IMG/VR virus record: IMGVR_UViG_3300021400_000025
Span: 214,479 to 278,478 of that record
Reading direction: 5' to 3' (one strand)
Source of the DNA: a virus
Taxonomy: Duplodnaviria; Heunggongvirae; Uroviricota; Caudoviricetes
DNA: 64,000 bases
This document shows positions 1-64,000 of this stretch, in pieces. The stretch's first letter is position 1, and the number at the start of each line of letters is the position of its first letter. Both the position numbers and the translations under genes were made by a program. The notes under the pieces are model-generated. The model made no database searches and was not told where the DNA came from. It was given only the letters and a program-made list of their open reading frames with translations.

Positions 1-1
1 T

Positions 2-226
2 GTCCATTCAACCACGATCACCACAATCGGCGAGAATGGTCAGCTCATTGTCTGCAACCCAAGGGGATATGAACGCAGCATGGAGTGTGGGGACTGGAAC
101 CCAAACACATGCATAGACACAGACACATGGCAAATCACAACAAGCCCATTCTCCAACAAGAAGCTGGTGGACGCAAGAAAGAAGTACAATGAAGAGTTCA
201 TGAAATGGGCGCCGATGTTCCTATGA
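2..226 (+). CDS. Metallophosphoesterase, C-terminal fragment (5'-truncated by window)
   Basis: Frame 2 reads VHSTTITTIGENGQLIVCNPRGY...; (GH)xH followed by CNPRGY is typical of phage calcineurin-like phosphoesterases; TGA at 224-226. Confidence 0.6.
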   Translation, partial: VHSTTITTIGENGQLIVCNPRGYERSMECGDWNPNTCIDTDTWQITTSPFSNKKLVDARKKYNEEFMKWAPMFL

Positions 227-241
227 AAGAGAGATGACCAC

Positions 242-538
242 ATGAAGAAGAAACGTTGCGTACACTACCACTATGTCAGTGACTATTGCATGGAGACATG
301 CAGGAAGGATGGACTTCAGCACGAAAAGCTGGACTTTGACTGCAAGAACTGCCCTGACTTCAGGAGCCATTATTCTGGATTGAAGAAATGCCCATTTTGT
401 GGTGGAAGGGCGTATCTTGACTTGACCTACGATTTCAAGGACGAATGGGAGGTCTTCTGCCAGAAGTGCCTTGTTTCCATGAAGAAGCGGGGAGTCAAGA
501 AGGCAGTTGACGCTTGGAATTCTCGCAAGCCTCTTTGA
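242..538 (+). CDS. Lar-like restriction alleviation protein
   Basis: LKKCPFCGG...VFCQKC...AVDAWNSR motif. Confidence 0.65.
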   Translation: MKKKRCVHYHYVSDYCMETCRKDGLQHEKLDFDCKNCPDFRSHYSGLKKCPFCGGRAYLDLTYDFKDEWEVFCQKCLVSMKKRGVKKAVDAWNSRKPL

Positions 539-1148
539 TTATCTCATCGCAAGTCTTGTATGGATTTGCAAATGGCGAGAACTCCCCATAGTGGATTCCA
601 GCCTTGAACTTCCACCATTGATATCCCTCTTCATAGGTGTCGAAGGTCTCGTTGATGAAGCAGGTTCTGTTCTTGCTCATGTACTGGAAGCCTTCATTAA
701 CCAAACCATTTTCAGCTTCCGCCATTGTTGGATATGACTTGGAAAATGTGAACTTCCACTTGCCATTCTTGAGTTGATGACCATGCCGCTTCTCGCAGTT
801 CCAGGAATTTTGAATTGGAGAGCAAGGCCTGAGGTTCTGAATTCTGTTGTCCAATCTGTTACGATTCTTGTGATCTATGACCTCTCCCCAAGCAGGTATC
901 ATGTCGTTCAGATACGCAACGACTTGATGCAAGGGAACTCCAAAGCAAGAGACATAGCCATTCTTGTTGACCTTCCACCCAGACCAAGGAAGTTTCTCCC
1001 AGGTTCCGGAATCAACAAGGAATTCCACATTATCAGTCAAGGATTTCACAACGGCAAGGTTCCCAATGATGTGGAACTTGTTTTCAATCCCAGGCTCTTT
1101 AATCTATTGATAATTATCGCCAAAACGACGTATGAAGTTGTAGGTCAT
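495..1148 (-). CDS. HNH homing endonuclease (HNH_3 type), one in-frame TAG
   Basis: DHKNRNRLDNRIQNLR motif; ORF extends upstream through TAG at 1104-1106 to ATG at 1148. Confidence 0.8.
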
Positions 1149-1170
1149 ATATGGCAATTATACATATTAA

Positions 1171-1198
1171 AAAGACCACCAAGTTGATGGTGGTCTTT
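1171..1198. terminator. Probable bidirectional intrinsic terminator
   Basis: AAAGACCACC/GGTGGTCTTT inverted repeat with A/T flanks, between the LRR and HNH genes. Confidence 0.6.
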
Positions 1199-1224
1199 CT
1201 TGGGAATTGCAATGTACTTTTTGA

Positions 1225-2154
1225 TTATGATACAATCATCGGTCCATCAGTGCATGTTATCACACATCCGGTAGGGAGATTCCAACTGTAATATGTCATT
1301 GTCTGGACTTGGATAAGAGTCTTTCCAAGGAATCTCACTTTCGCCAGCCTAATGCAACCCTAGAACACAGAAGACCCGATGTCCACCACGCTGGATGATA
1401 TCGTCACATTCGTCAGTCCGTTGCAATAGGAGAACGCAGCAGTCCCAATGCTCTCAACGCCTTTGCCGATCGTCACGCTCGTAAGACCACTGCATTGGTA
1501 GAACGCATAATCCCTAATGTTCGTCACCGAGTCTGGTATCGTCACGCTCGTAAGTCCACTGCAACCCGAGAACGCAGAAGACCCGATGCTCGTCACGCCG
1601 TTCGGTATCGTAACTCTCGTAAGATCGTAGCAACGGTAGAACGCATGATCACTGATGTTCGTAACGCTGTTCGGTATCGTCACGCTTGTAAGACTGCTAC
1701 AACCAGAAAACGCATAAGACCCGATGGTCATCACGCTGTCTGATATCGTCAACTCCGTGAGTCTGCTGCAATCGTGGAACGTTATCTGACCGATGCTCGT
1801 CACGTCTGTGCCAATCTCAACTTTAACGATATCTGTTCTTTGATGTCCATCAAGGTTGTTGTCTATTATCTCATAAGTCAATTCACCATCTGATCCTACT
1901 TCTACAGTTGTATAGTCGTCATTAGACCAATATAGACGGGTTTGTGTATTGCCAGACGGTGGGTCTGGTTGAGGAGGTTCAGGGGCTGTGCTTATGAATG
2001 TCTTAATGTCAGACAGCTTCACCTTGTAGGACTTGTAGCCCATTCCATCCTGCTTGTTGACAATCAACCATTCGTCCCCTGTTGGATTCTGAACGGAATA
2101 CTTGAATTCAGATACTGCTTTCATGATGTCATCATCCTCCTTCTTTCCATTCAA
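1225..2154 (-). CDS. BspA-type leucine-rich repeat (LRR_5) protein, putative virion receptor-binding protein; TAG read-through
   Basis: Repeats VTIPxSVTxIGxxAFxGCxxLT; after TAG at 1360 it continues GCIRLAKVRFLGKT...GCVITCTDGPMIVS to TAA. Confidence 0.85.
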
Positions 2155-3197
2155 TCCACTATGATTGGATATGCGCTGAATACTGTCGCACCACTAATGC
2201 CGCTAAGACCACCCATTATTTTCAATTCGTCGTCTGTTCTGAGGTTGAATGCCAAGTTATTGTAAACTCCCTCACCATTAACATCATCACACAGCACTTT
2301 CTTCCCATTTATCTAAACAGTTTCATTTCCGAGATTTTGATAATTGACGTTAAAAAACTAATTACTACTATTTGCAATTATTAATCTTGTTGGAGAACTG
2401 GCTTTATACTAAAATGTATAATTTTGTCCATCTATTCTATGGTCTATTGCTCTTCCTGCATGTGTGAAACCACCGGTTGAAGTGGTATCGTTGTCTAGTC
2501 CAAAATCCCATTTGTCTGTTTTTGTGTCTATGAAGAACCTGGCCCCACTGATTATTGGGAGGATTCGTATAACAGATTGTGATGATGTTGATTCTGGGTT
2601 AGTCATTCCAATTTCAATTTTCTATCCTGCAGCGAGGAACAATATATAGCCGCCTGTTCCAGTTGCACTTCTAAATGGCCAGAGGTTGATGTCTTTGTCG
2701 TCTATTTTAAGATAAAACTATCTATTAGAGTGCCAGCTAGTTTGCATGTTAGTTGTCCAATAGCCATAGCCATTATTACCAGTATATCTTATCCAGACAA
2801 GACAGTCTTTGTTTACGGTCTTGGTAAAACTCTTGACTGCGCCATTATATGTTGTTTGTGGCTAATTATATTCATCATATATAACGACTTTTCCAACAAA
2901 CAAGTCCCAAAGGTAATTGGTGTCTGACTATTCCCAAGCCCTAACTTCTTGCTCTGTTGTCAAGACTTCTCCTTCTTCATCCGTGTCATATATCAACGGA
3001 CCGCCAATGTAGGATTTTGTGGGTGTACTTGTTCCAGATGACTTTGAATTGACATAATCTGCAAGTGCGCCCAACGTCATCTTCTTTGATGTATAGCTTC
3101 CATTGCTGTTCCTGGCTGATGTCATCAACAAGTCGCTGTCAGTAAGTTCTGACGCAGATGTTTCGTCAAGTTGATCTATTGTCATTATGTCGCTCAT
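2151..3197 (-). CDS. Putative tail fibre-associated protein (348 aa), several in-frame TAGs
   Basis: Fragments 2928-3197 and 2409-2606 join in frame across TAGs to TGA at 2151; paralogous to 4138-5133 (KTVxKxCLV, SGxRFFIDT). Confidence 0.65.
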
Positions 3198-3260
3198 TTC
3201 AGTTGTCCTCGGTTATGCAAATTTCTTTGATTTACCCAATCCATCAATAGGTGGTGAATT

Positions 3261-3821
3261 TTAAGGTTCCGTGCTAGTGTTGGACGATGAACCTATCAAA
3301 GGAGCAATATTGGCATAAGCATCATAAGTTGGCGTATTCACAGTTGTTGACCAACCAATATGTTCATGGTAAACATCAGTATAGGTAGTTGTGCCTTTTG
3401 CTGTCACTCTAATCCTTGTACCAGTTTTGAGGATAATTCCATTGCCATATGATGGACCGAATGTATCTATGGGGGTTTGACATCCTTCAACAAAGTCTGG
3501 CAGATACAATGATATTTGCGTGGCTGCGCCTGATGAAGAACTCGGTACAACAAGTGAATCTTGAGGCAGGGTGTATATGGTAGCGCTGTTATTTGCAGGG
3601 AATTTTACAGCATATGCGTGTTCAAAATCGAACAATGGAACTATTCCCATACTATTCCCCAAGAAGAATAAAGAATCGCGCAAAGATTGCTTGAAATCTT
3701 CAATACTTGCCTTTCTTGACCTATATCCTCCACTGGAAGTATCTTTCTCTCCAATATAGAGCAAGTCTTCGTCTTTAATCTGTTCTGCTGTTGGCAACTA
3801 TGAAACCTTTATGTTTCCCAT
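3261..3821 (-). CDS. Putative tail fibre-associated protein; TAG at codon 8
   Basis: ATG at 3821, MGNIKVS*LPTAEQIKDEDLLY; shares the N-terminal motif of its neighbours. Confidence 0.6.
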
Positions 3822-3855
3822 TTTACTTTACCTCTTTGTTTTTGTTTAACTGTAT

Positions 3856-4113
3856 TTACAAAACACATATGATGTGATCATCATCTTCCGTGATGATTGG
3901 TTGTTCATCTAACTGTGGTTCTTCATCATTTTCCGTGATGAGAAAATAAATCTGGTCTTGTCCTTGTTCTATGATATAGTTCCTCAATGTGGACAACCTC
4001 ATCATCCTCGATACATAAGTACCATCATTCTGTTTCTGGTTGACAAGGAACAGTTCATCGCCTGTCAATAATTCCTGCCTTGGAAACTGTGTTATGGATT
4101 TTCCTTCTTTCAT
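3856..4113 (-). CDS. Small structural protein with the shared N-terminal module
   Basis: KSITQFP...LTGDELFLVNQKQNDG, similar to the N-terminus of 1225-2154. Confidence 0.6.
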   Translation of the reverse strand: MKEGKSITQFPRQELLTGDELFLVNQKQNDGTYVSRMMRLSTLRNYIIEQGQDQIYFLITENDEEPQLDEQPIITEDDDHIICVL

Positions 4114-4137
4114 GTCCGTTGTTCCTCCAAATATTAG

Positions 4138-5133
4138 TTATCCTATTCCTGGGTTAACCAATGGATAGACATTATAAGAGTGAATTAATGATTTACCATA
4201 AGAAGTATCATACCGAACTGCCTTAAATACATCTCCTGGCATCAAGATAATTCTACTACATACGCAGGTCGAGCTATTGCTTTGATCAGGAGCATCATAA
4301 TGGATATACTTGCCGTTTAATGATATAAGTACATCGTCGTCTGAACTGGTGTTATGACCAGTTACACTATCTCGGAACCTTGAACAGAATAATATTGGAC
4401 AATCAAAATCGTTGGTGTAGGTGTATGTGTAGTTTGCGGCGTTTGTATCTCGCAAATCACTCATGTATCCATGTGGAAAATAAGAATCATCCTTATCGGT
4501 GTCAATAAAGAATCTACAACCAGATTTCAATGGGATTATTGATACTCTTCCTCCACCAATGTTGTCTGGAACATTGATTTTGATTGTCTAACCAGCTTTA
4601 AGATAAAGTTTTACACCATATTCAGGAACAAAAAAGTTTTGAAGACGCAATAGTTTATCATTTATGTACACGCTATAACTTCGTGATGAATTAGGATAGT
4701 CATATAAATCACCAGCACTGTAAGTTGCGTCATACGGTAGACAATTCCAATATTCTAACTCCACAAGGCAATTCTTTGAAACTGTCTTTTCAAGTGTTTT
4801 TACTGTAAAGGTGGTTGCTGGCGTTGCGCTTGATGTATACATATCCAAATCAAACAAAAGATTTCTTGAACTGTCCGCACAATATGCCTCGACATCTGCC
4901 TAATTGTAACACCTTCCATCGCCTTCTTCGTCAGAAAGGTCATATATCTCATATCCACCAAAACCAGGTTCGATAGGCTACATGCCATTTCTTACATAGT
5001 TGGCTATATTCGCCAAAGTCACCTTCTTGGACACATATGCAGATACACCGTTAGGAACAGACGCAAACAACAGGTCGTCGTCTTGAAGGTTTGTTGCTGG
5101 ATCAAGATTTTCTATTTTCTTTGGATTGATCAT
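4138..5133 (-). CDS. Putative tail fibre-associated protein (331 aa), in-frame TAGs
   Basis: ATG at 5133 (MINPKKIENLDPATNLQDDDLLF); joins 4588-4857 and 4138-4530 in frame via TAG. Confidence 0.65.
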
Positions 5134-5156
5134 TTCTTTGTCTCCGTTAAATTGGC

Positions 5157-5798
5157 TTAGTCTTCGTTGTAGTTCAGAATAATATTGTCTCCATATCCAC
5201 TTACGCCAATGTCATATTCATGTCCATTTTCAGTAACCACATATCTTGTCTCGTCAGTGTAGTCAAGTGGTTCCCCATCGTTTTCCCCACCACTCAATAC
5301 GATGTCATACACCCTGTCTTCTGTGATGACATACCTTTCTTCCTCTGATTCTGGTGGCTGATATTCGCTCAATGCCCTTATCTCAAATGGCTTATCTCCG
5401 ACCCACAATTTCGCTATTACAGGTCCGTCTGGATTTTCATTGTCCACCCTTATTGGACAAGCTGACAACTGCCTGTTTTGTCCAAGACCAGTGATGCCAA
5501 CGACGCCTGAATATCCATTTGAAATGTTGTTCTTGACGCTTATTTTGGATTCATCTATGTCGATCAAGTCTCCTGGCTGGGAGGGTATGGATTTCCCAGC
5601 CACCCAGTCTATCAACCTCAGGATGTCAGCCAAGTCTTCTGTGATGTTGGTGTTGGGTACAAACCAATTCTTCCAATCATCTGGGAGATTCGGCAAGTTC
5701 AAATCATCAATGTTGTGCCAAGTCAATCCCCCTTCAAAGGGATCGCCAGTAGCCCCCAAGACTGTTGCTTGACAATGCCTATGGTAATCTGCGCTCAT
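5157..5798 (-). CDS. Hypothetical structural protein
   Basis: Intact acidic ORF with GTAAATA late-type motif upstream (5839-5845). Confidence 0.6.
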   Translation of the reverse strand: MSADYHRHCQATVLGATGDPFEGGLTWHNIDDLNLPNLPDDWKNWFVPNTNITEDLADILRLIDWVAGKSIPSQPGDLIDIDESKISVKNNISNGYSGVVGITGLGQNRQLSACPIRVDNENPDGPVIAKLWVGDKPFEIRALSEYQPPESEEERYVITEDRVYDIVLSGGENDGEPLDYTDETRYVVTENGHEYDIGVSGYGDNIILNYNED

Positions 5799-5852
5799 CT
5801 GTGTTTTCCTCGGAAATTCCTGTTCTCCTGTGCGTACTTATTTACCATTTCC

Positions 5853-7025
5853 TCAACGATATCTTCCAACCACCTGAAGGGTGAACAAGTTGTTCCACGG
5901 AACGCCAATGTTGTATTTCTTCAAGGAGTTGAAATGGCAGTGGATTGGGAGGACGATGTCGAATCCAGCAGCCGTCTTGTTCAACAGCATTGGCATTGAG
6001 ACAACTGCGTCATATGTCGGCTCCTCCTTGCTCTGGATGTCTGTCTTGTCGTACCCAAAGACGAACTCGCCGTTTCCATATGTGTCGAAGAACACCATGT
6101 ACTCGTCGTTGATGAAGGGAACATCGAACTCCACCCTCTTGTGGAAGATGTTGGTTCCGTATCTGAGGTTGTTGAAGGAGGTGTATATTGCATGCTCAAC
6201 CCCACCATCCACGACCTTGCGTCCATTCACATTCACCGAGAACAGATCATCCTCCATGTATTTGCTTGAGAACACCGTCTAATCAGACTCGTCCCATATT
6301 GGGGATTTCTGGCGAAAATATCTTGAATCCAATATCTTCAACTCCTCAGGGTTGGCCTGGATGTCGAACGAGTACTGCAAATACAACCGCATCACCCCAT
6401 TGGACGATGTCTGCCGATCCAGCGTCTATGTGGATTCTTGGGTCTTCCACACCGACTTGTCCCCCAGTTGCCATCCTGTGGACAGATTGGAGATGTCCTT
6501 CTTCAGCAGATTCTTCCTTATGTCTGTCTGGTTCCCCACAAGACCATGCTCCTGCACAAGATGCTCTTGAAGAACTGTGGTGAAAACCTCAACAACGACC
6601 TTCCTCATTCCAATCAGATCTTGAAGCAGAAACGATGTGGGGTTCATCAACCTCCATCCTGACTTCGTGAAGTCTGGGATGCCATCCACCAAATCGTAGC
6701 TGGGGATCTTTCTGTTCTAGGAGTCCAGCGACAGAAGGATGAACGCAAATTCCCTTTTGTCCACCTCTGGGGCCACCTGTTCACTCTCCTGCTTGAACCA
6801 CAGCACGACATCCCCCTTGCTGTACGCCACATTCTAGTCCCACATGGTCAAACCAGAGCCTCGTCCATTCCCCACCTCGCTGGTCAGTTTGACCAACTGT
6901 CCACCAATCCAATCCACAAGGCGGTCAATCCCAGTTCTCGTCAAAGGTTCGTTCGGAGACAAGAATTGCGCCTTGTCGAACTCCGCCACAACCCCATCCA
7001 ATATCTTCTGGTTCGCTTCAGTCAT
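5853..7025 (-). CDS. Hypothetical structural protein (390 aa), in-frame TAGs
   Basis: Fragments 6834-7025, 6426-6692 and 5853-6275 share one frame and are separated by TAGs. Confidence 0.65.
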
Positions 7026-7456
7026 CGCCCATTCACCTCCATCTTCATGTCATGGTCTATGATGTCCTTCACCTCGTCCTCATAGTCCGTCTGGAATGTC
7101 CCAAACCCCAAGACCTTGTTGTTGTATATGCAGTAGAAGCATTGCCCATAGTCATCGTTGAATATCGGAACAGAGACTCCCTTGTAGGTTATCGTCTCAA
7201 CATAGTCCTCCTTGTCAAATCTCATCAATTCTGGATTCAGCTTGTTGAAGAAGTCCTGGAACTCCCCCAGACTGACGAACAATTCGCATTTGAGCCACCC
7301 ACATCTATCAGAGGAATACTCGCATGGATTGGAAATGTCGCTGCCCGACAAGTCATATGTGAATCGGTAGAATCCAGCAAGAAGATGCAGACCATCAACA
7401 TCAACATCCTTCTCAAGCCGATAGATTGTATAGAATATGCACTGGTTGTTTTCCAT
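7022..7456 (-). CDS. Hypothetical protein
   Basis: Intact 144-aa ORF with TATAAT upstream. Confidence 0.6.
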   Translation of the reverse strand: MENNQCIFYTIYRLEKDVDVDGLHLLAGFYRFTYDLSGSDISNPCEYSSDRCGWLKCELFVSLGEFQDFFNKLNPELMRFDKEDYVETITYKGVSVPIFNDDYGQCFYCIYNNKVLGFGTFQTDYEDEVKDIIDHDMKMEVNGR

Positions 7457-7489
7457 AACTCGCTATGACTCCATGATGCCTCAATTATA

Positions 7490-8626
7490 TCAATATGGTG
7501 TGTAGTCGTCCGTTCCCATTGGATTCTCAGCCTGAAGATCGTCTTCTGTGATCTCGTTGATTATCCCAGTGTCGTTCCAAGGACGAGTCTCTATTGGTTG
7601 ATAAGGAAGGCCCCATTGGTTGACGTAGTTCTGGCTTTGAATCAACTGCTTCATGTGGTCTGGCGTAATCTCAACCTCTTGATCGTAGAGCCTGTGCCGT
7701 GGATTCACATATGTCAACCCATCGCCATTTTCAGGGACATACCCAAATGGCTTGTTGGGGTCGGTGACAGGTTCAAGTTCCCCCGTCTCAGGGTTCCTCT
7801 GATAGTCCAGAATCCAGTCAATCATCTCATACTCCGGATATGGAATCTGCCCATTGTCCAATTTGCCCAGATAGTTCTCTATGGACATCTGATGCTGATC
7901 AATCTCTGATGGCTCTCCCAATTTCCCTGTGTTGTTCTTTGGGACATTGTCCTGGTCTGGCTCCAGATAAGGCACAGCATGGACTTCGGCCGAAATCTTC
8001 GTGATTGGCGCGATGAATGGATTGATTGCAGTCAGCTCGGCCTGTTCTGTTCCACCGAATATGTGCGTCTTGTAGGTGAACGTCAATTCCGCAGTGTGGA
8101 TTTCGTCAGCGTCCTTGGAAATGTCAGGCGATGACTCTATGCTCACGTCTGGGGACATCACAACCTATGACGAATACTTCACGTTGCTGTATTTGGGATG
8201 CCGTGAACTACAAAATACATCTGTATTGAAAAACGGAAGAATTTGCCCTAACATCATGTCAATATCAGACAACCAACGAGAAACCAAACATACTTTGTAG
8301 GTTATATCTAGAGGAACAGGGGTATACAAATTGAAATTTATTCTACCTTCCATTTCCTAGTTTTTTATCTCGTTATGTAGATTGGTTATTCTGCTCTACG
8401 CAATTTGAATTCCTGTTCGCTGCACGGTGATCAATGGCAATTCCAAGCCTGGTTTTTCCAAGTTCTTAAAAATCCTTGAACGATCAGCGATAACGCAAGG
8501 TACATTAATTGTCACAACAGTCTTGTTCTCCAGATCCTGGGAACGTGTGATCCTGAAATTCCGAAACAAGCCCGAAAACAATATATTTGCTGTGCGCAAC
8601 TCGTTGTTAAAATTTCTGATTTGCAT
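7490..8626 (-). CDS. T4 gp15-like tail terminator/sheath stabiliser (378 aa), three in-frame TAGs
   Basis: FSGLF..I.I.R...VP...LP...PVPLDITY...DMMLGQILPFFN pattern; three ORF fragments join in frame. Confidence 0.75.
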
Positions 8627-8646
8627 TACCGTTTCCTCGTTGAATG

Positions 8647-8677
8647 TATTTACTATTTTTATGTATAATTGTAAATA
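8647..8677. promoter_or_regulatory. Divergent late-type promoters (GTAAATA on both strands) with an overlapping TATAAT
   Basis: tatttac at 8647-8653 and gtaaata at 8671-8677 between divergent genes; resembles the T4 late promoter TATAAATA. Confidence 0.55.
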
Positions 8678-8743
8678 ATAAAGGTTGATTGAGACTGCCA
8701 TCCCAACCAACCTGAATCATTCAAGATATACGAGGTATCTCAA

Positions 8744-10051
8744 ATGACTAAAGAAATTATACAATATAGTAAAGAAGAACTCAGGCAATTATCCAATTTG
8801 GAATTGCTTGACCGAATCAATCAAGTTGATGTTGATGTTGTTCATCTCGCCCGCTATTTGAAGAGTCATTGTGGCGAATTATTTGAAGAATTGGTTTTTC
8901 GTACCAGGTTTCTTGACAACAATTATAAACATATTCCAATAATGGCAAGGTTATATTGTCTGAGAAACAACATTGTTGAACAACCCAAATGTCGTCTTCA
9001 AGGATGTGATAATAATGTTGAATGGGATTGTGGTGCACAATCTTTCAGAAAATACTGCTGTCATCAACATTTTCTTGATGACCCAACAGTGCAGGATAGA
9101 AGAGAGCAAACAATGCTTGAAAGATATGGTGTCAGAACTCCAATGGAATCAGAGGAATTCAAACAACATGCCAAAGAGGTTTGCATTCGTGAATTTGGTG
9201 TTGAAAATAATGGACAACGAGAAGATGTAAAGGAGAAAATCAAACAAACGAACATGAAGAGACACGGAGCAAAATCATTTGTGGAGAGCGATGAATTCAA
9301 AAAGAAGTCTCAACAAACTTGTCGGCGCAAATATCAGGTTGATCACATATTGCAAAGTACTGAATTTAGAAATAGAATACAGCAAATCTGCAAAGAAAGA
9401 TATGGTGAAAGAGTTCCATTTAGAGTAAAGGAAATCCAGGAAAAAGCAAAAACGACATATAGAAAACTATATGTTGACGACGAAAACGGAAAACAATCAG
9501 TTAATCAGAAGAGAAGAACCACCATACAAGCAAAGTATGGAGTGAATCATCAGATGGAATTGGATTCGGTGAAAGAACGAATAAGGGAGACAAACAATGA
9601 AAGATATGGGGTTGATTATTATTCACAAACAAATGAATTTCACAAGAAATGTCATAAGCGATACACCAATCCAAAGTACCCAGACATGTCATGGGCAGAT
9701 TCTTGGGAATTCAAGGTATATGACTTCTTGACAGAACATAACATTCCATTCGAGTATCAGATAGAACCAATTCCATATGAATATGATAATGGAATTCATT
9801 ATTATCATCCAGACTTCAGGGTGAATGGCAGAATCTACGAGGTCAAAGGCGACAACTTCTTTCGCATCAACGGGGAAACTGGCAAGGAGGAGATGTATAA
9901 AACTTGGAGAGATCCAAACATTTCAGACGAAGAATATGAATGGCAATGTGGCAAGGAAGAAGCCAAGCACCAGTGCATGATTGCCAATAATGTCAAAATA
10001 TTGAGGAAGAAAGAGATAGACAATCTCACTGTTGAATTGTTTCTATCCTAA
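8744..10051 (+). CDS. Putative homing endonuclease: (K/R)YGV helical repeats plus C-terminal PD-(D/E)XK domain
   Basis: Repeated TxxERYGV units; C-terminal DSWE...YHPDF...IYEVKG. Confidence 0.75.
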   Translation: MTKEIIQYSKEELRQLSNLELLDRINQVDVDVVHLARYLKSHCGELFEELVFRTRFLDNNYKHIPIMARLYCLRNNIVEQPKCRLQGCDNNVEWDCGAQSFRKYCCHQHFLDDPTVQDRREQTMLERYGVRTPMESEEFKQHAKEVCIREFGVENNGQREDVKEKIKQTNMKRHGAKSFVESDEFKKKSQQTCRRKYQVDHILQSTEFRNRIQQICKERYGERVPFRVKEIQEKAKTTYRKLYVDDENGKQSVNQKRRTTIQAKYGVNHQMELDSVKERIRETNNERYGVDYYSQTNEFHKKCHKRYTNPKYPDMSWADSWEFKVYDFLTEHNIPFEYQIEPIPYEYDNGIHYYHPDFRVNGRIYEVKGDNFFRINGETGKEEMYKTWRDPNISDEEYEWQCGKEEAKHQCMIANNVKILRKKEIDNLTVELFLS

Positions 10052-10093
10052 ATTTGGTAAATATACAATGTACCAAACAAGAGTGATGGAATT

Positions 10094-10831
10094 ATGGACA
10101 ATAAACTTACAGCAAAACACCTGATAACTGAATCTGATTTTCATGATTATGACATAGTGAGGGAATCTGGACGAGATGGCTCTACTATGTTGAAATTAGT
10201 CGGTCCAATGATAGTCTGCGAACGGATAAACAACAATTCGAGGAAATATCATCTTGATGAAATGATTGAAGAAGTTCGCAAATATCAGGATGTCATTAAG
10301 GCACATAGAGCATTGGGTGAACTGGAACATCCAGATGATATTGTCATCAATCCAGACAGAGTGTGTTGTAGACTTTTGAAACTTGAGCAAGACCCACATG
10401 ATGAATTGGTGTTCAATGGTGAGGCTGTGATAATGGGTGGAGACCCTGCGCATGGAATCAGTGGAACACCTTGTGGTCAGATAGTGCAATCTCTTATACA
10501 ATATGGTACGAAGATGGGGTTCTCAACACGAGGACTGGGAAATCCAGAAGAGGATGAAAATGGCGAGACCTATGTTGGAGAATTCTAGCTCATCTGTCTG
10601 GATTGCGTCTTGGACCCGAGCATCGGGAAGTTTGCTGATGCAAAGCAAGAATCCAAGGCTGTCCATGGCATTCTTGAAAATATCGAGTATCTTGTTGACT
10701 CGAACAGGCTTGTTGTTGAATCCAGAGTTGTTGATCAATTCAAAAAGGACTTGAAGGTTCTTCCGAACGATTCTGCCGAGAGGTTCATGAAGATGAAGGG
10801 AGCTGTTGACAGGTTCCTGCGAAGCATTTAA
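10094..10831 (+). CDS. T4 gp21-like prohead core protease; TAG read-through
   Basis: NxNSRKY, ALGELEHP, GTPCG, GFSTRGLG, then EF*LICLDCVLDPS; the conserved D-x-V-x-DPS motif lies after the TAG at 10586-10588. Confidence 0.9.
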
Positions 10832-10845
10832 TAAGGGTCTGAACA

Positions 10846-11295
10846 ATGATTGAATTGCACGTTGACAAACTTGTTGGTGGAAACATCGTGATAACAACTT
10901 CTTCATCTGGGGGAAGCGGTGGAAGTGAAATACCTACTGATTGGGATGGTATAAAATTGCGTGTAGAATTTTCTGATGGAAGTATAGAAGAATATAATGT
11001 ATCTTATCTGTCTCTTGATTAGCAACCACTCTCAGATTGGTATGATGAAAGTACATCACAATGGATAAGTCATCCTGTGAAGATGTTTCTTGGAACTCGC
11101 TTAAAAAATAATGGTCGATATTCGCTTGGAACTGGTACTCTTACTAGCTGCAACTCTATAACTGAAGTAACAACATTGGAAACAATATCATATTGGAATG
11201 AAAATTATAAGGTATATGACTTACTTGATGCTTTTCCTGAAGGAATAACAGTACATTGTACCGATGGAGATTTTACTTTGACATATCCAAGTTAA
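10846..11295 (+). CDS. Small protein with the LRR-family C-terminal cap (VHCTDG); TAG read-through
   Basis: ATG at 10846 in frame with 11077-11295 across a TAG at 11020. Confidence 0.55.
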
Positions 11296-11338
11296 AATCA
11301 AGGTTGGTCTTGTCAATCAAGAACCAACCTTTCGTTTT

Positions 11339-11605
11339 TCAAGGATTTGAGAATTCAACCTTCGCCCATATCTTTGAGCAATCGCATTCAACATTCTCCC
11401 ATTTGCTTGAAGGGAAATGCGTCTTCACCATGTCCTCAACCAGCTCTCTGCTTGCGCCATTGTTTTCATTCTTGTACTCAATCCTAAGAATCTCTGAGTC
11501 CCTGTTTTTCGCAGACTCCCAGATTGCCACACATGCCAACACAAGGAACAGCACAGCAAGTGCGCCACATGCGAATCCACCCCAGAAGCATCCGTCATCG
11601 CTCAT
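11339..11605 (-). CDS. Small membrane protein
   Basis: N-terminal hydrophobic helix. Confidence 0.5.
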   Translation of the reverse strand: MSDDGCFWGGFACGALAVLFLVLACVAIWESAKNRDSEILRIEYKNENNGASRELVEDMVKTHFPSSKWENVECDCSKIWAKVEFSNP

Positions 11606-11943
11606 TTTGATTTTCCTTTCTTCTCATTTTCTTCGTTGCCAACATCACAGCACATGATTGCGTCAAACGGCAGAAGTGCAGTGTCCAATACAACCTCCAA
11701 TGGGAAGTCCACAATCCAGAATGGATATACCATCTTGGTGTATGCGTCCATTGCCATCTCTGTCTTTCCGACAGGGGTTCTCCACCACACTCCAAGGCAA
11801 TTGCTCCAGCAATCAGCCGTTCCATTGTAGGGATAATCGTTCTCCCCACCCAGATGATACACGCTGGACAGGCATCCACACATCGTAATGGCAATCATCA
11901 TCACAGCAAGCAGTTTCTTCATTTTCATTTTACCCTCGTTCAT
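11602..11943 (-). CDS. YceK/YidQ-like lipoprotein
   Basis: Lipobox-like MCGC; PYNGT; IVDFPLEVVLDTALLPFD motif. Confidence 0.7.
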   Translation of the reverse strand: MNEGKMKMKKLLAVMMIAITMCGCLSSVYHLGGENDYPYNGTADCWSNCLGVWWRTPVGKTEMAMDAYTKMVYPFWIVDFPLEVVLDTALLPFDAIMCCDVGNEENEKKGKSK

Positions 11944-12061
11944 ATAGGCATTTCATGCAAGTATTCCAATCAACCACATCACCACCTTGACGAGACACCA
12001 AATCCAGGTCGTCTCAACTGCGATGAATGTGATTGCCCACAGGGGTCTCACAGCCAGATAG

Positions 12062-12301
12062 TCAATCAGAATCCTCATCATTGCAGTTGTATTTACCTTT
12101 TCCCCTACCCATGACGGTTTCATCTCCATGCCGAGATGGCATCTTGTCTGAGGGAACCCACCAGTATGCCCCCATCACAAGCATTCCCCATATGAATATG
12201 AAGAATGTCTTTGGGAACTCAATCCAAATCCCGGCAAGGCAGCAAATCAACGCCCCAACCAGGCAGGACAATGACAGTCCTTTTTGGGTTGTTCTTCTCA
12301 T
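12062..12301 (-). CDS. Small membrane protein
   Basis: Two hydrophobic segments. Confidence 0.5.
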   Translation of the reverse strand: MRRTTQKGLSLSCLVGALICCLAGIWIEFPKTFFIFIWGMLVMGAYWWVPSDKMPSRHGDETVMGRGKGKYNCNDEDSD

Positions 12302-12651
12302 TCTCTTGCTCCTCCTTCTTGGTTTTTCCCCTTCAGCAGCTTCTTGTCCTTCTTCCGTTCAAGCCATTTCCTTATCATAGTACCTATATGGAATGGCTTG
12401 AACACGATGCACATTTTCCGCAAAATGGATTCGCGTGGGACTTTGCTCCATAGACAATTGAGGAAAAACGCAAGATCCACCAGCAAAAGCACGAACAAGG
12501 TAAACGGCCAGAAAGCTGCCATCAGCCAGTCGCACTCATCCATTTTGTCGTCATAACTCCACATCCCCATCAGAAGGGACATGACCCAGACCATGAAGGC
12601 ATAGCCCAATATTATCGCCAATGCAATCATTGTTGAAGTCTCTCTCTCCAA
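12298..12651 (-). CDS. Membrane protein
   Basis: Two TM segments with an FWP motif. Confidence 0.5.
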   Translation of the reverse strand: MERETSTMIALAIILGYAFMVWVMSLLMGMWSYDDKMDECDWLMAAFWPFTLFVLLLVDLAFFLNCLWSKVPRESILRKMCIVFKPFHIGTMIRKWLERKKDKKLLKGKNQEGGARE

Positions 12652-12802
12652 TCATGTTGGTTTTTCAATGTCCTTGTTCTCAACCAGTTTCACATAGTGG
12701 TCGATTATGTTGCTTGCATCCATCAAATCCTTGTATATCTGGCTTATGGTGGAATATCTCAAAGCCTCCGCGTAAAGCCTTTCAGACAGCGCTTTCATGT
12801 CC

Positions 12803-13405
12803 TCAATCGTCATCATGTTTCAGTTTCCTTTCATCTTCTTTTCCTTCGGCCGCCTTGTTGAATGAATTGTCCTTTACATCCTGAAGCATGAAGTTAATCA
12901 CAGATCGCCGCTCATCAACTGCATTACTGCAATATCCCCTATCCCGATGGCAAGCTACTGTTGCTTTCTCCAGAGTATTATACACATCGCAATTCCTGGT
13001 TCCTGGCTTCCTCAGATGTTCAATGGTGTCGCAAAGCAGCTTCACTGTGTCAAAATGCGCCCCACGCCAAGTGTCCGTGTTCTGGAAGTCACGACCAATC
13101 TTGAGGATATGGTCAATGTCCATGTTTTCCATGTTGATGATGGGTGACGAATCAAGGTCGGGCTTTGGATGTTCGTTTTTCTCAATCTCCATTTCGTCCA
13201 ACCGTTCAAGCTCGCGCATGGCTTTTCCAATCAACCTCATGGTTTCGTTCGACAAGGACACATTCACTCCAGGAACTGCGTTTGGATGCCACACGCTTTT
13301 GTTCTTGTCCATTTCCTTTGCATGTTCAAGGGCACATTCCAGATAATGCCCGACAAGATTCAATGTATCGTGTGCAGATTGTTTCTGGCAAGATGGAGCG
13401 CACAT
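12803..13405 (-). CDS. Hypothetical protein
   Basis: Intact ORF in a tightly packed operon. Confidence 0.5.
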   Translation of the reverse strand: MCAPSCQKQSAHDTLNLVGHYLECALEHAKEMDKNKSVWHPNAVPGVNVSLSNETMRLIGKAMRELERLDEMEIEKNEHPKPDLDSSPIINMENMDIDHILKIGRDFQNTDTWRGAHFDTVKLLCDTIEHLRKPGTRNCDVYNTLEKATVACHRDRGYCSNAVDERRSVINFMLQDVKDNSFNKAAEGKEDERKLKHDDD

Positions 13406-13408
13406 ATC

Positions 13409-13801
13409 TTACTGCTTCCCTTCAATGTCCATGTTCTTGAAATTGATGATGGATGAATCTGGCTCGTACTTGCGCAACTTCTCCACTGCGTTTTCAAGCA
13501 TCGTGTCGCGCTTCTCGCAGAGGTCGAGATGCTTGCGGTAGAGGTTGATCAGCTCATCGTAGAAGCCCTTCTCGCCCATGTACCCCCACATCCATATTCC
13601 TGCGAAAATCCAGCCAATGCCAGAAATCCAATGGCACGACACCAATTCGCAACTTCCGACGAAGAACGAGCCAACAATCCCAATCCATCCTGAGTTCCAG
13701 AACGCGATTGCCCGCCTCATCCCTCTCTTAAACCAGCCAATTTCTTTCGTTTCAGACATGATGCTTCTTTCTTTCATATACAACATTATACAACATTTCA
13801 C
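13409..13801 (-). CDS. Membrane protein (true start probably slightly downstream, MSETKE)
   Basis: TM segments; TTTACA-N17-TATAAT promoter overlaps the 5' end of the ORF. Confidence 0.5.
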   Translation of the reverse strand: MKCCIMLYMKERSIMSETKEIGWFKRGMRRAIAFWNSGWIGIVGSFFVGSCELVSCHWISGIGWIFAGIWMWGYMGEKGFYDELINLYRKHLDLCEKRDTMLENAVEKLRKYEPDSSIINFKNMDIEGKQ

Positions 13802-15012
13802 TTGTTTTGTAAAGCGTCTTCAATGCGCTTCTTCGCGTAGTTGAAGTATTCCCCTTCCTTCTCAATTCCAATGAAGTTTCTCCCAATCTGGATTGCCGCA
13901 ACTCCAGTTGAGCCAGAACCCATGAACGGGTCAAGAACCAATGCGCCTTTGGGGGCAACCATCCTTATCAGGTACTTCATCAGTTCCACTGGCTTTACGG
14001 TTGGATGGGGATTGTCCTTGCCCTTCTCGCTCTTGCTGGCTTTCGCGCAGTAGAAGAACCTTGCCGCAGAGCCAATGGAGTTGTCAGACCCATGGTTTTC
14101 AAAGTCTGTCTTTTCCCCATTATTGTTGAAATGCCTTGCTCCCTTTGTTGTGTTCCAACTTCCACCCTTCACGTTGTCTGGGAACAGTTCAACAACCTCG
14201 TCGGACCCATCGTGTATGATGTTCGCAGGGAAACGACCAGATGGCTGCTTGAACTCGGTATCGCAGGTCTTTCCCTCAGCGAACATTCCCGAACCCTTTG
14301 CGTCACGGTCTTGACCATACAGACCCTTTTCCCTATGCCCATCCTTGCAGTACGCGCCACCATTGAGGTTGTCGCCTGTTGGAACACGGCAATCGTCAAT
14401 GTTGATTCCACCTGTGCCATACTTCAACACTGTGTCAACAACTGTCCCCTCCAATGGCTTTCGCGCCATTATCACAGGTTCATATGCTGGCTTCAGACAA
14501 GTCCCCCATCCCCTCCATTTCTTCGCCTCTTCCACATCCCCTGTTTTCTTCTTGTCAATCGCCTTTGAGATGTCCATGGATTTCGGAAATCCTTGGCCAT
14601 ACAGCCACATGATTGTATCTCGAACTTCCCAACCAGCATCCTCAATGGCGCAAGCCAACCGATGATATGTCCTCGTCCCACCAAAAGCCAGAAGATGCGC
14701 ACCAGGCTTCGCAATCCTCAGCATTTCTTGAAACACTGGCGTCATGTACTCCTGAAACTTGAACGAGTCGCAGTCCTTGTACCCACGGCTATGAGAACCA
14801 CCATATGCAAAACCACCTCGCTTCTCCTTGCCCGTGGACATTTGCCCAACCATGCCACCAGGACTGTCCCACTTCTTGTTCATGAAATTGATGCCATACG
14901 GTGGGTCAGTGACGATTGCATCTATGCAATCATCTGGCATTTTCCTCATTGCTTCCAGACAGTCGGCGTGTAGAACGCCAAATGGATTTTTCTCGTCAGT
15001 TTCCATGTTCAA
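13798..15012 (-). CDS. DNA methyltransferase, N4-C/N6-A (beta class)
   Basis: DPPY motif, HPTVKP and VLDPFMGSGSTG. Confidence 0.92.
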   Translation of the reverse strand: MNMETDEKNPFGVLHADCLEAMRKMPDDCIDAIVTDPPYGINFMNKKWDSPGGMVGQMSTGKEKRGGFAYGGSHSRGYKDCDSFKFQEYMTPVFQEMLRIAKPGAHLLAFGGTRTYHRLACAIEDAGWEVRDTIMWLYGQGFPKSMDISKAIDKKKTGDVEEAKKWRGWGTCLKPAYEPVIMARKPLEGTVVDTVLKYGTGGINIDDCRVPTGDNLNGGAYCKDGHREKGLYGQDRDAKGSGMFAEGKTCDTEFKQPSGRFPANIIHDGSDEVVELFPDNVKGGSWNTTKGARHFNNNGEKTDFENHGSDNSIGSAARFFYCAKASKSEKGKDNPHPTVKPVELMKYLIRMVAPKGALVLDPFMGSGSTGVAAIQIGRNFIGIEKEGEYFNYAKKRIEDALQNK

Positions 15013-15021
15013 TCCTCATTC

Positions 15022-15381
15022 TCAATCGCACACATAGTCAAAATACTCCTGGTCACCGGGCTTCGCGTTCTTCACCCTCTCAACATGTTCCCACTCGGCC
15101 TTTTCCCGTTTCCTCGCCTTTCGTCTAATCAGATATTCCCTGAACCACACACCTGCCTTGATCAACCATCTAAACACGTAGGAGAGATAGTAGATGATTC
15201 CAAGCACCAGCGCAAGCACAGAACCCAAAACAACAGCCGGCCAAAATACAAGCAGACAAAACGCAATGAGATAATCCTCAGTTTCAAATCTCTTGACCTC
15301 ATCATGCTTCCAGATGCCAAATGCAAAAGGAAGCACAACAAGTCCAACGCAATAGATTGTCAAGAAACACTCAAAACTCAT
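15022..15381 (-). CDS. Membrane protein
   Basis: Hydrophobic segments with an FWP motif. Confidence 0.5.
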   Translation of the reverse strand: MSFECFLTIYCVGLVVLPFAFGIWKHDEVKRFETEDYLIAFCLLVFWPAVVLGSVLALVLGIIYYLSYVFRWLIKAGVWFREYLIRRKARKREKAEWEHVERVKNAKPGDQEYFDYVCD

Positions 15382-15734
15382 TTCAATTCCTCCTTCTTTT
15401 CTTTGGACTTGGTGAAGTCAAATTCCAAGATTCTCTTCTTCATCTCGTCAATCTCCTCCTGAGTGACATATTTGGTTCTGGTTTCAGTCTTGCCAAAACC
15501 CTTGTCAAGGTCAAGGGTGCCGCTCTGCGCCCACGTGTTCTTCCAGTAATGGGCTTCCCTTCTCTGAAGCTCCGATTCCGAAATCTCCATCCGCCATCCA
15601 ATCGACCAGAACAGACCGGCAATCCATCCAGGCAAAGCACTCCAGTTTCCATCATATATGTTGACCCCAATGCATCCAATGGCAATTCCAATGCAGAACT
15701 GCACAAGGCTCTTGTACCAGTATTTCAAGTTCAT
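15378..15734 (-). CDS. Membrane protein
   Basis: Two TM segments. Confidence 0.5.
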   Translation of the reverse strand: MNLKYWYKSLVQFCIGIAIGCIGVNIYDGNWSALPGWIAGLFWSIGWRMEISESELQRREAHYWKNTWAQSGTLDLDKGFGKTETRTKYVTQEEIDEMKKRILEFDFTKSKEKKEELK

Positions 15735-15754
15735 GTGTCATTTCCTCATATACA

Positions 15755-15988
15755 TTATACAACATCTGGCTTCTGATGCAAACGAGCAGATTCAACTATG
15801 TCCTGTTCCCAATATTCCTCAAGATCAAGCATGATGTACACCAGACCATTATGGGGAGATTGCCGAATCATGATGTGCGAATCAGAAACATCGCACCGTC
15901 TAGGGGTCAGGTTTGAGAACAGACAGAAATTCACCTCTGAATCAGGTGGAAATTTGGATAGTTTGGAAATGAGTTCCTTGTTCGTCAT
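15755..15988 (-). CDS. Hypothetical phage protein
   Basis: MTNKELISKLSKFPPDSEV, a common phage N-terminal motif. Confidence 0.55.
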   Translation of the reverse strand: MTNKELISKLSKFPPDSEVNFCLFSNLTPRRCDVSDSHIMIRQSPHNGLVYIMLDLEEYWEQDIVESARLHQKPDVV

Positions 15989-15994
15989 ACTGCA

Positions 15995-16948
15995 TTATAC
16001 ATCAGAATTGGTTTCTTGTAAAGGATATTTCTTGTTCCACTCTTCTATTCGTTTCAGTAGTTCTTCTAATGTTATTGAACACGAGTCTCGTTTTGAAGCA
16101 TTATCGCATTGACGAACTAATCTACAGTTTGCAGGATGTGATATTATTTTGGGGTCTATGTTATTCAAAAAACCTTCCTTTACTGAATACATGTGGTCAC
16201 GGGAAACACCACCCATATTGTTTCCACGGTTCTTTGCTGAATACCAACCGTGTTCTTCAATTAATTTGAAGTCAAACTCATCTGGAAATTGGTTAAGTGA
16301 AAATGTAAACCTACATAATTCTCTATACCGAATGAGACGCAACTTATATTTTTCTTCGTCTGAAAGTCCATCCATATTTTTAGGAATATAGTTCTTAATT
16401 TTTAATCGTCCAGACTTAAATCCTTCTTTAAGGGTTTTTTGAACCTGTTCAGAATGGGCTTTAACTCTAATGTCAGTGGTCTTTGTTAATCCTTTGTTCC
16501 ACGCAACACATTTTTGTCCATTATAATGTTCTTCTCTATAATGTGAATTTCTTTCAGCCCTTGTCCTAAATATTTTACCACAAGTTGAGCATTTCCAATC
16601 TCCCTTTGCTCTACGTTTGTTATGGATATTGCTTTGGTTAAAGAATGCCGAGGTAAATGTTCCGTTTTTCAATTTGGTTTCATATGAATGTTTTCCTATT
16701 ACATGCATCCTACATTTTTTAGAACAGAACCTACCTGTGCCATAAGAACCATCATGCTCGTTGTTGCAATCTGGATTTTCACACTTGAACAATCCATTTG
16801 GAAGTCTGCGTTTATTTCGTTCTTCCTCAAGAAGTTTTAGATGAACTTTGCATTTTGATTGATGTCCAGTCATCTGGTTCAATCGTTCAAATTCTTTACC
16901 ACATTCACAGACAAATAGTCTGTGTTTTTCTTTACATTTATCACACAT
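15995..16948 (-). CDS. Zn-finger-containing putative HNH-type homing endonuclease
   Basis: C2H2-like fingers, EHDGSYGTGRFCSKKC, AWNKG, C-terminal SRDH...HPANC...N. Confidence 0.7.
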   Translation of the reverse strand: MCDKCKEKHRLFVCECGKEFERLNQMTGHQSKCKVHLKLLEEERNKRRLPNGLFKCENPDCNNEHDGSYGTGRFCSKKCRMHVIGKHSYETKLKNGTFTSAFFNQSNIHNKRRAKGDWKCSTCGKIFRTRAERNSHYREEHYNGQKCVAWNKGLTKTTDIRVKAHSEQVQKTLKEGFKSGRLKIKNYIPKNMDGLSDEEKYKLRLIRYRELCRFTFSLNQFPDEFDFKLIEEHGWYSAKNRGNNMGGVSRDHMYSVKEGFLNNIDPKIISHPANCRLVRQCDNASKRDSCSITLEELLKRIEEWNKKYPLQETNSDV

Positions 16949-17026
16949 ATTATTTTTACCTTTTTGTTTCTGAAGTCATGTCCGTGACTCCATAAAAGTA
17001 TTTACTTTAATTATACATAAAAGAAA

Positions 17027-17052
17027 AGACCATAGGCGGACACCTATGGTCT
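17027..17052 (-). terminator. Intrinsic terminator of the tRNA island (loop UGUCCG)
   Basis: AGACCATAGG-TGTCCG-CCTATGGTCT followed by TTTCTTTT. Confidence 0.8.
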
Positions 17053-17062
17053 AACTTTAGAT

Positions 17063-17137
17063 TGGAGCTGGGAACTGTACTCGCAACAGTGTAGTCCATA
17101 TTACAAGTATGGTGCATAACTTCTCTGCCATCCCAGC
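17063..17137 (-). tRNA. tRNA-Thr(UGU)
   Basis: Cloverleaf; CCATA-CT-TGT-AA-TATGG; CCA end. Confidence 0.88.
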
Positions 17138-17144
17138 GTCAAAT

Positions 17145-17219
17145 TGGTGGACCGACGGAGAGTTGAACTCCGACCTTCTGGATGCAAACCAGATGTGCTA
17201 CCGCTATCACTATCGGCCC
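17145..17219 (-). tRNA. tRNA-Ala(UGC)
   Basis: Cloverleaf, G3:U70, CCA. Confidence 0.92.
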
Positions 17220-17265
17220 ATAAAGATGAATGACGATTTTAATTATACGAAAATGACAGAAAAAC

Positions 17266-17343
17266 TGGAGCCACAATCAAGAATTGAACTTGAAACCTAC
17301 TCTGTACGAAAGAGTTGCACTACCAGAATTGTGCTATTGTGGC
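17266..17343 (-). tRNA. tRNA-Thr(CGU)
   Basis: ACTCT-TT-CGT-AC-AGAGT; CCA. Confidence 0.9.
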
Positions 17344-17346
17344 CAT

Positions 17347-17422
17347 TGGAGCTACAGTCGGGAGTTGGACCCGAAACCTACGCAATACCGATGCGTTGCA
17401 CTACCAGTTGTGCTACCGTAGC
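17347..17422 (-). tRNA. tRNA-Thr(GGU)
   Basis: ACGCA-TC-GGT-AT-TGCGT; CCA. Confidence 0.88.
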
Positions 17423-17430
17423 ATTGAAAT

Positions 17431-17506
17431 TGGTGGACCGAGCAGGACTCGAACCTGCAACCTAGAGATTATGAGACTCCTCGTCTAACCATTGACATAT
17501 CGGTCC
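17431..17506 (-). tRNA. tRNA-Met/Ile2(CAU)
   Basis: CT-CAT-AA loop; TTCGA T-loop; CCA. Confidence 0.88.
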
Positions 17507-17858
17507 TCCAAAAGGTTCTCGTTGAAATGGCAGTTTTCACAGTGGCAAGATTTGTTCATCCCAGGGATTATGCCATGCACGGCCAACACATTAAGATGCC
17601 TTGTTAGGGACATGCGCCATCAACGAGGTTTTGCGCAAATTGGGCAGGATTTGCTTTTCCGGGGTCACCTGCGTTCTCCCCAACCGAAGACCCACTAGGG
17701 GCTTTTGATGTTTCTCGTTCGGCACCCAACTGGAGGATGGCGATACACGCAGTAGGCTACGCTGCTCCCTGGATCAGATGTTCCCCCAGCTCAGCCCAAC
17801 ACGTTCTTGGGACTTCACCAACGGCCGATTCGTCTACGTCCTGTTGGCTTGCAAATAA

Positions 17859-18000
17859 GGCCGTGCATCTGGGAGTCGAACCCAGCGTCTTGGCAGATTC
17901 AGCGGCCGCTCTCCTCTGCCCTGTTCTCTTGGACAATATCTCCACACATTTTCACTGCTTAAGACAGCTCCAATGCATCCTTATTTGAACTATATGCACG
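17859..18000 (-). ncRNA. Expanded tRNA-like RNA
   Basis: CGTGCAT/ATGCACG acceptor, CTGGG-TTCGACT-CCCAG T-arm, and a large insert in place of the anticodon arm. Confidence 0.55.
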
Positions 18001-18009
18001 ATAGAAATG

Positions 18010-18128
18010 GCGTCTGTGATATCCCACAATTGACTTCAACCAACACGTCGGGATTCGAACCACGGTCTCACTCTTCGTGTATTCTGCCTTTTTGAACTAT
18101 TCGTGTCTAATCTTCATGTGACAGACGC
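18010..18128 (-). ncRNA. YrlA/Y RNA-like tRNA mimic
   Basis: Terminal GCGTCTGT/ACAGACGC helix enclosing a D-loop-like arm and a GGTTCGAATCC T-arm. Confidence 0.55.
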
Positions 18129-18141
18129 ACATTGAAATGGT

Positions 18142-18181
18142 GTGTTCGCTTTTGCAAACAAGTGTTCGCTTTTGCAAACAA
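18142..18181. repeat. 20-nt tandem duplication (gtgttcgcttttgcaaacaa x2)
   Basis: Exact direct repeat. Confidence 0.8.
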
Positions 18182-18774
18182 CCGTAAATGGTGGACCCGT
18201 TTTACAGTGGCGCGGCCCATTCTTCTTCCTACCCACCAACCCACTGCATAGTAGCATCCTTTCCTTCCTCAGGTGATTGTCCACCGTCTTTGTGGGACGC
18301 AACCGGCAACTACTTCCAATGCTCACTCCAAGTGTTTCCAATGGAGACTCAATGGATATGGAGAATCATATTTCGGGTGCTGCCCGTTTGCTTTGTAAAT
18401 ATGACCTCACCGGTCTGCGCTTGCTGCAACAAATCCAATTCTCAAAGAACAACACGTTAATTATACGCCATTGCCCTGTTTTTGTAAAGTGGAAGTTTCC
18501 AACTCAGGAGACTTTTCCATTCGAGGACTATGGATGTCCAATCATTTGAGTTTGACCAGACATGCCATAGACTTCACTCAATTATCCACAAGAATGTACT
18601 CACGAACCATCGTTGGAAACGTTCAGGATTCTTGAGATTTGTTTTACGCCACACAGGCAACCCAACCAGAATCCCACAGGGATTGGGTACTTGAAAATGG
18701 AGTGAACGATGGGTGCCGCCCCCACTTAATCCAACCTGGCAGATTGGTGAACTGCTGATGTTCCACGTTCACAT

Positions 18775-18848
18775 AGCACCAGGCGGGATTCGGACCCGCG
18801 ATAACCTGCTTGGAGGGCAGGAGCCATTGACCACTAGGCGACTGATGC
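18775..18848 (-). tRNA. tRNA-Gly(UCC)
   Basis: CCTGC-CC-TCC-AA-GCAGG; U73. Confidence 0.85.
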
Positions 18849-18857
18849 ATTGAAATT

Positions 18858-18929
18858 TTGCTCCTACTGGGTTCGAACCAATTCTCCTTGAGTCAGAGTC
18901 AAGTATACTACCAATTATATTAAGGAGCA
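18858..18929 (-). tRNA. tRNA-Gln(CUG)
   Basis: CTTGA-CT-CTG-AC-TCAAG. Confidence 0.88.
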
Positions 18930-18942
18930 TTGAAATCTTGTT

Positions 18943-19016
18943 TGGTTGTCCCTGGAGAATTTGCATCTCCCCTAACTGGATCAAAACCAGTTGTGCTGCT
19001 GCTACACCAAGGGACA
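18943..19016 (-). tRNA. tRNA-Gln(UUG)
   Basis: ACTGG-TT-TTG-AT-CCAGT; CCA. Confidence 0.88.
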
Positions 19017-19634
19017 TTCACGAAAGGAAGTTCAATCCGACCACATTGGTTTTCGATCTTGTATCATGGATTTGCAACATCTGACATCGTTCCCGTACTC
19101 GTTGCATTTTCGGGGAAATCCATCAGAACCCGTCAACCAAGTGTACTTCCCATGTGGTTGCTCCGCTTTCGCAGAACATTCTGCACAGCATGTTGATATC
19201 GGATTGAAAAATTGAATGACGCGCCTTGGAATCGAACCAAGGGCAGATTGGTCTGACTTACGATTCAGACACTCTTCGGCACCCATTCGCGCCATGGTTG
19301 CTATGCAACCTGAAATCACAGGTTTGTTTTTCGCAGACTGTCCATTGCGGTTGTTTTGCGCCTGAGAACGCAAACCAATAGTGTTGCTACTCCCGTTATG
19401 CAGTCTCTTAAATGTTCTGTTGCAACAGAACAACCGGGCTTGCCTAGCAGAGCACTTGAACAAACCAAAAACCGACTCATGTGGTAGCTGACCTTTCTGA
19501 GTTTGACCCGTCATGATTCCGTCGGGCTTTTTTCGTTCAGTGTTTTGGCACTGAACCAAATGGTATGCGCGGAGACATGAAAAACAATTACATAAGAGGT
19601 GGTAGTCACTCTCATTTTTCTCACGCGCATGAAA

Positions 19635-19711
19635 TGGCGGGAAGGACGAGGCACGATCTCGCAACCTTCGGATCGACAGTCCGAAGCTCTAACCAATTGA
19701 GCTACCTCCCC
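19635..19711 (-). tRNA. tRNA-Asp(GUC)
   Basis: TCGGA-CT-GTC-GA-TCCGA; G73; CCA. Confidence 0.92.
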
Positions 19712-19967
19712 ACAAAAATCGTGTGGTCTACCCGGTTTTGCCCGGGTTTCATGCTTCAACATTCCAACCTTGCTTGGTTTTCGCTTTCATGATTTGGTTG
19801 GAACTCCACACGCATGTCGTTCGCAACAGCAAACGATCCCTGCGACCCACAGGTACTCAAAATCACATTCAATTGTCAAAGAACAACCTTTGTCTGATGC
19901 TTAAGCATTATCTGATGCGCAAGCATCATTCGATGCGCAAGCATCATTCAAAGAACCAACAAACCAA

Positions 19968-20921
19968 TTATACACCATCTTCACCAAGATGTAAAGCGGA
20001 ATCTTCCTCTCGCTTTGGATAGGGAAGAACCTTGTTCAATTCAAGGAACTTCTTCCTCAGCGCGTTCGTCTCCCTTCTGTCCCTCCCGAGCACGAATGCG
20101 TACTTGTGCTTGCTCGGGAACTCAATCTTCTTCGCCTCTTTGTACATCTTCTTGGAATAATCCCTCAGCTTCTGCTCCACATCGTCCGGAATGTTCTCCC
20201 ACAGCATCTTCTGGTCATCGTTCCAGTTCCTCTGCCAGACTATCCCAAGATCCTTCGCGTATCTCTTGTACATTGATCTTGCCCTGAAAGCCCTGTCAGA
20301 AATCATCACCTTGGGGTTGTATGGGTTCACGCATCTGATTGAAGTTCCATGCCCCTGACCAAGATAGTAGAAGTTAAGCCCCTGATAGATGCTCCCAATC
20401 TCCTTCGCCTGTGGATCAGAATAGCATGTGAACAGTCTGTACTGCGTGTTCATCACCATCCACTTGATGCACCACATCACGAACTTGGAGCCAAGGTTGA
20501 ATGGACACCATGAAGCAGATGCACCCCTCATCAGAAGCCGCTCAATGTCCTTCGTGTTCTCCCCAAGCAGCTTTGAGAATGCATTTGGCATCCCCATTAT
20601 CACAACCCCACCAAGAATGCCCTTGTATCGGGCAGTGAACCAGTGTGTTGGATAGTTCCCAACTGTCCCAAGCCACTCGTACCTCTGTATGAACTTCGTA
20701 GCCTCGGCTTTTTCTGCCTTTGACGTTATTGGACTGAATTCAAAATCGTCAAGGGAAATGCTTTTCAAATCGTCTTCGCTGCTCCATCCATGAAGTTCCA
20801 TGTCCTCCTTCAAGGTGTCAAGCCGTTTCTGGTACTGGTAGCACCACTTCTTATCGTATGTGCGTATCTTCTCAAGCAGTCCTATGTCGCCCATTGTTGG
20901 GATTCCTTTCCTGTTGTACAT
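19968..20921 (-). CDS. Mom-like (GNAT-fold) DNA adenine modification protein
   Basis: FIQRYEWLG...YSDPQAKEIGSIYQGLNFYYLG resembles the Mom-family YxDP...GxIYQAxNFxYxG motif. Confidence 0.75.
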   Translation of the reverse strand: MYNRKGIPTMGDIGLLEKIRTYDKKWCYQYQKRLDTLKEDMELHGWSSEDDLKSISLDDFEFSPITSKAEKAEATKFIQRYEWLGTVGNYPTHWFTARYKGILGGVVIMGMPNAFSKLLGENTKDIERLLMRGASASWCPFNLGSKFVMWCIKWMVMNTQYRLFTCYSDPQAKEIGSIYQGLNFYYLGQGHGTSIRCVNPYNPKVMISDRAFRARSMYKRYAKDLGIVWQRNWNDDQKMLWENIPDDVEQKLRDYSKKMYKEAKKIEFPSKHKYAFVLGRDRRETNALRKKFLELNKVLPYPKREEDSALHLGEDGV

Positions 20922-20960
20922 TCAATTATACACTGCATATGAGGGTCATACGCAAAGCGA

Positions 20961-21184
20961 ACTTCAGAGAGGGTGGGCTTCACTCCACCATGTCCTTCAT
21001 GTCATCGCAGCCTTCCTGGATTTTCACCATCAGCTAGACATGAACTACACGTTTCCAAAACGCTCGGCGCAGCAGATTCTCGCTTCAACCCGACCTGCTC
21101 CACCGCCAACTTTCGCTTGCCGCCAGTTTTTACCCCGTTGAAGTGGCTAAGGCCTGCACGAACTTTTCGTTCACTCTCTGAAGC
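20961..21184 (-). ncRNA. Unknown structured RNA (~220 nt)
   Basis: Closed by a CTTCAGAGAG/CTCTCTGAAG helix; GC-rich and non-coding; follows tRNA-Val. Confidence 0.45.
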
Positions 21185-21190
21185 AACAAA

Positions 21191-21267
21191 TGGTTCCCGA
21201 TATTGGATTTGAACCAATGACCTTCTCCATGTCAAGGAGACGCGCTAACCAACTACGCCAATCGGAA
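21191..21267 (-). tRNA. tRNA-Val(GAC)
   Basis: TCTCC-TT-GAC-AT-GGAGA; CCA. Confidence 0.92.
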
Positions 21268-21270
21268 ATA

Positions 21271-21347
21271 TGGTAGACGATACAGGACTTGAACCTGTGA
21301 CTTTTTCCATGTGAAGGAAACACTCTAGCCTACTGAGTTAATCGTCC
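21271..21347 (-). tRNA. tRNA-Val(CAC)
   Basis: TTTCC-TT-CAC-AT-GGAAA; CCA. Confidence 0.92.
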
Positions 21348-21357
21348 AGCTTGAAAT

Positions 21358-21434
21358 TGGGTTGTCTTGCTGGTTCTGCCCCAGCGATTTCCCCGTCCAC
21401 AGCGGGGCGTCTTCACTACTCGACCAAAGACAAC
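21358..21434 (-). tRNA. tRNA-His(GUG)
   Basis: CCCCG-CT-GTG-GA-CGGGG; G-1:C73. Confidence 0.9.
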
Positions 21435-21441
21435 ATTACAG

Positions 21442-21534
21442 TGGCGGATGAGGCGCGTCCCGGCCGCGCATGTGAGCTTTCGCCCGACCATTCGCTTTCC
21501 AAGCGAAGCTGTTTGCCAATTCCAGCACTCATCC
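21442..21534 (-). tRNA. tRNA-Ser(GGA)
   Basis: Long variable arm; TTCGC-TT-GGA-AA-GCGAA; G73. Confidence 0.88.
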
Positions 21535-21544
21535 ATGAAATTTT

Positions 21545-21639
21545 CGGAGTTGGGTGGATTTGAACCACCACAGGGACTTTGACATCCCCTACTAACGGTT
21601 TAGCAAACCGTGGCCTTACCTGGTTAGGCTTACAACTCC
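21545..21639 (-). tRNA. tRNA-Ser(GCU)
   Basis: Long variable arm; ACGGT-TT-GCT-AA-ACCGT. Confidence 0.9.
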
Positions 21640-21648
21640 AATGAAAAT

Positions 21649-21731
21649 CGGATGCGGAGCGACTCGAACGCCCAATCCCATGAAGGACACCTGAGTTCAA
21701 ATCAGGCCGACTACCATTATCACACGCATCC
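21649..21731 (-). tRNA. tRNA-Ser(UGA)
   Basis: CCTGA-TT-TGA-AC-TCAGG; variable arm; G73. Confidence 0.9.
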
Positions 21732-21745
21732 ATAAATTGAAACCA

Positions 21746-21832
21746 CGGATGGAGCAGGAGTTGAACCTGCACATGGCTCTCGCCACCCTTGCTTTCGAGG
21801 CAAGACCTTTAACCATTTAGGAGAATCCATCC
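21746..21832 (-). tRNA. tRNA-Ser(CGA)
   Basis: CTTGC-CT-CGA-AA-GCAAG; variable arm. Confidence 0.9.
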
Positions 21833-22465
21833 ATGAAAATTGAAGGCGAGGGTTGCTTGCGGGCATGTTCATGACCAAGGAGCCGCCGGGGTGTCAGGGT
21901 AGGCAAATGAGCCATCGCAATACGATGGAACGGAACGGCCTAATGCCTTATCGTCGATCAAGACGAAGCTGAGACGCTGTTTTGAAGTTCCCCCTCGCAT
22001 AATCTATCTCAGCCCAGTTAGGAGAAAATGGATACGGCGTTCCTGTTTCTCAAGGTTATGAGCCTTGGACGACATGGACTCAAAGAACTACTCCTGGTGG
22101 CTGGCAACATCTTCCGGAAGTTTTATGTGCTTGACTGTTTTAGCACCTCCAGTTGGCAGATATTTCGTTCTTCAGGCAAGCCATCTTGCCTTGACTTTTC
22201 TATTGCCTCAAAGGAAAGAAATGTCAACAAAGAAAATCTTCTCAAAAATGAACCAGAGACCAGAATAATTCGGCATGGACTTGCTTGGCATCGTCACACC
22301 AAGTATGGAGGTCTATGCGTCAACCTTTAATGACCGCAAGCTTTGGACTTGCGCGAGGTTGCAATCCATTGGCAAGCGTGGTCTTCTCCGGCGCTTATCT
22401 CTGTTCAGACCACCTTCATGCGAGTCAAGACTGGACTAGCGAATCCAGTCAAAAAGAAGATATAA

Positions 22466-22874
22466 GAGAGAGCCATCCGACTGAGACCTGCGCGATACCT
22501 CAAGCTGGTTTACCCAACTCCCCAGGGCAGGCTCCGTGGGACATCCCACGGCTATTCAACTCATGAGCGTTCATTTTTATCCCATTATCGTTCATCCTAC
22601 ATGTCCACCGGGGCATTCCAGCCCCCAATAGCGAAACCTCAATGTGTTTGACGTGGATTTCGGATAGATTTTCGGGTATGCGCCTTCCAAAAAGCATGAC
22701 TCTCAATTGTCTGCTCATCGTTAAGCTGGTGTCCCACATCCAGCATTAAAGGACTGAGTGTTTTGAATTCCTTTCACGATGTAAGGCTGCCGTTGAAGCA
22801 TTAAGCAGTTGGCTTTCACCAACCTTGGTGGTTATCCACCAAATACTGGGTTTAACTCCCCATCTGGCTCTCTC
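22466..22874 (-). ncRNA. Large structured ncRNA candidate (~410 nt; GOLLD/ROOL-like context)
   Basis: 10-bp closing helix GAGAGAGCCA/TGGCTCTCTC, many internal hairpins, own promoter plus boxA upstream. Confidence 0.5.
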
Positions 22875-22973
22875 AAATCAAAACCAATTATCAAAGATCC
22901 ATCTTTGCCTGATGCTTGCGCATCATTCAAAGAACACAACACAATTATACATAATCCACAACCCATTGTAAAG

Positions 22974-23048
22974 TGGTTGGGCTATCGGGATGTGCGCCCG
23001 AGATTGGTCTTTAGGAGAGACCCGTGATGTCTGCTTCACCATAACCCA
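22974..23048 (-). tRNA. tRNA-Arg(CCU)
   Basis: GGTCT-CT-CCT-AA-AGACC; CCA. Confidence 0.85.
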
Positions 23049-23058
23049 GTTGAAAGAT

Positions 23059-23130
23059 CAGCCTTACTCGGTAACGCTCCGAGGTCTCAGCCTTGAAAGG
23101 GCCGCGATCTAACTTTTAATCTATAAGGCC
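23059..23130 (-). tRNA. tRNA-Glu(UUC)
   Basis: CGGCC-CT-TTC-AA-GGCTG. Confidence 0.85.
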
Positions 23131-23140
23131 ATTGAAAGTT

Positions 23141-23211
23141 CAGCTCTGCACGGTAATGCTCCGTGTTCTCCTGGATGAGAACCAGGTGATCTGCTTCTAA
23201 TCTACAGAGCC
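23141..23211 (-). tRNA. tRNA-Glu(CUC)
   Basis: CCTGG-TT-CTC-AT-CCAGG. Confidence 0.85.
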
Positions 23212-23527
23212 ATTGTGAAATCCAGTTAAACGACACCGCTCTTTATTTGATGTGGCAATCACTGCCACATGGCAGTTTATTTTGTTGAGGGCAGAGCCTT
23301 GCCAACCTCTTAACCATCATTGGGAACAGTGGATGGATTCGGACCATCATGTTTGGTTGCATAACCAAACGTCTTGAAAATTGTTTGGCAATATTCAACA
23401 TCACCGATGCTTGGAATCGAACCAACGCCCAGCAACTACGCATGGGGACTGTCCACCAGGACACACAAGTGAAATCATGGAATTGCCCAACCATCTTGCA
23501 AGTCATTTGGAGCAATGAACAAGTCAT

Positions 23528-23604
23528 TGGAGAGCGAGGAGAGAATTGAACTCCCATTTGCAGGGTTGCAGCCTGCCGCCAAGACCACTATTGACAACTC
23601 GCCC
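23528..23604 (-). tRNA. tRNA-Cys(GCA)
   Basis: GCAGG-CT-GCA-AC-CCTGC; U73; CCA. Confidence 0.88.
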
Positions 23605-23615
23605 ATTATGAAATT

Positions 23616-23687
23616 CAGGCAAAGGTGGATTCGAACCACCACATAAGGTTTTGGAGACCTTCATGCTACCATTGACATCATTTGCCT
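23616..23687 (-). tRNA. tRNA-Trp(CCA)
   Basis: AAGGT-CT-CCA-AA-ACCTT; G73. Confidence 0.92.
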
Positions 23688-23696
23688 ATTTGAAAG

Positions 23697-23771
23697 TGGC
23701 ACTCCCACCCCGACTCGAACGGGGAATGCGGCGTTCGTAGCACCTCAGTTTTTCCATTAGCTTATGGGAGC
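23697..23771 (-). tRNA. tRNA-Arg(ACG)
   Basis: CT-ACG-AA loop; TTCGA T-loop; CCA. Confidence 0.88.
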
Positions 23772-23781
23772 ATTGTGAAAT

Positions 23782-24117
23782 TGGTGGAGCGGAGGGGAAT
23801 CGAACCCCTGTCCGAAGCATTCCGTTTGGACGCTTTCTACAGCAATTTCCCATGTCATTTAACCTCTCACCATAATGGGAATCAGATGACAGGCGAGAAT
23901 CCTCATATAATGCTCCACAAGGCGAGGAAACCAGACCTCAATGGGCATGTCAGATAATCCATTCCCTACTCAAGCCCCATCTGACATCAGGCTTTTTCAG
24001 TAGGCTTAAGCAGCCATCGAGTAATCGTTGCCGTTTACTTGTTTTGGAAGGTTTACGTCATCCAGACGTGTTGCTGCGTCCTTGGGAGGTTGTTCCGTCG
24101 AAAACCTGTACCGCCCC
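23782..24117 (-). ncRNA. ssrA: tmRNA
   Basis: 5' GGGGCGG..GGTTTTCGAC, 3' GACAGGGGTTCGATTCCCCTCCGCTCCACCA (G3:U70), internal tag ORF ...GNDYSMAA-TAA. Confidence 0.93.
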
Positions 24118-24481
24118 AATTGAAGAAAGGTTGAAGAAGTTGGCATCATCGGGCCCAGCCCTCTGGCTTCATTGAGCAAGATTAGATTGAAGAAACCCAA
24201 TGAACTTTACTTCATGGTTGTGAACACGAAGCCGTAGCCAGTTTGTCATTTGTTAACTATGGTGGAAAGTTCCGACTTGAATGGATGTCAACTTCAAAAT
24301 AGACTGAGTGTTTTTGATTTGTCTGGCAGCTTTCCCAGACAAAGTGAGTTGGAGATTTTAACGCTTGTTCAGCCTGCGTTGCAAACCATGAAACACACAA
24401 ACCACCTTGGTCTTATGGTGAACCAGGAACCAATCGAAACCACAGTAAATGAATAAGTGGAATCAAATCGTGAATTGAAAT

Positions 24482-24632
24482 TGGCGGCAACATCCGATTC
24501 TCACGGCACAAACAGCTCCCTGCTGCCATGCTCATATGGTTTCCCTATCTAGAGTCAGAAAACCACGTCCCTTGTTTCGGAGCAAGGTGAATTCAATTCC
24601 TTTAACTCCTTCGGGGATTACATCACATTGCC
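24482..24632 (-). ncRNA. Expanded tRNA-like RNA with CCA end and a CUCUAGA loop
   Basis: GGCAATG/TGTTGCC-G-CCA acceptor, CCG-TGAGAAT-CGG T-like arm, extra hairpins. Confidence 0.5.
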
Positions 24633-24650
24633 AAAATTGATTGATGTAAA

Positions 24651-24863
24651 TGACGAGGAATCTGGGACTCGAACCCAGAGTTGTGTGTACCTGCGATGGT
24701 GTTTTCCCCACCTTATGCCCGTACTACTGGAATTGGTTGCCCTGACAAGGCGTTTGTCCTCTGAGTTGGAGGACGATGACGTTGCTTGTCTGCTACTCGC
24801 AGGTTCATCTGCTTTCGTCACCGCCAAACGGACCGCTATACATCACGCATCACCTGTTTCCTC
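24651..24863 (-). ncRNA. Expanded tRNA-like RNA (~210 nt)
   Basis: GAGGAA/TTCCTC acceptor, CTGGG-TTCGAGT-CCCAG T-arm, ACCTGCGA/TCGCAGGT internal helix. Confidence 0.55.
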
Positions 24864-24909
24864 ATTGTAAATTGGTGGAAGTATCGCATTGTGCGATATG
24901 GACCATAAA

Positions 24910-24983
24910 TGGTGGACACGTTCGGTAACGCTCCGAAGTCTCCTCGTTGCGAACGAGGTGTTCTACTATTGAACTAGCGGCCC
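24910..24983 (-). tRNA. tRNA-Ala(CGC)
   Basis: CCTCG-TT-CGC-AA-CGAGG; G3:U70; CCA. Confidence 0.85.
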
Positions 24984-25078
24984 TTAGATTGGTATGCCAT
25001 GAGCGGAGTGGAACCACCATTTGTAGAGTCTGTGTACTTGAACCCACCTATCGCCGTATACAGTTACATGGCAAAATT

Positions 25079-25152
25079 TGGTGGACACGGCAGGAATTGA
25101 ACCTGCATCTCTTCAATGCCATTGAAGCGTTCTACCGTTGAACTATCGGCCC
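25079..25152 (-). tRNA. tRNA-Ala(GGC)
   Basis: CTTCA-AT-GGC-AT-TGAAG; G3:U70; CCA. Confidence 0.88.
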
Positions 25153-25153
25153 A

Positions 25154-25229
25154 TGGTGGGAGGATGTGGGATCGAACCACAACCTTCGGATTTTCAGTCC
25201 GTAGTACACACCAAGTATACGATCCTCCC
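25154..25229 (-). tRNA. tRNA-Phe(GAA)
   Basis: CGGA-CT-GAA-AA-TCCG; CCA. Confidence 0.9.
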
Positions 25230-25365
25230 ATTGAAATTGGTGGCTGTGTTGCGGGTATCTACTCCGCTATCTCCCCAACGAGCGATGCATCAACTCATTA
25301 TGTCAGGGAACCCGTTTTACACACGGGCCAGGATCAAATACCTGAGTATCAAGCCATTGGGAAAA

Positions 25366-25545
25366 TGAATGAGCGGGGTGGATTCGAACCACCAATGTCA
25401 AAGACGAACAGTTGCGCATTGAAAAGGAGCTACCTTTCTGGCAACTAGCGAAAACCCATGGGCCTTTTGTTTTTTAACCCGCTTATTATCGTCAATGACC
25501 TCCGGATTACGAAGCCGGTGCGTTTGCCAATTCTGCCACCACTCA
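25366..25545 (-). tRNA. Atypical tRNA (CGU, Thr-like) with a ~105-nt variable arm
   Basis: TGAGTGG/CCGCTCA acceptor, normal D and T arms, CCGG-CTTCGTAAT-CCGG anticodon arm, insert closed by GTCATTGACGA/TCGTCTTTGAC. Confidence 0.6.
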
Positions 25546-25548
25546 AAA

Positions 25549-25635
25549 TGGTTGTGGGAGTAGGATTTGAACCTACGAACTCCGAAGAGGGCGGGTTTAC
25601 AGCCCGCAGCCTTTGACCACTTGGCTTATCCCACA
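25549..25635 (-). tRNA. tRNA-Tyr(GUA)
   Basis: GCGGG-CT-GTA-AA-CCCGC; variable arm; CCA. Confidence 0.92.
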
Positions 25636-25641
25636 ATGAAA

Positions 25642-25718
25642 TGTCGAAGTGGGAGGAATCGAACCTCCGAATGCATGTGTATCAGACATGTGCGTTAACC
25701 AGACTTCGCCACACTTCG
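25642..25718 (-). tRNA. tRNA-Ile(GAU)
   Basis: CATGT-CT-GAT-AC-ACATG. Confidence 0.9.
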
Positions 25719-25730
25719 TTGAAAATCGTT

Positions 25731-25805
25731 TGGTGTCGGATGGTGGAGTCGAACCACCTTATAACGCCGTATGAAAGCGCACCATGACCGTTCTGGCAAC
25801 CCGAC
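25731..25805 (-). tRNA. tRNA-Met(CAU)
   Basis: GCGCT-TT-CAT-AC-GGCGT; CCA. Confidence 0.88.
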
Positions 25806-25808
25806 ATT

Positions 25809-25887
25809 TGGTTCTCCAGGAGGGATTCGAACCCACACTACCATCACCCTGAATGATGCGACTCTGCCAAGATTGGTCTACTGGAGA
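25809..25887 (-). tRNA. tRNA-Leu(CAG), short variable loop
   Basis: CATCA-TT-CAG-GG-TGATG; CCA. Confidence 0.88.
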
Positions 25888-25895
25888 ATTTGGAA

Positions 25896-25971
25896 TGGTA
25901 GGGATGGGTGGATTCGGACCACCACTGGACAAGATCTAAACCTGCTGTCTCTGCCGTTGGACTACACCCCC
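25896..25971 (-). tRNA. tRNA-Leu(UAG anticodon), short variable loop
   Basis: GCAGG-TT-TAG-AT-CTTGT; CCA. Confidence 0.88.
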
Positions 25972-26026
25972 ATAGAAAATCACATAGTGTGATGCTCTGC
26001 ATCATATGATGTTTCATATCAAATTG

Positions 26027-26107
26027 TCGCCAGAGTGGGATTTGAACCCACACGCCTTTCGGCAGATGATTTTGAGTCATCCAAGTCTTCCGTTCCATCA
26101 TCTGGCG
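26027..26107 (-). tRNA. tRNA-Leu(CAA)
   Basis: GATGA-CT-CAA-AA-TCATC; variable arm. Confidence 0.9.
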
Positions 26108-26118
26108 TTGAAATTGAG

Positions 26119-26191
26119 TCCCGATGGGTGGATTCGAACCACCAACCAAGGAGTTTTAAGTTCCTATGCTCTGCCGTTGGCACACATCGGG
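26119..26191 (-). tRNA. tRNA-Leu(UAA), short variable loop
   Basis: AGGAA-CT-TAA-AA-CTCCT. Confidence 0.85.
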
Positions 26192-26204
26192 ATTTCATCA
26201 AAAT

Positions 26205-26290
26205 TGGTGTCCGTGAGAGGACTTGAACCTCCACGCCTTACGGCACTACCCCCTCAAGGTAGCGTGTACTGCCAATTTCACCACACGGAC
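26205..26290 (-). tRNA. tRNA-Leu(GAG)
   Basis: CTACC-TT-GAG-GG-GGTAG; variable arm; CCA. Confidence 0.92.
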
Positions 26291-26430
26291 ATTAAAGGCC
26301 GCATCTACTTCCATAGTGGGAGTTGAACCCACGAGTGGTGATCATCACTCAGGCCGTATATGGATGTTTCGGCTGGGACTGCGCGAACTAGAACACGCAC
26401 CTTGCCAACCTGCGTCCGATGCCAGACGCA

Positions 26431-26534
26431 CAGGCATCAAACCAACTTCAACCTTGCAGGACTCGAACCCACCTCTCCCCCTTCAATCTAGGGGCGTACT
26501 GACCACTAATACGAAAGGTGTGGTTGGATGCTTG
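26431..26534 (-). ncRNA. YrlA/Y RNA-like tRNA mimic
   Basis: Long terminal helix (AAGCATC..ACCA/TGGT..GATGCCT) enclosing a D-arm (GTATTAGTGGTCAGTAC), a CCCC/GGGG arm and a GGGTTCGAGTCC T-arm. Confidence 0.55.
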
Positions 26535-26638
26535 AAAAGAAAAGAATCTCGCTGTTGAAACCATTTGCATCGCTTTCCGGTCATGGCAACGCCTTTCTGA
26601 CCAGGTTGGATTTGAACCAACAGCAACAGCAAGGAAAT

Positions 26639-26712
26639 TGGTACTCCAACTCGGAACTGCCCCGAGATATAACCGGTAAGAGCGGTTGGTCTTCTAGTTG
26701 ACTTATTGGAGC
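26639..26712 (-). tRNA. tRNA-Lys(CUU)
   Basis: AACCG-CT-CTT-AC-CGGTT; CCA. Confidence 0.87.
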
Positions 26713-26719
26713 ATTGAAA

Positions 26720-27000
26720 TGGCTGTAGTGGGCGGACTCGGACCGCCAGTTGCTTTCGCCACGGATTACCTGCTACATTGGTTTCCCATTGTAGTCTGGA
26801 CTATCTCATCATCCCATTTCTGGGAGCATCCTCTATAGTCTCTACGCATTTACGCATTTCTGCGATTTAGTTCTGTGATTAGCATGTTGCATACGCAATT
26901 TAGCCTATCCAGAGTTAGGGATGTGTTTCAATCAAGATTGCTCTTGAAAGCTGCCATTTAGGAGGACAGTCCGCTGCCTTACCATTCGGCTCACACTACA
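26720..27000 (-). tRNA. tRNA-Asn(GUU) interrupted by a group I intron
   Basis: Exons join to GCGGA-CT-GTT-AA-TCCGT; TGTAGTG/CACTACA acceptor; G73-CCA. Confidence 0.82.
26769..26965 (-). ncRNA. Group I self-splicing intron (197 nt, no ORF)
   Basis: P7 elements AGAGACTA and ATAGTCC, P1 CUGU^C/GGCAG with a U.G at the splice site, terminal G. Confidence 0.85.
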
Positions 27001-27094
27001 TCAAATCGTTTCTCTCCCACATGGTCAACCGCGCGCCACCCATTGTTTCGTTTTTGCGAAACACCCAAGCCAAGTCCGTTGTTGTGGGAGAAAT

Positions 27095-27180
27095 TGGTCG
27101 GAGTGGAGGGATTTGAACCCCCGAGGATTTCTCATCTGCTCCCAAAGCAGACCCGATACCAGGCTACGGTCTACACTCCG
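27095..27180 (-). tRNA. tRNA-Pro(UGG)
   Basis: TCTGC-TT-TGG-GA-GCAGA; CCA. Confidence 0.88.
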
Positions 27181-27274
27181 TCAAATCGAAAATCAACTTG
27201 AAATTCGCTGGGATGTGTTGGATAGATCGAACCAACATATCCCAATAATAGAGGAGAATTCATTGTTGAAAAAG

Positions 27275-27407
27275 ATTCCCAGTGGGAATCGAACCCACAA
27301 GTCAAGGGGCTATATGCCAACCAGACATTTCAATCTCGAATCGAACGAGATTCACTTGCCTCAACGCCCCTCCGCGGGGCTACAGTCTCCAATGCTGTAC
27401 TTGGGAA
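27275..27407 (-). ncRNA. tRNA-like RNA with two T-loop hairpins (copy 1)
   Basis: TTCCCA/TGGGAA ends, D-like arm, GCCCC/GGGGC arm, ATCTCG-TTCGATT-CGAGAT and GTGGG-TTCGATT-CCCAC. Confidence 0.6.
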
Positions 27408-27417
27408 ATTGAAAAGG

Positions 27418-27549
27418 ATTCCCAGTGGGATTCAAACCCACACGCCAAGTATCCTCAAGTCCTCACTTCATGGGAGGAGTCGAACCTCCAGAGGTTGCGC
27501 AACTTGACACCCCCTACGGGGGGCGCGTCTATCTCTTTCGCCATGGGAA
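27418..27549 (-). ncRNA. tRNA-like RNA with two T-loop hairpins (copy 2)
   Basis: TTCCCA/TGGGAA ends, D-like arm, GCCCCC/GGGGGT arm, GGAGG-TTCGACT-CCTCC and GTGGG-TTTGAAT-CCCAC. Confidence 0.6.
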
Positions 27550-27755
27550 ATTGAAAAGGTCGTTCTCAAAGGCAATCTATCATGTTCTGGACAACACGGG
27601 TCAATTACTCCCTAGTTGCTTCTTCCAGAGACATGAACGTGTTTTACTAATTTACGCGCGAACACAAGGTTGCTCCAGACCAATCGCAGGCCACTTGTGG
27701 GTTTTCTGCCCAATCCGTGCTTCTTACACCATAGAGCATTTCGCCTTGCCTTTGA

Positions 27756-27803
27756 TTCAAATTGAAAATTTGGTTCAAATTGAAAATTTGGTTCAAATTG
27801 AAA
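27756..27803. repeat. 18-nt tandem repeat (ttcaaattgaaaatttgg, ~2.6 copies)
   Basis: Direct repeats of the inter-RNA spacer motif. Confidence 0.75.
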
Positions 27804-27958
27804 TTGAACAAGGCACTATTTGGATGACAAGTCCAAAAGATTCCTGGCTCCGAACCAGGCGTTTCAATAACTAAAACATAGACTCCAGTTTGTCATCGTG
27901 GTCATCTACATTCCAGCGGAGGCGTTCATCTCCTCAATCTTGTCGTGCCACATGAAAT

Positions 27959-28034
27959 TGGTAGCGGGGGTGGGCTACGATCCCACGACCTCCGGGGTAT
28001 GAACCCGACGAGCTGCCAACTGCTCCACCCCGCA
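27959..28034 (-). tRNA. Initiator tRNA-fMet(CAU)
   Basis: GGG/CCC anticodon stem, 1:72 mismatch, CCA. Confidence 0.9.
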
Positions 28035-28335
28035 ATCTTGAAAATGGTGTTGCTGAGGGAGTGCGCTACGCTCCAATGTTGGGTATTCCTTCACACTTGG
28101 CGACATCTCCATCCCCTTCGGGCCCGATGAGATGGCTTCCTCCAAGATTCACTGTGAAGTTTAGTTGTATTTCCCAACTCCCTCATGCAAGAGGGTATGT
28201 TTGCTTTCCATCACTCGCAACGAAATTGAATAGTCATTCGCTCTAGACCCAAGGTTCCCGCAGGGTTTCCTCCAAGGGCTGACTCGCGTATGATGTTCCT
28301 TCCTCAGGAACAGTCTTTCCTACATCGTCATTCAA

Positions 28336-28387
28336 TTGTCAAAGAACTTTACACATATTATACCACATTCACCCTGCATTTGTAAAG
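28336..28387 (-). promoter_or_regulatory. Sigma70-type promoter with boxA-like element
   Basis: TTTACA-spacer-TGGTATAAT followed by GTTCTTTGACAA; the same arrangement recurs at ~18440-18488, ~19873-19996, ~22890-22972 and ~28640-28718. Confidence 0.7.
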
Positions 28388-28420
28388 GGGGTCTGGAAAA
28401 GTTTTTCATTTTCTTGAAAG

Positions 28421-28495
28421 TGGTCGGTGTGACTGGTACTGCCCCAGCTTCCCCGATCTTAAAAGGATCGTGCCTAACTTTCCGGCCCCACACCG
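28421..28495 (-). tRNA. tRNA-Lys(UUU)
   Basis: CGATC-CT-TTT-AA-GATCG; CCA. Confidence 0.87.
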
Positions 28496-29039
28496 TGTTG
28501 AAATCGTAAAAACGCCTGACTCTAGACCTCTGGCTAATGACTTCCCCAGAGGAAGACTTGTCCAGACAAGCGCAGTCTTTCCTATATCGCATTTCGTGGT
28601 GATGTTTTTCTTCACCACAAAACCGTCTTCATTTTCAATTCTCAAAGAGCAAATCGTCTTGGCAACCTTTGGTCGCTTCAACGCCATATATTATATCATA
28701 TTCCTTCTGGGATGTAAAGGGGGTTCAACAAAAAAAAATTTGGGATGACCTTTTCTTCTCTCTTCAGGTCATCCCATCGTCCTTCGTTTTGCTGAAATCT
28801 CAATTACATTGAGGAGGGGGATGACAATGACAACCATAGAGGGGATTCACCAATGGCTTGGCGAGACGGCGGCACTCTTCAATCAGATTGCTCTGATGGA
28901 AGAAATCTGCCTGCTCTTGTTTCACTGTGGAAGAAACCAACTCTATGTCTGCTTTGTTCATCACATTGTATTTACGCAAAACGAAATGGAAAGTTGGGTG
29001 AAGTTGATGAAAAACTTCATTTTTTTTTTCATGGATGCG

Positions 29040-32000
29040 TCAAGTCAAGGGATCTCTCAACGCCCAGAACACGAATCCATGCGAGAAAGTGCCATCGTGC
29101 GTTATCTTCTGCGCGAAGTCGGTGAAATTGATGTACGCATATGTTGGTGATTCGCTGTCCCTCTCCCAATTCGTGTTGATGAATGGGGTTATGTTGGCTA
29201 TGTCTCGTTCATAGTTGCCCGTCTCCTGGGAATGTCCGGCGCCTGGGACATTGTTTTTCATCAGATACCAACATTTGAGAGTGTGCCCGGGGTATTGGTA
29301 TATTGGAGCCTGCTGGGAACCATATTTCAGATTCTTGAATGAGGAGTCGTACAGCATGTTCCGCCATGGCAATATCCTGACCTTCCAGAAGATTTTCCCT
29401 GTGGGCACATGCCTATATGATGCAGAATCGTTCCATGTGAGATATTTGGAGCATGCGCATTGGTTGCCTGTCTCGCCCAGATAGTACAATCCAGCATCGC
29501 CACCTGTCGTGTACCAACTTGTCCATATGGCTTTTTTCACCCCTGTGGGGACGAGTTCAGACAGTTCTCTTGTGACTATGATGGGGGCGGGAGCTGGTGT
29601 TGAGCCAGATGAAGAGCCAGATGAAGAGCCAGGTTCCAATCCCTCTTCCATTGACTGTATGTAGTCCACACTGGTTATGATGTCGTCGGGATTAAATGGG
29701 GAGAAGTTCAATGTGAACCCATTTTCATCCATCGTCTGGTTGTCGCTGGCAGTCTACGATGTGTTCCATGGGTAGTTCTCCAGTTTGGATATGTCGTCGC
29801 GCCCTCTATCGGGGAAAAACATGTCCTTGATGGTTGGGCATCCATTCAAGATGTTCTTCGAGATGCTTTGAACTGTCTTGGGGATTGTCAGTGTCTTCAC
29901 CTCGCAACCATTGAACGCATCTTCGCCGATTGCCAACACCCCATTTGGCACAACCACATTTGATTGGTTCCCAACATATTGATGGAGGGTGTTGCCCACC
30001 ACGATGAAGCCATCTCTTGCGAGTCCAATGCATCCATAGAACGCCTTGGAGCCGATGTGCGTGGTGGATTCAGGGACGACGATTTCGTTGTGCAAGCATC
30101 GACAGTCCATGAACGCATTTTCCCCAATCCATGTCAGAGAATCTGGCAATGCGATGTCCTTCAACCTGACGCATCCAATGAACGCATTGTCCCCTATGCT
30201 CGTCACACTGGATGGAATGCCCACATGCTTGAGCGAAGTCCAAGATTCAAATGCGTTCGCGCCGATTGCCGTCACCTTGTTGCCAATCTGGACTGCTTGT
30301 GGAGAGGTCTTCAATCCACACAGCCCTGCTTCCTGCATGGTCTGCATGGACACTTCGCCACTCCAATCATATGTCCTCAATGTTCCATCTGCGAAATAGA
30401 TTGTGGTGTTGCCATCTGGATCCTTGGGCGGATGCCCTCCGTTGCTCCTCATGGTGGATGGACTCACTTTGACTGTTGCCACGGCCAAATCGTCAAGTGG
30501 GGATTTCTGCCTTGAACTGACCAGAGGGATTGGCGCAAGTTTGACGAAGGTTCCTGTCCCTATGACAACATCATCATCCACATCTCCCTCGCCTTGATGT
30601 GGGGTTTCATCTGAATGTGGAGCTGGGATGTCTTTGTCGGTCAATTGCTCCGCCGTTCCAGGTCTGATTATGATGTCTATCTTCTGCACCCCCCATGGAT
30701 AGTTGGACATGGCACTTATCTCGCTCTTCGTCCTCTCTTGGAAGAGGATGAGACGATTCACTCCCATGAACGCCCAAGCCCCAATCTCCTCCACCTGCTT
30801 GGGGATTCTCAATATTGGGTCGACGGATTCCGCAGAGCAGTCCATGAACGCAGAATCGCCAATCCTCCTCACCGACGATGGGATGTCGATTGGACCGAGA
30901 AGCGAAGAGCATCCTTGGAATGTCTGCTCCTGTATTTCCACCAGACCCGATGGCAATCTCACTGAATCCAGTTTTGTGCATCCACTGAACGCCCCCCTTC
31001 CAATGCTTGCCACCGAATCTGGGATGGAAATCTCCACCAGTCCTGAATCCTTGAACGCATAGTCGCCTATGCGGACTATCGAATCTGGCACGGTGATGCG
31101 CTGCAGATTGCTGAATCCACTGAATGCGCAGTCCCCAATCTCCGTCACCAATCCACCCAGTTGGATTGAAATGGGCTGGCGTTCCTTCAAATCAGATGTC
31201 GTGAAATGGTCTATCGCCCCTGAGAACACGAACTCCACCTGGCTTCCATCTTCAAGGGTGGCATATGTGGCGTCCTCGGAAACTGGCGCATCTTCTTCCT
31301 CCTCCTGCGTGTCCTTCCACTCTCCATCCACTGCGCACATCGTCCCATCTTTGCAGACCAATATGCAATCTTCTCCACCCAGACCCAGCTTGGTGGGGTC
31401 GACATCCTCCATCCTCATGGAACTCAGGCAGACATATTCAATCTTGCTGCATCCTCTGAACGCCCCATCTCCAACCATGATGGCATTGGGGAACTCGGCC
31501 CTTCTGAGATTGACGCATCCCGAGAACGATTTTGGCAGAATCTACTGCACCCTCGGCAGATATATCGTCTCCAGATTGGAATCCCCAGAGAACACATTCC
31601 CCAGAAACTGCGTGGCATACACCTCATAGATGTCAGATGGGACAGATTCGCCGGGCTTGAATCCCACTATGCAGGTCTTCTCAGAGGTCTCGCTGGGTGG
31701 TTCATCGTCGTCCGACTGCTCATAGTCCCACTCGAAGAATGGTTGCCCCTCATTGGTCAAAGTGAAGATGCCATCCATTCCAATCACATCGCAACTGTCC
31801 ACCAGTCCATACGCCCACGATCCAAAACTGGATTGATATCTGGATAAGAGGCCAGTTCCCTTCAAATTGAGGCATTTGAGCGAAGTCATGTCCTTGAACA
31901 GATTGTCGGGGAGATTGGACGCAGACTGCAAGTTCATGAACCTCATCTGCAAGCATCCATCCATTGAATTCCCCTGGATGGTGGTGGCGAATGGAACATC

Positions 32001-32567
32001 CAGAATCTCCAGACTGGAACAGTTGTTGAATGTCCCATTGCGCACAGATTCCAATGACGGAAAGATCACCTCTTCAAGGGATGAACATCCAGAGAACACA
32101 TCTTGTCCAATCGTCTTCAGAAAGGGAGCGCGAATCTTCTTCAACGAAGAGCATCCCCACAGAGCCTTGTCCCCCAGCTCCACCACCCTCGGCAAATCCA
32201 GTTCTTCAAGCATGGAGCATCCACTGAAGCCCTCATCGCCGATGTCCTTCACGAATGGAATGTTCGCCTGCTTCGCGGATGAGCATCCCATGAAGCCTTG
32301 CTCCGCCACATGAGCCAATTTGGGGAAGTCGATGGACTGCGCCATGGAACAGTCCTTGAACGACCCATTTCCCATGGACTGCACGTTTGGAAAGTCAAGT
32401 TCCTCCACATGATTGCACGATATGAAGGCATAGTCGCCTATGGAACGTGCGTCGGGAAACACCAGACTTGTGGCCGCGAATATGCCAGGGAACGCGCTGT
32501 TCCTTATGTTGATGGCGTCCTATCCATCTATTTCCTTGATGAATTGAAGCTTGATGTATGCGGCCAT
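29040..32567 (-). CDS. Large multi-domain BspA-type LRR protein (1175 aa), three in-frame TAGs
   Basis: ORFs 31542-32462, 29754-31478 and 29040-29732 are in one frame separated by TAG; ATG at 32567; several LRR_5 blocks ending NYPW. Confidence 0.82.
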
Positions 32568-32578
32568 GAGTTCCCCTT

Positions 32579-32953
32579 TCACTTCCCATGTTCAAGAAGA
32601 TCAACTTGGTTCGTCGTCTCCCTGAACACCTTGAGAATATTTACTATATCCTCAACGCGCACAACAACGCTGTTCGTGGAGGAATGCGAATGAAGACCAC
32701 CAAGATTGAACATGACGGTTCTATTGGTGGTGATTTCCGCGGACATTGATTCTATGTCTGTGCTGAATCCAAACTTGAAGTATCTGACCTCGTATCCCTG
32801 GTCGATGATGGCGTAGTCAATTGGATTGGTTGAACAACTGGATTCAGAATATATTGGCATGACAAGGTTTGGCCGCTTGTCAACAGTCACCTTCGCCATG
32901 CAGCCTGTCATAATCACTGCAAGCAGTCCAATAAATGTCAATGTCCATTTCAT
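32579..32953 (-). CDS. Lipoprotein (possible spanin component)
   Basis: Signal peptide with lipobox MTGC; near a holin-like gene. Confidence 0.5.
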   Translation of the reverse strand: MKWTLTFIGLLAVIMTGCMAKVTVDKRPNLVMPIYSESSCSTNPIDYAIIDQGYEVRYFKFGFSTDIESMSAEITTNRTVMFNLGGLHSHSSTNSVVVRVEDIVNILKVFRETTNQVDLLEHGK

Positions 32954-33028
32954 GTTGTCATCAGTTTTGAATCAACGCACTTTCTATTATTCCCATGTCA
33001 GGGTAATCGTTGAAGATAGCAGCCAGTT

Positions 33029-33820
33029 TCAAATGTTGTCAATTTCGTCCTACCGTATTATAAGATCACCTTTGGTTGCCACAGTTCCATTTTCAATGTC
33101 TTCGTTGAGCTTATCTTGCAGTTTTCTTATCAACTTTCTTCTGGACTCCTCTCTACGTTTGATTCGCTCGATTTCAGTTTTCTCTGCTTCTTCTCTCAAA
33201 GTTTTGCTTATTGGATCATCCCAATAATCAGACTCATCGTCATCGTCCTCCCAAATTGGCCACCTCCAAGGCAGAATATAATCAACCCATGCGAACCTAT
33301 TATAGGGATTTGGCAATGTTGGAACATCAGTATTTGGCAATACTGGAACATCAATATTTGGCAGCACCGGGATATCCCTGGAAACATCACCATCATAGTT
33401 GGACAAGAACACCAAATCATATACCAGAGCATATTTCAAATACTCTTTCAAGAGACATTGTGAACATCCAAGTCCAAAGTCATATAGTTTTTTGGCTTGT
33501 TCTGGAGTGGCAATCCATTCTCCCGACTATTTTATCTCATCCACCACAGAGAAGAATTGCCTCCACAACCACATGCCACGTTCAATTAGATTTTCGTCAA
33601 ACCACTCTTCCCAATCTCCATCATTCGTATTTAGATCAATATCCTTGGACGATAAAGGGGAGTCAACTGCCCCCCTAATGCTTCCATTGTGGGTCAAAAA
33701 ATCATAATAATTGTCCAAACAGCGCAAAAATGGATTGATGTATCTTTCTGCAACAACTTTTGGATAGAGCAATCCAACATTTAGTTCATTCACCTTCAAT
33801 CTTTTCAAATAGAAAGCCAT
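33029..33820 (-). CDS. Hypothetical protein with DxPxLPN repeats, two TAGs
   Basis: 33527-33826 and 33050-33451 join in frame across TAG; TGA at 33029. Confidence 0.55.
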
Positions 33821-33835
33821 TTTCAATTCACCTCT

Positions 33836-34525
33836 TTATTTCTTCGCTTCTTGAATCAACTGGATTTCGGTCACCATCTTCACTTCGCCTGTGCCGTAAA
33901 TCTTCGCCGTGAAATCGTCAAACCTCTCCTTCACATCGTGGTTGCCACCTATGGAAGTGTAGTAGTCGAACTAGTCCTTCAACCTCTTGAAATCCTTCGC
34001 CGATATTTTCTTCAGGGCTTCGTATTTGTCAATGTCCTTGATGATTTCGTGGCGCAATAGCCATATCGTCCCCTCATGAGCCTCCTTCCTCACAATCTCA
34101 GTCTGAGCCTTCGTCTCCTCTTTCATCAACTCGGTCTGCTTCTTGACCGCCTCTGTCTCGTCGTGCAGACACTGGTGCGCAGATTGGGAGTCCTTGATGG
34201 CCTATTTTAGTTCCCTGTTCGTGTCTGCTATCTGATGCGAGAGTGTCTACTGCTCCTACTTGGACTGATATCGTATCTCCAGCTGGTGGTTGTAGAGGAT
34301 GAACCCAAGGCCACAATCGCAAAGGGCAGACAGGAGAATCATTATAATCATCGAGGTCTTTCTAGTCAGCTCCCCATGCTTGTTTCCAGAATTGTTGTTG
34401 ATTGTGGCCCCATCGGAGGCGTTGATCACCACGCTCTCTTGCTTGATGGAATCGTCAACCTTGGACTGGTCGCTCAGACTCGCGTTCAACGCTGGGTTCG
34501 TCACTGGTATGTTGATGTCTGCCAT
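33836..34525 (-). CDS. Holin-like membrane protein, four in-frame TAGs
   Basis: One TM helix, coiled coil, LLRHEI...YYTSIGGNH C-terminal motif after read-through; GTAAATA upstream (34610). Confidence 0.55.
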
Positions 34526-34620
34526 TTTGTCATCACCTCTTGAAGGAAGAAGAAAAAGTTTTCTTTTACATGGTTGTTGTTGTATGTTCGCTTTTGCGAT
34601 GTCAAGATATATTTACTATA

Positions 34621-35340
34621 TCAATGCGTGAATCTTGGATCGTCACAGGCAAATCGTTGTGACAAGGTCATCAACAGATTCTGTTCATAAGTTGGTTCAA
34701 GGGACTTGATTTGGTTTGGCCGAAACACAATGTAGCAAGTTGGGTCAAATCCCTCCTGGGACTCGAAGTCGTTTGGGTATATTATCCCATCATGGGGGCT
34801 GTCAATGCACTTCTGGCGCAGGAACTCGGTGTATTCTGGATTCAGTTTGGGTTCTTTGTCCAGATTACGCTTCATTTCAAGCGCAGTTTCCTTGTCAATT
34901 CCAATGGATTTCAAGATGGCGTTGGATGCCTATGCCCATGCCCTTTGCTCATAGAGATACATTGTCGATTGAGATATGAATGGATTTCCAGTGTATTTGT
35001 ATGACGCTGAATCCAATATGTCCTTTGCGTTCCATGAACCAATGTCAGCCTTCACGATGATTGGGTTGTGGATTGACAGAGCAACATGCAGAATCTTGCC
35101 TTGTCTATCGTTGTCCAGGATATCGAACTTGTCATCCACTCTGTTCTGCGCCACATAGATGCATTTGGCGAAATGGAAGCCGATGTCATGCTCCTTGAAC
35201 TCGTCAAAGTCCTGGAACGTGCCATGATATGCTGGTATGTTGAAGCCTTGGGATTCGGCGCACTTCAATGCAAGCTGAATCCCAAGGCTCTCGTTTCCAG
35301 AACGAATTGCGTCTTCGTACTATTGATCAATTCTGTTCAT
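34621..35340 (-). CDS. ADP-ribosyltransferase-like domain protein (ART-PolyVal-like), two TAGs
   Basis: AYHGT..FDEF, GFHF, HDGIIY.N, YIVFRPNQIKS; two fragments joined at TAG 34930; ATG at 35340. Confidence 0.7.
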
Positions 35341-35677
35341 CGTCTGCCCATGCGCAACGTATCTTCCATGTTGCGTCGTCCAGTTTCCCCTCCATGACGT
35401 CCTGAACAACAGAAAGCAACAGGCACGTTGAGGAGTTGTCCTTCATGAAGCCATTGAGGATGCAATACATCCTCAACCCAAACAGAAGTTCAGACGAGTA
35501 CGAGTAGTTGCTTTCGCAGAGGTTGACGTAGTATTTGGCTCTGGTCAGATATTCAGTCTTCTTCTCCATGTGCCATTTCGTCAACCACTTGATGACGGAC
35601 GCAAGGCAGAAATCCACCTTGAAGGCCCGTATCAAGTCTATTGGCTGGACAACCAAAGTTGAGTAGGTTTCGCCCAT
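35327..35677 (-). CDS. DUF3310-like (T7 gp1.7-like) protein
   Basis: QPIDLI...FCLASVIKW...LTRAKYY motif. Confidence 0.6.
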   Translation of the reverse strand: MGETYSTLVVQPIDLIRAFKVDFCLASVIKWLTKWHMEKKTEYLTRAKYYVNLCESNYSYSSELLFGLRMYCILNGFMKDNSSTCLLLSVVQDVMEGKLDDATWKIRCAWADDEQN

Positions 35678-36093
35678 TACGCAATCTCCTTTCCTTCAAG
35701 TTCAAAGTTTCTGTTGTACACAGTGCATGTTGTGATTGTGAACTCCACACCCTCTTTCTCCTTCCAGCCAAAATTCACCACCAATTCAGTCTTGGTGTGC
35801 TTCATTATCACAAACTTGAAGTCGTATAGGTATCCTTCCTGCCAAGAAGAACGCAACATGCTGTTCAAGGTCTCAATTATCCTGTCGTGATTCTCCTTAG
35901 TTGGCTCGTCCCACACGCAAGTTTCAAGATATCCACCTATTGCAGCATATATTCCGGGCTTCAAGTCCTTCCATAGAGGTTTATCCTCGGTCTCGTTGCC
36001 AACTTCCTTTGCAGAAGACTTCATTGGGATTGAAGATGCTGCAACGCCAGCAACCAACGCCCCCATGAAGTCTCTTCTTGATGTGTTTTTCAT
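35677..36093 (-). CDS. Twin-arginine signal protein
   Basis: SRRDFMG followed by a hydrophobic stretch and an AxA-like site. Confidence 0.55.
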   Translation of the reverse strand: MKNTSRRDFMGALVAGVAASSIPMKSSAKEVGNETEDKPLWKDLKPGIYAAIGGYLETCVWDEPTKENHDRIIETLNSMLRSSWQEGYLYDFKFVIMKHTKTELVVNFGWKEKEGVEFTITTCTVYNRNFELEGKEIA

Positions 36094-36118
36094 TGTGGTT
36101 CTCCTTTCGTCAAGTCAA

Positions 36119-36868
36119 TCATATTCTCACAGTCTCACGCAGAACCTTGATGTCGTTTTTGTCCTGCCACATTCCGCCATATATCCATTCAAGTTCAATG
36201 TCATAGACACCTTTTTGGTTTTCATGTGACTTCACATCCAATTTCTTGCCAACACCCTCCATGAATTGCTTGTTGGAAATTGGGATATATGAATTCTTGA
36301 TGGCTCGGCAGCATTCCCTTTTCGTCCAGTTTGGGTCGAATTCAAGACCTTTTAGTGAATCAATCCATTTGTGGAAATTGCCAATCACCATTCCATCAAT
36401 GTCATCATATGTTTTGCTGGACCAATATTTTGCGAAATCATACAACGCCAATATGTCAGTCATTCCTATTCTCGCATATTTGATTTCTGAGTTTGCAGTT
36501 CTCTTTGTTCCGCATATGACACCAATCATTCCAGGTGTGGGAGCTATCACCAAGAACCATATCCTGTACATTTTTCCACTTTCCACCAGGAACTTTGTGT
36601 CCTCGTACAGATCATTCTCAAGATGCCAAGCGTCATTCATGCAAAATCCCCATTTGTGGGCATTTTCTGCATTAATCACGCCATTGTTCCTTTTCAGATA
36701 ATAGTAGCCTTGTGTCGCTTTGGGAATGTGCTTTTTAAGATGAGTCAGCACCAAGTCATAGATGGTTCTCTCAATATTGTCATCACACGACACAATGTCG
36801 GATAGACATGGAACTGCAGCAAGCGATGCAAGTCCAGATATGAAGTTTCTTCTTGATGTAGTGTTCAT
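36119..36868 (-). CDS. Twin-arginine signal protein
   Basis: MNTTSRRNFISGLASLAA. Confidence 0.55.
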   Translation of the reverse strand: MNTTSRRNFISGLASLAAVPCLSDIVSCDDNIERTIYDLVLTHLKKHIPKATQGYYYLKRNNGVINAENAHKWGFCMNDAWHLENDLYEDTKFLVESGKMYRIWFLVIAPTPGMIGVICGTKRTANSEIKYARIGMTDILALYDFAKYWSSKTYDDIDGMVIGNFHKWIDSLKGLEFDPNWTKRECCRAIKNSYIPISNKQFMEGVGKKLDVKSHENQKGVYDIELEWIYGGMWQDKNDIKVLRETVRI

Positions 36869-36879
36869 TTCAACTGCCC

Positions 36880-37551
36880 TCATTTCTTTCCGACTTTGCC
36901 AATGTACTCCGACCACAAGGAAATTGCCCTTTCCTCAAGCGATATGATGGCATGTGCGTTTCTGAACTTGTCCAAGGTGGTTATCATCTTCGTGACAACA
37001 TCTATCTCGTACAAATCCACGATTCGCCCAAGGTCAACAAGGCAATTCGTCTTGATTGTTTCTGGCTCGTCTTTTGGTGCGGTGGGTTTTTCTGAATTGT
37101 CGTTTTCAGATTCAGAAGACTTCAATTCCTCTCTATGAATCAATTCAATCTCTTCTGGGGTCATGTGGTTGGACATCATGTTGTCCCAGAACTCGCACTG
37201 CTCATCCACCGAATCAAACTTGATTGTCTGCTTGCTTTGAGTGAAAAAGGAGTTTCCATGCTCGATGTGCATTTTTGATGGCGATTTTGTGTTTGGGAAG
37301 TTTCTATCCACGAACACATGGAAGCCTCTGCATTTTTCCAATTGGATTGATTTGCTGTCGGCCACCCAACAATCCAAATCACATTGATTTATGCCAATCG
37401 CATGCAACGAATCAGAGTCTTGGTCAGAGTCATCGACAAACCATTTGCAGGCGTTCATTTTCTTGATAATCTTTTCAGATTGTTCCTTTTCGACCTCAAT
37501 CTCGTCAGTCTCCCCATTTTCGGGATTGAGCGCAGTTACTATCAATTTCAT
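36880..37551 (-). CDS. Hypothetical protein
   Basis: Intact 223-aa ORF in the operon. Confidence 0.55.
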   Translation of the reverse strand: MKLIVTALNPENGETDEIEVEKEQSEKIIKKMNACKWFVDDSDQDSDSLHAIGINQCDLDCWVADSKSIQLEKCRGFHVFVDRNFPNTKSPSKMHIEHGNSFFTQSKQTIKFDSVDEQCEFWDNMMSNHMTPEEIELIHREELKSSESENDNSEKPTAPKDEPETIKTNCLVDLGRIVDLYEIDVVTKMITTLDKFRNAHAIISLEERAISLWSEYIGKVGKK

Positions 37552-37580
37552 TGTTGTTCTTTCCTTTCGTTGTCATCAAG

Positions 37581-38558
37581 TCAGTCCATGTCCTCTCCAA
37601 CGAGATTATCGAGGCTCTTGGCAGGCTTCTGTTCCTCAACTTCCCTCTCTGCATGCTCTTCTGGTTCTTCATCTTCCACTGTTCCACCAAGGGCTTCCGC
37701 AATGGCTTCTTCGCTTGGTTCTGCATTTTCACCATCTTTTCCAACAAGAATCAGCTCAGTGACAACCGCAAGCATCTCCTGGTTCTTGGAGTTCTCGTGG
37801 TGCTTGTCGCACTGCTTCTCAACCATGTCAGTGGCCTTCTCGGCGTCTCCATTCATGGACAATTCGTCGGTTTTCGCCTGAAGCTCCGCCAACGCCCCGA
37901 ACTGCGCTTTCTTGATTCCCTTTGGATTGGATTCAGAATACTTCATGTTCTCGGGAATGCTCTCGAAGATGACATCCTCAATCTCGGCGTTCTTCTCGAA
38001 GATTTCGTTCTGGATGTTCGCGCCACGCTGGTAGTAGTCGATGATGGTCTTCTTGTCGTCATCGTTGTTCTCAAGGTCAAGCTGAGTGATTGGCTTTCTG
38101 AAGTGGATTTCAATTCCTGCAGTGTCCAACGCCCTCTGAACCTCTGGGACAAGCCTGCCTGCGTACAGGTTCGCAATCAAATCCATTGCGTAGGAATCGC
38201 ACTTCGGTGGCGTTGTCTCCTTTGGCTTGCCACCCTTCTTCAGATACTCGAAGTCGGAGACCTTGCCGAACATCTTTCCAAAGAAGGACTTCAACGTGGA
38301 TTCCATCTTCTTCTCCCGCTTCTTCTTGTCCTCGATGTCGGCGAAGCCATTGAACAGACCAAGGCGTTCCGCAGTCTGCTTGAAGTCCTCGTCCATGTTG
38401 TCGTACATGAATTGGGCAAAATCCTTCTTCATGTTCTTCAAAGTCTCCTTGCAGTTGGAGTTGATGTCCGTCTTAATGTTCGCCGCGTCGGATATGACCT
38501 TCTTCAATTCATCGTACTGGCTGTTGATTTGATTCTGCTCTGTTTCTTCTTCTGACAT
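37581..38558 (-). CDS. Hypothetical acidic helical protein
   Basis: Intact 325-aa ORF. Confidence 0.6.
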   Translation of the reverse strand: MSEEETEQNQINSQYDELKKVISDAANIKTDINSNCKETLKNMKKDFAQFMYDNMDEDFKQTAERLGLFNGFADIEDKKKREKKMESTLKSFFGKMFGKVSDFEYLKKGGKPKETTPPKCDSYAMDLIANLYAGRLVPEVQRALDTAGIEIHFRKPITQLDLENNDDDKKTIIDYYQRGANIQNEIFEKNAEIEDVIFESIPENMKYSESNPKGIKKAQFGALAELQAKTDELSMNGDAEKATDMVEKQCDKHHENSKNQEMLAVVTELILVGKDGENAEPSEEAIAEALGGTVEDEEPEEHAEREVEEQKPAKSLDNLVGEDMD

Positions 38559-39459
38559 GTCTAGTTGCTTCCTTTCAAGTTAAAAATCCGTGTAGAGGGG
38601 ACTTACCACATACTTGCCTCTCGGAAGGGAATCCCCATCCTTCTTCTTGAGTTCCTCGTTCTTGCCGTCCTTGAAGATGATTGCGATGTTCTCGTCTCGG
38701 AACAATCCCACGATTGTGCATGAGTTTGCCGCATAGTCAAGTATCTGAACTGAATAGAGTTTGTTCATCTGGTTCTCAATTCTTTCTTGTTCAATTATAC
38801 TTCACGCGCACATCCCACCCAATTTGACAAGTTCGGAAATGGATGAGTTCGTCTCCTTCGCCAAGTCACTGAGCGTTGACATCGCTTGGGCAAGGGCCAT
38901 TTCCTGTCCAACAGTGAGGGGAAGGTCTCCCGGACACTCGATTGTATCGTAAAGCCCATGTGCCTCGGCATAGTCGCGTTCGGCGAGAAGGGCTTCAAGT
39001 TCCTTGTTGGTGTATTCACTCATGATCTTGTTCTCCTTGCGCATATATTATACCACAAATATGCCTCAGTGGATAAGCCTGTTGTAATCTTCGTCCGAAA
39101 GATTGTTCAACCAATCGCTGGACTCGTCAAGCATCTTCTGAAGTTTCCTTGGTATTGGCTTTCCCTGCCTTGTCAATATTTCACATTCAATCGCGGAAGA
39201 CATCCACTTGTCGAATCCACGGTCAAAATCATCGTTGGTTTTCTTCATCGGCATTCTCCTTTTTCAAATAGTCATAGTATTTCTCCACATCCAATGGGTC
39301 GTCAACCAATCCATATCTTGTATGGCAATCTTCCGGTGGTTTCCATCCAATTTCCTTTTTTACGAGACATACTGGAACATCTTCTGGCTTGATGTAGATG
39401 ACCCACGGTGGGCTTGGTGTCCGCCATTCCTTGATTGTCCATTCATCTTCTTCCATCCA

Positions 39460-40359
39460 TCATTCCTCCAGCCATTCGTTGTCAATTATGTAGAACATAA
39501 TTATAGCCCCTACCGTGAGAATACTCCAAATCACCCAGAACATGACATACGGCCATGCGCAGTTCGCAAGCCTTTCCCTGTACTTCTCAATGTTAGCACT
39601 AACCATGTCGGCAGTTCCCTTGAATCCCTTGTCACGCAAGTCGGCGATAATGGTTCCAGTGAATCCGTCCTTCATGGTGTAGACCAAATCACGCTCGTTC
39701 TTGAACAGTCCACCACCAACAACGGTCTCCTCTTCTCTTGCGCAACCGTAGTTGAACTTGTTGTACTTGAACTCTTGGCCGCAGAACCTCACCATTGGGG
39801 AATTCGTGGTGGAAGTCCATTTCGTGTCCCATGACCAGTAGGTTTCTGTTCTGTGGCGGGTGTGTGGACGACCCTTTGAATCGTATGTGGTGTATGTCAC
39901 AATCCTTGTGTGCTTCTGGTACTTCTGATGCTCAACATGGATTCGGAGATACTCGCCATCAACCAATTTGGATGTCACTGGGGTGACGGCTTCAAGTTTT
40001 CCCCTGACGAAAGCATGACCAACATCCGTGTCCATGGCATGTCTGAATTCAGATGGGGATTCAATGGCAACGGCCTGACGATACTTCAACGTTGAATCGT
40101 CAACCTTCTTGTCAATCCACGAATGCACAAGGAATCCCAGAAACGAGAAGATGCCAAGGATTAGAAGGGAGAACAGAACCTCCCGCAAGGTGATTTCAAA
40201 GTCAATGCTCTCGAACAGGACGACCTTACTGCCCTTCCTTCCCTCTGACGAAGTTGGATTCCGTTTCATTCCCATCTTGAACGCAGCTTCCTTGAACTCC
40301 TCAGAATAGCGGTTTCTTCTGCTCCCAACCTTGTAGTATCCTCCACAGTTCATTGTCAT
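39460..40359 (-). CDS. Membrane protein near lemA
   Basis: N- and C-terminal TM helices flanking a soluble domain. Confidence 0.6.
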   Translation of the reverse strand: MTMNCGGYYKVGSRRNRYSEEFKEAAFKMGMKRNPTSSEGRKGSKVVLFESIDFEITLREVLFSLLILGIFSFLGFLVHSWIDKKVDDSTLKYRQAVAIESPSEFRHAMDTDVGHAFVRGKLEAVTPVTSKLVDGEYLRIHVEHQKYQKHTRIVTYTTYDSKGRPHTRHRTETYWSWDTKWTSTTNSPMVRFCGQEFKYNKFNYGCAREEETVVGGGLFKNERDLVYTMKDGFTGTIIADLRDKGFKGTADMVSANIEKYRERLANCAWPYVMFWVIWSILTVGAIIMFYIIDNEWLEE

Positions 40360-40365
40360 GCCCTT

Positions 40366-40863
40366 TCACTTGGAAGTCACGTCCGGAATCCCATCAAGTT
40401 CAATTTCTGAATCCAGTTTTAGATTGGAACTGCCCTTCTCAACCCAGGTGTTGCCAACATGATCAACCAAATCCTGGTGTTTCTTCCCAATGTAGAACTC
40501 ATGCCTGATTTCAGCAAGTCTGTCCATGAACCTCCTCTTCACAAGGTTCATGTCCTTCGTCTTGACATGGAGGCTGAAGCAGTTGGTTCTCTGACCATCA
40601 TCCCCAACAACAGATTCAAGCGCGATTGAGACAAGTTTCCTCGGGATGTTCCACGCAGAGGCAATCGTGTTGTGGTCTTCACGGCGCGTTTCATCCCGAA
40701 AGAATGGGTCAGCGTACCCCCAAAACCCATCATCGTCCAGAACAAGGTTGATGTACGAATTGACGAGTTGGGAGTACAATTCCTCAAGGGTGGATGCCGA
40801 AGTCCACCCAAACTCCTTGACAACCTCTGCGTCAAGCGCGGCTATGTCAATGGGATTTTCCAT
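40366..40863 (-). CDS. Hypothetical protein
   Basis: Probable start MENPIDI just after lemA. Confidence 0.5.
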   Translation of the reverse strand: MENPIDIAALDAEVVKEFGWTSASTLEELYSQLVNSYINLVLDDDGFWGYADPFFRDETRREDHNTIASAWNIPRKLVSIALESVVGDDGQRTNCFSLHVKTKDMNLVKRRFMDRLAEIRHEFYIGKKHQDLVDHVGNTWVEKGSSNLKLDSEIELDGIPDVTSK

Positions 40864-40873
40864 TGGTTGTTCG

Positions 40874-41416
40874 TCAGAACAGTTCAAGGGGCTTCGTGTC
40901 CCTCTGCTCAGGCTCTGCCTCGTACATATCGTACTTCTTGACCTCATATCCCGTGAAGGAGAGGAAAAGGGAAGTTGGGAACTTGCGGCAGTAGTAGCGG
41001 TAGTCACGCACGAACTCATTGTATGCCTTTTTGTGCTGAGCCAACGTGTTCTCCGTGATTGAAATATCGTTCATCAAATTTTGGTAATTTTTCTGAGACT
41101 TCAAGTCGGGATAACGCTCCTCGACCCTGGAGAACGCGGCTATGCACTGCTTCGCGTCGTTTCCGCTCATGTTCTTGCCACGCGCCTCGATGACCTTGAC
41201 GAGCGTGTTGTACTCATGCTCATCGTACTTCTTCACGCAAGCGGCAAGTTCATGCAACTTGTTGAACCTGTTTGAGAGCTGGACGTCAATTCCAGACTTC
41301 GCCGCGTTGACATTCTCCTCAAGGGAAATTGCCCCATTCTTGCTGGACATGATCATGCAAAGTCCAACCAGACCAACGCCGACGATTGCGGCCAATGTTA
41401 TCAATACTGCTTTCAT
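40874..41416 (-). CDS. lemA: LemA family protein
   Basis: TM helix, IDVQLSNRF, ERYPDLKS, EN..A..K..YN..VR.Y, KFPT motifs. Confidence 0.88.
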   Translation of the reverse strand: MKAVLITLAAIVGVGLVGLCMIMSSKNGAISLEENVNAAKSGIDVQLSNRFNKLHELAACVKKYDEHEYNTLVKVIEARGKNMSGNDAKQCIAAFSRVEERYPDLKSQKNYQNLMNDISITENTLAQHKKAYNEFVRDYRYYCRKFPTSLFLSFTGYEVKKYDMYEAEPEQRDTKPLELF

Positions 41417-41693
41417 TTTTGTTCTCTTTCTTGTTTTTGGTTATCGTTTTTCCATGCAGGGACATCCTGCATGATGAATCAGTGAAATCGCGTTTGAATG
41501 ACGAACAAGAACCTGAAGGTACTCATGCCCATCCACCTCAAACAGGGTGTAGAGACATGTGTTCCATTCCCAACTTCTGATTATCCTCGGCGCAGTCCCA
41601 TAGTTGGACAACTGCGCAGGTGAAAGCCCAGACGCAAGCGCGACCAAAGCAGCCATAATAAGTTTCTTCATGTGCATTTTCTCCTCTTTCTTG

Positions 41694-42089
41694 TCATATC
41701 TTCCCGAACATTTCAACTGCTGCATTCAAGAACACAACCAATTCAAACAATTCGTTCTTGTCCTTGAATGAGGATTTCATGAACTCGTAGAAGTCAAGAA
41801 CATACTTCGCCCTCTCCCTGCTTATTTCAAGCTGCTTGAACCTTGAAAGGAGAAGAGTCCAGAACAGATGCTTGCACACCACCTCATTCTCATTCAGAAT
41901 GTTGGGATCTTTGTGGAAAACCTCATACATGGCGTTGATGTTCTGTTGGATTCTGTCAACTTCCCACACCGATGGCTCGTCGATATTGAGCATCATGGTT
42001 GATGCCTGAAGCATGACAACCCACTCCCTCAATCTGACAAGGTTGAAGTAGTCAACCGGATGCCGTACTATGGCAATAAGTTTTCTCAT
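41694..42089 (-). CDS. Hypothetical protein
   Basis: Intact ORF in the operon. Confidence 0.5.
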   Translation of the reverse strand: MRKLIAIVRHPVDYFNLVRLREWVVMLQASTMMLNIDEPSVWEVDRIQQNINAMYEVFHKDPNILNENEVVCKHLFWTLLLSRFKQLEISRERAKYVLDFYEFMKSSFKDKNELFELVVFLNAAVEMFGKI

Positions 42090-42843
42090 TTCAGTTTCCC
42101 CTCTTGTAGTATTCCTTGACGATGCTTGAGATGTCCATCAGACGGTCAAGCAAGTCCGTACCTGGGTTGATTATGGTTGTTGAACTTCCATCCACATGAA
42201 AATGCGGACCTTCGGCAACGGTTACGTCCCTTGACAGAACCCTCGCTATCTTGTCAATGCACTCTTCTGCTGTCATGTCAATCCTCCCACTTCAATTCCA
42301 TGTCCACCCGCATACATGTCATTTGGTGGCTCGTCCTTCAACTTGGCAATATTTTCCGCTTCCCTTTGCATCGCCGCTTCAAGGTGGTCAATGCAGTTCT
42401 CGCAAAGTTCCCAGGTCTTGATATTGTTCTTGTAGCCGTTCCAATCGCGGATTTCCTTGTAGCATTTGTGCAGATGGCAGATATCAACTTCCATTCCACA
42501 GCAGTCGCAAACATGTATCGTCTTCGTCATTTCAGTTCTCCTGGACATTTCCAACGAGAGAACCGAGTTTGGTTCTGTCAATTCCCTTTGCGTAGACTAC
42601 ATAGGTTTTGCTTAATGGATGCCAATTCACCTCCAGATGGACAGGAACGAAATCTCGTTTCTCCAAATCAGACACGACATTTGAAATGGCGTTCTCAATC
42701 TTGTCTGGCTTGTCAACAGAAATCTTGGTGGAATAATCGGATGTCACTCGGATGGGAGAGTAGCATATCACAAACCCTATCCCAAGCACAATGAGCAGGA
42801 TGCCCACTATTGGCACAATACATTTCATCATTTCAGTTCTCCT

Positions 42844-44121
42844 TTACTTGCAGTCAAGCGCGTAAATGGGGCAACTTGTGGAACACTTGTTGCATTTTCG
42901 GAATCCATTGAGCATCTTGTCGGTTGCCCATACATCCATCAACTTCGTGTTCCCATTGAGCAAGTCAATCGCGGAATCCTCAAATACATGCTCCACGAAA
43001 CTGCATGGGGTGATTTTCCCCTCAACGTTGCAGTATATCGAAATTCTTGCTGATTCACAAGGCTCGATTGAGGTGCATAGATGGGACTTCCCCATTTCAA
43101 CCAGAATGTCCTGGACATTGTGCCCATTGCAGGAGTCAAACCCAAACGAAATGTCGTTGTCAAGGCAGAACTTCATCACCTTGGTCAGATTTTCCTTGGA
43201 GAGACTGCAATCAAGGTTCTTCGCTCGTCCAACCGGCTTTGCGTGGAGCATGACAACGGACTTAAGTCCAGGAACCTTGCCATCCTTGATGTCGTTCAGA
43301 ACATCCATTATGTGCGTCATGGAGAAGTCGGCTATCACGATGTGCATGTTCACAGACATGTTTCGCTTGAACTTCTCCCTTGCTGTGTCATGGAGTTTCT
43401 TGATGGTGTTGTAGCAAAGGTCTTTCGCCTTGTCATAGCAACTGACTGCGCAAGCACCACAATACTGGCACAGGACATCCGTCATTTCATCGTCAAGGTC
43501 TGCTCCTGTCAAGGTGAGGTTTCCAACAATGCCATATTCACGGAGCCACTTCAACATGTCTGCGAGATATGGATTGGACTTGACCCCAGTGATGCCAAGC
43601 GCAACTTGGGACAGGTTTCTCGGAAATCCCATCACAATCTTCTTGAACTGCTCAAGGGTCATCACCTTGCCAGCGGCAGAGGTGTTGTTCTTGTAGCACC
43701 AACGGCAATTTTCTGAATTCACCTTGGGGCAAGAACCAGTCACCACTTCAATGTCCGCGATTTCCGGCCCGAGTGGACACCATGATGGGTCATCCTCAAA
43801 GGTCTTGCCCATTCGCACGTTGAACCCAGTTGTCTTGTTGAAAATCTGGAAGTAGTCAAGCTGGGACGTGTTGATGACGAACTTGTGCGTGTCGGTGTCC
43901 ACCACAGCCCATTCGCTCACAACGCCATCCACTTCCCTTCTGTAAATCTGAATCCTCGCGTCCTTCACGGAAGCTGGCGTGAAGTTGGCATATGCCTTTG
44001 GGTCTGGCATGGACTTGGCGTCGAAACTCTGCCTCACGTATTCGTTGAAGCACCTTTCAACCACCAACCTGATTTCCTCAGACATCTTCTTGGATGCCTC
44101 TGTTGCCTCTTCTGCTGTCAT
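42844..44121 (-). CDS. Radical SAM protein with a SPASM/twitch-like C-terminus
   Basis: C-X7-C-X2-C variant motif (CPKVNSENCRWC); CESAR..YCNVEG...PCSF. Confidence 0.8.
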   Translation of the reverse strand: MTAEEATEASKKMSEEIRLVVERCFNEYVRQSFDAKSMPDPKAYANFTPASVKDARIQIYRREVDGVVSEWAVVDTDTHKFVINTSQLDYFQIFNKTTGFNVRMGKTFEDDPSWCPLGPEIADIEVVTGSCPKVNSENCRWCYKNNTSAAGKVMTLEQFKKIVMGFPRNLSQVALGITGVKSNPYLADMLKWLREYGIVGNLTLTGADLDDEMTDVLCQYCGACAVSCYDKAKDLCYNTIKKLHDTAREKFKRNMSVNMHIVIADFSMTHIMDVLNDIKDGKVPGLKSVVMLHAKPVGRAKNLDCSLSKENLTKVMKFCLDNDISFGFDSCNGHNVQDILVEMGKSHLCTSIEPCESARISIYCNVEGKITPCSFVEHVFEDSAIDLLNGNTKLMDVWATDKMLNGFRKCNKCSTSCPIYALDCK

Positions 44122-45099
44122 CGTTCATGCTCCCTTCTTCTTGATGTTGCACAAAGTCTCGTCGGATTCCTCGTACCACTGGTCAATGGCGGGCTGCTCA
44201 ACGCCAAGGTTCTGGAGAATCTGGTGGAATCTCCAATCAGGGTAAAGTTCAACCATGTCCTTGATGGTCTCAACTATCTGTCTGTTCGCCGCTTGCCTGT
44301 TCATTGTTTCATGCTCCTTTCACAGATTCTCACATCCAAGGTTCACAACATCGCAGACGAAATCCTGTGGGTTGACGCCGTTCTTGTGACACCAAGTGAG
44401 AATTGCGCAGTTGAAGTCAATGTACCTGTCAATGATGGGACACAAATCGTTCAGGAACGCCTCGCGCTTCTTCTCGCTGCCCTTGCAGTGGGACTTCACG
44501 AATGCGTTGAGGTCGCGCCACGACGCGGTGCTTTCCATGGCGAATCTCCGGGCGTTCTTGTCCCATGTCCGCTTTGTGACTCCAGTTTTCTTCATCGTTG
44601 TTTCTCCTTGTTTTCCTTCAACCCCTACAGTATACCACAATCTGGGTTGGATGTCAATGGGGTTGTTGATTTCATCAACAAAACCTTGATTGCATCAATG
44701 GGGTCAGCTTCAATTCTTCTTGTAATAACCCCAGTTGTCCCACCACGCGGTGCACTGGCAATACACGACCTCGGCTTCCCCCTTGTTGAACAGGTCTGAG
44801 AACAGCTTCTCCCAGTCCACGATGGTCTTGCCATGGTCACGTTCGTGTTCATGCGGCTCAAAGCATTTGATGCGTTTGCGAACCTCTCCAACAACATGCG
44901 CCCAGGCGGCTTCCTTCGTGGGAAACGCCCATATCCGCTCATCCTCAATGTCACCACGCCAGTAATAGGTAATGACGTGCTTGTTGCGCTTGGAATTTCG
45001 CTGACGATTGCTCATGGACACACTTCTCCTTGTTTTCCTTGTCAACATCAACAGTATATCATATAATGTCTCGGAAGTCAAGGGGTGTCTGGAAACTTT

Positions 45100-45453
45100 T
45101 CAGCGTTCCTCAACCGGAAGAAAAACCTTCAGAGGATACCAGTAGCTGCCAATCATGACATTCTCAACATCCCCCTTGCCATAGAGGACGATTGAGCAAT
45201 CTTCCCTCTTGTCATCGTCAATGACCTCCAGACAATCCTTGGCGTTCTGGAGGTTGGTGAACATCATCGCGCCATCTTCAGGGCAATCAACCCAGTTCTC
45301 AATGCCCCAGAAGAAGGACTCGTCCTCTGTTCCAGGACATTCAACCTCGTTGGAGAACCCACCAAAGAACTTCTCGGTGTTCGTGTTGGAATCACGATGG
45401 ACAATCATGAACCGACTGTTCTCGTTTTGCTTCACTTCAATCTTCTCGATCAT
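45100..45453 (-). CDS. Hypothetical protein
   Basis: Intact ORF. Confidence 0.5.
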   Translation of the reverse strand: MIEKIEVKQNENSRFMIVHRDSNTNTEKFFGGFSNEVECPGTEDESFFWGIENWVDCPEDGAMMFTNLQNAKDCLEVIDDDKREDCSIVLYGKGDVENVMIGSYWYPLKVFLPVEER

Positions 45454-45746
45454 ATTTTCGCTTCCTTTCCTGGAACCTCTCCCAACCCAACAACCCTTAT
45501 CCTTTCAGGTGGAATGTCACCCCATGCGCAAATTTCATCCGTGTTCTCAATGCAAGGCGTTGTCATTCTGCAATTCAGACCATCAACATCAACCTCAAGC
45601 AACACAAGCCCATCGTCAATCCAACTGTCCGGATCTTCTGAAAGAAACACGAACGCGGACTTGTGGTCTCCATGACAACGCAGAAGTCCATGTTCTAATA
45701 TGGATTCCACATTCTCTGGCTTGGTGACATGGTAGAGTGGTTTCAC
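45450..45746 (-). CDS. ART-fold protein (KptA/Tpt1-like)
   Basis: LYHVT..ENVESILEHGL...VFLS...IPPERI. Confidence 0.6.
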   Translation of the reverse strand: MKPLYHVTKPENVESILEHGLLRCHGDHKSAFVFLSEDPDSWIDDGLVLLEVDVDGLNCRMTTPCIENTDEICAWGDIPPERIRVVGLGEVPGKEAKI

Positions 45747-46008
45747 TGCTTTCCCCTCAATCTTTCCTCAACCCCATCCCAATAGCCCTTGTTGAAGCCA
45801 AGATACTCGCCAGTGCATCCATCTTCAATGGAGATGCCACGTTCCTGCGCCAATTGGAACACCGCATCCTGAAGATTGTTCATGGTGTAGTTCATCGGCT
45901 TTGGGAGGTGGTAGTCGCCAGCCACTATGGAATGCGCGAAGTTGAACGCCCAAGCGATGACGTCCCTCTCGTTCTCAGTAAGCCTCTCGGCATCTGACAA
46001 CTTGGTTT

Positions 46009-46245
46009 TCACGCCTTCGTCTCCTTCTTCGCCCGAGCCTTCGCAAGCCTTTCCTTCGCGGCCTGACGCTGCTCGTCTGTCATGTTCCGCGACCTGTTGG
46101 GGTTCTTGCCCAACCTGAATGGATATAGGGGGCATTCAGTGGCAGGACACAACTTGACTTCCTCCCTCTGCCCACAACAGCAATCCAGACACTTCGCCTT
46201 GATTGCCTTGATGGGGGAGGTGATTTCCTTTTTTGTGTTTTCCAT
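46009..46245 (-). CDS. Small Cys-rich phage protein
   Basis: PIKAIKAKCLDC...VKLC...CPLYPFRLG motif. Confidence 0.6.
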   Translation of the reverse strand: MENTKKEITSPIKAIKAKCLDCCCGQREEVKLCPATECPLYPFRLGKNPNRSRNMTDEQRQAAKERLAKARAKKETKA

Positions 46246-46309
46246 TTTCTTCTACTCTCTTTCTCCTTGAACCATTATACAACAAATCCACGGTTCCGTA
46301 AAGCCACAA

Positions 46310-47251
46310 TCACACCATGCCTTGGCAAGCTGAATCCAGATTGTTCCACAACTCGTCGTCAATCCAATGTCCACCTGGGTGAGCATCGTCACGGGTGTAG
46401 TTCTCCTTCGTGACGCAAAGAAGATCAGAGACTGGAATGAGGGTGTAGACCCTGCGACGCCGGTGGATGTCCTCGTAGATTGACTTCAAGTAGGAATAGA
46501 CGGTGACAACCATCTGGGTATAATCAAGAAACTTCGAGTCCTGAATCCCGAACTCGTTGACGCACACATTGTCCTTCCATGTCGCGGAAATTGCCTGCCA
46601 TGGAAGATTGCGCGTGAACGAAAGCCCAACAGGAGCCTTGAACTTGCGGTTCTTCAACTTCACCGTGGAATACTTCGTGAATGAAGTGACATAGCCAGAC
46701 TCAACAACGTTCTTGACAGCCTTCCAAGATTCACGAGGAACATCAAGTGGAAACTTGCCCGGGGAAATCTCGTTGTTCACCACATCGCGGATTTTCTCAT
46801 TGTATAGTGGAAGAAGTTCAAGAATCCATGCAGGAATCCTTGCATCACGATCTATCTCCGCAGCATCCTCAATCCTCTCGCTGTGGTCGTTCACATAGCC
46901 ACACTTGACGAACAAGGGGACAAGTTTCCTGTTCCTCTGATAGACAATGTCCTTGTCCTCCCACCACTTCAACCCATATTCCCATGAACCATCACGATAG
47001 TGGATTTTCACTGGAAGCATGTTGGTGTCGGAAAAACCATCGTTGAATGCCTTGGTTGAAAACACCATCCCATTGAACGTCCTGCTTGCAAGTTCCCCAT
47101 TTCTGCCAATATAGGAAAACTTGAGGTAATCCCCCTCGTACTTCGTCTTGCCATTCTCCACCCTCTTCCAGAGGTTGGCAAGAGACTGTATGATGTTCGC
47201 CTTGGGCAAGTCCTCAAGGGAAACCACCTCAATCCGCTTAATTCTTTTCAT
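46310..47251 (-). CDS. Hypothetical protein
   Basis: Long intact ORF, probable start MKRIKR. Confidence 0.55.
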   Translation of the reverse strand: MKRIKRIEVVSLEDLPKANIIQSLANLWKRVENGKTKYEGDYLKFSYIGRNGELASRTFNGMVFSTKAFNDGFSDTNMLPVKIHYRDGSWEYGLKWWEDKDIVYQRNRKLVPLFVKCGYVNDHSERIEDAAEIDRDARIPAWILELLPLYNEKIRDVVNNEISPGKFPLDVPRESWKAVKNVVESGYVTSFTKYSTVKLKNRKFKAPVGLSFTRNLPWQAISATWKDNVCVNEFGIQDSKFLDYTQMVVTVYSYLKSIYEDIHRRRRVYTLIPVSDLLCVTKENYTRDDAHPGGHWIDDELWNNLDSACQGMV

Positions 47252-47610
47252 ATGTGAGCCATTCTCCAGGTCTGTTTCCAATCGCAATCTTTTGAGTCCC
47301 AAACTCCACTGTCTGCATGACATCCTCGTTCACCAACTTCGTTCCCTTGTATGTCATGAGGACAATCTTGATTTCATCCAGACTCCAATTTGATGGGGCA
47401 GGGCAATTTGAACTCGTCTCAATGTTGTATCTGTCATGGGCGAGCTTGAAGTTGCCATAGTCCATGCGGTATTCCTTGCGCTTGATAGGATGCCCTGGTT
47501 GCACATAGGAAATCCGGACTGAGAAGATGTTGCGATATCCCCGCTTATGGCTTTTCTTCAATGCCCACAAACAGGCTGAATCGTCTGAATATGGAATGCC
47601 TTTGTTCATT

Positions 47611-48669
47611 TCACTTCATTCCGATAATCTCAACAACGTCAGAATTAATTTCAGCTTTCTTCGTAAAACGAATAACCAATGTCATCTTATGTTCCTTACC
47701 ATCAGATAAGATAGAACTAATCTTTTTCCCCACAAATGAAGATTTCAAGACATAACCATGAAATGACTCCCAATCTTCACTATCTCTTGTATATGCGCGA
47801 ATACTAACTGACCAATGAGTTTTTTCACATTCATCAAATTCATAGTTGTAATAGTCATCAATCTCACAATCACAAACATACTCCACTGGCTTCATTTTCG
47901 GCATAGAAGCCTTGAACATCTTTGGGGCAATGTATTTAGCCACACGCTTACTTTCTTGAATGGTATCTGCTCTTTCCGTATTTTCAAGGCACTGATTAAA
48001 AAAATTATCTATACATAGCACATAAACATTTTTTAACTTCACCGATATATCACTTATATGAGATGAATTTAGATAAACACCCCCATAATTATTTCGTTCA
48101 AAAGTACCATCTTCACAATCAACTTCCCGACCTTGAGCTGTCTGGGAGCCAATCTTAAATAACCACAAATCTGAAATATTTGTGTCCTTGTTATATCCAT
48201 TAAATGCTTGCCTTTGTTGTGCAAGCCAGAACAATTTGATTGGTACTTCAGAAAATACAGCATATAAATATGAATCAGAAAAATCGGTTTGAAAATTTTT
48301 AGTGAAACTTCCTGGAGAACTTGTATAGTCAGATGTTCCTGTTTGAATTAGTCGAGGATTAGTCCATACTTTAGAATCAAACCAATTTGATGATGTAAGT
48401 CTCCATATTTTAATCCATTTTTTCATTTCAAAATCGTCTAAATCCAAATTTTCGGGAAGAATTTCTTTAGGAAATTTCAACCCAATTAAACCACGTCCAA
48501 ATGGTCTGCTCTTAAATACAATTATCTTACAATGATAGTTATTTTTTAGCGTTCTCGCAAAATCCAATACGCCATCGTGTGTTCGCCGCATTGCAGTTCC
48601 AAAACCACCTTGCGCCCAACTACACATCATATAAAATATAATCACACAAGATATTGATAGCCTTTTCAT
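47611..48669 (-). CDS. AT-rich secreted hypothetical protein
   Basis: N-terminal signal peptide; visibly more AT-rich than neighbours; own TTGACA-TATACT promoter. Confidence 0.55.
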   Translation of the reverse strand: MKRLSISCVIIFYMMCSWAQGGFGTAMRRTHDGVLDFARTLKNNYHCKIIVFKSRPFGRGLIGLKFPKEILPENLDLDDFEMKKWIKIWRLTSSNWFDSKVWTNPRLIQTGTSDYTSSPGSFTKNFQTDFSDSYLYAVFSEVPIKLFWLAQQRQAFNGYNKDTNISDLWLFKIGSQTAQGREVDCEDGTFERNNYGGVYLNSSHISDISVKLKNVYVLCIDNFFNQCLENTERADTIQESKRVAKYIAPKMFKASMPKMKPVEYVCDCEIDDYYNYEFDECEKTHWSVSIRAYTRDSEDWESFHGYVLKSSFVGKKISSILSDGKEHKMTLVIRFTKKAEINSDVVEIIGMK

Positions 48670-48777
48670 TTTTGACTTCTCCTATTGGTTGTTTTCAACC
48701 CCTATAGTATACACTATTTTGGCGTGAATGTCAATGGGGGTCTCTGAAACATCCACGAAAATGCCATAACTTCCAAA

Positions 48778-49158
48778 TCACTTGGAGAAATCAACTTCTT
48801 CAACAGTTATGCCGGTGTTCTTGGAAATCCAATCAGCAATCAAATGCCTATGGCAGAACTCACCTGGCTTCTCGTAGCATAGCATGACGGCATTGTCTCC
48901 CATGTCTGCCACAACCTTTTCTGGATTCAGCTTTGAAAGCACTGTCTCGTTGTACTTCCCAATGTACCAGTCATTGGAGAGATGCTTGTTCTTCCACTCC
49001 CAAAACCACTCTTTCCTTGGGGCAAGGTCTGGATAGAAGTGGGCTTCGTCCAGGTCAAAGAAGAACTTTGGGGCATAGCCTGCAACGCACACCAGATTGT
49101 TCAATCCACATTCTTGGAGATTCTTGACCTTTGCGAAATAGGAAGTGTACAAATTCAT
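48778..49158 (-). CDS. DUF488-like protein
   Basis: YTSYF, LAP, LCYEKPGEFCHRHLIA. Confidence 0.75.
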   Translation of the reverse strand: MNLYTSYFAKVKNLQECGLNNLVCVAGYAPKFFFDLDEAHFYPDLAPRKEWFWEWKNKHLSNDWYIGKYNETVLSKLNPEKVVADMGDNAVMLCYEKPGEFCHRHLIADWISKNTGITVEEVDFSK

Positions 49159-49167
49159 AGATATTTA

Positions 49168-50520
49168 GGTGAAGGAAACGCAACCATCTTCAGTGGTTGC
49201 GATGAATTCACCATCTCCTTTCAATATATTATACCACTTGAAAATATTTTTGTAAAGACGCTCATTTATAATGAAGTTTTTGGACAAATCTGTGTAAATA
49301 ATATTGTTATGAGAACATACAAGGTCAAATTGGAATTCGAGAACCAGAATGTCAAGGACTTCTGGAGGAAACGCATTTGCCTTGTACGAGATTGCTATAA
49401 CTACGCTTCCAACATCATATTCAACGAGAAATTGCCCCTTGGACTAAAGTCAGTTCACAATAGGTTGTACTATGAACTCAGGAACAAGTTCAAGGAACTT
49501 CCATCTCAAATGTGCATCCAAGTAGAACGCGCCTTGATTGCGAACTACAAGTCTATTCGTTCTAATGGACACAAGATTGACAAGCCAATTCAGATGAAGC
49601 ACCCTTCAATCCAATTGGACAAGCGTTTGTTCTCAAATCTCACAAGAGAGTCTTTCAAGTTGAGCAATGGAGATGGGAACAACAGGTCGATTGTCAAGTT
49701 CGTCACATACCCCAAGTTCGACCAATTGGCTGAGATGTACAAGATGTGTGATCCAAAGCTGACATACAACGATGATACTGGTGTGTTCTATGCTTGTATT
49801 CCATTCTTGGACATCCCACCTACTCCGCACGAGGAAAGTTATATTGGAATGGATTTGGGAATGAAGAGGATTGCCACCTTGTCTGATGGAACAGCGTACT
49901 CTGACAAGAAGTACCTTGCGAATAGGAGAAGGATACGTCACAACAAGAGGATATTGCAATCCAAGAAGCACTCGCATTCTGCAAGAACCAAATTGAAGAA
50001 ACTTCGCAGAAAGGAAGCCAATGTCTCAAAGAACATGTGCCATCATCTGGCAAACGAGATATTGAAACACGATGGTTCTGTTATAGTGATGGAGGATTTG
50101 ACCAAGGTAAAGCAATCTACTTCCAAGACAAGGGATGGTTTCAAGAGAAATCGTCACAACAACGCAATCTCTCAGGTTCCGTTCTATTTGATAAGACAGA
50201 TTTTGACCTACAAGGCACTACTCAAGGGAAAGCGAGTAGAAACAGTTTCGCCCGAATACACATCCAGACAGGATTGCAGAACGCAATCTGGAGTTGGATG
50301 CAAACGTCAAGGGTGTAGGTTCTATACGAAAGATGGTATGGTGTTCGATGCAGATTGGAATGCTGCAATCAATATCATGAATCGGTATAAACACTCCACT
50401 TCGTTTAGTTTGCCTATTGACGGCAAGTTGAACTTGGTGGACAGGCCACTTCAACAGGCCAATAGTTCTATGAGCAATCACAGAGCAATCTCAACGGCTA
50501 AAGACCGTTGAGTAAGTTGA
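49168..50520 (+). mobile_element. IS200/IS605-family (IS1341-like, tnpB only) element
   Basis: Left-end hairpin CGCAACCA-TCTTCAG-TGGTTGCG and right-end hairpin CTCAACGG-CTAAAGA-CCGTTGAG flank tnpB; inserted opposite to the minus-strand operon. Confidence 0.75.
49309..50511 (+). CDS. tnpB: RNA-guided endonuclease TnpB
   Basis: RuvC motifs IGMDLG, VMEDL and DADWNAAINI; ATG at 49309. Confidence 0.9.
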   Translation: MRTYKVKLEFENQNVKDFWRKRICLVRDCYNYASNIIFNEKLPLGLKSVHNRLYYELRNKFKELPSQMCIQVERALIANYKSIRSNGHKIDKPIQMKHPSIQLDKRLFSNLTRESFKLSNGDGNNRSIVKFVTYPKFDQLAEMYKMCDPKLTYNDDTGVFYACIPFLDIPPTPHEESYIGMDLGMKRIATLSDGTAYSDKKYLANRRRIRHNKRILQSKKHSHSARTKLKKLRRKEANVSKNMCHHLANEILKHDGSVIVMEDLTKVKQSTSKTRDGFKRNRHNNAISQVPFYLIRQILTYKALLKGKRVETVSPEYTSRQDCRTQSGVGCKRQGCRFYTKDGMVFDADWNAAINIMNRYKHSTSFSLPIDGKLNLVDRPLQQANSSMSNHRAISTAKDR

Positions 50521-50682
50521 ATTATGAATTTCTCCAGTTCTTGTCAACCACAACCATCCCCGTTATTGGCTCATCACCATGCTCCTTGACCCACATGTTT
50601 ACTGCTTCAACCACAGTGGGAGCATCATACTCCTCTATGCCCTCTTCATCATCGTCGTTGTATCTGAATCCAATTCTTCCAT

Positions 50683-51309
50683 TCATGATATTGCATGTGC
50701 CTTTCGTTTCAGCATGAGAACGCCAAATCCAATTATACATAGAAGGGATGTGGATGGTTCTGGAACAGAATGATATGACATTGGCTTCCAATCAGTAACT
50801 GGTGGGTTCAGGTCAAATGTCGGATACATATGCGCCATAACTTGCTCATATGTGTATTTGTCGGATTCAGCCAAAACTTGAAATGCTCCAGACATATATG
50901 TATCGTCATCCCAGTCCATTCTGCCAAGTTCAATTGAGAACAAGGCTTCCATCCCAAGTTCGGTTGGAACATGAGATTGTTGATAATCTATGCCATAGTA
51001 ACCACTTCCTGAATCTCCTACCCAAACACCTAAGTGTCCACCACCAACATCCAATTCATATGCGCTTGTATCTTCGTTGTACTAATAGTTGTCAAGATAT
51101 ATCGGAGAAGTCAATCCTCCCCCACTTATCTTCACCCTTGCTGCTGGATTATGCAAATCATCATCTGGAACAGGTGAAAGAAACGTATATACAGATGATT
51201 CTCCATCAACTGTGGCATCACCATCAACTGTCCACAACAAAACATCTCCGCTTCCATTCAAGAAAGCGAGGCATGCAATCAATATGGCAACAAGTCTCTT
51301 CTTCATCAT
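50683..51309 (-). CDS. PEP-CTERM sorting-domain protein; TAG read-through
   Basis: Signal peptide MKKRLVAIL..., C-terminal VPEPSTSLLCIIGFGVLMLKRK; halves joined at TAG 51082. Confidence 0.8.
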
Positions 51310-51342
51310 AATCAACTATTTACAATTCCAACATCGGGAAAA

Positions 51343-51645
51343 TCACAAATCTTGTCCCGAATATGGCAGAACACCATGTGGATCAGTTTCCTTCACACGA
51401 TTGCCGCCATGCGTGGATATGTGCTGGACAGCAATGTCTGGAAGTCCATTGGTTATGACGATGCAGACATTTTGTGCCGGGATTCGACAGAACCCATTGG
51501 TATCAACATTCATCTTCACTTCCTGCCATTCTGAACTGGAAAGTTTCACGACAAAAACATCATCATGTCCACCAAAGGCAAATGCCAATCCAGACACCAC
51601 ACACAATGTCATAATAATCTTCTTCATAATGTTCCAATTATACAA
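51343..51645 (-). CDS. Small secreted protein
   Basis: Signal peptide MKKIIMTLC...AFA. Confidence 0.45.
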   Translation of the reverse strand: MYNWNIMKKIIMTLCVVSGLAFAFGGHDDVFVVKLSSSEWQEVKMNVDTNGFCRIPAQNVCIVITNGLPDIAVQHISTHGGNRVKETDPHGVLPYSGQDL

Positions 51646-51648
51646 TAA

Positions 51649-52227
51649 TCAATCGTCTCTGTACAGCTTGAACTTCTTGCTGATCTTGAATGCATCCTCG
51701 TCTGGCAATGGCTTGAACCATGCTCCAATCGTTGTAGTGCCATCTTCGTTCTCGGGCGTCAAGTCAGTAAGGCACTTGTCGTTGATGTAGCCCCAATCAG
51801 TTCCCTCAACAAGCCCCAATTCCTGCACAACTGGCTCAATCTTCGTCTTCAAGTTGTTCAGGTTCCTGGCTTCGCAGATGGTCTTCGTGAAGATGTCGTT
51901 CACATAATCTTCCCAAATGTCCTTTGGGATCTCCAATGTCACCGTAACGGAATGCCTTGGATTCTCCCTCAACGTGGTGAAGGTGGTCTCCCCCTTGTCA
52001 TAAGCCTCCTTTGACAGCCTGAACAATTCAGGGTGCCTGTAAAGAGCGGGTCCAGACTTCCCATTCCCATAGTTCTCCCATGCTGGCAACGTCATGAACT
52101 CGTTGTCAATCACAGTGGACGACTTCATCAGATTCGTCCAATAAGCCTCGGCCAAATGTGCCAGCATCGCTCCCATCTTCCCTGGCTTCAGATGCAGGTC
52201 TTTCCTTATCACGAACACTCTTCTCAT
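51649..52227 (-). CDS. Peptidyl-tRNA hydrolase, Pth2 family
   Basis: VIRKDLHLKPGKMGAMLAH...TKTIC...INDKCLTDL...TTTIG. Confidence 0.8.
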   Translation of the reverse strand: MRRVFVIRKDLHLKPGKMGAMLAHLAEAYWTNLMKSSTVIDNEFMTLPAWENYGNGKSGPALYRHPELFRLSKEAYDKGETTFTTLRENPRHSVTVTLEIPKDIWEDYVNDIFTKTICEARNLNNLKTKIEPVVQELGLVEGTDWGYINDKCLTDLTPENEDGTTTIGAWFKPLPDEDAFKISKKFKLYRDD

Positions 52228-53036
52228 GTCTCAAATATCCTCAAATTGCCTTATCAACCTTGAACTGCCAATCTCCAGCATACGCCTTACATATGCTCTG
52301 TAATCCTCAAGTTCCAACATGCGTATTGTCCTTGCCGCTTTTGGATGCTTCTTCAACTGACGCTGGTATTCCCATCTTTGCTTGATGTACTTCTGCTCCG
52401 ACGCCTTCTCCGGATTTTCACGCTCCCATTCCTCGTCCAAATGGCTTCCAAACAAGCCCCAGTAAAACAGATTCAGCATATCACATCCTCTCCAATTCGT
52501 CACCTGTCACTTCATGCAACTGATTCAACGCACGGGCGCGTTCCATCATCAAAACATCATGCGCCATCTTGTTAGCCTCATCTACAGGGTCTTCTACTTT
52601 CCTTGTTCCACACAACACATCAAGTGGCGTGGAAATGTGGATTCCCTTCAATCCTCTGTTCTTCTTCTCCCATTCAACAACCCTGTCCAACGCATCAACA
52701 TAACTTGCAGAATCACCAATGGACTCGTCAATCACAGTCAACAACTCAAAGTCAATCTTCTTTTCCATGTCAGTTCTCCATTTCGTCAAGGTTCATCGGC
52801 GACATCGAATTGATGCGTCCATAGCAGTCCCAGATATGGTCGTCAGAGCCTGGGTTCTCAATCAATATACGAGATATTCCTGAGTTCTTGTTCTCCAATA
52901 TGTCTTTGACGCAGTCCAATGCGGAATGGATGCTGTCAGTCTCGTAGGTGTTCGATGGAAAACCCTCGATACCAGTTGGCTCAAAGCAATGTATGCGTAT
53001 CTTGTTGTTGTCCATGATAAGAATTATACGAGAAGA

Positions 53037-54014
53037 TCACAAGTCATCCTTGCCAATGCAAAGATTGTCGTCAAATGCGCATTTGCCCTCGATGAAGTCA
53101 TGATACTGCTTGTGGATGAAGTATATCTTCTTCTCAGGATGTTGTTCGACAACCAATCTCATCTTCTCTCTATCTGAATCTGGATATCCACCCTTGACTT
53201 CAACATAGATGTCTCTGTCTGGAATATATAGGTCAGGAATATAGTTGTGCCAATAGTCCTTGAAATACTTGATTGGAGCAGCTTTCACCCACAATATGCC
53301 AAGTGCGTTCAACCTCAATGCCACATTCTCCTCCCAATGTCCCCGAACAGAGAATTCCTTGCCCTCTATGTTCTTTACTTTGTACCACTTCACCTTCACA
53401 TGCTCCTTATTGAGGTACTGGTTCATGACTTGTTCAGCACGTTTGGCAGAGATTTTTTGGCGGGTTTCAAGAGTGTGCTTGTGAGACACAACTGATATAT
53501 GTATCTCTCCCCTTGCATATTTTTCTGAGAATTTTCTTCCTTGTCTCTTGTGCATTTCATCGTGTTCCGCCTTATTTGGATGATTAGGGCAATTAACCAT
53601 ATGTCCACCAGCTCCTCTACCACTATCAAATTCTTTCCCACAATAACGACAAACATATTTCCCATCATCTGTAATAATACATCCACTATGTACAACTCCA
53701 TGTACATTAGCCATATGTTTTTTCAGTTGATTGCGTGTATCTAATATCATTCCACACAATTTACACTTCCAAGTTCCATACGGAGATTTTGCATGGACTT
53801 TACCTTCTGCCCTCAATTTGTCAAGATGAGCCTTGACTTTTGGATTATTTGCGCCTCTATTTTTACTCGCAATATATTCAATCTTACATTCCTTTGAGCA
53901 AAATCTTCCTGAGCCATAGGTGTGGTCATGTTCTTTTCCACAGTATTCACAAGGCTTGTCCTTGTTCGCAAGGCGTTTCTATGCCATTGCTTTACGATAA
54001 CGTTCTTTGTTCAT
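53037..54014 (-). CDS. Zn-finger-containing putative PD-(D/E)XK homing endonuclease; TAG at codon 12
   Basis: ATG at 54014, TAG at 53979; EHDHTYGSGRFCSKEC, C2H2 fingers, YIPDLY...VEVKG. Confidence 0.75.
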
Positions 54015-54097
54015 ATTATTTTTACCTTTTTGTTAACGGAGTCACCCCACGTGACTTCGCATTATCTATTTACAATTATACGATTTTTTAGCAAAAG

Positions 54098-54130
54098 AAA
54101 GCCATATAGGCGTGGGGCCTATACGGCTTT
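54098..54130 (-). terminator. Intrinsic terminator after the suppressor tRNA (loop CCCCACG)
   Basis: AAAGCCGTATAGG-CCCCACG-CCTATATGGCTTT-CTTTT. Confidence 0.8.
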
Positions 54131-54135
54131 ACGGG

Positions 54136-54208
54136 CTGCCCGTGAAGGAGTCGAACCTTCCCCCCAGGTTTTAGAGACCTGTGCGCGAGACCGGCACGCA
54201 GACGGGCT
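54136..54208 (-). tRNA. Amber suppressor tRNA (anticodon CUA), probably Gln-charged
   Basis: CAGGT-CT-CTA-AA-ACCTG anticodon arm; GAAGG-TTCGACT-CCTTC T-arm; 1:72 mismatch and G73. Confidence 0.88.
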
Positions 54209-54286
54209 GTTGAAACTTGTGTCTCGTTTCTCTCGTCACATTCAATTATACAAAAAATGGTTGGAACTTTCGCATGAACCAACCAA

Positions 54287-57200
54287 TTATTCGTCGCCCA
54301 AATCTATGCTGTCGGGATCGGACACAACAACTGTGTCTCCTCCTCCACCACCACTCTGGTTGTTTATTGCAAGCACTGAACCCACTGGTATCTTGTTCAC
54401 CTCGTCTACATATCCCCTCAGACTTCCATGCAATCCAATGGCTGTGGTCTTCACCTCCTCGAATGTCTTGGGCGACAACTTGTCTCCACGAATCAAGGAC
54501 AATTTCAACTCCCTTTCCTCTCTTGGCAACTGGGCTATTCTGTTCTCGGCCTCCTGCTTCAGGTTCTTCACATCGTCTCCAAGCGACTTCAACTCCTCGT
54601 CAGTGACCTTTCCTGGATCAGCCACCATCTTCTCCAATATCGTCTCATATCTTTCCTCTTGCTTCCGTATTGCCTCCATCTGCTTGATCTTCGCCTATGC
54701 GATTGCCAGTTCCTCTCTGCGCTTGGCTTCCTCCTTCAACCTCTTCTCCTCTTCCTCTGCCTTGCGCTTCTTCTCCTCTTCTTCCTTTCTTCTGCGCTCT
54801 TCCTCCACCTTGCGCCGCTCTTCCTCAATCTCCTTTGAGGTCTTGGGTGGTGGTTCAAGAACCTTCGTGTTGGCAGATGGGTTCTTCACTATGGTGTCCC
54901 CTTGGTTTTTCTACTGTCTCTTCCTCAGAATGCGCTCGTCCTTCTCCTTCAAGAAGCCAGCGTAGAACTTCTCCAATTGCCGCTTGAATGTCAGACTGCC
55001 TGTGGCTTTCGCCTCCATCGTCACTGGCCCATGCAGTTTCCTCAGATATTCAAGGTTCTTGTCCAGTTCCTGGTCGGACATCTCCCCCATCTTCTTCCAT
55101 AGAGCCTGTTGGCTCTTCAATATCTTCTGCCTTTGCTCTGGAGTGGGAATGCCCAGCTTGTGGCGATACATCCTCAATTTGGTGAGCTGTCCACCCACTG
55201 CGTTGGGGAAATCCACCAGCTTCACCTTCATATGGGGGAACCTGAGGTATTTGCGCATGAAATCCACTATGGCCGCGCCTTGCAGGGATATATGCAATTT
55301 GATGATTGCGGTCTTCAACGCCTTGTCGGTGTTCTCAGTCCTATATGTCATGTCGAGACCAAGAAACCTCTCCACCCTGTTCCACAATGGGATGACCTTC
55401 AACGCGAAATATTCAAGGAAGGATTGGGCAAATCCAGCGAGGGCATATTTGTCGTCCTTGAGCATGGACCATTTGTAGCCATGTGTGTTCGTCTGGAGGA
55501 AATAGTAGGAAATCAAGTCATGCAGGGAAGATGCGTCCCCATCCTTGTCCTTGGCTGTGTCCAGTGCATAATGATCCTTCAACCAGTCAAGAAGGGGGAT
55601 TGCGGACAATGCGGTGTTCGCTATCTGCCCTTGCTTGAACAGACTCAGCACTCCACCATCAATCATCCAATTGCGCACATCGCCATATTTCAACCCAAAA
55701 GCCTCGAACTTCTTCAACCTATTGAGACGAGCCAGACCCTGGGCGAAACGCTTCGCCTTTCTTGCGGCATTCATCCCCTTGGTGAACCATCTCTTGCCGA
55801 ACCAGGCGTTCTCGTCCACCTCCTCTGCGTCTTTGTTGGCGTTTCTGTCGTATTTCAGAACATCTTGGATTGGTCGAACGATCAATTTCTTCACCCCATG
55901 CACCGCAGCAGCTGCCACAGCCATGCCTACCGGGGAGAGAACAACACTGCCCAGCCCTATCGCCAAGCCCATCAATGCCCTCTTTCCCCATTTGCCCCAG
56001 TCTATTTTGTCAATCTTCTTGGCATGTTCAAGGTTGTTGTCTTTGCTGGCCACCTCCCCCTTTCTGAACTTCTCCAGGAAAATCTGGAACCTGTCCTTGT
56101 AGATGACATCATCAGGATTATCGTAGTAGCCAATGGACTGCTTCTTCGTGATGAAGTTCCATTGGTTCCAATACTCGGAGTATTTTTGGAATTTGCCCAG
56201 AGCCTCCTTGTCATCCTTTGCCGTGGACAACGATTCCATGATTTCAGCGTAGATGCTTCTGATTGCCTTCGCCCTTTGAAGTTCATATCCAAGGGGGTTC
56301 GCTATGACCCTGACTCCATTCTGAATCCATTGGAACGGCATGTAGCCAATTGAACCCTTTTCAGGCTCCGGATAGGGTTCGCCAATCTTGACGTCTAGGG
56401 CGTTGTGGATTGCCTCGAATGGCTTGGTTGGAATGATTGACATCAAGTCGCTTTGCAGAACACGATACCCTGGATTCCATCCTGCCACTGGATCATACAA
56501 TTTGCCCTTGACGCCTGCGAATCTATTGGCCTTGCTGAGCTTGTCTATGTATGCGTCCAACTTCCCAATCTCTGGCATGATTGAATTGGCGAACGTCTGC
56601 TGTCTGATTTTCATGCCATATGCGCGACGGGAGGTGACGTATGCATCAACGCCATATTTCTCCTTAAGTTCCTGTCTGCGTTCCCAATAAGTCTTGCTAT
56701 GTACGTATGTCCTGTCCCACCTGTCCATGTCGTATTGGTTCAGGGTGGCTATGTATTTGGTGGTGTCGCGCTATATTCTGGAAACGATGTCGTTCTCATT
56801 GTTCGCAATCCAGCGCTTCTCCTGCTCCTTCTTGACCTTCTCGTTGGAATTCTCCAAATCTTGTTTCTGCACATCCTTCGCTGAATCAAAGTTCTAATGC
56901 ATCCTTGGTGGAACCTGGCGCATGATGGCCCCTTGTGGAGGACGTTGACCCTTCCCAGGCCAATTCGGCGTCTGAAGCCCTGGAATTACCGCCATCTGCC
57001 CCTTGAACGCCTTGACCCCAGATGACGCCTGGGCGATGTTGATCCTCAGACTCTTCAACGCTGCAGTGGTGTTCGCCATCTGACCACTCTTGCTCTGGGC
57101 GTATTGGAGTTCCTGGTTCTTCTAGTGCTTGGACCAGAGCAGCATCACCTCTGTGGCAATCATCGTCACAATGGAGGGGATCAACTTGACTATGAACATC

Positions 57201-59392
57201 GCCACAGTGCCTGCGCCTGGTGCGATGAAGTTCACCACCATGCATATGGCGTTGACAATCATCCCAAGTCCCTTCTTCGCCAACCCTATGAGATATGCGA
57301 AAACTATTCTCCGAAGAGTGTGCTTGACTGACGCCCAATCCTTGAAGATGCCATTCTTGCCAAACAACTTCTTCTTGATGCCAGAGAAGAACAACTTCAA
57401 CCTGTCTATCCAGTTGCCTATCCCAGATTTGAAGAAGTTCTTGATTCCAATCGCAAACGCCTTTATGCCAGCCCAATTGGGGATCTCGAACCCAAGAATG
57501 GTCATCTTGGAGCCATCGGACTTGGGCATGTACGCAGATTTCCATTTTTGCCAGCCAACTCTGAACAACGCAATCAATATCAACGCGCCCAATGCGATGG
57601 TGGCAATCGCCTTGACTGGATTCAACAATATGCTGAGAAAACCACCTTTCCCTCCTCTACTGGCTTTTTTCTTGAGGTCGGATATGTTGCTCTCTGTCTT
57701 GTTGAGATCCTTGGACATGGTCTCTTCGTCGTCGTCCACCCCTTTCATCTGCTTTTGCACAGCCTTCTGGATTGGTGGATACGCCAGTTGGAACCCTGCC
57801 ATGAACTTCTTGTCCTTGATTGTGCCACCGAGGTTTTCGTTGATTCTGCCCAATGTCTCCTGGACTTTCCTTGACGAGATGTCCTTCTTGTACTTCTGAT
57901 CGTCTGGATTGGGCTGCTTCTCCTTTCCCTTCACTTTGTTCTGGGTCTTTTCCTTGATTGGCAGATTCTTGTTCTTCTTTTTCTTGTCCTTGATGTCCTT
58001 GCCATCATTCTGCTTCTTGGCAGATGGAGAAAGTGGCTTCATCTTGGAGAGGTTCTTGCCTGCAGTCTTGGGCAACTTTGGCATCTTCTTTCCAAGCCCC
58101 TTCATCTTCGTGGGGTTCAGCGTCTTTGACATGGACTTCATCTTGTCCACATTGCCAATAATCTTGGTGTTCTTGCCATCGGCGGAGACCATGGGATCGT
58201 ATGTGGTTCTTCTTGGAAGAAATGCGTTGGACAATCTGCCGCCAAATCCCCTTGCGCCATCAATCTCGGCTCTCTATCCAGACCGCATCTTGAGTTTTGC
58301 CCCTGGAATGGACTTGACTCCTTCAACCAACCCATTCGTCTTTCCACCATCCTTCATTTTGTGCTGATGTTGCCCAGGAAGATGTTGATGTCCACATATG
58401 GGGCATACACACATGCCATTGGGTGAGACCTTCAGTCTGGTTCTTTGTTGGACTGCCTTGGCATTGGACTTGAATCTGGATGAAGATGGAATTGGAGCAG
58501 CAGAAGAAGCTTGTTTGGTGGCGTTCTTTGTGGTGGACAACTATGCCTTCACCTTCTTCATCTTCGCCAGTTGGATTTGCGCCTTGACATCATCTTGAAC
58601 CAACCCATTCAACTTGTCGGCCAAAGTTTTGATGTTGAATTTGTATGGCTTGGCAAGGTTCTGAAGATTCTTGTCCCCCTTGACACTGGCATCCAGTTTC
58701 ACAACATCCTTGTATGCGTTGTTGGAATCCAATTGGTTGAAGACGCCAATCGCATGGCGCAAGGACTCAAGGCTCTCGTCCTCCCATGTGGATTGCCCTT
58801 GATCCATGGTTTCCAGGCGGTTGGATGTGTCGTCGTTCTGCTGGACAAGTCCTTGGGTCAGGCGGTCTATGTCTTGTTGCTGACCCTCGTAGGACTGAAG
58901 ACGAATCATCTTCCTTCGTTCATACTCCCGATTGAGGTTCATCCTCACCTGGAGAATGGAGGTCTGGAGTTCATCCACGAAATCCATGACCACGTCCATG
59001 ATGTTGCAGTCATTGATGTCCAGCTCGCCCTTCACAACCTTCTTGGTCGTTTCTGGAACCAACGCCTTGTCCAGATTCTCAGGAGTCAGCTTGGACTGCT
59101 TGTCCCTCATGTTCTGGGCAATCTTGTTGACAGCATCCCCATCTTGTATTATCCGAAGGAAATCGTTGTTGAGGGAACGGTAGATCGTGCGCAGAAGGAT
59201 CTCGGAATTCGCACCTTGTCCAATCAAAGCCCCTTTGGTGAAGGTCTCGAACAAGGTGGTCATGTTGTTGTACAATTCCTCCATGTGCGCCGTGGAGGAC
59301 ACCTTCTCCACAGCGCCTGCGAAGGGACTGAAATTCGACATCGCAGATTGAAACACCTTCTGCGTGTCCTATGTCTTTGGTTGAGCAGCCAT
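54287..59392 (-). CDS. Large helical virion protein, tape-measure/baseplate-hub-like (1701 aa), at least seven in-frame TAGs
   Basis: Seven ORF fragments in one frame, each ending at TAG; ATG at 59392 after GTAAATA; TM segments and coiled coils. Confidence 0.7.
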
Positions 59393-59502
59393 TTAACGAT
59401 CCATCAATGTGGTATTTACCATTTTCTCGCCCCACATCCGATGAAAAGAAGATGGTGGCCGAAAACCACCATCAATTGGAAGTTCAATGTGTAGATTCCC
59501 AA

Positions 59503-60330
59503 TCAGGGAATGGTTGTCGCAGATGGATTGGACGAGTCAATGGAGACCCAATTCTCTCCATCGCCACCATCCTGTGGGTTGACGTGTTGGATTGAGAATG
59601 TATCTGGATCATAGTTGAACTTGTCGCAAATGTCAAGAATCATGCTTTTCGCATCATCCTCCGTATCAAATACATCGGCGTCTTTTTCATCATCAACAAA
59701 TTCAACCTTTTCCGCAATGTCCCACTTCACAAATCCATGAATGTCAAGGTCGTCGTCGTCCATTCTCAGACAAACCTCGCCATCTGATTCATTGATTGAC
59801 TCGCCAAGTTCCTCCTGCTTCATCGTGGCGGGCCATATGAACATGTAGTCTCCACCCAATTGCCTTATCTTTTCTGCCGCATCTTCCTTTGAGGGGAACT
59901 CATAGGCTCTCTGAATGTCAGTAGACCATTCCTTGTCGTTGACATAGAATGAATCACTGTCGGGATATTCCTTCTTTAAGATTGCCGGACCATCCCAATC
60001 CATCATGGAAGTGTCCGTGTTCAAACTTTCATTACTCTTCTTCTGCGCATCAAGCATCTTCTGAACGCCTGCCAATTGCTCTGGATTGTTCGAGATCTCA
60101 TCCAGCGTCTTGTCATCAACATCAAGTCCAGCGTCTGAAACCGTGTCCGCCAGAACCTCCTTCTTCTGATCGTCAGTCAAGGAATCAGCATGCACCGAAA
60201 CCATGTCATCGCCATCCGACTTCTCATTGTCCTCGTTCATCATGAACTTGATGCCCCTTGACTTGAGTTCCTTGTCCAGATTCTCGTTGATTTCAACCAA
60301 CTTGTCAAAATACTTGCTCATTTTTTCCAA
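59503..60330 (-). CDS. Acidic late protein, possibly head-associated
   Basis: Intact ORF with GTAAATA upstream (60357). Confidence 0.5.
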   Translation of the reverse strand: MEKMSKYFDKLVEINENLDKELKSRGIKFMMNEDNEKSDGDDMVSVHADSLTDDQKKEVLADTVSDAGLDVDDKTLDEISNNPEQLAGVQKMLDAQKKSNESLNTDTSMMDWDGPAILKKEYPDSDSFYVNDKEWSTDIQRAYEFPSKEDAAEKIRQLGGDYMFIWPATMKQEELGESINESDGEVCLRMDDDDLDIHGFVKWDIAEKVEFVDDEKDADVFDTEDDAKSMILDICDKFNYDPDTFSIQHVNPQDGGDGENWVSIDSSNPSATTIP

Positions 60331-60366
60331 TACCTTCCTAGATTGAATTATATGTGTATTTACCTC

Positions 60367-61476
60367 TCAACGGCATGAAACCATCATGGAGGACAGTTGC
60401 TTGAACAGCTTGTCTCTGGTGGCATCGTCCTGGAACTCAATCAGACCCTCCGACATCTTGTAGAACGGCTTTGACGCAATGATTATTGGAAGAAAATCAG
60501 ATGCAGAAAGATTGTGCAGAGTGCAATCAAGTTCAAACGACTCAAATACGCCCTCGGCATTGTCAAGCCATTCCTTCAACTCCCCCTGATCATATCCACT
60601 CTTGACGAGATGTTCAATCAATGAGTTGACCAGCATGGAGATGGCATCTGAATCAAACAGTTTAACAGTAGTTGAGCTTCTTGCCCCCATTATATGGTCA
60701 ATCTCCTTGTAGAGCTGCTTCCACGCAATCATCTTCACGCGCTTCGTGTATTCCACATCCCCTGACAGTATGTGTCTTATCAGGACTTGTGGAGGATTCA
60801 CTTCATGTCCAGGAGAGTATGTTCCCCTGGTCAAGCCAGTCTTGTTGAACTTCTCCACATAGCGGAAATACTTGTCCATGTTTCCAAGTATGACTATGTG
60901 CTCCGCCTCAGACAAGTCCTTGAAGAACTTTGGGCTTAGAAGTTCTGGCAGAAACAAGGAATGGCTGAAATCCACCTCGTTCTTGTCGCCAGTTGAGAGG
61001 AACCCCCTTATCCTGTCCAAAAGAACCCTTCTCAAGTCAAGTTCTCCATTCAACATCTTGATGTCCCAGTCCTTCATGTTGTTGGAGAGCATGGTCAGGG
61101 GATTGAACATCACTATGTTGGAGTCGGGATGGCTTTCCATCTCATGCTGTTGAAGTTCATCCAAGAACACCTTCATCCGAGAGCTGTTCTCCAACTTGAT
61201 GTGGAAGTACACCCGGTCAAGCCGACTGAACGAAGCCAAAGCCTGATATATCCTTTCCCTCATCTCCTTGCTGAATTGACTGAACATGTCCAAGTTCAAC
61301 AGCCAACCGGCATACGTGGATGTCCCTATGGCGTCCCAGAATATGTCATCCCTCACATTCAAGTTCTCCTCCAAGAATTGAGGTGAGCAGTCCGACGACA
61401 TTATCAACGAATCCAAATCCACAGGACATTGGATTGAGTTCACATATCTGGGCAGTTTCTTCTTCGCCATATACAT
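60367..61476 (-). CDS. Hypothetical protein
   Basis: Intact 369-aa ORF. Confidence 0.6.
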   Translation of the reverse strand: MYMAKKKLPRYVNSIQCPVDLDSLIMSSDCSPQFLEENLNVRDDIFWDAIGTSTYAGWLLNLDMFSQFSKEMRERIYQALASFSRLDRVYFHIKLENSSRMKVFLDELQQHEMESHPDSNIVMFNPLTMLSNNMKDWDIKMLNGELDLRRVLLDRIRGFLSTGDKNEVDFSHSLFLPELLSPKFFKDLSEAEHIVILGNMDKYFRYVEKFNKTGLTRGTYSPGHEVNPPQVLIRHILSGDVEYTKRVKMIAWKQLYKEIDHIMGARSSTTVKLFDSDAISMLVNSLIEHLVKSGYDQGELKEWLDNAEGVFESFELDCTLHNLSASDFLPIIIASKPFYKMSEGLIEFQDDATRDKLFKQLSSMMVSCR

Positions 61477-61526
61477 CTAGTATACCACATTCGCAAATAA
61501 TGGTAAATACCAACAAGGAGACTTCA

Positions 61527-62186
61527 ATGGACGAAGAAGACGACAACAACATAGAGGAAGCAGGTTTGGACGAAGAACCATCTGCAAGAGGTGAATTGGG
61601 CAAGAAGGCTGGTGGCATGGCAGGCGCTGCCATAGGTGGATATTTCGGTGGTCCAATTGGATCCATGGTTGGAAAATACATCGGAGAAAAACTTGGCGAC
61701 AAGGCAGAGGATAAGATATAGGAGGAAGTCAAGGAGTAGATGGGAGAATCGTCCGAGCAATCAGAGCCACCAAAAGAGGAGCAATAGAAGAAGAAAGGCG
61801 GATCATGTGGAGGAGATTCGGGTGGAGCTGGTGTTGGAGAATACTCGGCGTCTGATGGACAATGCCATTCAAATCCAAAGACCCCATTGTACAAGCTGGA
61901 GATTGAGGAGAACGACTACCCAGAAAACTGGTGGGACTAGCTGCCAGACTTCGACCCAAGGGTATATGACGCAATCTCAATGGAACAGGCAGCAGCATGC
62001 GTGGACTACATATTCGAGGGGCTTCCAGACATGCACGACTTGGAGAACAAACTGCAGGCGAAGGGATTCCCGAAGATTTGCCCAAGGCTCAAGACCCAGG
62101 TTCCCAGAACCAAGATAATCATGCCGAAGGAGATAATCTACGACACCACAATGGACAGCTTCATCAAGAAGGATCAGACCTACTAA
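61527..62186 (+). CDS. Glycine-zipper late protein, four in-frame TAGs
   Basis: ATG at 61527 after GTAAATA and an AGGAG RBS; GGMAGAAIGGYFGGPIG; joins 61980-62186 in frame. Confidence 0.65.
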
Positions 62187-63811
62187 TCACTGCTCCTGTC
62201 CTTGAACTCGTCCATCGTCACCAACTGAATCAAATTGTCCCTGAATCTCTTCACCGAGAACGTTGTGTCATTGTAGGTGACATGCCGCGCAAGATTGTCA
62301 GACCGTGGAATGCTCTATTGGGTGAACACACTTTGATGATCAAATCTCTTCTATGGGTTCTTCAAGTTCAGCCAGTTGAACCAAAGGGACATTATTATGA
62401 CATTCTTTTCGGCGCTGTAGTCTATCTGCTTGCACATCTCCTTGAAATACCGCTTGTTGATTGGAGCGAAAATGTGCGGCTCGTAGAAGTAGATATGCTC
62501 CCTATGCCCAACGAACCTGTCCAAAGTCTTGAGAAGAAGCATATCCCACTTGTTGTCCTTCGACTCCTTTTTCATCTCATCCCTGAACTTGTCGTCTTGT
62601 CTGTACTCGAACACATACCTTGGGGCGAAATCCTCCCAATTTGACTTCTTGGTGACAAGGATATCGTCCGAGCAGAAAAGGAAATTATCCGACAACTTTG
62701 GCACTTTCTCTATGGCAACAAGCAGCTTGTGTATGATGTTCGCGTCCTTGTTGTTCCTCGTTATGTCCGGCGCGTAGATGTGAGTCACCTTTGGATTCCT
62801 AATCCTCGGGTTTTCCCCAACAATGTATATGTTCCCTATCCAGTGGGAGCAGAACTTCAGCATGGATGTTATGGAAATCTTGATCTCAAGGTTGTTGAAC
62901 TTGCTTCCCCTTCCAAGAACATACACAAGATCATGCTTCACCTTCTTCTTGGTGTTGTATTGGAATATCTTCGATATGTCAGGACTGACCTCTGGAACAT
63001 GCACCTCATCAATCAATCCACTCCTTGGAAGCAAGGACAGTTGCTTGGCGTTGTCTTCAATTTTCTCGTCAGCCTTTGTCCTCTTCTTTCCCTTGTTTTC
63101 GTTGAACAGATTGAAGCACTCGTTGATGTCCCTTCCATCGGAAAGTTGCTTGACAACAGGAGCAACAATCTGGTCATACCTAGCCCCAACATCGTATCTG
63201 TACCCAGAACTTGGCATCACTTCAAGTTTCTCAACGTCCCCCTGGACGCACCACTTCGTGCAGGGCTTCAACAAGTATCCGTTCATGTGAATCAGATAGA
63301 GATACGTTCTGTCATCGTTGAAGGTGTTCAGAACTGTCTCGTTGAGGAACATATCGTAGTTGTTCAACATCTTCTTCTGGAAAAGGGAATAGCACTGGAC
63401 AATTAAGTTGTCAAGGTTTATTGACTTGCAGTGATTGGACGTTATAGGGAACTTGCATCCATTGTCATTGAAGTCCTTCATCCTTGACTCTATGAAGTCC
63501 TTTGGAAGAAGCATGTCATCGTCTATGTCAATGATGATGTCATCGTCCTCAAGATATGGCAGAACAGGAAACACCTTCTTGAAAGACTTCCAGTTCGTGT
63601 CAACCCAATTGAGAACAACTCTGTCAGATGTCATTATCAGACGATAGAGTTCAACTGGAATATCCTGCTCGTATCTGGGGAATTCAATGGTGGAAAGGGT
63701 CAGATATATTCTGTCTGGAAGTACGGTGTTGTCAAGAACCGACTGTATCACCTTGGCGCAATTCGTTATGCGCCTTGGATATGATGTCATGCAAATGTTT
63801 ATGGTTGACAT
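62174..63811 (-). CDS. Two-domain glycosyltransferase (GT-A fold plus Stealth-like domain), TAG read-through at the C-terminus
   Basis: TSYPRR...DIDDD; second domain YVLG...KISITS...FLFCSDD; reads past TAG 62351 (HVTYND) to TGA 62174. Confidence 0.7.
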
Positions 63812-64000
63812 GTAGATGCTCCTATATAAGAGTATTTACTATCCAATCATATTTTTATTACAACAATTCCCATTCATCTAAATGTGACAAAACCATCAAT
63901 TTCATTTATTCAACACTCCAACAAATTTTTCTAAATCCAATCATATGTATTTGAATTCATGATATTTGACTATTTGGCATTGTTTTTTGAATATGCCACT

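Follow-up and report, generated by a model that had tools for sequence, protein, structure and literature searches.

The stretch of DNA analysed here (64,000 nt; the window) is part of a complete virus record of 418 kb whose genome encodes a gp55-like late sigma factor (phrog_234, E 2.6e-19), a portal, a head protease, a DNA polymerase, a clamp loader and UvsX; by these genes the phage is a T4-like jumbo phage. Many window ORFs are open when TAG is read as glutamine, a tRNA with a CTA anticodon is also present, and the window holds 32 tRNAs (ARAGORN) and a tmRNA. Public runs containing parts of the phage DNA are recorded as animal gut metagenomes. One window ORF (50683-51309, minus strand) ends in VPEPSTS and a hydrophobic stretch; this end resembles the PEP-CTERM sorting signal, a possible hint to the host group.

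Two loci on the minus strand share one layout, in which a tRNA is followed by a terminator-like hairpin (hairpin 1), a promoter-like box, a second hairpin (hairpin 2) and the gene of a putative homing endonuclease. The parts are as follows.

18460..18488, minus strand: sigma-70-type promoter TTTACA-17-TATAAT, read from the sequence, then boxA-like TGTTCTTTGAGAA
17063..17137, minus strand: tRNA-Thr(TGT), last of five tRNAs upstream of locus 1 (ARAGORN; not among the Rfam gathering hits)
17052-17027, minus strand: hairpin 1 of locus 1, AGACCATAGG-TGTCCG-CCTATGGTCT (sequence, folding)
17042-17037, minus strand: loop of this hairpin, UGUCCG, closed by G-C pairs
17026-17018, minus strand: U-rich tail of hairpin 1, scored terminator-like
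17010..17016, minus strand: GTATAAT box without a -35 element, a candidate middle-type promoter
16999..17005, minus strand: GTAAATA box, a presumed late promoter with a start predicted at ~16993, at the base of hairpin 2
16971..16992, minus strand: hairpin 2 of locus 1, TGGAGTCA-CGGACA-TGACTTCA, loop at 16984-16979
16949..16970, minus strand: A-rich leader with AAGG (16962-16959), matching locus 2 almost letter for letter
15995..16948, minus strand: P0001, a putative homing endonuclease of 317 aa, ATG at 16948 (ORF, domain evidence)
54133..54209, minus strand: tRNA of locus 2 with a CTA anticodon, amber-suppressor type (ARAGORN, which labels it Pyl)
54098..54130, minus strand: hairpin 1 of locus 2, loop CCCCACG at 54117-54111, then a U-rich tail
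54067..54081, minus strand: composite GTATAATT-GTAAATA promoter-like box of locus 2
54040..54056, minus strand: core of hairpin 2 of locus 2, loop CGUGGGG at 54051-54045
53037..54014, minus strand: P0002, a putative homing endonuclease of 325 aa, ATG at 54014, one in-frame TAG

The P0002 frame is open only with TAG read as glutamine. Both copies of hairpin 1 carry terminator-like tails, with 6 and 7 U of 8. Folding z-scores are -3.6 for locus 1 and -5.25 for locus 2, but the opposite strand folds as well (-3.1 and -4.4), and folding alone therefore cannot assign the strand. A contig of DNA run X2 spans 16943-17054 with two differences and is an independent copy of the locus-1 element. In RNA runs X3 and X5 locus 1 is not covered by any contig, and in X3 the same is true of locus 2, although contigs cannot show absence.

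Two sigma-70-type promoters lie in the tRNA cluster on the minus strand (19995-19967 and 18488-18460), each followed by a boxA-like sequence (TGTTCTTTGACA at 19885 and TGTTCTTTGAGAA near 18450); judged by eye, both are like the boxA of rRNA leaders. The second promoter is likely the nearest source of transcripts reaching locus 1. Between tRNA-Met and tRNA-Gly there is an unannotated stretch (17666-18424, minus strand) covered by RNA-run contigs from two studies (X3, 17666-18424; X5, 18084-18419). It has no Rfam match at E<=5, the whole region folds no better than shuffles, and an X2 DNA contig omits 17853-18007 within it.

The initial annotation had claimed that the two loops of locus 1 are exact reverse complements, and that the layout recurs at locus 2 with loops that differ but are again complementary. 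Both statements are confirmed: UGUCCG faces CGGACA at the first locus and CCCCACG faces CGUGGGG at the second. Scanning the 418-kb genome for a GG-loop-CC hairpin with a complementary hairpin loop downstream gave three matches, the two loci and one inside a gene at 43735; five shuffled genomes gave 0, 0, 1, 1 and 2.

The further claim, that selection acts on the pairing, is strongly supported by a blind test and by compensatory changes in homologous loci. About 160 related loci were fetched, two alignment scans having given the best 80 of 239 and the best 80 of 167 confirmed stretches. Complementarity upstream of homologous genes was the check that the initial annotation itself had proposed: among 122 distinct upstream regions, 46 had a candidate hairpin 2, chosen blind to its partner, and an exact complement was present in an upstream hairpin loop in 22 of the 46 cognate cases as against 12 of 2,064 non-cognate combinations. 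Another search, whose rules were set after the element had been seen but remained blind to complementarity, yielded 47 candidates. Thirty-five pair perfectly, L103 does so with its second-ranked hairpin, and L122 pairs with one G·U; the 10 without complementarity were dropped as non-cassettes. The resulting set comprises 37 cassettes with 23 different loop sequences (36 with perfect pairing, one via a G·U wobble). Pairing was not detectable in many close relatives (68 of 118 rows labelled none, a label that includes a few cassettes missed by the rule).

Each loop position has its highest mutual information with its partner column; at position 1 one other column reaches the same value. An alignment of 26 six-nucleotide cassettes contains two-sided changes in 6/6 kissing pairs and in 6/7 hairpin-2 pairs, and kissing pairs are 100% paired versus 27-57% in slid controls; the aligned cassettes had been chosen for complementarity, the blind test being that of the 46 candidates. 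Loop positions 3-6 are very variable (1.3-1.65 bits) within invariant flanks, part of which had served to select the cassettes. The two loops always lie 52-85 nt apart. In L122 the loops UUCUAG and CUGGAA, with their wobble, form the expected intermediate between the perfect pairs of L028 and of the second L137 copy, and hairpin-2 stems contain 11 G·U as against 4 A·C; this intermediate and this excess argue that the pairing acts in RNA rather than in DNA. To judge by its sequence, then, the element is a genuine leader, with covarying kissing loops, of putative homing endonucleases.

The proteins behind the element are varied. P0001 and P0002 have a common N-terminal zinc-finger module (with HDGSYGxGRFCS in P0001) and different C-terminal domains. 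That of P0002 is a Phage_endo_I domain (PF05367, E 3e-8, above the cut-off); for P0001 there is weak evidence of an HNH-like domain. No Pfam nuclease domain was found in P0001, and a PDB sequence search returned zinc fingers only. Its structure model (pLDDT 92.6) gave nothing in Foldseek at E<=0.001, the first 20 rows being HNH domains or HNH-bearing Cas9 chains (best E 0.25), and its Atlas neighbours include HNH-named clusters. Within the zinc-finger-module family nuclease domains are freely swapped (DUF559 in 20/52, Phage_endo_I in 14/52, NUMOD3 in 5/52), and the cassette also heads unrelated HNH-type genes (L195, L199, L114 and the first copy in L137, labelled HNH from a visible motif rather than a family scan). 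A tree of the N-terminal module, made by a quick method, left 60 of 113 branches open and is too weak to order the leader types. The locus-1 nuclease ORF also contains two near-consensus sigma-70 promoters (16547-16520 and 16022-15994, minus strand) aimed at downstream genes, which resemble the promoters embedded in T4 seg and mob genes in the parts of PMC2988022 drawn on here.

Which loop a cassette carries is not tied to its protein: loops differ within protein pairs of 88-89% identity, and TTCGCG stands before a zinc-finger nuclease as well as before an HNH-type gene. For this reason we reject an operator role and a guide role. The operator role belongs to a reading that places the element in DNA, as inverted operator half-sites of the I-TevI type for the nuclease or as crossover spacers by which the promoter would be inverted. 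The promoter is indeed flanked by a sequence and its reverse complement, and autorepression by I-TevI is documented (PMC2988022, same parts). However, the arms of the two sites differ, kiss and stems contain G·U wobbles, and the flipped arrangement occurs in 0/37 cassettes, the search having taken the standard orientation; no strand-switch joint is listed in the run contigs, which drop rare variants. This possibility is largely refuted and we hold it to be extremely improbable.

The guide role, in which the RNA would serve the nuclease as a cofactor, is taken together with that of a new self-cleaving ribozyme, which would trim tRNA 3′ ends. Hairpin 1 begins within 25 nt of the tRNA end in 24/36 cassettes, and theta ribozymes sit at this very place in recoded gut phages, according to the portion of PMC10879173 used here; like them, the cassette is a structured RNA directly after tRNAs, suppressor tRNAs included, in TAG-recoded gut phages. 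Unlike the theta ribozymes of that account, it lacks an HDV-type fold, includes a promoter-like box and is followed by a nuclease gene. A theta (HDV-like) ribozyme, with the HDV double pseudoknot and its catalytic cytosine, was rejected, the alignment consisting of two hairpins and a kiss, with no Rfam match in the window or in 15 loci. Nor is there a match to any other Rfam ribozyme or a conserved unpaired core between the hairpins apart from the promoter box; the distance to the tRNA end varies (2 and 4 nt at the window loci, up to 17 nt among the 24 near copies), and most family members do without the RNA. A catalytic or guide role is very improbable.

The initial annotation had also treated hairpin 1 as a tRNA 3′-trailer hairpin. 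Cassettes, however, stand behind tRNAs of 14 different anticodons, and copies with one and the same loop can follow different tRNAs, so that hairpin 1 belongs to the mobile nuclease cassette and to no particular tRNA. Its description as a terminator fits both window loci, yet strong terminators are not found everywhere, at least 6 U in the 8-nt tail being present in 10/36 cassettes; in L119 and L124 hairpin 1 lies upstream of a separate terminator-like hairpin. Further same-strand tRNAs follow downstream in 15/36 cassettes, which makes transcription through these cassettes plausible. In T-box-like sensing the loop would match the anticodon of the associated tRNA; this was rejected, as TTGCAG stands behind Thr, Leu and Arg tRNAs and CTA tRNAs precede both CCCCACG and TTCGCG. 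An orphan hairpin 1 in L188 (1201-1221, minus strand) follows a tmRNA-like gene and is itself followed by GTATAATT, without TAAATA, hairpin 2 or nuclease; no TAAATA-linked partner loop was found in its complete 414-kb genome, and it is likely a relic. Just upstream of the L089 cassette, in a tRNA-Tyr region, lies a sub-threshold group I intron match (156-395, E 6e-4). Among bacterial and archaeal genomes, 0/50 matches to the hairpin-1 pattern had a partner loop; in a second viral scan, at least 75 unique matches were among those listed, seven with a partner, of which six were known cassettes and one was not in a hairpin.

A TAAATA-like box lies between the hairpins in 36/36 cassettes (it was the search anchor; L135 has a variant), and hairpin 2 begins 2-10 nt after it in all 36 (median ~4-5). 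Across the genome, which is 10% intergenic, 75 of 117 GTAAATA occurrences are intergenic (controls 2/9 and 1/16) and 77 of the 117 lie within 120 nt of a start codon. Named genes behind the motif include a head protease, an endolysin, a tape-measure-like gene, a portal and endonucleases. Since PHROG names are lacking for most such genes and GTATAAT alone precedes one tail gene, the late status of the motif is presumptive; the factor for which TAAATA likely serves as promoter is the gp55-like sigma of the phage. GTATAAT is found before replication genes and in about half of the cassettes (20 counted). A -35 element (TTGACA-like, 5-6 matches) accompanies 33/59 other intergenic GTATAAT sites versus 0/20 cassettes.

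Ten of 63 family ORFs, as against 1/69 genome genes, have TAAATA exactly 5 nt before the ATG, six directly and four via the first of two overlapping boxes (L017, L018, L106, L108, L123, L126, L128, L130, L132 and L133, mostly without a Shine-Dalgarno (SD) sequence). These are candidates for leaderless late mRNAs, an alternative way of restricting nuclease expression; our literature search returned no paper matching leaderless late nuclease mRNAs of this type. If they are leaderless, transcription starts 5 nt downstream of the box. In cassettes this point coincides with the base of hairpin 2, so that late mRNA would have hairpin 2 at its 5′ end and be free of hairpin 1.

Similar boxes stand before other genes. 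Four homing-endonuclease-like genes of phrog_3339, a family other than the zinc-finger-module family of loci 1 and 2 (window 8671-8744, plus strand; G000 5569, 313450 and 418045, minus strand), have a composite TATAATT-GTAAATA box and then a similar sequence with hairpin potential (AGGTTGATTG...CAACCAACC). TnpB-like transposase genes (phrog_506) lie directly behind a GTAAATA box in L203 (12452-13708) and L209 (6047-7321).

Where the element stands relative to the ribosome-binding site (RBS) limits what it can do. Hairpin 2, and with it the kiss, ends 17-22 nt before the AUG in most copies (range 11-29). In folding models, which cannot score pseudoknots or tertiary contacts, the median energy for opening the SD window is 1.4 kcal/mol in read-through RNA, with both loops tied up, versus 0.45 in late RNA; the difference is at least 1.4 in 5/36 cassettes as against 23/35 ordinary genes, and the SD region is predicted to be more open in cassettes than in ordinary genes. 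Linkers pair with their cognate RBS no better than with non-cognate ones (mean rank 0.50) and no better than shuffled linkers do (7/36 at 0.1 or below); at locus 1 a weak 7-bp extension over the SD is possible. The open SD region of these models and the non-specific linker pairing do not support sequestration of the SD by kiss or linker, and silencing, if any, must therefore be steric or nucleolytic. By a rough straight-helix estimate the linker allows the loops to meet in cis in 33/36 cassettes and is short in 3/36.

Family members without the kiss suggest how related leaders work. A cognate-specific stem reaching across the box onto the start region is found in 15/68 non-kissing family loci versus 3/57 ordinary GTAAATA genes. 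In L134 and in the two close relatives L096 and L097 the anti-RBS lies in the loop of a terminator-like hairpin after a tRNA, with duplexes of -24 to -29 kcal/mol:

L096 and L097, ~1400-1495; L134, ~1360-1485: anti-RBS terminator-like hairpins, the anti-RBS pairing being mutually exclusive with the terminator stem

This form lies between the plain stem and the kiss. Sequestration of the SD is predicted in L083, L086, L096, L097 and L134. One protein family thus apparently has four solutions: plain stem, anti-RBS terminator loop, loop-loop kiss and leaderless start.

The sister stems and anti-RBS loops match what is said of the I-TevI, segB and mobE leaders in the parts of PMC2988022 and PMC3014915 drawn on here, and the comparisons that follow refer to those parts. 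Like the T-even leaders (I-TevI, I-TevII, I-TevIII, segB and Aeh1 mobE; PMC2988022), the cassette places its nuclease gene in a longer transcription unit, among tRNAs as with segB, and has a promoter-like box between the pairing partners, so that the structure could form only on RNA initiated upstream. An endonuclease gene follows, to judge by PF05367 in P0002 and the family domains, its homing nature being putative, and motifs of the late or middle type lie between the partners. Unlike those leaders, the cassette pairs loop to loop between two hairpins and not in one stem, it takes its 5′ partner from the tip of a terminator-like hairpin, it varies from copy to copy in the paired sequence, and its kiss leaves the SD uncovered. 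Like seg43(25) of Aeromonas phage 25 (PMC2988022), it has a stable hairpin upstream of, and not over, the endonuclease RBS; section 12 of that paper describes seg43(25) without a partner hairpin or loop-loop pairing. The cassette most likely works like the T4 late-restriction leaders without being one of them by structure.

The hairpins, the covarying loops, the box, the fixed geometry and the transfer between tRNAs and nuclease families are established at the level of sequence. From these we envisage a mobile leader of free-standing putative homing-endonuclease genes in T4-like jumbo phages. Hairpin 1, as a leaky terminator, would first lower read-through. In those transcripts that read through from the tRNA operon, and only in these, the loops would kiss, and the resulting pseudoknot would block ribosome docking by its bulk or mark the RNA for cleavage, without covering the SD. 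Late in infection a gp55-like sigma would read TAAATA and start transcription 5 nt downstream; such transcripts, beginning at hairpin 2, would escape the kiss and be translated, and the nuclease would be made only from its own late promoter. Silencing of read-through RNA in cis, by steric block or decay, is a reading in which we place slightly more belief than doubt. Against it, the SD stays open in the models and linker pairing is not specific, so that the silencing step itself is hypothetical; pairing goes undetected in many close relatives; and GTATAAT, if an active middle promoter, would give an mRNA free of hairpin 1 before late times. In the initial annotation's proposal, control of the nuclease keeps its place as the likeliest purpose; the kiss does not sequester the RBS, the SD window being open in the models. 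Of the two branches of that proposal, read-through fits the sister genes, which use cis stems, better than a processed small RNA does, and nothing positive spoke for the latter.

The trans version would have hairpin 1, cut from an abundant tRNA precursor, act as a small antisense RNA that binds hairpin 2 on nuclease mRNA and sets a threshold; the variable loop would be a private code, of the lock-and-key kind, operating among paralogous cassettes or among phages that co-infect a cell. Antisense RNAs that act in trans typically recognise their targets loop to loop: in the plasmid systems CopA/CopT and RNAI/RNAII, recognition involves 6-7 nt loops whose sequence varies between family members, as it does between the two hairpin loops of the cassette. 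Unlike in those systems, the cassette hairpins lie on one strand within 85 nt, there is no antisense gene and complementarity is largely confined to the loops; a cis-encoded antisense RNA of the CopA/CopT type was rejected, as both hairpins are on the same strand and the stems are not mutual complements. Further points in favour are the high variability of loop positions 3-6 inside invariant flanks, the short cis linker in three cassettes by the rough estimate given above, the possibility that GTATAAT yields early mRNA lacking hairpin 1, and the different loops carried by cassettes of the same contig in 6/6 pairs (window; L002/L021/L026; L001/L023; two in L137). But with 23 loops in 37 cassettes two random copies would share a loop only ~3% of the time, and 0/6 shared loops is what chance predicts. 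The constant 52-85 nt spacing, the orphan hairpin of L188 and the cis stems of sister genes also count against trans action. We consider such a trans-acting trailer unlikely, and give the same low credence to a tRNA 3′ trailer serving as a private sRNA with its 6-7-nt loop code under diversifying selection. If true, the code would let a phage act in trans to silence the nucleases that it encodes itself or those that a co-infecting relative brings in, and homing would be the object of an arms race at the level of RNA.

The opposite effect is also conceivable: after cleavage of the tRNA 3′ end the pseudoknot could protect the new 5′ end or aid ribosome loading, the nuclease thereby borrowing strong tRNA promoters. 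The open SD region of the kissed form, the weak U tails of many copies and the tRNAs downstream of 15/36 cassettes agree with this, and leader structures improve initiation in T4 genes 38 and 25 (PMC3014915, parts used here). However, both window copies have terminator-like tails, every cassette has its own promoter-like box, and in the nearest structural relatives (L096, L097 and L134) it is the RBS itself that becomes paired, an indication of repression. We judge stabilisation or activation decidedly unlikely. Quite improbable, in our view, is a protein platform, in which the kissed structure with its CA/AC internal loop would be the operator of a repressor from phage or host. The pseudoknot of gene 32, with an A-rich open leader next to it, is such an operator for gp32 (PMC3014915, same parts). 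Positions around the loop are invariant in 23/23 copies of the commonest subtype, which has the internal loop, some of these positions having played no part in selection, and an A-rich open leader likewise follows. But the internal loop is absent from both window copies and seven others (9/36 classed as 'other'), and the downstream proteins come from unrelated families, which makes the nuclease itself an unlikely binder.

The initial annotation called the device undescribed, and for the structure this agrees with what we found: Rfam has nothing over the element in the window, nor in 15 loci at E<=1, and no description of it was found in the literature listings and abstract openings searched; the 10,006 candidate viral RNAs of PMC10690425 may include it. 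The logic, on the other hand, is known from T4 homing endonucleases, as set out in the parts of PMC2988022 drawn on. As a phage RNA the element is uncatalogued, and its covariation is unusually clean. Under the favoured reading, silencing of read-through RNA in cis, it would extend the T4 rule that homing endonucleases stay silent on read-through RNA to a structure unable to hide the RBS. Four side-by-side solutions in one family make the mechanism of an upstream, non-occluding structure, of which seg43(25) is a comparable case, directly testable, and the 23 natural loop pairs constitute a ready set of candidate orthogonal RNA-RNA switches.

Follow-up and report, generated by a model that had tools for sequence, protein, structure and literature searches.

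A kissing-loop RNA leader on putative homing endonuclease genes of an amber-recoded phage and its relatives

A nuclease gene that is SegB-like and likely selfish carries, directly downstream of an amber suppressor tRNA gene in a phage genome, a kissing-loop RNA leader not catalogued in Rfam; the principle of the T4-type leader is already known. The leader consists of two hairpins with complementary loops. Comparison of related phages showed more than 20 versions of the loop pair and indicates that the pairing has been kept by selection at the RNA level while the sequence of the pair was free. From these comparisons, we are close to certain that the two-hairpin kissing structure is real. The window, meaning the whole stretch of 64,000 nucleotides that was analysed, belongs to a record that is a complete 418,068-base phage genome with terminal repeats.

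Structure and covariation of the leader

The elements of the leader at the nuclease locus and at a second locus of the window (locus 1) are listed in Table 1. Hairpin 1 begins a few bases past the end of the CUA tRNA. A preliminary description of this DNA had claimed a 7-nt complementarity between the hairpins, and loop 1 (CCCCACG) is indeed the exact reverse complement of loop 2 (CGTGGGG). The 7-nt loops presuppose opened closing C-G pairs; minimum-energy folds give 5-nt loops. The sequence described between the hairpins, TATAATTGTAAATA, was found at 54067-54080. The same description counted 23 bases before the ATG as identical to locus 1; the 23 bases are identical, but the ATG was counted in, leaving 20 before it. 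The TATAAT context 5' of the CUA tRNA is also kept in three related loci (L021, L022 and L097).

Table 1. Features at the nuclease locus and at locus 1 (positions in the window unless given in aa)
Feature	Position	Strand	Basis
TATAAT promoter-like hexamer 5' of CUA tRNA, putative promoter	54245-54250	-	sequence
CUA tRNA, amber suppressor, probably Gln; CCA incompletely encoded	54133-54209	-	ARAGORN
Hairpin 1, terminator-like, 14-bp stem; loop CCCCACG at 54111-54117	54098-54130	-	fold, covariation
U-rich tract 3' of hairpin 1	54091-54097	-	terminator scoring
TATAAT between hairpins, without sigma-70 -35 partner	54075-54080	-	sequence
GTAAATA, putative late promoter, analogue of T4 TATAAATA	54067-54073	-	genome-wide statistics
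Hairpin 2, stem AGTCA/TGACT; loop CGTGGGG at 54045-54051	54040-54056	-	fold, covariation
A-rich leader, identical to locus 1; SD-like AAAGGT at 54024-54029	54015-54034	-	
325-aa nuclease gene (TAG=Q); TAG at 53979-53981	53037-54014	-	
325-aa protein: treble-clef-like Cys4 finger	aa 22-43		
325-aa protein: C2H2 finger	aa 82-105		
325-aa protein: further Cys/His finger and weak NUMOD3-like stretch			
325-aa protein: T7 endonuclease I-like PD-(D/E)xK domain; E228, D261, E272, K274	aa 223-302		
Locus 1 leader, behind tRNA-Thr(UGU)	16946-17052	-	sequence, fold
Locus 1 hairpin 1, loop TGTCCG	17027-17052	-	
Locus 1 GTAAATA	16999-17005	-	
Locus 1 hairpin 2, loop CGGACA	16974-16989	-	
Locus 1 gene, 317 aa, same zinc-finger module, without TAG, HNH-like C-terminus	15995-16948	-	

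Loci were fetched around the finger motif of the nuclease: 76 viral loci from the best 80 of 184, 79 metagenome loci from the best 80 of 146, and 2 from this genome. With a strict detector, which demands that loop 1 be the reverse complement of loop 2, 36 of the 132 leaders of finger genes in these sampled loci were positive, with 24 different loops. One of the 36 (L138) was dropped as a probable chance match, leaving 35 kiss-positive leaders. As controls, the detector picked 4 of 1038 ORF starts in this genome (the three true leader copies and one weak chance match) and 3 of 382 other ORFs in the fetched loci (two GIY-YIG genes and one recount, all real copies).

Taking into account that the strict detector selects on complementarity, we ran two tests without such selection. 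Anchoring on the flanks only gave 29 distinct sites (L161 was listed twice, and distinct sites are counted), of which 28 had the hairpin-1 closing motif; all 28 carried exactly complementary loops. When loop-loop pairs were left out of a covariance model, its search yielded 37 distinct matches, and the loops were exactly complementary in 36 of them, including 22 of the 23 outside the training set. The exception, L101, has one U·G in the kiss and is a variant intermediate between L024 and L140, which is what compensation at the RNA level would predict. An unbiased covariance search of the whole genome returned three significant matches, all 5' of nuclease genes.

Covariation was scored on the 14 leaders whose loops are in register, as alignments of 31 and 20 rows were misregistered. 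All 224 cells pair in the 14-leader alignment, and five of the six kissing pairs change on both sides. None of 500 shuffles reached the observed covariation score, in a test that is inflated by relatedness. When the partners were slid by 1-3 columns, only 33-54% remained paired. Near-invariant across leaders are the GG/CC closing pairs, a GTYR/YRAC core and an A-rich tail. Could the complementarity be chance, or the functionless scar of a DNA inversion or duplication? Single pairings span only 6-7 nt, as such an origin would allow, but there are more than 20 different fully complementary loop pairs together with a G·U intermediate. The background is one chance match per 1038 ORF starts, and cross-pairing between unrelated loop variants never reaches 6 (0/552). 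We regard this explanation as extremely improbable, refuted by the covariation unless the loci are assembly artefacts.

Among earlier attempts at recognising the leader, the first sequence pattern gave 1 true match in 12, and a later pattern gave four matches in viral contigs, all of them chance and without hairpins. L018, considered as a member, was also a chance match.

When the 64-kb window, 10 related loci and the leader alone were compared with Rfam 15, only tRNA and tmRNA reached the gathering threshold. The best match to the leader alone was DUF2815 (17.8 bits against the 41.2 required), and no Rfam ribozyme matched it at E up to 10. The leader is an RNA motif absent from the Rfam catalogue. 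A literature search, which mostly left subscription journals outside its coverage, found no account of a kissing or loop-loop leader on homing endonuclease genes.

Genes and tRNAs associated with the leader

The 325-aa protein has 107 homologues at E ≤1e-3, and about 200 aa of zinc fingers and linker are fused in it to a T7 endonuclease I-like domain. The PD-(D/E)XK C-terminus assigned to it in the preliminary description was borne out by a match to Pfam Phage_endo_I (PF05367; E 3e-8, 33.8 bits against a cut-off of 29.1), and a profile match to solved T7 endonuclease I structures gave E 7e-11. In 59 homologues, C22, C25, C39 and C43 of the Cys4 finger are invariant, and E228, D261, E272 and K274 are each at least 90% conserved. 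The 20 Pfam families listed for the protein include no GIY-YIG. In sequence, a PD-(D/E)xK core is what it shares with T7 endonuclease I and, over the Pfam cut-off, with PF05367. Unlike T7 endonuclease I, the gene is placed like that of a homing nuclease and not in a replication module.

Judged by motif classes, the C-termini that follow this finger in different proteins are Endo I-like, DSSWE-type, Vsr-like, QHAE-type or HNH-like. At least five apparent kinds of C-terminal nuclease on one finger is the build typical of free-standing homing endonucleases, and the 325-aa protein is likely one of these. No relative with an empty site was found via the upstream protein or by blastn in annotated phages, and all four orthologous loci (the window, L021, L022 and L097) are occupied by the nuclease gene.

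The locus 1 protein has 657 homologues. The shared N-terminus claimed for the two nucleases was recovered at 35% identity over 99 aa (E 3e-13). As for the C-terminus of the locus 1 protein, described as HNH-like, no Pfam HNH family matched, but the Atlas neighbours include HNH clusters (0.89-0.91); the label is only a lead. A third leader copy lies at about 393,100-393,235 of the genome on the minus strand, with loops ATACCAA/TTGGTAT and an inserted hairpin. It precedes an unrelated homing endonuclease gene of PHROG 655 (L179:434-1436). No two of the three copies in this genome share a loop pair, and this also holds for the three on one related contig.

Downstream of the 37 covariance matches were 34 zinc-finger genes, 2 GIY-YIG genes and 1 gene for the PHROG 655 homing endonuclease. 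All 37 therefore stand before nuclease genes, of three unrelated kinds, in a sample biased to finger genes because the loci had been fetched around them. A tRNA was present in the fetched stretch for 124 of 131 non-duplicate finger genes (31/35 kiss-positive, 93/96 kiss-negative), and in 27 of the 35 kiss-positive leaders an ARAGORN tRNA ends within 200 nt of the ATG. The view of a modular, mobile-looking nuclease cassette in tRNA arrays was upheld: at least five nuclease types occur behind one finger and leader, and a near-identical leader, starting from the tRNA 3' end, follows tRNA-Arg in L026 and tRNA-Tyr in L038. A strict association with tRNAs was not, as it is an Hsp20 gene, and no tRNA, that precedes the third genome copy. 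The leader also occurs on GIY-YIG and PHROG 655 genes, and without a tRNA; it is therefore not specific to tRNAs, nor is it a dedicated partner of the zinc finger. A role of the loop as a guide for the upstream tRNA was considered and discarded, since one loop is found behind different tRNAs and one tRNA type with different loops. In L023 (2260-2370), an odd tRNA-like gene lies directly 5' of the leader, with a UAU anticodon arm near its 5' end and a long extra arm.

Autoregulation by zinc-finger binding to AGTCA-N6/7-TGACT had also been proposed. The stem core varies (GTCA 12, GTTA 9, GTTG 7 and GTCG 1 in 29 rows), and the same leader is found on nucleases without such a zinc finger, both of which argue against it. 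In a broader form, the kissing complex would be bound by a protein that acts as repressor or activator of the gene, be it the nuclease or another factor of phage or host; reading AGTCA/TGACT as a DNA operator is a special case of this. The near-invariant GG/CC pairs, GTYR/YRAC core and A-rich tail suggest a fixed shape, and passages of PMC2988022 describe autorepression by I-TevI. On the contrary, the sequence of the palindrome is not conserved, and self-binding would need three unrelated solutions because zinc-finger, GIY-YIG and HNH-type proteins share the leader. We consider a protein-binding role quite improbable.

A different arrangement was seen at four similar-looking genes, at 8670-10051 of the window (plus strand) and at 5569, 313450 and 418045 of the genome (all minus strand). 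The gene at 8670-10051 matches homing endonuclease PHROG 3339. In this group the promoter reads TATAATT-GTAAATAG, and another kind of two-hairpin leader lies entirely downstream of it. The second hairpin contains the SD, with which, at 313450, the loop of the first hairpin (TTCCA) could pair.

A promoter motif between the hairpins and a possible read-through lock

The late promoter consensus of T4 is TATAAATA. The phage genome encodes T4-like Gp23 and portal proteins as well as two sigma-70-like proteins, one of which scores over its family cut-off. Searches for a gp33-like coactivator and for gp19 gave no match, the control of the same search being equally silent in each case. Genome-wide, 60 of 117 GTAAATA sites fall in intergenic DNA, which makes up 7% of the genome, against 1/34 for the control motif GCAAATA and 0/8 for CTAAATA. 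GTAAATA is found 36 nt 5' of the T4-like portal gene and 25 nt 5' of a sheath-like gene, the latter recognised by a Pfam match under the cut-off. RTAAATA precedes 86 listed starts at 0-95 nt, and the distance is often below 10 nt, which suggests that transcription starts about 5 nt downstream of the motif. GTAAATA would be the counterpart, in this phage, of the T4 late promoter.

In 31 of the 35 kiss-positive leaders, RTAAATA separates the two hairpins, and hairpin 2 begins 2-6 nt past the motif in 27 of 29. In 19 of the 35, a TATAAT without a -35 element is also present between the hairpins. Of four RNA runs, one shared 7% of the sequence words, and it yielded one chimeric contig of 301 nt, outside the leader.

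Complementary hairpins that straddle a likely late promoter are likely to silence the nuclease in read-through RNA. Nuclease genes of T-even phages are known to carry a stem that masks the ribosome-binding site (RBS) only in early read-through RNA, with the late promoter inside the stem. Such leaders are described for I-TevI, I-TevII, I-TevIII, segB and Aeh1 mobE in passages of PMC2988022, where the hairpin of seg43(25) stands unexplained. The leader reported here resembles them in that the gene is a likely selfish nuclease gene and the structure needs sequence upstream of a putative late promoter, so that it would form in read-through RNA only, and it resembles seg43(25) in having a hairpin just upstream of a free RBS. 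It differs in being made of two separate hairpins that are connected through their loops by a helix of 6-7 bp, whose sequence is free. The SD is left out of the pairing, and in many cases hairpin 1 is a terminator as well.

Our somewhat favoured reading is a T4-style lock, in which read-through RNA would kiss and be translated poorly, hairpin 1 being absent from the transcript that starts at the gene's own promoter. With strong tRNA promoters, a nuclease gene placed behind one would need a terminator and a second lock. Hairpin 1 would end much of the tRNA precursor, and the read-through RNA that escapes would form the kiss. Judging from the genome-wide statistics, GTAAATA would direct transcription from near the base of hairpin 2, giving an RNA with hairpin 2 at its 5' end and without hairpin 1. 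In the weakest step of the scheme, the kissing fold would hinder ribosome loading 17-22 nt 5' of the AUG. The A-rich/SD strand may perhaps dock on the near-invariant GG/CC pairs; steric hindrance or docking is a guess. By analogy with SegB, a nuclease made late would cut the tRNA region of a rival phage and spread with the neighbouring tRNA allele. An early amber codon, found in the suppressor-linked clade, may add a second gate.

In 26 of 29 leaders, the distance from the end of hairpin 2 to the AUG is 17-22 nt. The SD, 3' of hairpin 2, has no conserved Watson-Crick partner, with weak U-tract pairing predicted in single sequences only. The predicted mean unpaired value of the ribosome site was 0.69 in the read-through RNA versus 0.84 in the short transcript and was lower by more than 0.1 in 21 of 29 leaders, in a calculation that ignores the kiss and has no shuffle control; the drop is partly expected from length alone. 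In 16 of the 90 kiss-negative relatives, the position of the kissing leader is taken by an inverted repeat that folds over the ribosome site and has an AT-rich promoter-like loop. These show the T4 layout, and as the kissing leader has the same position and logic, we propose the same purpose for it. Further points weigh against the lock. The TATAAT between the hairpins could yield RNA free of hairpin 1 before late times, and good termination at hairpin 1, if it occurs, would leave little partner in cis.

Another possibility is regulation in trans, where the hairpin-1 trailer of the tRNA precursor acts as an antisense that kisses the 5' hairpin of a separate nuclease mRNA, so that nuclease output is tied to tRNA transcription. 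Hairpin 1 is terminator-like and the promoter motif separates the hairpins, both in keeping with this, as are the three loop pairs of three co-resident copies here and on the related contig. With more than 20 variants, however, differing loops in co-resident copies are expected by chance, and the co-resident L022 and L023 loops differ by one base. The complementarity is moreover confined to the loops, with no room for a longer duplex. We judge antisense action in trans to be unlikely.

Equally unlikely, in our estimation, is that the kiss controls the fate of the RNA, through a pause or stop of the polymerase or by steering or preventing nucleolytic processing of the tRNA trailer and nuclease mRNA. 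The unpaired SD would fit such a role, and so would a cassette that begins at the tRNA 3' end, with the tRNA in most cases close to the ATG. Against it, the tract after hairpin 2 is A-rich and not U-rich, the third genome copy has no tRNA, and the motif is seen solely before nucleases.

Loop-loop helices of 6-7 nt are familiar as regulatory contacts in ColE1 RNA I/II and in the cobalamin and guanidine-IV riboswitches. Unlike these, the leader is without a long antisense partner, and its loops contain no invariant ligand pocket. Theta ribozymes are also small RNAs located directly 3' of phage tRNAs, suppressors included, in recoded gut phages, as part of PMC10879173 describes. The present structure has two hairpins and one kiss in place of an HDV-like nested double pseudoknot, and the leader, unlike theta ribozymes, has a putative promoter within it and goes with the gene that follows.

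Amber recoding and the suppressor tRNA locus

In a crude gene call over the whole genome, 160 of 292 ORFs of at least 150 aa contain in-frame TAG, with 432 TAGs in total; TAG is read through in this phage genome. ARAGORN found 33 tRNA genes and 1 tmRNA gene in the whole genome, and the sole CUA-anticodon tRNA is the one upstream of the leader. The residue aligned opposite TAG was most commonly Q (20/83), followed by K (17/83), and Q was also the most enriched, 2.9-fold. TAG is read as Gln in the literature on code 15, and the alignments point weakly to Gln as its probable meaning here. A search of the phage genome for a release factor gave no match.

Several other features of the window, all on the minus strand, were observed. 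The phage tmRNA gene (23782-24117) encodes the tag GNDYSMAA, and a Mom-family DNA modification gene (19968-20921; Pfam PF25680, E 6e-9) lies within the tRNA array. By eye, a Tyr-type tRNA at 26760-27000 is interrupted by group I intron-like sequence; the Tyr-type tRNA interruption in L124 (156-395) scores 30 bits with Rfam Intron_gpI, under the threshold. A 1180-aa repeat protein with three TAG codons (29040-32582) has PHROG matches of unknown function, and its repeats presumably resemble those of BspA-type leucine-rich proteins.

The nuclease gene has a TAG at codon 12, as previously noted. The amber dependence drawn from this is ordinary in a genome where more than half of the ORFs counted have TAG, although five of six loci of the nuclease's clade have a TAG within the first 22 codons. 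The proposed link to recoding tRNAs applies to this clade and not to the leader family: all six clade loci stand behind a CUA tRNA, against 6 of 35 in the leader family. These six are the nearest kin of the nuclease and group together with an SH-aLRT of 91; the tree, a quick one built from 100 columns, shows clustering only. One TAG each is present at codon 12 in the window, 20 in L021, 12 in L022 and 22 in L097; L025 has TAG at codons 7 and 13, and in L098 the first is at codon 47. The share of early TAGs in the clade exceeds the background, in which 9 of 89 GTAAATA-led genes have TAG in the first 25 codons. The early TAGs amount to about two independent positions and are thus a hint only.

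The window, L021, L022 and L097 represent one orthologous site, with common flanking genes or promoter. The CUA tRNA differs at each of these four loci, which together have three distinct loop pairs, and the nuclease domains are 94-100% identical compared with 50-79% for the finger regions. L097 carries a second CUA tRNA after the nuclease gene (2915-3020), so that a CUA tRNA stands on both sides, and L021 (180-300) has a truncated tRNA 5' half and a repeated promoter before the intact tRNA. These extras appear to be scars of rearrangement at the suppressor locus. In L098 (1583-1730), a CUA-type tRNA seems split in the anticodon by a tRNA-like insert of about 76 nt ending in CCA.

SegB homes the tRNA region of T4 and recognises the T-arm motif GGTTCRANTCC, as reported in parts of PMC2330249, and amplifies tRNA genes according to parts of PMC13096335. 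Like SegB of T4 and T6 (PMC2330249, PMC13096335), the nuclease reported here is free-standing and encoded among tRNA genes of many isotypes, and the duplicated CUA tRNA of L097 recalls the SegB-driven tRNA amplification described in PMC13096335. The two differ in build: SegB is a GIY-YIG enzyme, whereas the 325-aa nuclease combines zinc fingers at its N-terminus with a T7 endonuclease I-like domain at its C-terminus. By analogy, the 325-aa nuclease would work like T4 SegB in putative homing. Of 90 kiss-negative leaders, 59 contained the tRNA T-arm consensus GTTCRA; the corresponding counts were 23 of 233 for control ORFs and 0 of 35 for the kiss-positive leaders. One or two copies, in either orientation, are present within the 70 nt that precede the ATG, and they often form an inverted repeat masking the SD (for example in L049, L055, L071, L081, L157, L158, L165 and L170). 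Although some of these sites may be tRNAs that ARAGORN missed, their frequency is a hint that tRNA genes are recognised by the finger family, too.

The elements at the suppressor locus could together make up a triple-gated selfish drive for the genetic code. A nuclease behind the suppressor tRNA, held back by the terminator, the kissing lock and the early amber codon, would cut rival suppressor-tRNA alleles and in this way spread, duplicate and diversify the recoding tRNA. The four CUA alleles, the contrast in identity between nuclease domains and finger regions, and the flanking tRNAs of L097 are consistent with such a drive, which we offer as a doubtful but conceivable combination. If the suppressor-linked clade does home, it would provide a route for amber-suppressor tRNAs, and with them stop-codon recoding, to spread and become more diverse among gut jumbo phages. 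A promoter between kissing partners would make the leader a sensor of where transcription starts. The T4 rule by which selfish nucleases are tamed would then cover a tertiary contact in addition to a simple stem. The more than 20 natural loop pairs are material for orthogonal switches.
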